Below, in pieces: positions 1 through 64,000 of a stretch of 64,000 nt of DNA (position 1 is its first letter; the number at the start of each line of letters is the position of its first letter). The translations under genes and the position numbers were made by a program. The notes beneath the pieces are model-generated. The model was not told where the DNA came from. It searched no databases and was given only the letters and a program-made list of their open reading frames with translations. The stretch is from Octopus vulgaris (taxonomy: Eukaryota): NCBI GenBank assembly GCA_951406725.2, contig OX597841.1, positions 11,966,001 to 12,030,000 of the forward strand, written 5' to 3'.

Positions 1-3000
1 TGGTTCCGGGTTCAGTCCCAGGCGCAGGAGTGGCTGTGTGGTAAGTAGCTTGCTAACCAACCACATGGTTCTGGGTTCAGTCCCAGGCGCAGGAGTGGCT
101 GTGTGGTAAGTAGCTTGCTAACCAACCACATGGTTCTGGGTTCAGTCCCAGGCGCAGGAGTGGCTGTGTGGTAAGTAGCTTGCTTACCAACCACATGGTT
201 CTGGGTTCAGTCCCAGGCGCAGGAGTGGCTGTGTGGTAAGTAGCTTGCTAACCAACCACATGGTTCTGGGTTCAGTCCCAGGCGCAGGAGTGGCTGTGTG
301 GTAAGTAGCTTGCTAACCAACCACATGGTTCCGGGTTCAGTCCCAGGCGCAGGAGTGGCTGTGTGGTAAGTAGCTTGCTAACCAACCACATGGTTCTGGG
401 TTCAGTCCCAGGCGCAGGAGTGGCTGTGTGGTAAGTAGCTTGCTAACCAACCACATGGTTCCGGGTTCAGTCCCAGGCGCAGGAGTGGCTGTGTGGTAAG
501 TAGCTTGCTAACCAACCACATGGTTCCGGGTTCAGTCCCAGGCGCAGGAGTGGCTGTGTGGTAAGTAGCTTGCTAACCAACCACATGGTTCCGGGTTCAG
601 TCCCAGGCGCAGGAGTGGCTGTGTGGTAAGTAGCTTGCTAACCAACCACATGGTTCTGGGTTCAGTCCCAGGCGCAGGAGTGGCTGTGTGGTAAGTAGCT
701 TGCTAACCAACCACATGGTTCTGGGTTCAGTCCCAGGCGCAGGAGTGGCTGTGTGGTAAGTAGCTTGCTAACCAACCACATGGTTCCGGGTTCAGTCCCA
801 GGCGCAGGAGTGGCTGTGTGGTAAGTAGCTTGCTAACCAACCACATGGTTCCGGGTTCAGTCCCAGGCGCAGGAGTGGCTGTGTGGTAAGTAGCTTGCTA
901 ACCAACCACATGGTTCTGGGTTCAGTCCCAGGCGCAGGAGTGGCTGTGTGGTAAGTAGCTTGCTAACCAACCACATGGTTCTGGGTTCAGTCCCAGGCGC
1001 AGGAGTGGCTGTGTGGTAAGTAGCTTGCTTACCAACCACATGGTTCTGGGTTCAGTCCCAGGCGCAGGAGTGGCTGTGTGGTAAGTAGCTTGCTAACCAA
1101 CCACATGGTTCCGGGTTCAGTCCCAGGCGCAGGAGTGGCTGTGTGGTAAGTAGCTTGCTAACCAACCACATGGTTCCGGGTTCAGTCCCAGGCGCAGGAG
1201 TGGCTGTGTGGTAAGTAGCTTGCTAACCAACCACATGGTTCTGGGTTCAGTCCCAGGCGCAGGAGTGGCTGTGTGGTAAGTAGCTTGCTAACCAACCACA
1301 TGGTTCTGGGTTCAGTCCCAGGCGCAGGAGTGGCTGTGTGGTAAGTAGCTTGCTTACCAACCACATGGTTCTGGGTTCAGTCCCAGGCGCAGGAGTGGCT
1401 GTGTGGTAAGTAGCTTGCTAACCAACCACATGGTTCTGGGTTCAGTCCCAGGCGCAGGAGTGGCTGTGTGGTAAGTAGCTTGCTAACCAACCACATGGTT
1501 CCGGGTTCAGTCCCAGGCGCAGGAGTGGCTGTGTGGTAAGTAGCTTGCTAACCAACCACATGGTTCTGGGTTCAGTCCCAGGCGCAGGAGTGGCTGTGTG
1601 GTAAGTAGCTTGCTAACCAACCACATGGTTCCGGGTTCAGTCCCAGGCGCAGGAGTGGCTGTGTGGTAAGTAGCTTGCTAACCAACCACATGGTTCCGGG
1701 TTCAGTCCCAGGCGCAGGAGTGGCTGTGTGGTAAGTAGCTTGCTAACCAACCACATGGTTCCGGGTTCAGTCCCAGGCGCAGGAGTGGCTGTGTGGTAAG
1801 TAGCTTGCTAACCAACCACATGGTTCTGGGTTCAGTCCCAGGCGCAGGAGTGGCTGTGTGGTAAGTAGCTTGCTAACCAACCACATGGTTCTGGGTTCAG
1901 TCCCAGGCGCAGGAGTGGCTGTGTGGTAAGTAGCTTGCTAACCAACCACATGGTTCTGGGTTCAGTCCCAGGCGCAGGAGTGGCTGTGTGGTAAGTAGCT
2001 TGCTAACCAACCACATGGTTCTGGGTTCAGTCCCAGGTGCAGGAGTGGCTGTGTGGTAAGTAGCTTGCTAACCAACCACATGGTTCAGGGTTCAGTCCCA
2101 CGAGCAGGAGTGGCGGTGTGGTAAGTAGCTTGCTAACCAACCACATGGTTCTGGGTTCAGTCCCAGGCGCAGGAGTGGCTGTGTGGTAAGTAGCTTGCTA
2201 ACCAACCACATGGTTCCGGGTTCAGTCCCAGGTGCAGGAGTGGCTGTGTGGTAAGTAGCTTGCTAACCAACCACATGGTTCTGGGTTCAGTCCCAGGCGC
2301 AGGAATGGCTGTGTGGTAAGTAGCTTGCTAACCAACCACATGGTTCTGGGTTCAGTCCCAGGCGCAGGAGTGGCTGTGTGGTAAGTAGCTTGCTAACCAA
2401 CCACATGGTTCTGGGTTCAGTCCCAGACGCAGGAGTGGCTGTGTGGTAAGTAGCTTGCTAACCAACCACATGGTTCTGGGTTCAGTCCCAGGCGCAGGAG
2501 TGGCTGTGTGGTAAGTAGCTTGCTAACCAACCACATGGTTCTGGGTTCAGTCCCAGGCGCAGGAGTGGCTGTGTGGTAAGTAGCTTGCTAACCAACCACA
2601 TGGTTCTGGGTTCAGTCCCAGGCGCAGGAGTGGCTGTGTGGTAAGTAGCTTGCTAACCAACCACATGGTTCCGGGTTCAGTCCCAGGCGCAGGAGTGGCT
2701 GTGTGGTAAGTAGCTTGCTAACCAACCACATGGTTCTGGGTTCAGTCCCAGGCGCAGGAGTGGCTGTGTGGTAAGTAGCTTGCTAACCAACCACATGGTT
2801 CTGGGTTCAGTCCCAGTGGCAGGAGTGGCTGTGTGGTAAGTAGCTTGCTTACCAACCACATGGTTCTGGGTTCAGTCCCAGGCGCAGGAGTGGCTGTGTG
2901 GTAAGTAGCTTGCTAACCAACCACATGGTTCCGGGTTCAGTCCCAGGCGCAGGAGTGGCTGTGTGGTAAGTAGCTTGCTAACCAACCACATGGTTCCGGG

Positions 3001-3920
3001 TTCAGTCCCAGGCGCAGGAGTGGCTGTGTGGTAAGTAGCTTGCTAACCAACCACATGGTTCTGGGTTCAGTCCCAGGCGCAGGAGTGGCTGTGTGGTAAG
3101 TAGCTTGCTAACCAACCACATGGTTCTGGGTTCAGTCCCAGGCGCAGGAGTGGCTGTGTGGTAAGTAGCTTGCTTACCAACCACATGGTTCTGGGTTCAG
3201 TCCCAGGCGCAGGAGTGGCTGTGTGGTAAGTAGCTTGCTTACCAACCACATGGTTCTGGGTTCAGTCCCAGGCGCAGGAGTGGCTGTGTGGTAAGTAGCT
3301 TGCTAACCAACCACATGGTTCTGGGTTCAGTCCCAGGCGCAGGAGTGGCTGTGTGGTAAGTAGCTTGCTAACCAACCACATGGTTCCGGGTTCAGTCCCA
3401 GGCGCAGGAGTGGCTGTGTGGTAAGTAGCTTGCTAACCAACCACATGGTTCTGGGTTCAGTCCCAGGCGCAGGAGTGGCTGTGTGGTAAGTAGCTTGCTA
3501 ACCAACCACATGGTTCTGGGTTCAGTCCCAGGCGCAGGAGTGGCTGTGTGGTAAGTAGCTTGCTAACCAACCACATGGTTCCGGATTCAGTCCCAGGCGC
3601 AGGAGTGGCTGTGTGGTAAGTAGCTTGCTAACCAACCACATGGTTCCGGGTTCAGTCCCAGGCGCAGGAGTGGCTGTGTGGTAAGTAGCTTGCTAACCAA
3701 CCACATGGTTCTGGGTTCAGTCCCAGGCGCAGGAGTGGCTGTGTGGTAAGTAGCTTGCTAACCAACCACATGGTTCCGGGTTCAGTCCCAGGCGCAGGAG
3801 TGGCTGTGTGGTAAGTAGCTTGCTAACCAACCACATGGTTCTGGGTTCAGTCCCAGGCGCAGGAGTGGCTGTGTGGTAAGTAGCTTGCTAACCAACCACA
3901 TGGTTCCGGGTTCAGTCCCA
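1..3920 (+). repeat. 65-bp tandem satellite of SINE tRNA-like heads (about 60 units, continues left of window)
   Basis: Unit GGCGCAGGAGTGGCTGTGTGGTAAGTAGCTTGCTAACCAACCACATGGTTCYGGGTTCAGTCCCA starts at 21, 86, ... 3856 (period 65). It matches the first 65 nt of the dispersed SINE and carries A-box-like TGGCTGTGTGG and B-box-like GGTTCAGTCCC. Confidence 0.97.
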
Positions 3921-4270
3921 CTGCGTGGCATCTTGGGCAAGTGTCTTCTGCTATAGCCCCGGGCCGACCAATGCCTTGTGAGTGGATTTGGTAGACGGAA
4001 ACTGAAAGAAGCCCGTCGTATATATGTATATATATATGCGTGTGTGTGTTTGTGTGTCTGTGTTTGTCCCCCTAGCATTGCTTGACAACCGATGCTGGTG
4101 TGCTTACGTCCCCGTTACTTAGCGGTTCGGCAAAAGAGACCGATAGAATAAGTACTGGGCTTACAAAAGAATAAGTCCCGGGGTCGAGTTGCTCGATTAA
4201 AGGCGGTGCTCCAGCATGGCCGCAGTCAAATGACTGAAACAAGTATAAGAGTATAAAAGTAAAGAGTAAA
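3856..4270 (+). mobile_element. Full-length tRNA-derived SINE (dominant family of this window) ending the satellite
   Basis: Head with A/B boxes, body, (TA/TG)n middle and GAGTAAAA-type tail; many dispersed copies elsewhere in the window. Confidence 0.9.
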
Positions 4271-4296
4271 TATTAATACACATATCTAGTCTTTTT

Positions 4297-4565
4297 GTCT
4301 GTGTCTGCTTGTCTGTCTGCCCGTCTGTGTCTGTCTGTCTGTCTATCTGCCTGCTTGTCTACCATTTGTCTGTCTGCCTGGCTACCTGCTTGTCTGTCTG
4401 TCTGCCCGTCTGTCTGTCTATCTGCCTGCTTGTCTACCATTTGTCTGTCTGCCTGGCTACCTGCTTGTCTGTCTGTCTGCCCGTCTGTGTCTGTCTGTCT
4501 GTCTATCTGCCTGCTTGTCTACCATTTGTCTGTCTGCCTGGCTACCTGCTTGTCTGTCTGTCTGT
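4297..4565. repeat. CTGT-rich minisatellite
   Basis: Three roughly 60-70 bp units containing ctatctgcctgcttgtctaccatttgtctgtctgcctggctacctgc. Confidence 0.85.
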
Positions 4566-4961
4566 GTGTGTGTGTCAGTGTGCCTCTTAGTGTGTGTGTA
4601 TATGAGTGTGTATGCATGTGTGTGTATGTATGTGTGAATGTGTATATGTTTGTCCCCCATCACTGCATGACAACTGGCTTTAATACATGTCCCTGTAACT
4701 TAGTGGTTTGCAGGAAGAGACAAATAAAATAGGCACCAAACATAGTGCTCCAGCATGGCCACATCCAATGACTAAAACAAGTAAAGGACAGGCGATGTAT
4801 CTCGACATGCGGCATTACCACCAACCTACTTTATGTTGGTGATGATGATGATCATGATGATGATAGAGGGGGAGGTACAACATGAAATCAGAAGGACTGT
4901 GTAGAATGTTTAGGGAGAAGCAGTTTAGGTATGGTACAGGAAAGAGAGATTGAACACTCAC

Positions 4962-5052
4962 CTCTAGTTTCACTATTGCCTCTTCTCGTTCTTGGATCAA
5001 TTGTAGGTCAACATCTTCTTCCATCTGTAACACCTGCTTTGTTTGAGAGAAC
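4962..5052 (-). CDS. STX7/STX12: Syntaxin-7/12-like, coding exon 7 (start of SNARE helix); gene continues left of window
   Basis: tgcag acceptor, gtgagt donor, 91 nt, phase 2 to 0; encodes FSQTKQVLQMEEDVDLQLIQEREEAIVKLE, resembling STX7 DLRLIHERESSIRQLE. Confidence 0.92.
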
Positions 5053-5313
5053 CTGCAGATTTAAAAAGTATGTGTATATATATATATATATATATGATAA
5101 TAATAATAATTTGAGGGAATATTATTCCTAACTTACAGGGAAAAATTCAATTTAGAAATACTAAATCAAATTTCACAAAATATTATAAATATAAAAAAAA
5201 TTAGAAAAAAACCCATCTTTTATCAATTCAAAATGAACAATAAAATTATTTCTATTATATGTAATTTTCTAGATGGTGTAATTTTATTATAGATATATAT
5301 ATATATATATATA

Positions 5314-5706
5314 TGGGGGGCGCAATGGCCCAGTGGTTAGGGCAGCGGACTTGCGGTCATAGGACCGAGGTTTCGATTCCCAGACCGGGCGTTGTGAGCG
5401 TTTATTTTATTGAGCGAAAACACCTAAAAAAGCTCCACGAAGCTCCGGCAGGGGATGGTGGTGATCCCTGCTGCACTCTTTCACCACAACTTTCTCTCAC
5501 TCTTACTTCCTGTTTCTGTTGTACCTGTATTTCAAAGGGCCGGCCTTGTCACTCTCCGTGTCATGCTGAATATCCCCGAGAACTACGTTAAGGGTGCACG
5601 TGTCTGTGGAGTGCTCAGCCACTTACACGTTAATTTCACGAGCAGGCTGTTCCGTTGATTCGGATCAACCGGAACCCTCATCGTCGTAACCGACGGAGTG
5701 CTTCCA
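5314..5706 (+). mobile_element. tRNA-derived SINE, second family
   Basis: Head GGCGCAATGGCCCAGTGGTTAG...GTTTCGATTCCC with A/B boxes; related head at about 10241-10540. Confidence 0.75.
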
Positions 5707-5719
5707 CATATATATATCT

Positions 5720-6086
5720 CTCTATATATAAACGGCAGTTTGTCTGTGCGTGTTTCTGTGTGTCTGTTTGCTTGTACCCTCACCCTGACCACGGCTTTCA
5801 ACCGATTCTGATGAAACTTGACACACACATAGCCCAATGTCATAATTCAAAACTAACGCAGCGAAAATTTTGAAAAGTTCCCCCAGTTCTGAAAAAAAAT
5901 CGATAAATTCGACATGGGGTCGAGAATCAGAAACACAAACCACAAACTCCACCTTTTTTTAAATCTCAAAAAAAAATTTACCATCATTTTATTCCATTTT
6001 TTTGCTATTTTTTTACTATAACTCTCTAAAAATGCTTTATAGTTATTTCCCTTACAAACCTGAGCAACGCCGGGCGAAACTGCTAG
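5720..6086 (+). mobile_element. Non-autonomous Helitron-like element
   Basis: Begins TC(TA)n; ends in a short GC hairpin (cctgagcaacgccggg) and CTAG followed by T; no TIR or TSD. Confidence 0.6.
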
Positions 6087-6386
6087 TATATATATATATA
6101 TATAAATGGACAGATATTCGCAAATGCAGATATATATAATAATTTGAGGGAATATTATTCCTAACTTACAGGGAAAAATTCAATTTAGAAATACTAAATC
6201 AAATTTCACAAAATATAATATATATAAAAAAATTTAGAAAAAGAACCATCTTTTATCAATTCAAAATGAACAATAAAATTATTGAAGGTCTGTGAGATAC
6301 TCAGCCACTTGCTCTTTAATTCAACGGAGAAAAAAAAGAGTTTAGTGTTTTGAACAAATGGAATACTTGTGGCTGAAACTAACAGA

Positions 6387-6418
<32 letters not shown>

Positions 6419-6483
6419 GACAGAAAATGCATATATACACATATACAGCCCTCCACACACACACACACACACCCAATACTCAC

Positions 6484-6533
6484 CCTCCAACATTAACCAG
6501 ATGATCATCACTGCTCTTCTCTTCAGCAAAATC
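6484..6533 (-). CDS. STX7/STX12: Syntaxin-7/12-like, coding exon 6 (linker)
   Basis: tgcag acceptor, gtgagt donor, 50 nt, phase 0 to 2, fits both neighbours; DFAEEKSSDDHLVNVG(G). Confidence 0.85.
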
Positions 6534-6625
6534 CTGCATAAAATGAAAAAAAAAAAAAAAGAAAATTTAATTAAAAATCATTTAAAAAATCAAAGTAATT
6601 TTTTAAATTGGTAATCTTAATGATA

Positions 6626-7185
6626 TATAGATTGGCATATTTCGGTCATATTATGCAGAGAAAATCCCTGGAGAAGGACATCATGCTCAGAATGGTCAGT
6701 GGCAAGAGAGGAAGAGGCCGACCAATGGAGAAGTTCTTAAGCAGATCAGGCCAAAAATGTCGCTAGAAGCTGGGATCACCAAGCATAGATTGGCATATTT
6801 CGGTCATATTATGCAGAGAAAATCCCTGGAGAAGGACATCATGCTCAGAATGGTCAGTGGCAAGAGAGGAAGAGGCCGACCAATGGAGAAGTTCTTAAGC
6901 AGATCAGGCCGAAAATGTCGCTAGAAGCTAGGATCACCAAGCATAGATTGGCATATTTCGGTCATATTATGTGGAGAAAATCCCTGGAGAAGGACATCAT
7001 GCTCGGAATGGTCAGTGGCAAGAGAGGAAGAGGCCGACCAAGAACCCGCTTGACACCATCAAGAGTGATACCGGAATGGACATAGCCAGTTTGAAAGAAG
7101 CGGCCCAGGATAGAACTGACTGGAGGACACTGATCCAATGAGTAACCGAGGGTCGACTTCGACTGAGTGGATAGATAGATAGATT
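6626..7185 (+). mobile_element. RTE-clade LINE 3' fragment with internal tandem triplication (about 158 bp)
   Basis: Translates to LAYFGHIM.RKSLEKDIML.MVSGKRGRGRP, a typical RTE/BovB C-terminus; GATA tail. Confidence 0.8.
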
Positions 7186-8019
7186 GATATATGAACAAGC
7201 ATCATCATCAAGACAAATTTTCTATGGCTGGGTGCCTTTCCTACCACCAACCTTCACCTGTTTCCTTGCAAGGGTATACTTCCCTGCGGCCAGACATGTT
7301 TTCACGGAAGATTGGAAAGAAAGAGTAACACATGTATGACAGTGACAAGACAAAGAGGCACCTGTCCCACCTCACACACACACACATGTAGAAAAACATG
7401 TGTGTGGGCGGGTGGGGTGTATGTAGTTTATTTTAGTGAACCTGAAGCTCCGAGTTGGCTTCAAGTCTTGACTTTCATACCATTGCGATCTTCAGGCAAA
7501 ACTGTTACGACCTGGTATTGGGGAGAGAGAGAGAGGGAGAGAGATTGACCGATAGATGGATGGATAGATAGATAGATAGACCGATAGATGGATGGATGGA
7601 TGGATGGATGGATGGATGGATAGTTAGATAGATAGATAGATTGACCAATAGACGGGCGGGCGGGCGGGCGGGCGGACGGACGGACGGACAGACAGACAGA
7701 CAGACAGACAGATAAGTAGATGATAAGTAGATAAGTAGATAAGTAGATAAGTAGATAAGTAGATAAGTAGATAAGTAGATAAGTAGATAGTAAAGACAGA
7801 GAGAGAGATCCACTGATGTAGGCTTATTCAGTGCTGATACTGAATCATAACAGTTCTCATCTGAAGATCACAATTGCATGAAACTAGTGGCAAGACAAAT
7901 CTCAGCTCCAGTTTCAATAATAATAATTTAAAAAATGCATCCTCTAGGATATGTATTGAGCATTACATTGTCATCTGTTTGCTTGATATAAAATTGTATA
8001 ATATATACATATGTATAAT

Positions 8020-8100
8020 AAATATATATATATATCATACATACACATATATATATACACATATATACATACACATATACATACATATATACATACACAC

Positions 8101-8136
<36 letters not shown>

Positions 8137-8164
8137 GTGTGTATATATACATATATATACATAC

Positions 8165-8200
<36 letters not shown>

Positions 8201-8359
8201 GTGTGTATGTATGTGTATGTATGTATGTGTATGTATGTATATATGTGTGTATATACATACACACATATATACATACATATATAATACACACACATATATA
8301 CATATACATACACACATATATACATACATACACATACATACATACACATACATACACAC

Positions 8360-8406
<47 letters not shown>

Positions 8407-8407
8407 C

Positions 8408-8448
<41 letters not shown>

Positions 8449-8796
8449 CATACATACATACATATACATACATACATACATATACATACATACATACATA
8501 TACATACATACATACATACACATACATACATACATACATATATATACATACATACATATATATACATACATACATACATATACATACATACATACATATA
8601 TATACATACATACATAAATATACATACATATACATATATATACATACATATACATATAAATACATACATATACATATATATACATACATACATATACATA
8701 CATACATACATATATATACATACATATATACATATATATACATATATATATATATATACATACATATATACATATACATATATATACATACATACA

Positions 8797-8884
<88 letters not shown>

Positions 8885-8895
8885 TAAACATATAT
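8020..8895. repeat. Compound (TA)/(TACA)/(TATG) microsatellite
   Basis: Direct reading; source of the spurious YI/HT ORFs. Confidence 0.95.
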
Positions 8896-9093
8896 GATGG
8901 GCTTCTTTTAGTTTCCATCTACCACATCCACTTGCAAGGCTTGGACCAACTCAAGGATATATAAGAAGACACTTGTCCGAGGTGGCATGCAGTGGGACTG
9001 AACCTGGAATCACGCAGTTGGAAAGCAAACACATCAGGAACCACAGGGACCCCACATGCACTCTCCCGTTTACTTACTCAAAATCTGACTCAC

Positions 9094-9237
9094 CATGGGC
9101 CCATAACCGGAATGGGCGCGAGCCCGGTGCACACTGGCTCGCTCTTTCTCGGCCGCAGTTCTCTGCACTGTCTGGAAATTATTCAAAGCATCGCTGAACT
9201 CGGAACGCAGTCGTTCATTCTGCATCTTACGCTGACG
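9094..9237 (-). CDS. STX7/STX12: Syntaxin-7/12-like, coding exon 5 (Habc helix c)
   Basis: ttttgcag acceptor, gtgagt donor, 144 nt, phase 0 to 0; RQRKMQNERLRSEFSDALNNFQTVQRTAAEKERASVHRARAHSGYGPM. Confidence 0.93.
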
Positions 9238-9402
9238 CTGCAAAAGAAGGAACGGAACATTACTGGGAGATAAATAAATAATCGCAAGTGGCAGTGAGGC
9301 GGGGGGGAGGTGTTGATGCATTTTCCCCCCCATCACCCAGGAAACAAATATAAAAAAAAAACAACAACAAACCACCACCACAAGAATCGCAATAACAAAT
9401 AC

Positions 9403-9619
9403 ACTCTTTACTCTTTTACTTGTTTCAGTCATTTGACTGCGGCCATGCTGGAGCACCGCCTTTTTAGTTGAGTAACTCGACTCCGGGACTTATTCTTTTG
9501 TAAGCCTAGTACTTATTCTATCGGTCTCTTTTGCTGAGCCGCTAAGTGACGGGGGACATAAACACACCAGCATCGGTTGTCAAGAAATGCTAGGGGGACA
9601 AACACAGTCACACAAACAT

Positions 9620-9660
<41 letters not shown>

Positions 9661-9825
9661 CATGACAGGCTTCTTTCAGTTTCCGTCTACCAAATCCACT
9701 CACAAGGCTTTGGTCGGTCTGAGGCTATAGTAGAAGATACTTGCCCAAGGTGCCACGCAGTGGGACTGAACCCGGAGCCATGTGGTTGGTAAACAAGCTA
9801 CTTACCACACAGCCACTCCTGTGCC
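9403..9825 (-). mobile_element. tRNA-derived SINE, dominant family
   Basis: Reverse complement of the 3856-4270 element. Confidence 0.9.
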
Positions 9826-10722
9826 TATAATGATAACTCTTACTCTTTTACTTGTTTCAGTCATTTTGAGCACCACCTTAAAGCCTTTTTTTAGTCACAG
9901 AAACCAACCCCAGGATTTATGCTTTGTAAGCCCCAGAACTTATTGTATTGGTCTCTTTTGCCCAACTGCTTCGTTACAGGGACATAAACACACCAACATC
10001 AGTTATCAAGTAGGACAAATACAGACACAAACACACACACATACATACACATATATATAGTGGGCTTCCTTCAGTTTTTGTCTACCAAATCGACTCACAA
10101 GACTTTGATTGACCCCTACCTATAGTAGAAGACACTTGTCCAAAGTGCCATGCAGTGGGACTGAACCTAGACCCTTGGGGATGGTTCTTACCACACATAC
10201 ATAGATATCTATACCTATATATATATATATGTGTGTGTGTGGAGGCGCAATGGCCCAGTGGTTAAGGTAGCGGACTCGCGATTGTAGGATCGCGGTTTCG
10301 ATTCCCAGATAGGGCATTGTGAGTGTTTATTGAGCGAAAACACCTAAAGCCCCATGAGGCTCCGGCAGAGGGTGGTAGTGATCTCTGCTGTACTCTTTCG
10401 CCACAACTTTCTCTCACTCTTTCTTCGGTTGGCCTGCTCGCTTAGCCAGTGGGGTGGCGTCATTTGAAGGCTAAAACAATGCGAAGCGCATTGTGACCAG
10501 CGATGTGTAACAACATCTGATAGCCTGGTCAGTCAAGGTGATATATATATATATATATGTATATGATGGGCTTCTTTCAGTTTCTATAGTAAAGGACTCT
10601 TGCTTGAGATTCCATGCAATGGGACTGAACCTGAAACCTATCTGGTTTGGAAGCAAGTTTCTTACCACACACACACACAAATATATATATCTATTTACAT
10701 ATACATATATATATCTATTTAC

Positions 10723-10749
<27 letters not shown>

Positions 10750-10753
<4 letters not shown>

Positions 10754-10909
10754 ATCAAAATAAGCAACAAGAATGACTCCGGCAATTTGGTACGATCGTT
10801 TCGTACTACATCATTTTATTAAATGTTGTAAGTATTACAAGAGTTTTAAAATACTGAGCACTCATCAGCCAAATTACCGGAGTCATTCTTGTTGCTTATT
10901 TTGATTATA
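10750..10909 (-). ncRNA. Minimal type I hammerhead ribozyme motif, family A (element extends to about 11007)
   Basis: Minus strand: CUGAUGA (10868-10862), helix II GUGCU/AGUAC, GAAAC-GAUC-GUA with predicted cut at 10791/10790. Helix I is a 41-bp inverted repeat (10750-10790 with 10869-10909). Confidence 0.8.
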
Positions 10910-11029
10910 ATCACCCCACGGATTTTTATGGATAACACCATACAGAATTCTGGTGCATCTAAATTAAGTACCATATTCATTTGAATCTAAATTTTTGCTG
11001 GACTTATACATATATATATATATATATAT

Positions 11030-11295
11030 ATTAAATTAGAGATAAAACCGCTATTAGGCAAATCATACAGTGAAAATCATAAACCAATACTAAAATTCAA
11101 AATATTTAAATTTAAAGTTAAAATTTAAAAATTATTTAAATTAATAATTTATACTTATATATATAACTTTAAATTTAAATAATTTAAATTTTGAATTTTA
11201 TATTTTATATATTTTTTATTAATTTTATTTCTATGTATTGGTTTATGATTTTCACTGTTTGATTTGCCTAATAGTGGTTTTATCTCTAATTTAAT
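11030..11295. repeat. Nested AT-rich inverted repeat inside a (TA)n tract
   Basis: Outer arms about 11030-11090 and 11235-11295; inner arms about 11091-11120 and 11164-11200. Confidence 0.8.
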
Positions 11296-11370
11296 ATATA
11301 TATTTATACTATAAAATTAGATTTAATCCTAAATCTAATTTTTCCATGTAAGTTTGGATTTACTCCCTAA

Positions 11371-11412
<42 letters not shown>

Positions 11413-11601
11413 TGACAGGCTTCTTTCAGTTTCCATCTACAAAATTCACTCATAAGGTTTTGGTTAATCCAAGGCTATAGTAGAAGGTATTTGCCCAAGG
11501 TGCTACACAGTAGGACTGAACCCAAAACCATGTGGTTGGGAAGCAAGCTTCTTACCACACAGCCACACCTGCGCCCATACATAGAAGAAGAGTTTGGTTA
11601 C

Positions 11602-11701
11602 CTGGTCAGATGCAGAGGCTGGTTGCGGGAAGTGAGCCAGTTCTTTGAGGTAAGAAGTTGTTTCTTTTGCCAGTTGGTTGGTGTAATGTTGGATCTCATG
11701 C
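11602..11701 (-). CDS. STX7/STX12: Syntaxin-7/12-like, coding exon 4
   Basis: tttcag acceptor, gtaacc donor, 100 nt, phase 2 to 0; HEIQHYTNQLAKETTSYLKELAHFPQPASASDQ. TNQLAKET is shared with vertebrate STX7 and STX12. Confidence 0.94.
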
Positions 11702-12288
11702 CTGAAACACAACGCAATTAACAGTGGCATTAATTAATGAATTCATCGTTAATTACTGCGGGGACAATAACCATGCTGCTATCTATCTTTTATTGGTTTC
11801 ATCATTAGGTGTGTGGCCAGGCTGGGGCAGCACACTGAGGAATTTTAGTTGAATGAATTGACCTCAGAACTTATTTTAGGGCATTAAGTTCGTTGATTGA
11901 CGCTAGATGTAGGCTATTGTCACGCGACCATCACCCAACAGGTCAATCTGTATTTCCACTGACGACATTCACAAAAGCAGAAACACTTGCAGTTATCTGA
12001 CCTGCTTACTCAGTCAATGTCAGCTAATTATTTACTCATATTGAAAACTGGTGATAAACACAATAAAAATATGTTTTAGCTCCACATAAGTGCCAACTAC
12101 AAGAGTGAAACGCAGGAAGACCTAGGATGAAGCCCTGAAGACCAATCTCAAGACATTGAGCCTTACCAAGGAGATGACTAAGGACCGAGATATCTGGTGC
12201 CTTGCTGTAGTCAAGAAGACCTGACCACCACTGCAGAATTGCTACTGGTGCCACATAGATAGCACCCGGTGCATTCTGTGGAGTGGTT

Positions 12289-12485
12289 GGCGGCGAGCTG
12301 GCAGAATCGTTAGCACGCCGGGCAAAATGCTTAGCGGTATTTCGTCTGCCGTTACGTTCTGAGTTCAAATTCAGCCGAGGTCGACTTTGCCTTTCATCCT
12401 TTCGAGGTCGATAAATTAAGTACCAGTTACACACTGGGGTCGATATAATTGACTTAATCCCTTTGTCTGTTCTTGTTTGTCCTCT
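12289..12485 (+). mobile_element. SINE of a third family (Nin/Deu-like core)
   Basis: GGCGGCGAGCTGGCAGAA...GAGTTCAAATT head and gcctttcatcctttcgaggtcgataaa core; degenerate relatives near 14650-14770 and 29560-29760. Confidence 0.6.
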
Positions 12486-12710
12486 CTGTCAGCTAATTAT
12501 TTCCTCATAGTGAGAAGGACAGAGATAGAGAAACAAAGAGAGAGGGAGACGCAAAGAGGACAGAGAGAGAAAGGGCAGTCCCTTCTCCATCTTGACTTGC
12601 CTTTCCAGGTGGAATATTTAAAAGTTTGAAAATGGGGTTTGGTTAAAATCAACATTGATATTCTACAGACAATACAGAATGACAACAACGACAACAACAA
12701 GATTACTTAC

Positions 12711-12780
12711 AGTTTGTCTCGTAAATCTGTAGAATCTTTTGCAGTTCCAATATGTTGAACCATTCTTTGTAGTTCAGCAA
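12711..12780 (-). CDS. STX7/STX12: Syntaxin-7/12-like, coding exon 3
   Basis: ccacag acceptor, gtaagt donor, 70 nt, phase 1 to 2; (V)AELQRMVQHIGTAKDSTDLRDK(L). Confidence 0.92.
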
Positions 12781-12782
12781 CT

Positions 12783-13130
12783 GTGGAGTGGGGGAGAGAG
12801 AAAGTTGAGTGTGAGTGGAGGAGAGAGTGTGGTGAGTGAATGTGAGTGGGGGCAGGAGACAAAGTGGAGAGTGAGTGTGAGTGGAGGAGAGAGTGTGGTG
12901 AGTGAATGTGAGTGGGGGCAGGAGACAAAGTGGAGAGTGAGAGTGGAGGAGAGAGTGTGGTGAGTAGGGGCAGGAGACAAAGTGGTGAGTGAGTGTGAGG
13001 GGAGGAGAGAGTGTGGTGAGTGGGGGCAGGAGACAAAGTGGAGAGTGAGTGTGAGTGGAGGAGAGAGTGTGGTGAGTGGGGGCAGGAGACAAAGTGGAGG
13101 GTGAGTGTGAGTGAAGTAGAGAGTGTGGAT
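12783..13130. repeat. Purine-rich minisatellite (about 50-65 bp units) abutting the exon 3 acceptor
   Basis: Recurrent gtgagtgggggcaggagacaaagtggagagtgagtgtgagtggaggagagagtgtg. Confidence 0.85.
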
Positions 13131-13763
13131 GAATGGAAGAGGGAGAGTGAGTTGAATGAGGAAATGAAGTGAGAGGGGAGGGGGAACTGAAGAATAATGA
13201 GATGAGATGATGTAGTTAAGGCAGCAACATTGTAACGACATGTTTTGGGGTTCAGTTCCTCTGCATGTCACTTTGGGCGAGAGCGTCTTGCACTTTGAGC
13301 AGCATTGGGTCACCAAAAGCCTTGGGAGTAGATCTGGCTGATGGAAACTGTGCTGAAGCTCATCATACTTGAGCATAAAACCCCTCTCCTCTGCCCTCAC
13401 CATCTTGGGATTTGTAGCTCTGCATGTTGGTCGGCAACCTTATTAGTGCAGGTGACACACTGTAAAGTGGTTGTCATTGGGGAGGGCAACATCCGGCCAC
13501 ATTGCCAAGGTAGACAAGGTGGAGGCTGTGAAGTCTTTGGACATGGAAGACAGACATTAAATGATGACATATACAGGTATGTGATTGGTGATTCACAATA
13601 CTCAACAAGACATGCTCACCTCCCACCAATCACTCATGGCAAAAATGAAGCCCTATGAGCATTTTGCTTTATGCTTGTACATGCATGGCCCTACCCCTGC
13701 ACCATTCAAGCACACTCCACATCTCATCCCCCTAACACCCCTCCATCAATCTTCTATCTAGGG

Positions 13764-13982
13764 CAGTGGTTTTCAACCAGGGTTCCATGGAACCTTAGGG
13801 TTCCGCCAGTACAGTCCAGGGGTTCCGCAAGAAGTTACAAAACTGCTAAAATCGGCAGTAATTTTTAAGTCTCCTGTGCAGATATGTGTGCATAAGACTA
13901 TTAAATTATTGCACAAGGGTTCCTCGACTCAGTGGAATGTTTCCTTGGGGTTCCGCTCCAGCAAAAAGTTTGAAAAGCACTG
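13764..13982. mobile_element. hAT-type MITE
   Basis: TIRs CAGTGGTTTTCAA / TTGAAAAGCACTG; perfect 8-bp TSD ATCTAGGG (13756-13763 and 13983-13990). Confidence 0.9.
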
Positions 13983-14524
13983 ATCTAGGGTATTAATCGG
14001 CAGCACATATTTCATCTCTTGGCCCTAAGGCCATTGTTCACATGAGCTTTCATCCTCCATTCGCATCTCCTACACTATTTTCCACCAACCTCTCCTATTC
14101 TGTGCTTTCATTTCTCCCTTGCCCTCCACTTTGGCTGACATACATCACAGCTCTACCATACCTGCAACCATTCTCCGTTTCTCTTTACTCGCTTCAGTCA
14201 TTTGACTGCGGCCATGCTGGAGCACTGCCTTTAGTCGAGCAAATCGACCCCAGGACTTATTCATGGAAACCATGCCAAAACAGACACTGGAGCATGATGC
14301 AGTCCTGTCAAAGCATCCGATCCATGCCAGCCTAGAAAATGGGCAGTAAAAGATGATGAGATACACACACACAGAGTCTATTTCAGCTCCAGATGCACTG
14401 CACAGCATCCCAGCGAATGGTCAGGTCTTGGCCAGGAGCAGTGGGGGGATGGCAGTAGTGGAAATGGAGCAGGGGAAAGAGGTGGTGGTCATGGATAATT
14501 GGGAGTTGAAAACATGGTACTTAC

Positions 14525-14599
14525 CATTTTTGACAATTTTCTGTATGTTGTTGCTGACGGATTTGGAGAGCCTGGCAAACTCATTCTCATTCTCACTGT
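14525..14599 (-). CDS. STX7/STX12: Syntaxin-7/12-like, coding exon 2
   Basis: caacag acceptor, gtaagt donor, 75 nt, phase 1 to 1; SENENEFARLSKSVSNNIQKIVKN, resembling STX7 ISSNIQKI. Confidence 0.92.
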
Positions 14600-14840
14600 C
14601 TGTTGAGCAAAAGAAAACAGAAATAACAACAACAACAACAACAACAACAGTCCTTTCTATTATAGGCACGAGGGCAGAAATTTTGGAGCGGGGAGGTGGG
14701 GTGGTCGGTTACTTTGACACCAGTGTGCAACTAGTACTTACTTCCTTGAGTCTGAAAGGATGAGAAGCAATGCTCGAATGACTTTGCCAACCTTTATCAA
14801 GCATAGTGGAAGCAGGGAGGTCACTTTAGTCATCTGCACA

Positions 14841-14844
<4 letters not shown>

Positions 14845-14889
<45 letters not shown>

Positions 14890-14890
14890 C

Positions 14891-14932
<42 letters not shown>

Positions 14933-14933
14933 A

Positions 14934-14969
<36 letters not shown>

Positions 14970-15507
14970 CACATATATATATATACACATATATATATAC
15001 ACATATATATATATATATACACATATATATACACATATATATATATACACATATATATATACACATATATATATATATATAACACATATATATACACATA
15101 TATATATATACACACATATATATATATACACATATATATATATACACACACATATATATATACACATATATATATATATATATAAATATATATATATATA
15201 CACACATATATATATATACACACATATATATATATACACACATATATATATATACACATATATATATATATATACACATATATATATATATACACATATA
15301 TATATATATACACATATATATATATATACACATATATATATATATATACACATATATATATATATACACACACATATATATATATACACACATATATATA
15401 TATACACACATATATATATATACACATATATATATATATACACACATATATATATACACACATATATATATACACACATATATATATACACACATATATA
15501 TATATAT
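14845..15507. repeat. (TA)n/(CA)n compound microsatellite
   Basis: Direct reading. Confidence 0.95.
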
Positions 15508-15955
15508 GATTGATTGATTGATTGATTCTAGTTTCAGCTTATGAGCTGTGGCCATGCTGGGGCACCGCCATTTGGTGTTGCCATTTGGATTCACTTCATG
15601 GAGGCTTTCTAGCAACTGCTATTTGGTGCATGAGAGAGTTCGATGCAGCTGCCCTCATCTGCCCCTCCTGCCGTGAAGTTGGTTCATCTGGGACACCTGA
15701 CAGGAAGAGATCCAGCTTCATTTTAAAGACATCTGTATCCACCCCATGCAGGTCTCTCAGGTTCTTCGGGAGGATATTGAAGAGCTGTGGGCCTCGGAAG
15801 CCCAGGCTATCACAGTATCTTGTCCACTATGCTTGATAATGGTTGGCAAGGTCATTCGAGCATTGCTTCTCATCCTTTCAGACTCAAGGAAATAAGTACC
15901 AGTTGCACACTAGGGTGGGTCAAAGTAACCAACCACCCCACCTCCCCAGATAACC

Positions 15956-16018
15956 AGATAACCGAAGAGATGGTGTTGTGGATTTCCACTTCGGCATCCG
16001 AAACTCCGAGTTTTATCT
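15956..16018 (+). ncRNA. Type I hammerhead-like motif, family B
   Basis: Helix I AGAUAA/UUAUCU, core CCGAAGA (15962-15968), helix II GAUG/CAUC with an apical GUGG/CCAC stem, GAAAC-UCCGA-GUU with predicted cut after 16012. Confidence 0.6.
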
Positions 16019-16049
16019 TGGCTATTGAATATTTGTCACATATTATTTT

Positions 16050-16089
<40 letters not shown>

Positions 16090-16279
16090 CAAATACAAAA
16101 ATGGAGAAACAATTTAGTTGGTTCATCAGCTTTAGGATATTAGAATGTTTTCTTATTTATTCATTTAACAAAAATGAAGACCTTAATAGCATACATATAT
16201 ACATTATAATTCAATACATATAAGATAAGAATACAAATTACAAAAATCATAATATAAATTATTGAAATCATTAAAATCA

Positions 16280-16412
16280 CTCCTTACAGCTGTTTCAGCC
16301 TGTGGATAAAAGTAGTTTTTTTTTTCCAGTGCCTATAGTTGTCAATTGTATTGAGGTTGTAGGTATTTAAAAATAGGTTACTTATATATAACCATAGGCC
16401 TCGTCAGAGATT
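16280..16412 (-). ncRNA. Type I hammerhead-like motif with long helix II, family C
   Basis: Minus strand: CUGACGA (16407-16401), helix II GGCCU/AGGCU enclosing about 95 nt, GAAAC-AGCU-GUA (palindrome ACAGCUGU); helix I is weak. Confidence 0.65.
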
Positions 16413-16695
16413 ATAAAGAACTCCAAAAATATTAATACATGCAACAGGATACACATATAATTTAATATATATAAAAAATGCATATATATTTATTATGAAA
16501 CTGTATGATAAGAAGTCTGCTTGACGACTGGTGCTCATGTCTGTGTGTCCTTAACATAGTGGTTTGGCAGCATAAACTGATAGAATAAGTATCAGGCTTA
16601 GAAAAGAAGTTCTGAGGGAGATTCACCAAACTAACGTTCTTCAAGGGGGTGCACCAGCATGGCCACAGTCGAACCATTGAAACAAGTGACTATAT

Positions 16696-17108
16696 ACTCT
16701 TTACTCTTTTACTTGTTTCAGTCATTTGACTGTGGCCATGCTGGAGCACCGCCTTTAGTCGAGCGAATCGACCCCAGGACTTATTCTTTGTAAGCCTAGT
16801 ACTTATTCTGTCGGTCTCTTTTGCCGAACCGCTAAGTTACAGGGACGTAAACACATCAGCCTCGGTTGTCAAGCGATGTTGGCGGGACAAACACAGGCAC
16901 ACAAACATATACACACACATGCATATATATATATATACATATATACGACGGGCTTCTTTCAGTTTCCCTCTACCAAATCCATTCACAAGGCTTTGGTTGG
17001 CCCGAGGCTATAGTAGAAGACACTTGCCCAAGGTGCCACGCAATGGGACTGAACCCGGAACCATGTGGTTTGTAAGCAAGCTACTTACCACACAGCCACC
17101 CCTACGCC
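16696..17108 (-). mobile_element. tRNA-derived SINE, dominant family
   Basis: Reverse complement of the full element. Confidence 0.9.
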
Positions 17109-17509
17109 TACATATACATAAACATACATATATACACACATATATGTATGAAGGAAAATAGGGGCTAAATATATTCAGGTGAATCCTGTTTTTTGAAGAG
17201 GTATTAGCCCAGATTTAAAAGCACTTAAAAGCAGTTCATGGAAATGGAACCTGCTTCACTAAATTGTCCAGGTATCAATACAACAATCCATATACCTTGT
17301 TATTAATTTCTTGAGGCAGGTACAATTTGCAAATACAAAGTCGAGCACCAATTAAATTTGGTGGATTAATTAGAAAGTGTGGCTGGAAAAGAAGTACAGA
17401 ACGACAATGCATTTTTAGTGATTTCTTTAGCAGTGTGTATGCATTCACTATGATACATAGATGGCTGTTTTAATTAAATACTGCCGCAGCTGCATATAAC
17501 ATATTTAAC

Positions 17510-17913
17510 ATGGCCAATGCCAGCGCCGCCTAGGCTGGCTTCCGTGCCGGTGGCACGTAAAAAGCACCATCCGAATCGTGGCCGATGCCAGTGCCGCCTT
17601 GACTGGCTTCCGTGCCGGTGGCATGTAAAAAGCACCATCTGAATCGTGGCCGATGCCAGCGCCGCCTTGACTGGCTTCTGTGCCGGTGGCACGTAAAATG
17701 CACCAATCCGATTGTGGCCGTTGCCAGCTTCGCCTGGCACGTAAAAACCAGCCACTACACTCACGGAGTGGTTGGCGTTAGGAAGGGCATCCAGCTGTAG
17801 AAACACTGCCAGATCAGACTGGAGCCTGGTGCAGCCTTCTGGCTTCCCAGACCCCAGTCGAACCATCCAACCCATGCTAGCATGGAGAACGGACGTTAAA
17901 CGATGATGATGAT
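17510..17913 (+). mobile_element. Short retroposon with (GAT)n tail and internal ggcacgtaaaaagcacc tandem units
   Basis: Shared 3' end ggagtggttggcgttaggaagggcatccagc...ggacgttaaacgatgatgatg. Further copies near 20563-20860(-), 23646-23900(-), 32170-32680, 35090-35475, 36785-36947 and 40560-40812. Confidence 0.8.
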
Positions 17914-18128
17914 GGGGTGGGGTGCCATTTACAACGTTTCCTATATCAGGGGTGATAAATTCTCTGGATCAACGTGAAATAAAGTGTCATCCTTAAGGAC
18001 ACAAAGCCCCACAGGGAATCGAGCTCAAAACCTAATGATCATGAAGCGAAGATCCTAACCACTCAGCCATGATTCTTTACTCAAAGCCCTGACATAAAGG
18101 TTTACAAAAGCCAAAGTATAAATACTAG

Positions 18129-19379
18129 GGAACTTTTCCGTTTGAACGGCAGATTTCAACACAATTTCTAGGTAACTAAACACTTTTAAACTTCGTATAC
18201 TGGTAGAATGTGTTTATAAAACATCATTTTTCTCTTGGTTTTATTGAGAAAATTCTATAGTTTGTAAGATATTTCGTCTGAAAATCCGAGCATTTCAGCA
18301 ATTTTAACCAATCGATTACCTCCATTCAACTAAAATCATTTGCTGCGTCTAAAACTGAGAAACATCCTGTAACTAACCCTAACCCTAATTTTTTTTTTCT
18401 TAATTGTTAAATTAATTTAATTGTTACGCGTGTAAAAAAAAATGAAAGCAATGGAAAATGATTTAACCCTTTTGTTACTATATTTCTGACAAAATACACC
18501 CCTCATGAGTTTCAGTTAAATTCTAAAATAATCATGAATCTAGGCTTGTTTCATTAAATAACTGTAACTTATTTACTTATCAACATTTTAATGTGATATT
18601 TGGAACATAATTAAAGAAAGGGTTCTTAATCAAAAAAATGCCGAAAAAAATGTGGAAAAAAATCTCCCAAAATTCAGGGAATTAAAATTACAGGTCGATC
18701 GTTGTACAAAACTGTAGATTAACTGTTTACGAAGCATAATCACGTGTTTTCACGAATGTACTAAAGAGATTTGCTCTGATATTCTCATTTAAATATAAAT
18801 AGGTAAATTCGGGCAGTTTGGTCACATTAACCAAAATTTTTTTCGGGCGGCTTTGGGCGGTTTGGTAACAAAAGGGTTAAACAATTAACAAACAAAAAGA
18901 TTTTATCATTTTATACACACGCTTTCTGTACGTATAGGGAAAGCGTGTGTATGATGTTGTCTCAGTTTTAGATGCAGCAAATGATTTTAGCTCAAAAGAG
19001 AGCATAGGATTGGTTAAAATTCGAAAAATTAAACTACGTTAAACAAACAAATTACAATTTTCTCAAGAAAGCCAAGAGAAAAAATGTTTTATCTTGACAC
19101 ATTCTACCAGTATACGAAGTTTTAAAGTGTTTAGTAAACTAGAAATTGTGTTGAAATCAGGCCTTCAAAAGGAAAAGATCCAGAAAATGTTTTATTTTGA
19201 CACATTCTACCAGTATACGAAGTTTTAAAGTGTTTAGTTAACTAGAAATTGTGTTGAAATCAGGCCTTCAAAAGGAAAAGATCCAGAAAATGTTTTATTT
19301 TGACACATTCTACCAGTATACGAAGTTTTAAAGTGTTTAGTTAACTAGAAATTGTTTGCCGTTCAAAAGGAAAAGATCC
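18129..19379. mobile_element. Long-TIR non-autonomous DNA transposon, Merlin-like
   Basis: Ends GGAACTTTTCC / GGAAAAGATCC, TIR similarity over roughly 200 bp, 8-bp TSD AATACTAG (18121-18128 and 19380-19387). The right end is triplicated; a partial copy lies at 30216-30510. Confidence 0.8.
18467..18876. mobile_element. piggyBac-type MITE nested in the Merlin-like element
   Basis: TTAA TSD on both sides; 12-bp TIR CCCTTTTGTTAC / GTAACAAAAGGG. Confidence 0.88.
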
Positions 19380-19490
19380 AATACTAGAGTACGGAAACTC
19401 TTTTAAAACCCCTTGACCGGCTGTGCCCCAAGGTGGCCAGAGTCCAACACTGGACATCAGGAGCAGAATATAAGAGAAAAGAATACTTAC

Positions 19491-19563
19491 GGCTGTAGCT
19501 TTGTCCACCCGACTGGTATGAGGAATAGCCTCGATCATTGCCAAGTTGCCCGTACGATGCCAT
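19491..19563 (-). CDS. STX7/STX12: Syntaxin-7/12-like, first coding exon (exon probably 19491-19745 including 5' UTR)
   Basis: ATG at 19563 with in-frame stops upstream; MASYGQLGNDRGYSSYQSGGQSYS; gtaagt donor in phase 1 matching exon 2. A ttttgttttcag acceptor at 19746 implies an upstream non-coding exon. Confidence 0.78.
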
Positions 19564-19791
19564 GACTGGTCAACACCACGCGGGATGAAGAAACCTTGCT
19601 GGATGCCTCTCTGCTATGAATGATACCTGCTAGATGCTCACCAGATGTGTACTGGATATAAGGGTCCTCTATGTGTTCACCAGATGTAGGGGGTTCTGCT
19701 AGATGTCCAGCAGATGTGTATGCTTGGCAAGGAAATCAGATTATTCTGAAAACAAAAAAGAAATTATTGGGGTGAAAATAAAATGAATGCA

Positions 19792-19828
19792 TTTCTGTTG
19801 AAGAGCGTAGGCTCGAAACGTAAAAGAC
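19792..19828 (+). ncRNA. Hammerhead-like variant, family D, copy 1 (element 19792-19925)
   Basis: UUU-CUGUUGAA-GAGC(GUAG)GCUC-GAAAC-GUA-AAAGA. Confidence 0.5.
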
Positions 19829-20018
19829 TTGTTTTATTTATATTCCTGAGCGGCATACTAATACAATTATTTGTTTGTATTCCACCTGCCTTCATCTTTT
19901 GTTTATATTCATAAAGTTTCCCGTTATATATATATATATACAAAATAAGAAAATGGAGAAATACATCTTAATCAATAATCAACTACCAGATAATACCCAA
20001 TCACATAATTTATTAAAC

Positions 20019-20057
<39 letters not shown>

Positions 20058-20068
20058 TATATAATATA

Positions 20069-20209
20069 TTAGGTTGTCCCAAAAGTTCATAAACACTTGC
20101 GAAAATTGAATTTTTACTCGCCAAGTACTAACAAAAACAGCAAAAATTATTCCTCAAAATAAAGACCATTATTTTCCAAGACTTTCTACGAACTTTTGGG
20201 ACAACCTTA
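20069..20209. mobile_element. Tc1/mariner-type MITE
   Basis: TIRs AGGTTGTCCCAAAAGTTC / GAACTTTTGGGACAACCT, flanked by TA. Confidence 0.8.
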
Positions 20210-20268
20210 TATATATATATGTATATATATTATATATATATATACATATATATATAACATATATATAT

Positions 20269-20311
<43 letters not shown>

Positions 20312-20355
20312 AAACAAGTCAAGATAGAAAATGCTAAAATAATTTTATAAAGAAC

Positions 20356-20400
20356 ATTTCAGTACCAGTTTCGGTTATTTGAGACCATTTCAACTGTAAC
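20356..20400 (-). ncRNA. Degenerate hammerhead-like motif, family E, copy 1
   Basis: Minus strand GUUACAG-UUGAAAU-GGUC(UCAAAU)AACC-GAAAC-UG-GUA-CUGAAAU; homologous to 26791-26835. Confidence 0.5.
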
Positions 20401-21139
20401 GATTAAATAATCAAATTTAGGAAAATTAAAAGAAAAGTTTTTTTAAAAGAATATTTGTATAGTGTTCAAATATAAGTGGCATTTTCCTGGTTTCTGCCTT
20501 TCTCTGTCTCTCTTGTTTACTCTTGTGGGTTCAAGGTCCATGTGAATTCTTGGTATATATATCATCATCATCATCATTTAACGTCCGTTTTCCACGCTGG
20601 CATGGGTTGGATGGTTCGACTGGGGTCTGGGAAGCCAGGAGGCTGCACCAGGCTCCAGTCTGATCTGGCAGTGTTTCTACAGCTGGATGCCCTTCCTAAT
20701 GCCAACCACTCCGTGAGTGTAGTGGGTGCTTTCTACGTGCCACCAGCACAGGTGCCAGGGGAGGCTGGCAATGGCCACGATCGGTTGGTGCTTTTTACGT
20801 GCCACCGGCAAGAAAGCCAGTCAAGGTGGCGCTGGCATCGACCACGTACGGATGGTGCTTTTTAAAGTTATGTATGTGTGTGTGTGTGTGCATGTGAAAG
20901 TGTATATATTTGTGTGTGTGTTATTTCCCCCTCAACTTCATGTGTGTGAACACGTCAATGTTTTCTTGGGTGGTGGTTTTGAAGGATGCAGTGCTCCGAC
21001 AACTAACAACTGATGCTGGCAGTTTGTTCCATACTTCAGCAACTCTCAGCGTGAAAAAATGTTTCCTGAAGTCATGGGAGCTGTGCTGTTTTCTGACTTT
21101 GTAAACATGTCAACGGGTGTTAGACAGGTGGAGTTTTTA

Positions 21140-21775
21140 AATAATAATAATTATGAAATTATTGTATACAGTGCTCGGGTGCACCACAACTTGTCAGAAA
21201 GTGCGTATAAAGCATCTGCAGTAATGTACAAATGTCTGGAAAGCGAACAGTGTATGAGTCAGATACATGCTTGTGTGTGTATGGAGGGGAGAAAATCAGG
21301 TGTAGTGTTTGCGAATCTCAGAAAGCATGGAAGTTCTGAAGGATGCAGTGCTCCAACAACTAACAACTGATGCCGGCAGTCTGTTCCATGCTTCAGCAAC
21401 TCTTAGCGTGAAAAATTGTTTCCGAAAGTCATGGGAGCTGTGCTGTTTTCTGACTTTGTAAACATGTCCATGGGTGTTAGACGGGTGGAGTTTGAAAAGG
21501 TGCTCAGAGTTATTGTTTGTAAGATGGTTGATAATTTTATGGGTGTCTGCCAAGTCAGCTGCCAGATGTCGGAGTTTCAATGTGTCCATGCCCAGGGAAG
21601 TGAGGTGTTCAGAATGTGGCAAATTCCTGATGGAGGGTATTCTCTTGGTTGCACGTCGCTGAACAGCTTCCACACGATTAATATCCTGGGCAAGATAGAA
21701 GTACCAGACCGGTGATGCAAATTCCAGGTGAGGTCGCACCATAGCTATATAAAGCCGCAGATAGATAGCTGGAGA
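21140..21775 (-). mobile_element. CR1-clade LINE 3' fragment
   Basis: VRPHLEFASPVW...VEAVQRRATKRIP...FFTLRVAEAWNRLP, a CR1 RT C-terminus; partial duplicate at about 20975-21135. Confidence 0.88.
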
Positions 21776-21993
21776 CCCTAGGTCACGTTATGCTTTCAGA
21801 GCATCTTCTTCCACTGCTAATTAGGTCACCTAGGTAACAGATATTATGCACCACCTCCAAGAATCCTCCTCAAGATTCAAGGAAATCTATTTTGCGTGAG
21901 TATTTAGGGTTTAATTTTTCTCTTAATCTTCCAGTGCTTCCACTGCATCTATTAAGTGTTAATAACATGTATGTGTGTGTATCTATCTATCTA

Positions 21994-22042
<49 letters not shown>

Positions 22043-22105
22043 TGCCATGATAGATCGTTAGCTCCTACACGCATTTTTTTTCTCTCCTTGTTTTTTTTCT
22101 GTGTA

Positions 22106-22143
22106 TCTTTCTGTCGAAGAGCGTAGGCTTGAAACGTAAAAGA
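22106..22143 (+). ncRNA. Hammerhead-like variant, family D, copy 2 (element about 22040-22241)
   Basis: UCUUU-CUGUCGAA-GAGC(GUAG)GCUU-GAAAC-GUA-AAAGA. Confidence 0.5.
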
Positions 22144-22254
22144 CTTTTTCTATTTCTATTCCTGAGCGCTATACTAACACATTTGTTTGCTTGTATTCCA
22201 CCTGCCTTCGTCTTTTGTTTATTTTCATAAACTTTCCCGTTATATATATTTTTC

Positions 22255-22879
22255 CTGAGAAAAATGAAAAGTGAAACGGCTATTGGGAGGTAACTGCAGA
22301 TTTACCTGGGTGCCGGGTTTTCTTTCCCATCCCAGTTACGAAAATACCAGATATTTTGATGTGGTGTGAAAGAAAGAAAGTTGTAAATATAGTCGAGCTA
22401 ACTGTTCCTCATGAAGATAATATGGACGCCGCTCGGGCTCGAAAATTGAACCGTTATGAAAACCTCCTCAAGGAATGTGAAGACGCAGGCTGGAAAGCGG
22501 AACATTTTCCTATCGAAGTCGGATGTAGAGGGTTTGTTGGACACAGCGTGAGACGACTGTTGTTATCGCTAGGCCTAACTCATCGTAAAGTCAATACCAC
22601 CATGACTGATATCCAATCTACAGTGGAGAAGGCTGGTCACTGGATTTGGTTAAAAAGAGATGATGAGCGATGGCTAGAAGTATATTGAGTTCTTCATAAC
22701 CAGCTAGTCTAGCAAGCGGGGCCTCATATTAGTGAGGGGGCCGGTGCGCATTGATGCCATCGAGAGGTAGGCCCCGAAACGGCGCACATTCTCTCCTGAT
22801 GACCCCATACACTTGCTAGCTTCCGGTATACGGAGCTTTTAACTGGTAGCACTTGCATGTGCAAGTTGTTTGCAAGACA
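22255..22879 (+). mobile_element. 5'-truncated non-LTR retrotransposon with restriction-like endonuclease (HERO-like) and structured 3' UTR
   Basis: Open frame 22281-22688: WEVTADL..FP...PDILMW...VELTVPHEDN...RKLNRY...GW...PIEVGCRGF...WIWLKR, a PD-(D/E)xK RLE domain; flanked by (TA)n. Confidence 0.85.
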
Positions 22880-23074
22880 TATATATATATATATATATAT
22901 TTATAGGAGATCAAAAGATAAACCGGCCGAAACTGCAAAGACTATCTGCTTCTCAACTGATGTTTGAAAGCTCCAAATGACCCGTCCTTGTTTTTTCCTG
23001 TCCTTTTTTCAATCATATCTAACTGTCTGAATGTGTTGTTACCTGTTACATTCTTGTTCCATTTTTTGCTCTGA

Positions 23075-23645
23075 TATATATATATATATATACACACACT
23101 TATATATGTATATATATATATATACATACACACACTTATATATGTATATATATATACATACACACACTTATATATGTATATATATATACATACACACACT
23201 TATATATGTATATATATATACATACACACACTTATATATGTATATATATATGTATATATATATACATACACATATATATGTATATATATATATATATATA
23301 TACACTTATATATATATATACACACACACACACACATGTCTATATATATATGTATATGCATATATGTATACATATGTATGTGCATATATGTATGTATATA
23401 TAAGTACATATAATCTATGTATATATATATGTGTATATATATGTATACATATCTATATATGTATATATATATGTATATATATATATATATATGTATACAT
23501 ATGTATATATGTATGCATATATATATATATGTGTATACATACGTATATATGTATGTATATATATGTGTATACATATGTATATATGTATGTATATATATGT
23601 GTATATGTATATATATGTGTGTGTGTATATATATATATATATATT
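23075..23645. repeat. (TA)/(TG)/(CA) compound microsatellite
   Basis: Direct reading. Confidence 0.95.
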
Positions 23646-24007
23646 ATCATCATCATTTAACGTCCGTTTTCCATGTTGGCATGAGTTGGACAGTTTCACT
23701 GGGGTCTGGCAAGCCAGGAGGCCACAACAGGCTCCAATTTGATTCGGTAGTGTTTCTAAAGCTGGATGCCCTTCCTAATCCCAACCAATTGGGGAGTGTG
23801 GTGGGTGCTTTTTACTCGCCACCGCCACATGGGCCAGGCAGGGCAGGGGGAGTGGCATCGACCATGTTCGGATAGTGCTTTTTACATGCCAGTGGCACGG
23901 ACACCAATCAGACAGCACTGACATCAGCCAATATATGTATGTGTGTGTATGTGTATATATATATATATATAAAAAATAATGCTGATGATTATATATATAT
24001 ATCAAAA

Positions 24008-24100
24008 ATAATTGCTGATGATTGCTCAGCATTTTAAAACTGTTGTAATACTTACAACATTTAATAAAATATGTAGCGTGAAACGATCGTACCGAATTAC
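24008..24100 (+). ncRNA. Hammerhead motif, family A, copy 2 (degenerate; element to about 24230)
   Basis: CUGAUGA 24015-24021 and GAAAC-GAUC-GUA 24080-24091; helix II closing pair and helix I have decayed. Confidence 0.6.
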
Positions 24101-24234
24101 CGAAGTTATTCTTGTTGCTTATTTTTTATTATAATCACCCATGGATTTATATGGATAACACCATACAAAATTCTGGTGCATCTAACTTAAGTACCATATT
24201 CATTTGAATCTAAATTTTGCTGAACTTATATATA

Positions 24235-24758
24235 TCTATCTATCTCTCTATCCACTCAGTCAAAGTCAACCCTCGGTTACTCATTGGATCAGTGTCCTCC
24301 AGTCAGTTCTATCCTGGGTCGCTTCTTTCAGATTGGCTATGTCCATTCCGGTATCACTCCTGATGGTGTCAAGCCAGCAGGTTCTTGGTCGGCCTCTTCC
24401 TCTCTTGCCACTGACCATTCCGAGCATGATGTCCTTCTCCAGGGATTTTCTCTGCATAATATGACCGAAATATGCCAATCTATGCTTGGTGATCCTAGCT
24501 TCTAGCAACATTTTCGGCCTTATCTGCTTAAGAACTTCTCCATTGGTCGGCCTCTTCCTCTCTTGCCACTGACCATTCCAAGCATGATGTCCTTCTCCAG
24601 GAATTTTCTCCGCATAATATGACCGAAATATGCCAATCTATGCTTGGTGATCCTAGCTTCTAGCAACATTTTCGGCCTGATCTGCTTAAGAACTTCTCCA
24701 TTGGTGAGCCTCGCTGTCCATGGAATCTGTAAAAGTCTTCTCCAACACCAAAGCTCGA
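24235..24758 (-). mobile_element. RTE-clade LINE 3' fragment with internal duplication
   Basis: FELWCWRRLLQIPWTARLTN.EVL...LAYFGHIMRRK.LEKDIMLG...GRGRP; same family as 6626-7185, opposite orientation. Confidence 0.85.
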
Positions 24759-24759
24759 A

Positions 24760-24793
<34 letters not shown>

Positions 24794-24888
24794 ACGGGAA
24801 GCTTTATGAAAATAAACAAAAGACGAAGGCAGGTGGAATACAAACAAACAATTGTATTAGTATGGCGCTCAGGATATAAATAAAACAA

Positions 24889-24927
24889 GTCTTTTACGTT
24901 TCGAGCCTACGCTCTTCAACAGAAAGA
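24889..24927 (-). ncRNA. Hammerhead-like variant, family D, copy 3 (element about 24793-24994)
   Basis: Minus strand UCUUU-CUGUUGAA-GAGC(GUAG)GCUC-GAAAC-GUA-AAAGAC. Confidence 0.5.
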
Positions 24928-25007
24928 TACACAGAAAAGAAACACGGAGAGAAAAAAAATGCGTGCAGAAGCTAGCGAATCAACATGGCGATACATATAT
25001 ATATATG

Positions 25008-25057
<50 letters not shown>

Positions 25058-25440
25058 CATACCTGTGTGCGTATATATATATATATATATATATTTGGAT
25101 AGACACACAACAGGATTCCATTAATAAATTCAGTCATCCATGGGATTGAACAAGAAACAATGTACTTAGGAAGTAAATATGTTCTATAAAACAAACCTAC
25201 ATAAACACACACACACACATTATATACATCCACCAAATGTACCACTCCTTCTCATTCGAGCATTTCAACATATACACACACTCATTGTTCAAGTGTTCCT
25301 GTGCATGTATACACAGAAGACGGACGTTAAAGGATGATGATACAGGCAGTTATGCGGATAAATAAATTAGGTACATCAATAATATCTCTGGATCTCATTT
25401 GTGAACTAAATAATATATATATATATATTGTGTGTGTATA

Positions 25441-26562
25441 GGCGCAGGAGTGGCTGTGTGGTAAGTAGATTGCTTACCAACCACATGGTTCCGGGTTCAG
25501 TCCCACTGCATGGCACCTTGGGCAAATGTCTTCTACTATAGCCTCGGGCCAACCAAAGCCTCGTGAGTGGATTTGGTAGACGGAAACTAAAAGAAGCCTG
25601 TCGTATATATATATGTATAGGCGTAGGAGTGGCTGTGTGGTAAGTAGCTTGTTTACCAACCACATGGTTCCGGGTTCAGTCCCACTGTATGGCACCTTGG
25701 GCAAATGTCTTCTACTATAGCCTCAGGCCAACCAAAGCCTCGTGAGTGGATTTGGTAGACGGAAACTAAAAGAAGCCCGTCGTATATATATATGTATAGG
25801 CACAGGAGTGGCTGTGTGGTAAGTAGATTGTTTACCAACCACATGGTTCCGGGTTCAGTCCCACTGCATGGCACCTTGGGCAAATGTCTTCTACTATAGC
25901 CTCGGGCCAACCAAAGCCTCGTGAGTGGATTTGGTAGACGGAAACTAAAAGAAGCCTGTCATATATATATATGTATAGGCGTAGGAGTGGCTGTGTGGTA
26001 AGTAGCTTGTTTACCAACCACATGGTTCCGGGTTCAGTCCCACTGTATGGCACCTTGGGCAAATGTCTTCTACTATAGCCTCAGGCCAACCAAAGCCTCG
26101 TGAGTGGATTTGGTAGACGGAAACTAAAAGAAGCCCGTCGTATATATATGTATAGGCACAGGAGTGGCTGTGTGGTAAGTAGATTGTTTACCAACCACAT
26201 GGTTCCGGGTTCAGTCCCACTGCATGGCACCTTGGGCAAATGTCTTCTACTATAGCCTCGGGCCAACCAAAGCCTTGTGAGTGGATTTGGCAGACGGAAA
26301 CTGAAAGAAGCCCGTCGTATATATGTATATATATGTATATATATGTATATGTGTGTGTGCGTGTATGTTTGTGTTTGTCCCCTTAGCATCGCTTGACAAC
26401 CGATGCTGGTGTGTTTATGTCCCCGTCACTTAGCGGTTCGGCAAAATAGACCGATAGAATAAGTACTGGGCTTACAAAGAATAAGTCCCGGGCTCGAGTT
26501 GCTCGATTAAAGGCGGTGCTCCAGCATGGCCGCAGTCAAATGACTGAAACAAGTAAAAGAGT
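25441..26562 (+). repeat. Tandem array of five SINE 5' halves (about 179-bp period, 358-bp dimer) ending in a full SINE
   Basis: Heads at about 25441, 25620, 25799, 25978 and 26154; alternate units share diagnostic variants. Confidence 0.9.
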
Positions 26563-26790
26563 ATGTGTGTGTGTGTGTGTGTGTGTGTATCTCCAATCTC
26601 TGAGTCAGATGGAAGTATATGTATGTATATAGACTCACATGTATGTGTGCGTGTATATACTTATAATATACACAGAACAATATAGATTCATACACAGACT
26701 ATGTGTGTGTGTGTGTGCGTCTATATGCATGTATATATATATATATATATATATATTTCTTTTAATTTTTCTAAATTTAATTATTTAATT

Positions 26791-26835
26791 GTTACAGTTG
26801 AAAAGGTCTCAAATGACCGAAACCGGTACTGAAAT
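26791..26835 (+). ncRNA. Minimal type I hammerhead motif with U3-A8 core, family E, copy 2
   Basis: GUUACAG-UUGAAAA-GGUC(UCAAAU)GACC-GAAAC-CG-GUA-CUGAAAU; helix III palindrome ACCGGU; predicted cut after 26828. Confidence 0.7.
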
Positions 26836-26879
26836 GTTCTTTATAAAATTATTTCAGCATTTTCTATCTTGACTTGTGT

Positions 26880-26922
<43 letters not shown>

Positions 26923-27104
26923 TAATAAATAAAATAAAACATATGCATATATATATATACATATATGTACGTACCTACCTCTACATGTACATATACACGC
27001 ATATATGAGTACAGGACACCAAAAGGGACGTCGAACACAATGAGAAACAAAAACATAGACACAAACCAAAGGAACTGGACATTTTTTTAAAAACAACAAA
27101 AGAA

Positions 27105-27150
<46 letters not shown>

Positions 27151-27261
27151 GGTCTCGGGTTGAGTCGGGGTTAACCACAGTAAATAAGGTACTCAATACA
27201 TAGCAGAGTAAATTAATTTATTTTATAGAAGGAGCTTCTACAGGACAAGAACTGTTTCATT

Positions 27262-27320
<59 letters not shown>

Positions 27321-28431
27321 CATACATATCCCTTTTGTTCCCGTTTCCTACTTATCAAATTTCGAGGCTGGAAAAATCCTCCACCAAGACCATCACCGAA
27401 GAAAAATGCCATTTTTTTTTTTTTTTCATTTTGATTCCTCTTCCATACGACTTTCCTTTCCCATGAGGTATGGGACTTCGAAGGATAGTTACTTAAAAAC
27501 TACATGTTTACACGCACACATGTTTGTGAGAGTCTATGGTGTGTTATTAGTATTCAGCGGAAGCAACAGGGTGACCAATGGGCCGAGAGTTTCGTGGGTT
27601 GTCACTTCGTTTTATATAATATATATATATATATATATCAGGAAAGGGGCGGGCGGAGGTAAAGAATACGCACACCATCCGTTTTCGGCGTAACCCCAGC
27701 CCTAATGCTAACTCTGACCCCTAACCCTAAACACCGGGTTTGCGCATTTTTTACCTTCGCAAAGGGGCGATGAGAGGTGCATGATAAAGAATTCGGTACA
27801 AAAGAGGAGGTTCCGTAAAAACAACACCCACCCACCTAAAGTAAAGGATCTCTGTATATTGCAATAACGGGTTTTTCAACTGTCCGATCAACGTCTCCAC
27901 CCCCCAATACATCTCATTATAGCGGAGGTGGCCGAGTGTACCGCAGACATGTGATTGGTTTTTTGACAATAATGTCATCTCAGCGGTGGCTGGATCTTAG
28001 AAACGCAAAGACACCACCGCTCGCCACCAACATATTACGTAGACAGTGCCTCCAACTGCTTGGGTCGAGCCGAGGCCAGAATCGGGAACGAACCCACAAC
28101 CTCAAAACTGTGAACAGCAGTCTTAAACTCTGGACTATGCCTGCGTTCATTTCATTAAAACACAAAACATACATACATACATATATATATATATATACTC
28201 ACACAGAGACATATACATGTTTGTACGTGCGTATAAGCACGTATGTATGCATGTATGTATATATATATAATATATATATATATACTCGATTTATATGGAT
28301 GCCTGTGTCGTAATATCTAGTGTGCACACACACACAAATGCACCGTGAATATAACAAAATATAGGTGTACTTATGAATATGTACATATCTCTCTCTCTCT
28401 ATATATATATATATATACACACATATATATG

Positions 28432-28463
<32 letters not shown>

Positions 28464-28587
28464 TATATACAAATATATATATGTATGTATGTATATTCCC
28501 ACAAACAACTCATATGCAGCCACAAGACTTCAGGTTACATTATATACACCTATCTAAATTAAACACATATATTTAACTCAGTGTGTG

Positions 28588-28631
<44 letters not shown>

Positions 28632-29762
28632 TATTTACATACATACTGACGCAACATCGCTATTACAAAGCAGGATATATATATAAGAAAAACAATATAT
28701 CGACTTTACCTTCAGCAGTATCAGAATATACACATCACCATATCCTTATATACATCTATGTATACATCCGTCACTCTTACTGCAGGCAGTATGTGTATAA
28801 ATATATACACATACCTATCTTTCTATGTATATATTCACCACTGTCGCTTGTATATATTTATACCCAGTCTTTTGGAAGCAGTGTGTGTATATACAAACAT
28901 ATATTCATTTATGTTTGTATATGTATCTGTGTGTGTGTGTCACGCCCAGTTCTTCGTCGTTTAAGGCTGGTTGCAACTAAAATAGTTCACAGATTTAACG
29001 AAAAACGAAATTTTTAACAAAAGAAAATATTTTTTTGGTGCATAGAAAGTAGGTGAAACGAAATGTAGAAAACGATTGATGGGGTTTGTCCACTTTGTTA
29101 ATGTTTGCTCTAAGTGCTAGAAATAGCAACTAAATTTCTCTATCGGATCATACTCTGCTCTTTTCAGTAGAAAGACGGGGAAACAAAAAAAAATTATTGG
29201 TTAGCGTATTCAGACACACACACACACACGCACACGGGATTGCCGGCTGGGAGGTAAATGGAAAGCTACTAATAACAACGAAACGAAGGATGTTGTGACG
29301 AAAAACGAAAGCCTGAACATTTGGAAACAAAAAAAAAAACAAACAAAATTTATTATTACGTTAATAATTATTTGTTTCATTGAATTTTTACGGCAAATTT
29401 AAAACGAAAGACTTCTATATAATTAGTATTAAGAGTGCTTAATTATCAATTAATTGTTAAGTATAGGGTAGGTACAAAAGGGAAAATGTGTGAGAAGAAA
29501 TGATGTGAGACGAAGTGGGCGGGGGGTTGTTATCGATTTTAGTGCACTTCAGTGGTCTTTATTTTACCAAGACCCAACGGGAGGAAAGTAACGTTGACCT
29601 TGACGGTATTCGAACTCCGAACGTAAAGATTTGGAAATAATAATAATAATAATTTTTTCTACTATTGGTACAAGGCCTGGTGCGAGGGAACTAATCGATT
29701 GCGTAGACTGGTATTTAATTTATCGAACCCGAAGGGATGAAAGGCAAAGACGACCTCGACGG

Positions 29763-29794
<32 letters not shown>

Positions 29795-30564
29795 TAATAA
29801 CCATGACAATAAAAAATAATAACAATAATTACCATGACAATAAAAATATTCTACTTGCTAGCAACAAAACGGTTTCGTTTCATTACGTTTCGTTTCCACT
29901 TTGTAACAACCACATTTTGCGATTACGGAAACGTAATGCATTTGTTGTTTAACCCGAGGTCAACCTTTGTGGAACAGATTTATGGTGAAAGGCGCTTTAC
30001 TTGTGATCATCTCGTGTTATTTCTTTACGAATACATTACACAACATATCCTCATATTTCTTCTTTTTTTTTTTCCCTAAAGGTGACAGGCTGTCGGATTT
30101 GAAGGAAATTTAGCTGCTATTTCTAACGCCGTAAACGCCCACATAGCGGGCCTCGTTGCGTCTATATAGTTACAAAATTTGGGAATATTTTTTTTTAGTT
30201 TGTGATGTTAACTTTGGATATTTTCGGTTTGAACGGCAGTTTTTGACATAATTTCTAGGTAACTAAAAAATGTTAAACTTCATATACTGGTAGAATGTGT
30301 TTATAAAACATCTTTTTCTCTTGGCTTTATTGAGAAAATTCTATAGTTTGTAAGATATTTGTTGTGTTTTTTCTTCAATTTCTGCAATTTCAACCAATCA
30401 ATGTCGTCCATTGAGGTAAAAAAGACATTCTGTGCCGTATGAATATGTCCCTCATTTAAGAAACAGATTGGGTTTATTTACATTTGTGAAGAAAAAAAGA
30501 TACCCTTCCCCCCATTAGCTTCTCACCACAAGCCACACCAGCACCATATATATATATATATATA

Positions 30565-31004
30565 TTTACTCTTTTACTTGTTTCAGTCATTTGACTGCGG
30601 CCATGCTGGAGCACCGCCTTTAGTCGAGCAAATCGACCCCAGGACTTATTCTTTGTAAGCCCAGTACTTATTCTATCGGTCTGTTTTGCCGAATCGCTAA
30701 GAGACGGGGACGTAAACACACCAGCATCGGTTGTCAAGCAATGCTAGGGGGACAAACACAGACACACAAACATATACACACACACTTATATATATATATA
30801 TACGACAGGCTTCTTTCAGTTTCCGTCTATATATATATAGGCGCAGGAGTGGCTGTGTGGTAAGTAGCTTGCTAACCAACCACATGGTTCCAGGTTCAGT
30901 CCCACTGTGTGGCATCTTGGGCAAGTGTCTTCTCCTATAGCCCCGGGCCGACCAATGCCTTGTGAGTGGATTTGGTAGACGGAAACTGAAAGAAGCCAGT
31001 CGTA

Positions 31005-31047
<43 letters not shown>

Positions 31048-31225
31048 ATCTGTGTTTGTCCCCCTAGCATTGCTTGAAAACCGATGCTGGTGTGTTTACA
31101 TCCCTGTCACTTAGCGGTTCTGCAAAAGAGACCGATAGAATAAGTACTGGACTTACAAAGAAACTCGACTATAGGCGGTGCTCCAACATGGCCTCAGTCA
31201 AATGACTGAAACAAGTAAAGAGTAA
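30565..31225. mobile_element. Inverted pair of dominant-family SINEs (headless minus copy 30565-30828, full plus copy 30840-31225)
   Basis: Direct sequence comparison. Confidence 0.85.
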
Positions 31226-31339
31226 ATGATGGAGGAGTTACAACTGCCTTTCGTGGTCTGCTACCACAACAGCTCCTTTATAGGATCCAGTTAGCTCAAG
31301 ACATCATCAGGAGGAACCACGTCCGGTTTCAGCCCCTCA

Positions 31340-31640
31340 TCATCATCATTGTTTAACCGTGGTCGAGACAATGGAATTTACCATGCTACGCCAGATTTCA
31401 CGGTCCATCATAGCATTACGGAGGTCCTGTTGCTGGATGCCTGTATCCCTGGAGATTACATCAGGGTAGGAGAGTGTGCACCCTCTGGTATCGCGAGCAG
31501 ATGGCTTCCAGAGGAGAAGAGTAGAAATTGCCTCGTTTTCAGCTCTACAACAATGTCCAGCAAACTGGACTTTCCTACCTTTCACAAGAGATGACACAGG
31601 TGGTAGTTTCCCATATATTTGCATTTTGCTTGGATGGCAC
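31340..31640 (-). mobile_element. LINE 3' fragment (RTE-related)
   Basis: QIYGKLPPVSSLVKGRKVQFAGHCCRAENE...LLLWKP with a (GAT)n tail; inverted relative to 32850-33225. Confidence 0.75.
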
Positions 31641-32849
31641 TACTCCTCTACTGTTTCAACGTGGCGGGCCCCCCATCCCTTTTGGAGGTGTCTTTAGCTC
31701 TGGTGTTGGGTGCATGTCTTCTTTCTTCTGTTCCCTGGCCTCTTCGATGTATCATCAGCGAGTGTCAGCCGGTGACTGACTGTCTTGTCAAATTTCTCCC
31801 TTTAAATACCTGCCGCATAGGCTCCAGCAGGCGGCCCCAGCAAGTTGTCACGTGACACTGTCTCACCTTAACTGACTAGTGAAGGCGCGTAGTTTTAGCC
31901 CGCGCTTTTTCTAAATGACCGTCACCTCCTACAACAGTTACAAGTTGAGGCGCAGAGCCTCTTACCAATCAAATCTCACAAGAGTTCAGCAAATATATTC
32001 AATCGTTCTTTCAACTTGTGGCACTAAGCCTCTTACCAAAAATCGCCAAGTTCAAATTAAGGCACTAAGACCTCTTACTCTACATCCCCAACTAAGAGCC
32101 CCTTGCCACCTGAAGGCAATCCTGCAGTCACAAGTTGTGGGCCCCATAAGTCAAAATGACTGGCCCCTGTACTAGTGGCACATAAAAAGCACTATCTGAA
32201 CACGGCTGATGCCAGTGTCCCCTGATATACCCCTGTGCCAGTGGCACATAAAAAGCACTATCTGAACACGGCTGATGCCAGTGTCCCCTGATATACCCCT
32301 GTACCAGTGACACATAAAAAGCACTATCTGAACACGGTTGATGCCAGTGCCCCCTGATATACCCTTGTGCCAGTGGCAAATCAAAAGCACTATCTGAACA
32401 TGGCCGACGCCAATACCCCCTCACCAGCCCCCGTGCTGGTGGCACATAAAAAGCACTATCTGAAGTGATCGATGCCAGGCCTGCCAGACTGGCTCCTGTA
32501 CAGGTGGCATGTAAAAAGCACCCGCTACCCACTCAAGAGTGGTTGGCATTAGGACGGGCACCCAGCTGTATAAACTCTGCCGGATCAGATTGGAGCCTGG
32601 TGCTGCTGCTGGCTCTCCAGCCCTCAGTCAAACCGTCCAACCCATGCCAGCATGGAAAATAGACATTAATTGATGATGATCATCATCATCATCATCAATT
32701 AATGTCAGGGGTATGACTCTGGAGAAAGCAATTGCAACAAATTCTGCAAAAGAAGTCAGAGACCTGCTTGCAGGCCTTCCCAGTTGGGGTCAGTAGATTA
32801 AATGCCACCCTATTGGGCAGCTTTGAAGCTACTCTGCTTTATTTCTAGG

Positions 32850-33225
32850 TTGACCAAAGCTTGAGAGGCGGTTGGATGGAACCTACACTTGCCTCCTTAT
32901 GAGAGCTCAAAATCTCCCGTGGAAGCATCATCCAACCAAAATGCAAATATATGGGAAACTACCACCTGTGTCATCTCTTGTGAAAGGTAGGAGAGTCCAG
33001 TTTGCTGGACATTGTCGTAGAGCTGAAAACAAGGTAATTTCTACTCTTCTCCTCTGGAAGCCATCTGCTCGCAATACCAGAGGGCGCACACTCTCCTACC
33101 CTGATGTAATCTCCAGGGATACAGGCATCCAGCAACAGGACCTCCGTAATGCTATGATGGACCGTGAAGTCTGGCGTAGCATGGTAAATTCCATTGTCTC
33201 GACCACGGTCGAACAATGATGATGT
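32850..33225 (+). mobile_element. LINE 3' fragment (RTE-related)
   Basis: LERRLDGTYTCLLMRAQNL.WK.HPTK.QIYG.LP...RRVQFAGHC.R...LLLWKP; (GAT)n tail. Confidence 0.78.
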
Positions 33226-33461
33226 GAGTGAACTTCAGAGAAGGAAACTAAAAGAAGCCTATCGTATAATGTAAGGATGCATGCATGTATGTATGTACAC
33301 ATGTGTGTGTGTATGGATGTATGTGTGTGTGTATGGATGTGTGTGTGTATGAGTGTTCCCTTGCTTGAAATCATAAGACAGAGCTGTAAACGAATGCCAC
33401 TGTTATGCAAGCAGTGTTCTTTGTATTCAGTCTTCTGTAGAAAACATGTCCGACCAGGCTG

Positions 33462-33720
33462 GGGGGTGGGGGAATATTTCCTTCTTTGGAAACAGGTGGA
33501 GGTGGGGGAATATTTCCTTATTTGGAAACAGGTGGGGTGGGGGAATATTTCGTTATTTGGAAACAGGCGGGGGTGGGGGATATTTCGTTATTTGGAAACA
33601 GGTGAGGGTGGGGGGAATATTTCCTTATTTGGAAACAGGTGGGGGTGGGGAAATATTTCCATATTTGGAAACAGGTGGGGATGGGGGAATATTTCCTTAT
33701 TTGGAAAACAGGTGGGGTTT
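33462..33720. repeat. G-rich minisatellite of about 32 bp
   Basis: About 8 copies of ggggaatatttccttatttggaaacaggtgggggt. Confidence 0.85.
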
Positions 33721-33916
33721 GGTTTAAAGGAAGGTCAACTTACTCATCTTAGAAAATGCATCTCAGCAAGTTCCGTCCAACCCATGAACGGATAGAAAAG
33801 CAGACGTTAAAATGGTGATGATGATGATGATGAGGAGGAGGAGGAGGATGACAAGAGAAAACAAACAAACAAACATAAAAAAAAAGAAGGCAATTAAAAG
33901 CATTAAAATAAGTTGT

Positions 33917-33922
33917 TTTATT
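33917..33922 (-). promoter_or_regulatory. Candidate polyadenylation signal of PDCD2
   Basis: AATAAA on the minus strand 5 nt after the stop codon, with U-rich sequence downstream. Confidence 0.55.
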
Positions 33923-33927
33923 TCATT

Positions 33928-34089
33928 TCAAGAGCATTTTGAGGAATAGTCCTGTTTCCATAGAAACTCCTGTACATATTTCACCCCAATGTCGCAGCTG
34001 TCAGCACAGGTATACACAGCCAGTGTTCCCCAGTCAAGACTGTCGTCCAAAAGATCAACACCAAGATGGGTCAGCAGTTGTGGCATCAC
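33928..34089 (-). CDS. PDCD2: Programmed cell death protein 2, last exon
   Basis: ttgtag acceptor, 162 nt ending TGA; [32 protein letters not shown]...EFLWKQD, the PDCD2_C signature. Confidence 0.94.
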
Positions 34090-34150
34090 CTACAAGAGAG
34101 CAAAGAAGACGTAGAGACACACAGACAACATAAGGATGAGCATGTGTGTG

Positions 34151-34203
<53 letters not shown>

Positions 34204-34426
34204 AGCTATATCTATATATATATATATATATATTTGAGTAGTTGAATGAATTATCTTGTTATGGATAATTCGATTAACCGATACCTGGGTAGCAAATTCA
34301 CATCAGAGAAGACACGGTTGAAGTTACGTGCCTAGGGCATAGATTACGTGCTTTCGTGTGGAAATTTGTATGTTTTTTTAAAAAATATAAATGTATGAAA
34401 GAATGGAGTTAAACGACGAATTAACA

Positions 34427-34531
34427 AAATTCCTTTATTTTCGACATATGTTTCGAAGGCTGCATATTCCTAATTGTGAAGGAATAAGGAGTATATTATG
34501 CCGCTTTCTCATCAGGAAAAGCAAGGAACTT
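34427..34531 (-). ncRNA. Type I hammerhead ribozyme motif, family F, left arm
   Basis: Minus strand CUGAUGA (34515-34509), helix II, GAAAC-AUAU-GUC with predicted cut at 34443/34442, helix I UUUUC/GAAAA plus extension. Confidence 0.8.
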
Positions 34532-34620
34532 ATGTCAACATCAAGATGCACAAAAAACTTCGCTATGGGCTCCGTGTGAGCAGTCATCTAAAAGTTTTTT
34601 GTGCATCTTGATGTTGACAT

Positions 34621-34725
34621 AAGTTCCTTGCTTTTCCTGATGAGAAAGCGGCATAATGTACTCCTTATTCCTTCGCAATTAGAAATATGCAGCCTTCGAA
34701 ACATATGTCGAAAATAAAGGAATTT
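34621..34725 (+). ncRNA. Type I hammerhead ribozyme motif, family F, right arm
   Basis: CUGAUGA 34637-34643; helix II GAAAGCGGCAUA/UAUGCAGCCUUC; GAAA 34698-34701; palindrome ACAUAUGU; GUC with predicted cut after 34709; helix I UUUUC/GAAAA plus AAGUUCCUU/AAGGAAUUU. Confidence 0.82.
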
Positions 34726-34762
34726 TGTTAATTCGTCGTTCAACTCCATTCTTTCATATATT

Positions 34763-34813
<51 letters not shown>

Positions 34814-35519
34814 TGTATAAGCCATGTACAAGGATGCTGTCAGTAAGGTGAGAGCTGGCAACAAGTATAGTGAAGAATTCTGGGTAGAGGTTGGGATCCA
34901 CTAATAATCAGTCCTCAGCCCCCTCTTATTCATCATAGTCCTCCAGGCAATAACATTTTTTCGGGCTCGATAAATTAAGTACCAGTGAAAAACTAGAGTC
35001 AATGTAATCGACCAGTCCTCTCTCATCAAATTTCAGACCTTGCACCTCCTGTAGAAAGGATTATTGTTATGCATGGGACACAAAACTCTACATGTGAAGA
35101 CCTGTTGAGGCAAGTGGAAATCAAAATCAAAATCGAAATTGATCAACATCAACGGAAATTGTAGCTGTGATACCAGTGCCGGTGGCACATAAGAGAACCA
35201 TCCGAACGTGGCCGTTGCCAGTGCCGGTGGCATGTAAAAAGCACCATCTGATTGTGGCCGTTTGCCAGCCTCGTCTGGCACCTGTGCCGGTGTCACGTAA
35301 AAAGCACCCACTACACTCACGGAGTGGTTGGTGTTAGGAAGGGCATCCAGCTGTAGAAACACTGCCAGATCAGACTGGGCCTGATGCAGCTTTCTGGCTT
35401 CCCAGACCCCAGTTGAACCGTCCAACCCATGCTAGCATGGAAAGCGGACGCTACACCATGATGATGATGATGATGATGTATGTATACACACACACACACA
35501 CATACATAAGCCAATATCT

Positions 35520-63416: not shown

Positions 63417-64000
63417 CTAACCCTGAATTACATGCCCCTGAAGTACCTGCTCCTCAATTACCTGCCCCTAAATTACCGTCCCATGAATTACGTGCCCCTG
63501 AATTACCTGTCCCTGAATTAAAAGCCCCTGAATGTATGGACGCATGTGTGAACGAGGCTTGTGTGTATAAACGCATGATGTGTGAACGAAGCTTGTTTGT
63601 ATGGACGAATGATGTGTGAACGAGGCTTGTTTGTATGGACGAATGTGTGAACGAGGCTTGTTTTTATGGACGCATGATGTGTGAACGAGGCTTGTTTGTA
63701 TTGACGCATGATGTGTGAACGAGGCTTGTTTGTATAGACGCATGACGGGTGAACGAGGCTTGTTTGTATGGACGCATTACGGGTGAACGAGGATTGTTTG
63801 TATGGACGCATGACAGGTGAACAAGGATTGTTTGTATGGACGCATGACGGGTGAACGAGGCTTGTTTGTATAGACGCATGTGTGAACGAGGCTTGTTTGT
63901 ATAGACGCATGACGGGTGAACGAGGTTTGTTTGTATAGACGCATGACGGGTGAACGAGGCTTGTTTGTATAGACGCATGATGTGTGAACGAGGCTTGTTT
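63417..64000. repeat. Short 15-bp satellite run (63417-63533) followed by the 34-bp minisatellite to the window end
   Basis: Same two repeats, in the same order, as 48535-58620. Confidence 0.93.

Follow-up and report, generated by a model that had tools for sequence, protein, structure and literature searches.

A palindrome in an intron of a PDCD2-family gene of Octopus vulgaris contains a hammerhead ribozyme motif in each of its two arms, which raises the question of whether the locus is a device of gene control, a replicating RNA fixed in DNA, or a piece of a mobile element. We addressed this question by a computational analysis of the window, the 64,000-nucleotide (64-kb) stretch of contig OX597841.1 in which the palindrome lies, and all positions below refer to its first letter. 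Our preferred reading, to which we give a probability of about 80%, is an ordinary non-autonomous Penelope-like (PLE, pLTR-type) insertion, composed of a head-to-head pair between (TA)n runs, with the ribozyme predicted to be a trapped passenger. In this most likely case the locus would be of little significance, as one more non-autonomous Penelope-type insertion; its geometry may shape the survival of such copies in introns or feed small-RNA silencing.

The 176-bp near-perfect inverted repeat of the original prediction was found by an inverted-repeat search (Table 1). Its arms are 97% complementary and, when aligned, differ at five positions, all of them transitions, with no indels. The predicted extent, 34385 to 34767, holds for the arms but not for the start of the insertion, which reaches ~150 nt further to the left. 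The plus-strand RNA was predicted to fold into one hairpin of -295 kcal/mol (z = -47.7; none of 100 shuffled sequences folded as well), and the minus-strand RNA into a hairpin of -294 kcal/mol. Within the spacer, segment 34564-34576, which adjoins the junction of the two copies, pairs with itself (6 of 6 pairs, including three wobble pairs). Rfam matches to miRNA precursors at the hairpin tip were below the gathering score, and we rejected a miRNA-precursor reading of the tip since any long stem gives such sub-threshold matches.

Table 1. Positions of the palindrome, the two repeat copies, the ribozyme cores and the surrounding gene within the window
Feature	Position	Strand	Remarks
Interrupted (TA)n run, left flank	34157..34232		runs 34157-34200 and 34213-34232
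Long copy of repeat unit	34234..34560	-	left boundary inferred from TA run
Left arm of inverted repeat	34385..34560		176 nt; inverted-repeat search
Type I hammerhead core, sense in PDCD2-family pre-mRNA	34443..34515	-	cut after C34443 predicted
Short copy of repeat unit	34560..34762	+	includes spacer; ends ~50 nt past predicted cut
Spacer, hairpin loop	34561..34591	+	31 nt; 5' part of right copy
Right arm of inverted repeat	34592..34767		176 nt; inverted-repeat search
Type I hammerhead core, right copy	34637..34709	+	cut after C34709 predicted; helices as in left core
(TA)n run, right flank	34763..34811		runs 34763-34778 and 34780-34811
Last coding exon, PDCD2-family gene	33928..34089	-	PF04194 positions 58-111 of 111, E 8e-11
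Host intron	34090..36028	-	~1.94 kb, GT..AG, phase 0; splice sites from sequence
Preceding PDCD2_C exon	36029..36145	-	PF04194 positions 17-57, E 9.5e-12; 5' end approximate

The proposed site in the last PDCD2 intron was borne out, as the intron lies between two exons encoding the PDCD2_C domain on the minus strand. The last exon contains the stop codon, with AATAAA just behind it. By sequence resemblance, the gene is probably PDCD2 rather than its paralogue PDCD2L; a PDB sequence search with the last exon gave no match at E up to 1. The arm end, expected ~300 nt before the last acceptor, was measured at 296 nt from it, and the predicted cut lies at 354 nt. Six further inverted pairs (160-441 nt, 80-88% alike) were found within 33900-40000, and the hammerhead palindrome is the tightest inverted pair of this region. 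The six pairs are made of a dispersed repeat, extend over 35518-39251 inside the span of the gene, and are further candidates for duplex RNA.

Each arm had been described as a complete canonical hammerhead with a 12-bp helix II. The conserved core is indeed complete in both arms (C3-U4-G5-A6-N7-G8-A9, G12-A13-A14, A15.1-U16.1, H17), each with a GUC triplet, but helix II forms only 10 of the 12 pairs, with A.C and G.A mismatches, and loop II is 30 nt long. In either core, the open helix is helix I, which makes both motifs type I; it is built of 5 bp and 9 bp separated by a 2x2 loop. Helix III consists of 2 bp and a palindromic tetraloop. With one core per arm, a transcript of either strand contains one ribozyme and its antisense copy, as had been claimed. 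When both strands of the 64 kb were scanned with a relaxed type I pattern, three motifs emerged, two of which are the cores of the palindrome, and no second copy of its hammerhead family was found elsewhere in the window. Rfam gave no match at the gathering score over the 64 kb, and when E up to 10 was allowed it gave 20 matches, none of them a hammerhead, possibly owing to the 30-nt loop II.

The minimum-energy fold of an isolated arm is not the hammerhead but a structure better by 4-5 kcal/mol. A 2-bp helix III with a palindromic loop is of the dimer-favouring kind, and here its energy was calculated as -7.0 kcal/mol in a homodimer versus +2.4 kcal/mol in a hairpin; a second sense copy for such a ribozyme dimer is provided by neither strand of the locus. 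Monomer cleavage by a minimal PLE hammerhead was reported as not detectable (PMC4209133), while monomers with a 2-bp helix III can still be active, as the axolotl motif cleaves 22% in 1 h and the mussel repeat hammerhead cleaves at ~0.1 per min (PMC7229834).

On both strands, the antisense arm is transcribed first. In PDCD2 pre-mRNA this order had been predicted to trap the ribozyme, and the folding calculations agree and extend the prediction to the opposite strand: for six prefixes reaching up to 20 nt past the cut, the mean pairing of the ribozyme bases to the upstream arm was 0.96-0.99 on both strands. Forcing the hammerhead fold cost 123 kcal/mol, and 101 kcal/mol when all 68 As of the antisense arm were read as G, a model that understates the effect of inosine. 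The ribozyme is therefore predicted by these models to stay trapped and inactive. Because trapping follows from the head-to-head geometry, it is not special to PDCD2, and since the antisense arm thereby precedes the ribozyme in transcripts of both strands, complete double copies would silence their own ribozymes and serve as templates for long duplex RNA. The consequence of an antisense arm coming first on both strands seems to be unremarked in the literature that we searched.

To define the element, public contig sets from three organisms and one raw-read run were matched to 34236-34772 at 85% likeness. The contig sets yielded 1265, 2179 and 1436 pieces of the family, with all 30 bins covered in each; counts of contig pieces and sums of depth are not copy numbers. 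The matching contigs have unlike flanks, as in a dispersed repeat with the hammerhead in its terminal repeat, and the hammerhead-bearing family is apparently present in many copies in this lineage, as judged from the contigs. In the raw-read DNA run (X22), a single read of 12.9 million matched, which is at odds with the contig sets and was taken as uninformative; the run shares its species label with the contig set of organism A, and a label or filter problem is possible. Two patterns of the family each gave no match in metagenome scans, and among the matches listed in a literature search on hammerheads and octopus there was no paper on such a family.

Contigs that join the supposed left flank to the left arm (34312-34398, 34313-34416 and 34346-34458) make the ~150 nt to the left of this arm a part of the repeat. 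Likewise, the spacer belongs to the right copy, because contigs with starts at 34559-34572 continue into the right arm (34559-34661, 34564-34675 and 34572-34700). In two runs, 34560 is the start of 7 and 13 contigs, whose AT-rich flanks are unlike, and the region of 34560 thus appears from these contigs to be a frequent natural 5' boundary of the family. The insertion as a whole would cover ~34234-34762, with its head-to-head copies between (TA)n runs. Its long copy is ~32 nt short at the 5' end and has ~150 nt of 3' sequence that the short copy lacks; the repeat unit was inferred to be ~360 nt. The TA run at 34157-34232 is the likely insertion target, and the TA runs would hide any target-site duplication. 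Pfam gave no match for any of six open reading frames of the element, and no reverse transcriptase (RT) or GIY-YIG domain was found in 251 open reading frames of the window (245 of 253 in low-repeat sequence, to which the search outside the element was confined, and these six of the element). The assignment to Penelope-like elements is incomplete, because no partner with RT and GIY-YIG is linked to the family.

We then surveyed whether other copies of the family are palindromic as well. All 17 joints listed, of 20, run from an antisense piece into a sense piece, at variable break points, and no head-to-tail (tandem) joint is among them; 15 of the 17 come from a table of joints and two from a table of between-letters sequence. 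Among the 15 classified joints, the upstream part of the ribozyme is retained on the right side in five, on the left side in one and on both sides in one, and the two additional joints keep only the right ribozyme. Joint sides were 21-42 letters long at 85% likeness, which does not yield the fraction of inverted copies. On this sequence evidence, inversion recurs in the family, and the double-ribozyme form is a minority outcome. In another copy (contig runs X3 and X6), a symmetric head-to-head joint connects 34441 to 34711, so that its arms start just past the predicted cut, which might reflect reverse transcription of cleaved RNA. At the cut site and beyond it, the depth of the contigs shows a several-fold rise. 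Neither this rise nor the joint at 34711 is proof of cleavage, because depth is not copy number and diverged subfamilies share the 3' part.

Under the preferred reading of an ordinary PLE insertion, a Penelope-type reverse transcriptase/endonuclease acting in trans would have inserted the ~360-nt unit at a TA microsatellite, and self-priming or template switching near the 5' end of the unit would have added a second, inverted copy. Both break points would by chance have fallen upstream of the ribozyme, so that both cores survived, and the arms would later have drifted by five substitutions. In RNA of either strand, the antisense arm would come first and capture the ribozyme by base pairing during its synthesis. 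Splicing would remove the hairpin together with the intron, and some A-to-I editing might occur incidentally beforehand.

The original prediction had linked the palindrome to the inverted repeats of PLEs, and both the joints listed above and published inverted pLTRs agree with this link. Arkhipova and colleagues described pLTRs inverted head to head, with palindromes where they meet, and proposed self-priming (PMC3846280), and Craig and colleagues described inverted, 5'-truncated copies beside PLEs together with a bias to microsatellites, although the published (TA)n bias concerns Naiads, which are without canonical hammerheads (PMC8557442). Cervera and De la Pena (PMC4209133) reported dual hammerheads, one motif on each strand at a distance of 100-700 bp, which probably derive from truncated PLEs; theirs was the only paper found in a literature search for hammerhead pairs on opposite strands. 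Head-to-head PLE repeats and opposite-strand hammerhead pairs are thus already published, and the octopus locus adds an example with a clean junction. An anole element was reported to cut AT-rich DNA, its own hammerhead being dispensable in vitro (PMC11167929).

Among the closest known systems is Pen2/Pen2a of Adineta vaga (PMC3846280; scheme in PMC8557442). As far as these sources describe it, it shares with the octopus locus a head-to-head inverted repeat of ~180-200 bp in which one copy is shorter at its 5' end and one 3' end carries additional sequence, a small palindrome close to the junction, a hammerhead within the repeat and microsatellite flanks. The octopus locus differs in having no RT/GIY-YIG open reading frame attached and no visible target-site duplication, and its extra 3' sequence is ~150 nt, not a tail of 30-40 nt. 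The dual hammerheads of Schistosoma mansoni (PMC4209133) likewise consist of two type I motifs on opposite strands, the core starts being 122 nt apart in the octopus, and share a long helix II, a short helix I, the G10.1-C11.1 pair and a palindromic helix III. In contrast to the Schistosoma motifs as described there, helix III of the octopus motifs is 2 bp with a tetraloop, loop II is 30 nt, and no extra base stands between A9 and helix II. The available text of that paper presents the dual motifs as minimal hammerheads, and neither states their relative direction nor discusses duplex trapping. We also considered identity with animal non-LTR retrozymes, which have in common with the octopus family a non-coding unit of ~360 nt (350-390 bp in mussel), low GC, high copy number and a type I hammerhead with a 2-bp helix III (PMC7229834; bioRxiv 10.64898/2026.07.22.740005). 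Retrozymes are probably derived from Penelope, but in these accounts they are head-to-tail tandems that yield circular RNA, whereas the octopus units are head-to-head and the joints listed include no tandem one; we therefore rejected this identity.

A second hammerhead family in the window offers a comparison with the same layout, a head-to-head, TA-flanked pair at 10750-11017. This element is flanked by two Syntaxin_2 exons of a gene on the minus strand. The ribozyme, with its core from 10868 and a GUA triplet near 10791, has the sense orientation of this gene. The antisense piece of the element does not cover the ribozyme; the inversion instead gives a helix I of 41/41 bp, and the predicted gap to the hammerhead fold is 4.2 kcal/mol. 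By these folding figures, intronic cleavage would be more plausible for this element than for the palindrome in the PDCD2-family gene. A solo copy of the second family, TA-flanked and 88-91% alike, lies on the plus strand at ~24009-24239, and beside it, at 23982, is a short duplicated core start. The exons of the syntaxin gene (PF14523) are at 9073-9489 and 11506-11733 on the minus strand. Directly adjoining the element, at 11025-11300, is an AT-rich palindromic, MITE-like element of ~275 nt, 82% self-complementary, between TA runs.

The best surviving alternative accepts the same origin, but the inversion would matter to the host, either by silencing the sense ribozyme in the intron or by a hairpin that feeds small RNAs silencing the family. 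If true, the head-to-head mode of insertion would act as an inherent safety catch through which retroelements with ribozymes can persist in introns. Long duplexes are substrates of Dicer and ADAR, and full trapping is predicted on the strand of the gene. Retrozymes were reported to be depleted in Xenopus introns after size normalisation, but 42-44% of them still overlap introns (bioRxiv 10.64898/2026.07.22.740005). Within the window, the element in the syntaxin gene, a single case, leaves an intronic sense ribozyme uncovered at a gap as small as that given above, and the six other inverted pairs around the PDCD2-family gene suggest that duplexes are common locally, although the palindrome is the tightest of them. 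Taken together, we consider a role for the host unlikely.

The original prediction had further suggested a self-silenced ribozyme whose activity depends on editing or unwinding. According to this idea, heavy A-to-I editing or a helicase would unlock the hammerhead, which would cut the last intron and tune the output of the PDCD2-family gene; an editing-gated ribozyme, if real, would couple that output to editing and represent gene control of a new kind. Octopuses belong to a group rich in A-to-I editing, the core is intact in the sense of the gene, and three A.C mismatches are present on the minus strand. None of the 40 family variants listed (two more exist) falls in the catalytic core, and two bring back pairing at the mismatches of helix II. 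This pattern is in keeping with a ribozyme of importance to the mobile family but has little statistical weight; the sparing of the core would, by our own rough estimate, arise by chance in about one case in three. The folding results do not favour unlocking, since a gap near 100 kcal/mol persisted after the A-to-G replacement, with the limit on inosine given above, and the density of editing needed to melt 176 bp would probably affect the five conserved As of the core as well. Even when freed, an arm prefers the non-hammerhead fold, and the short helix III favours a dimer for which there is no second sense copy. Intronic hammerhead cuts, moreover, need not stop splicing, slow cleavage being compatible with it (PMC2995048, citing Dye 2006 and Fong 2009). 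A literature search for an editing-linked palindromic ribozyme gave a single review, on an unrelated subject. The suggestion thus found no support, and we regard it as very unlikely.

An artefact of assembly or of fold-back reads would also produce a palindrome. No read or contig among those listed spans 34560: none of the 24 contig pieces listed (4922 more exist) bridges the junction of the palindrome itself, and the raw run contributed its one matching read. Furthermore, the A of the window at 34683 is missing from two of the three contig sets, although contigs drop rare variants. The arms, however, differ by five transitions and no indel, the mirroring is limited to 176 nt while the outer flanks differ, and the junction lies at a natural boundary of the family, with similar joints in three sets of short-read contigs. 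Of the five positions at which the arms differ, four carry a letter that is in the minority in the family, on the left arm in three cases and on the right in one; a compensating change was seen for none of the five. As read from the sequence, these differences fit drift after one insertion, and drift-like differences argue against a fold-back artefact, which we find barely credible. They give no sign of selection on the duplex, five changes being too few for a firm verdict on this point.

Finally, the palindrome had been proposed as an ambisense, viroid-like replication intermediate fixed in DNA. In avsunviroids and other ambisense circular RNAs, ribozymes of both polarities occur in one replicating circle, and the octopus locus resembles avsunviroids in its hammerhead on each polarity and its rod-like fold, but it consists of a DNA unit duplicated in inverse orientation, each strand having a single cut site. 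Although RNA-RNA replication was raised as a possibility for animal retrozymes (PMC7229834), this is the least probable of the readings, because with only one cut site per strand no unit-length RNA would be released, the rod is one unit duplicated rather than two different ribozymes in one circle, other copies have variable and mostly ribozyme-losing break points, and no head-to-tail joint is among the 17 listed of 20.

Two further repeats were noted near the PDCD2-family gene. A 36-nt minisatellite occupies 33460-33722, ~200 nt downstream of the stop codon. On the other side, at 41650-58240, a gap of 100 N precedes a telomeric repeat of the (CCCTAA)n type, several kb in length, with a long tandem array from ~48500 to 58240; this region is possibly an interstitial telomere or a mis-join.
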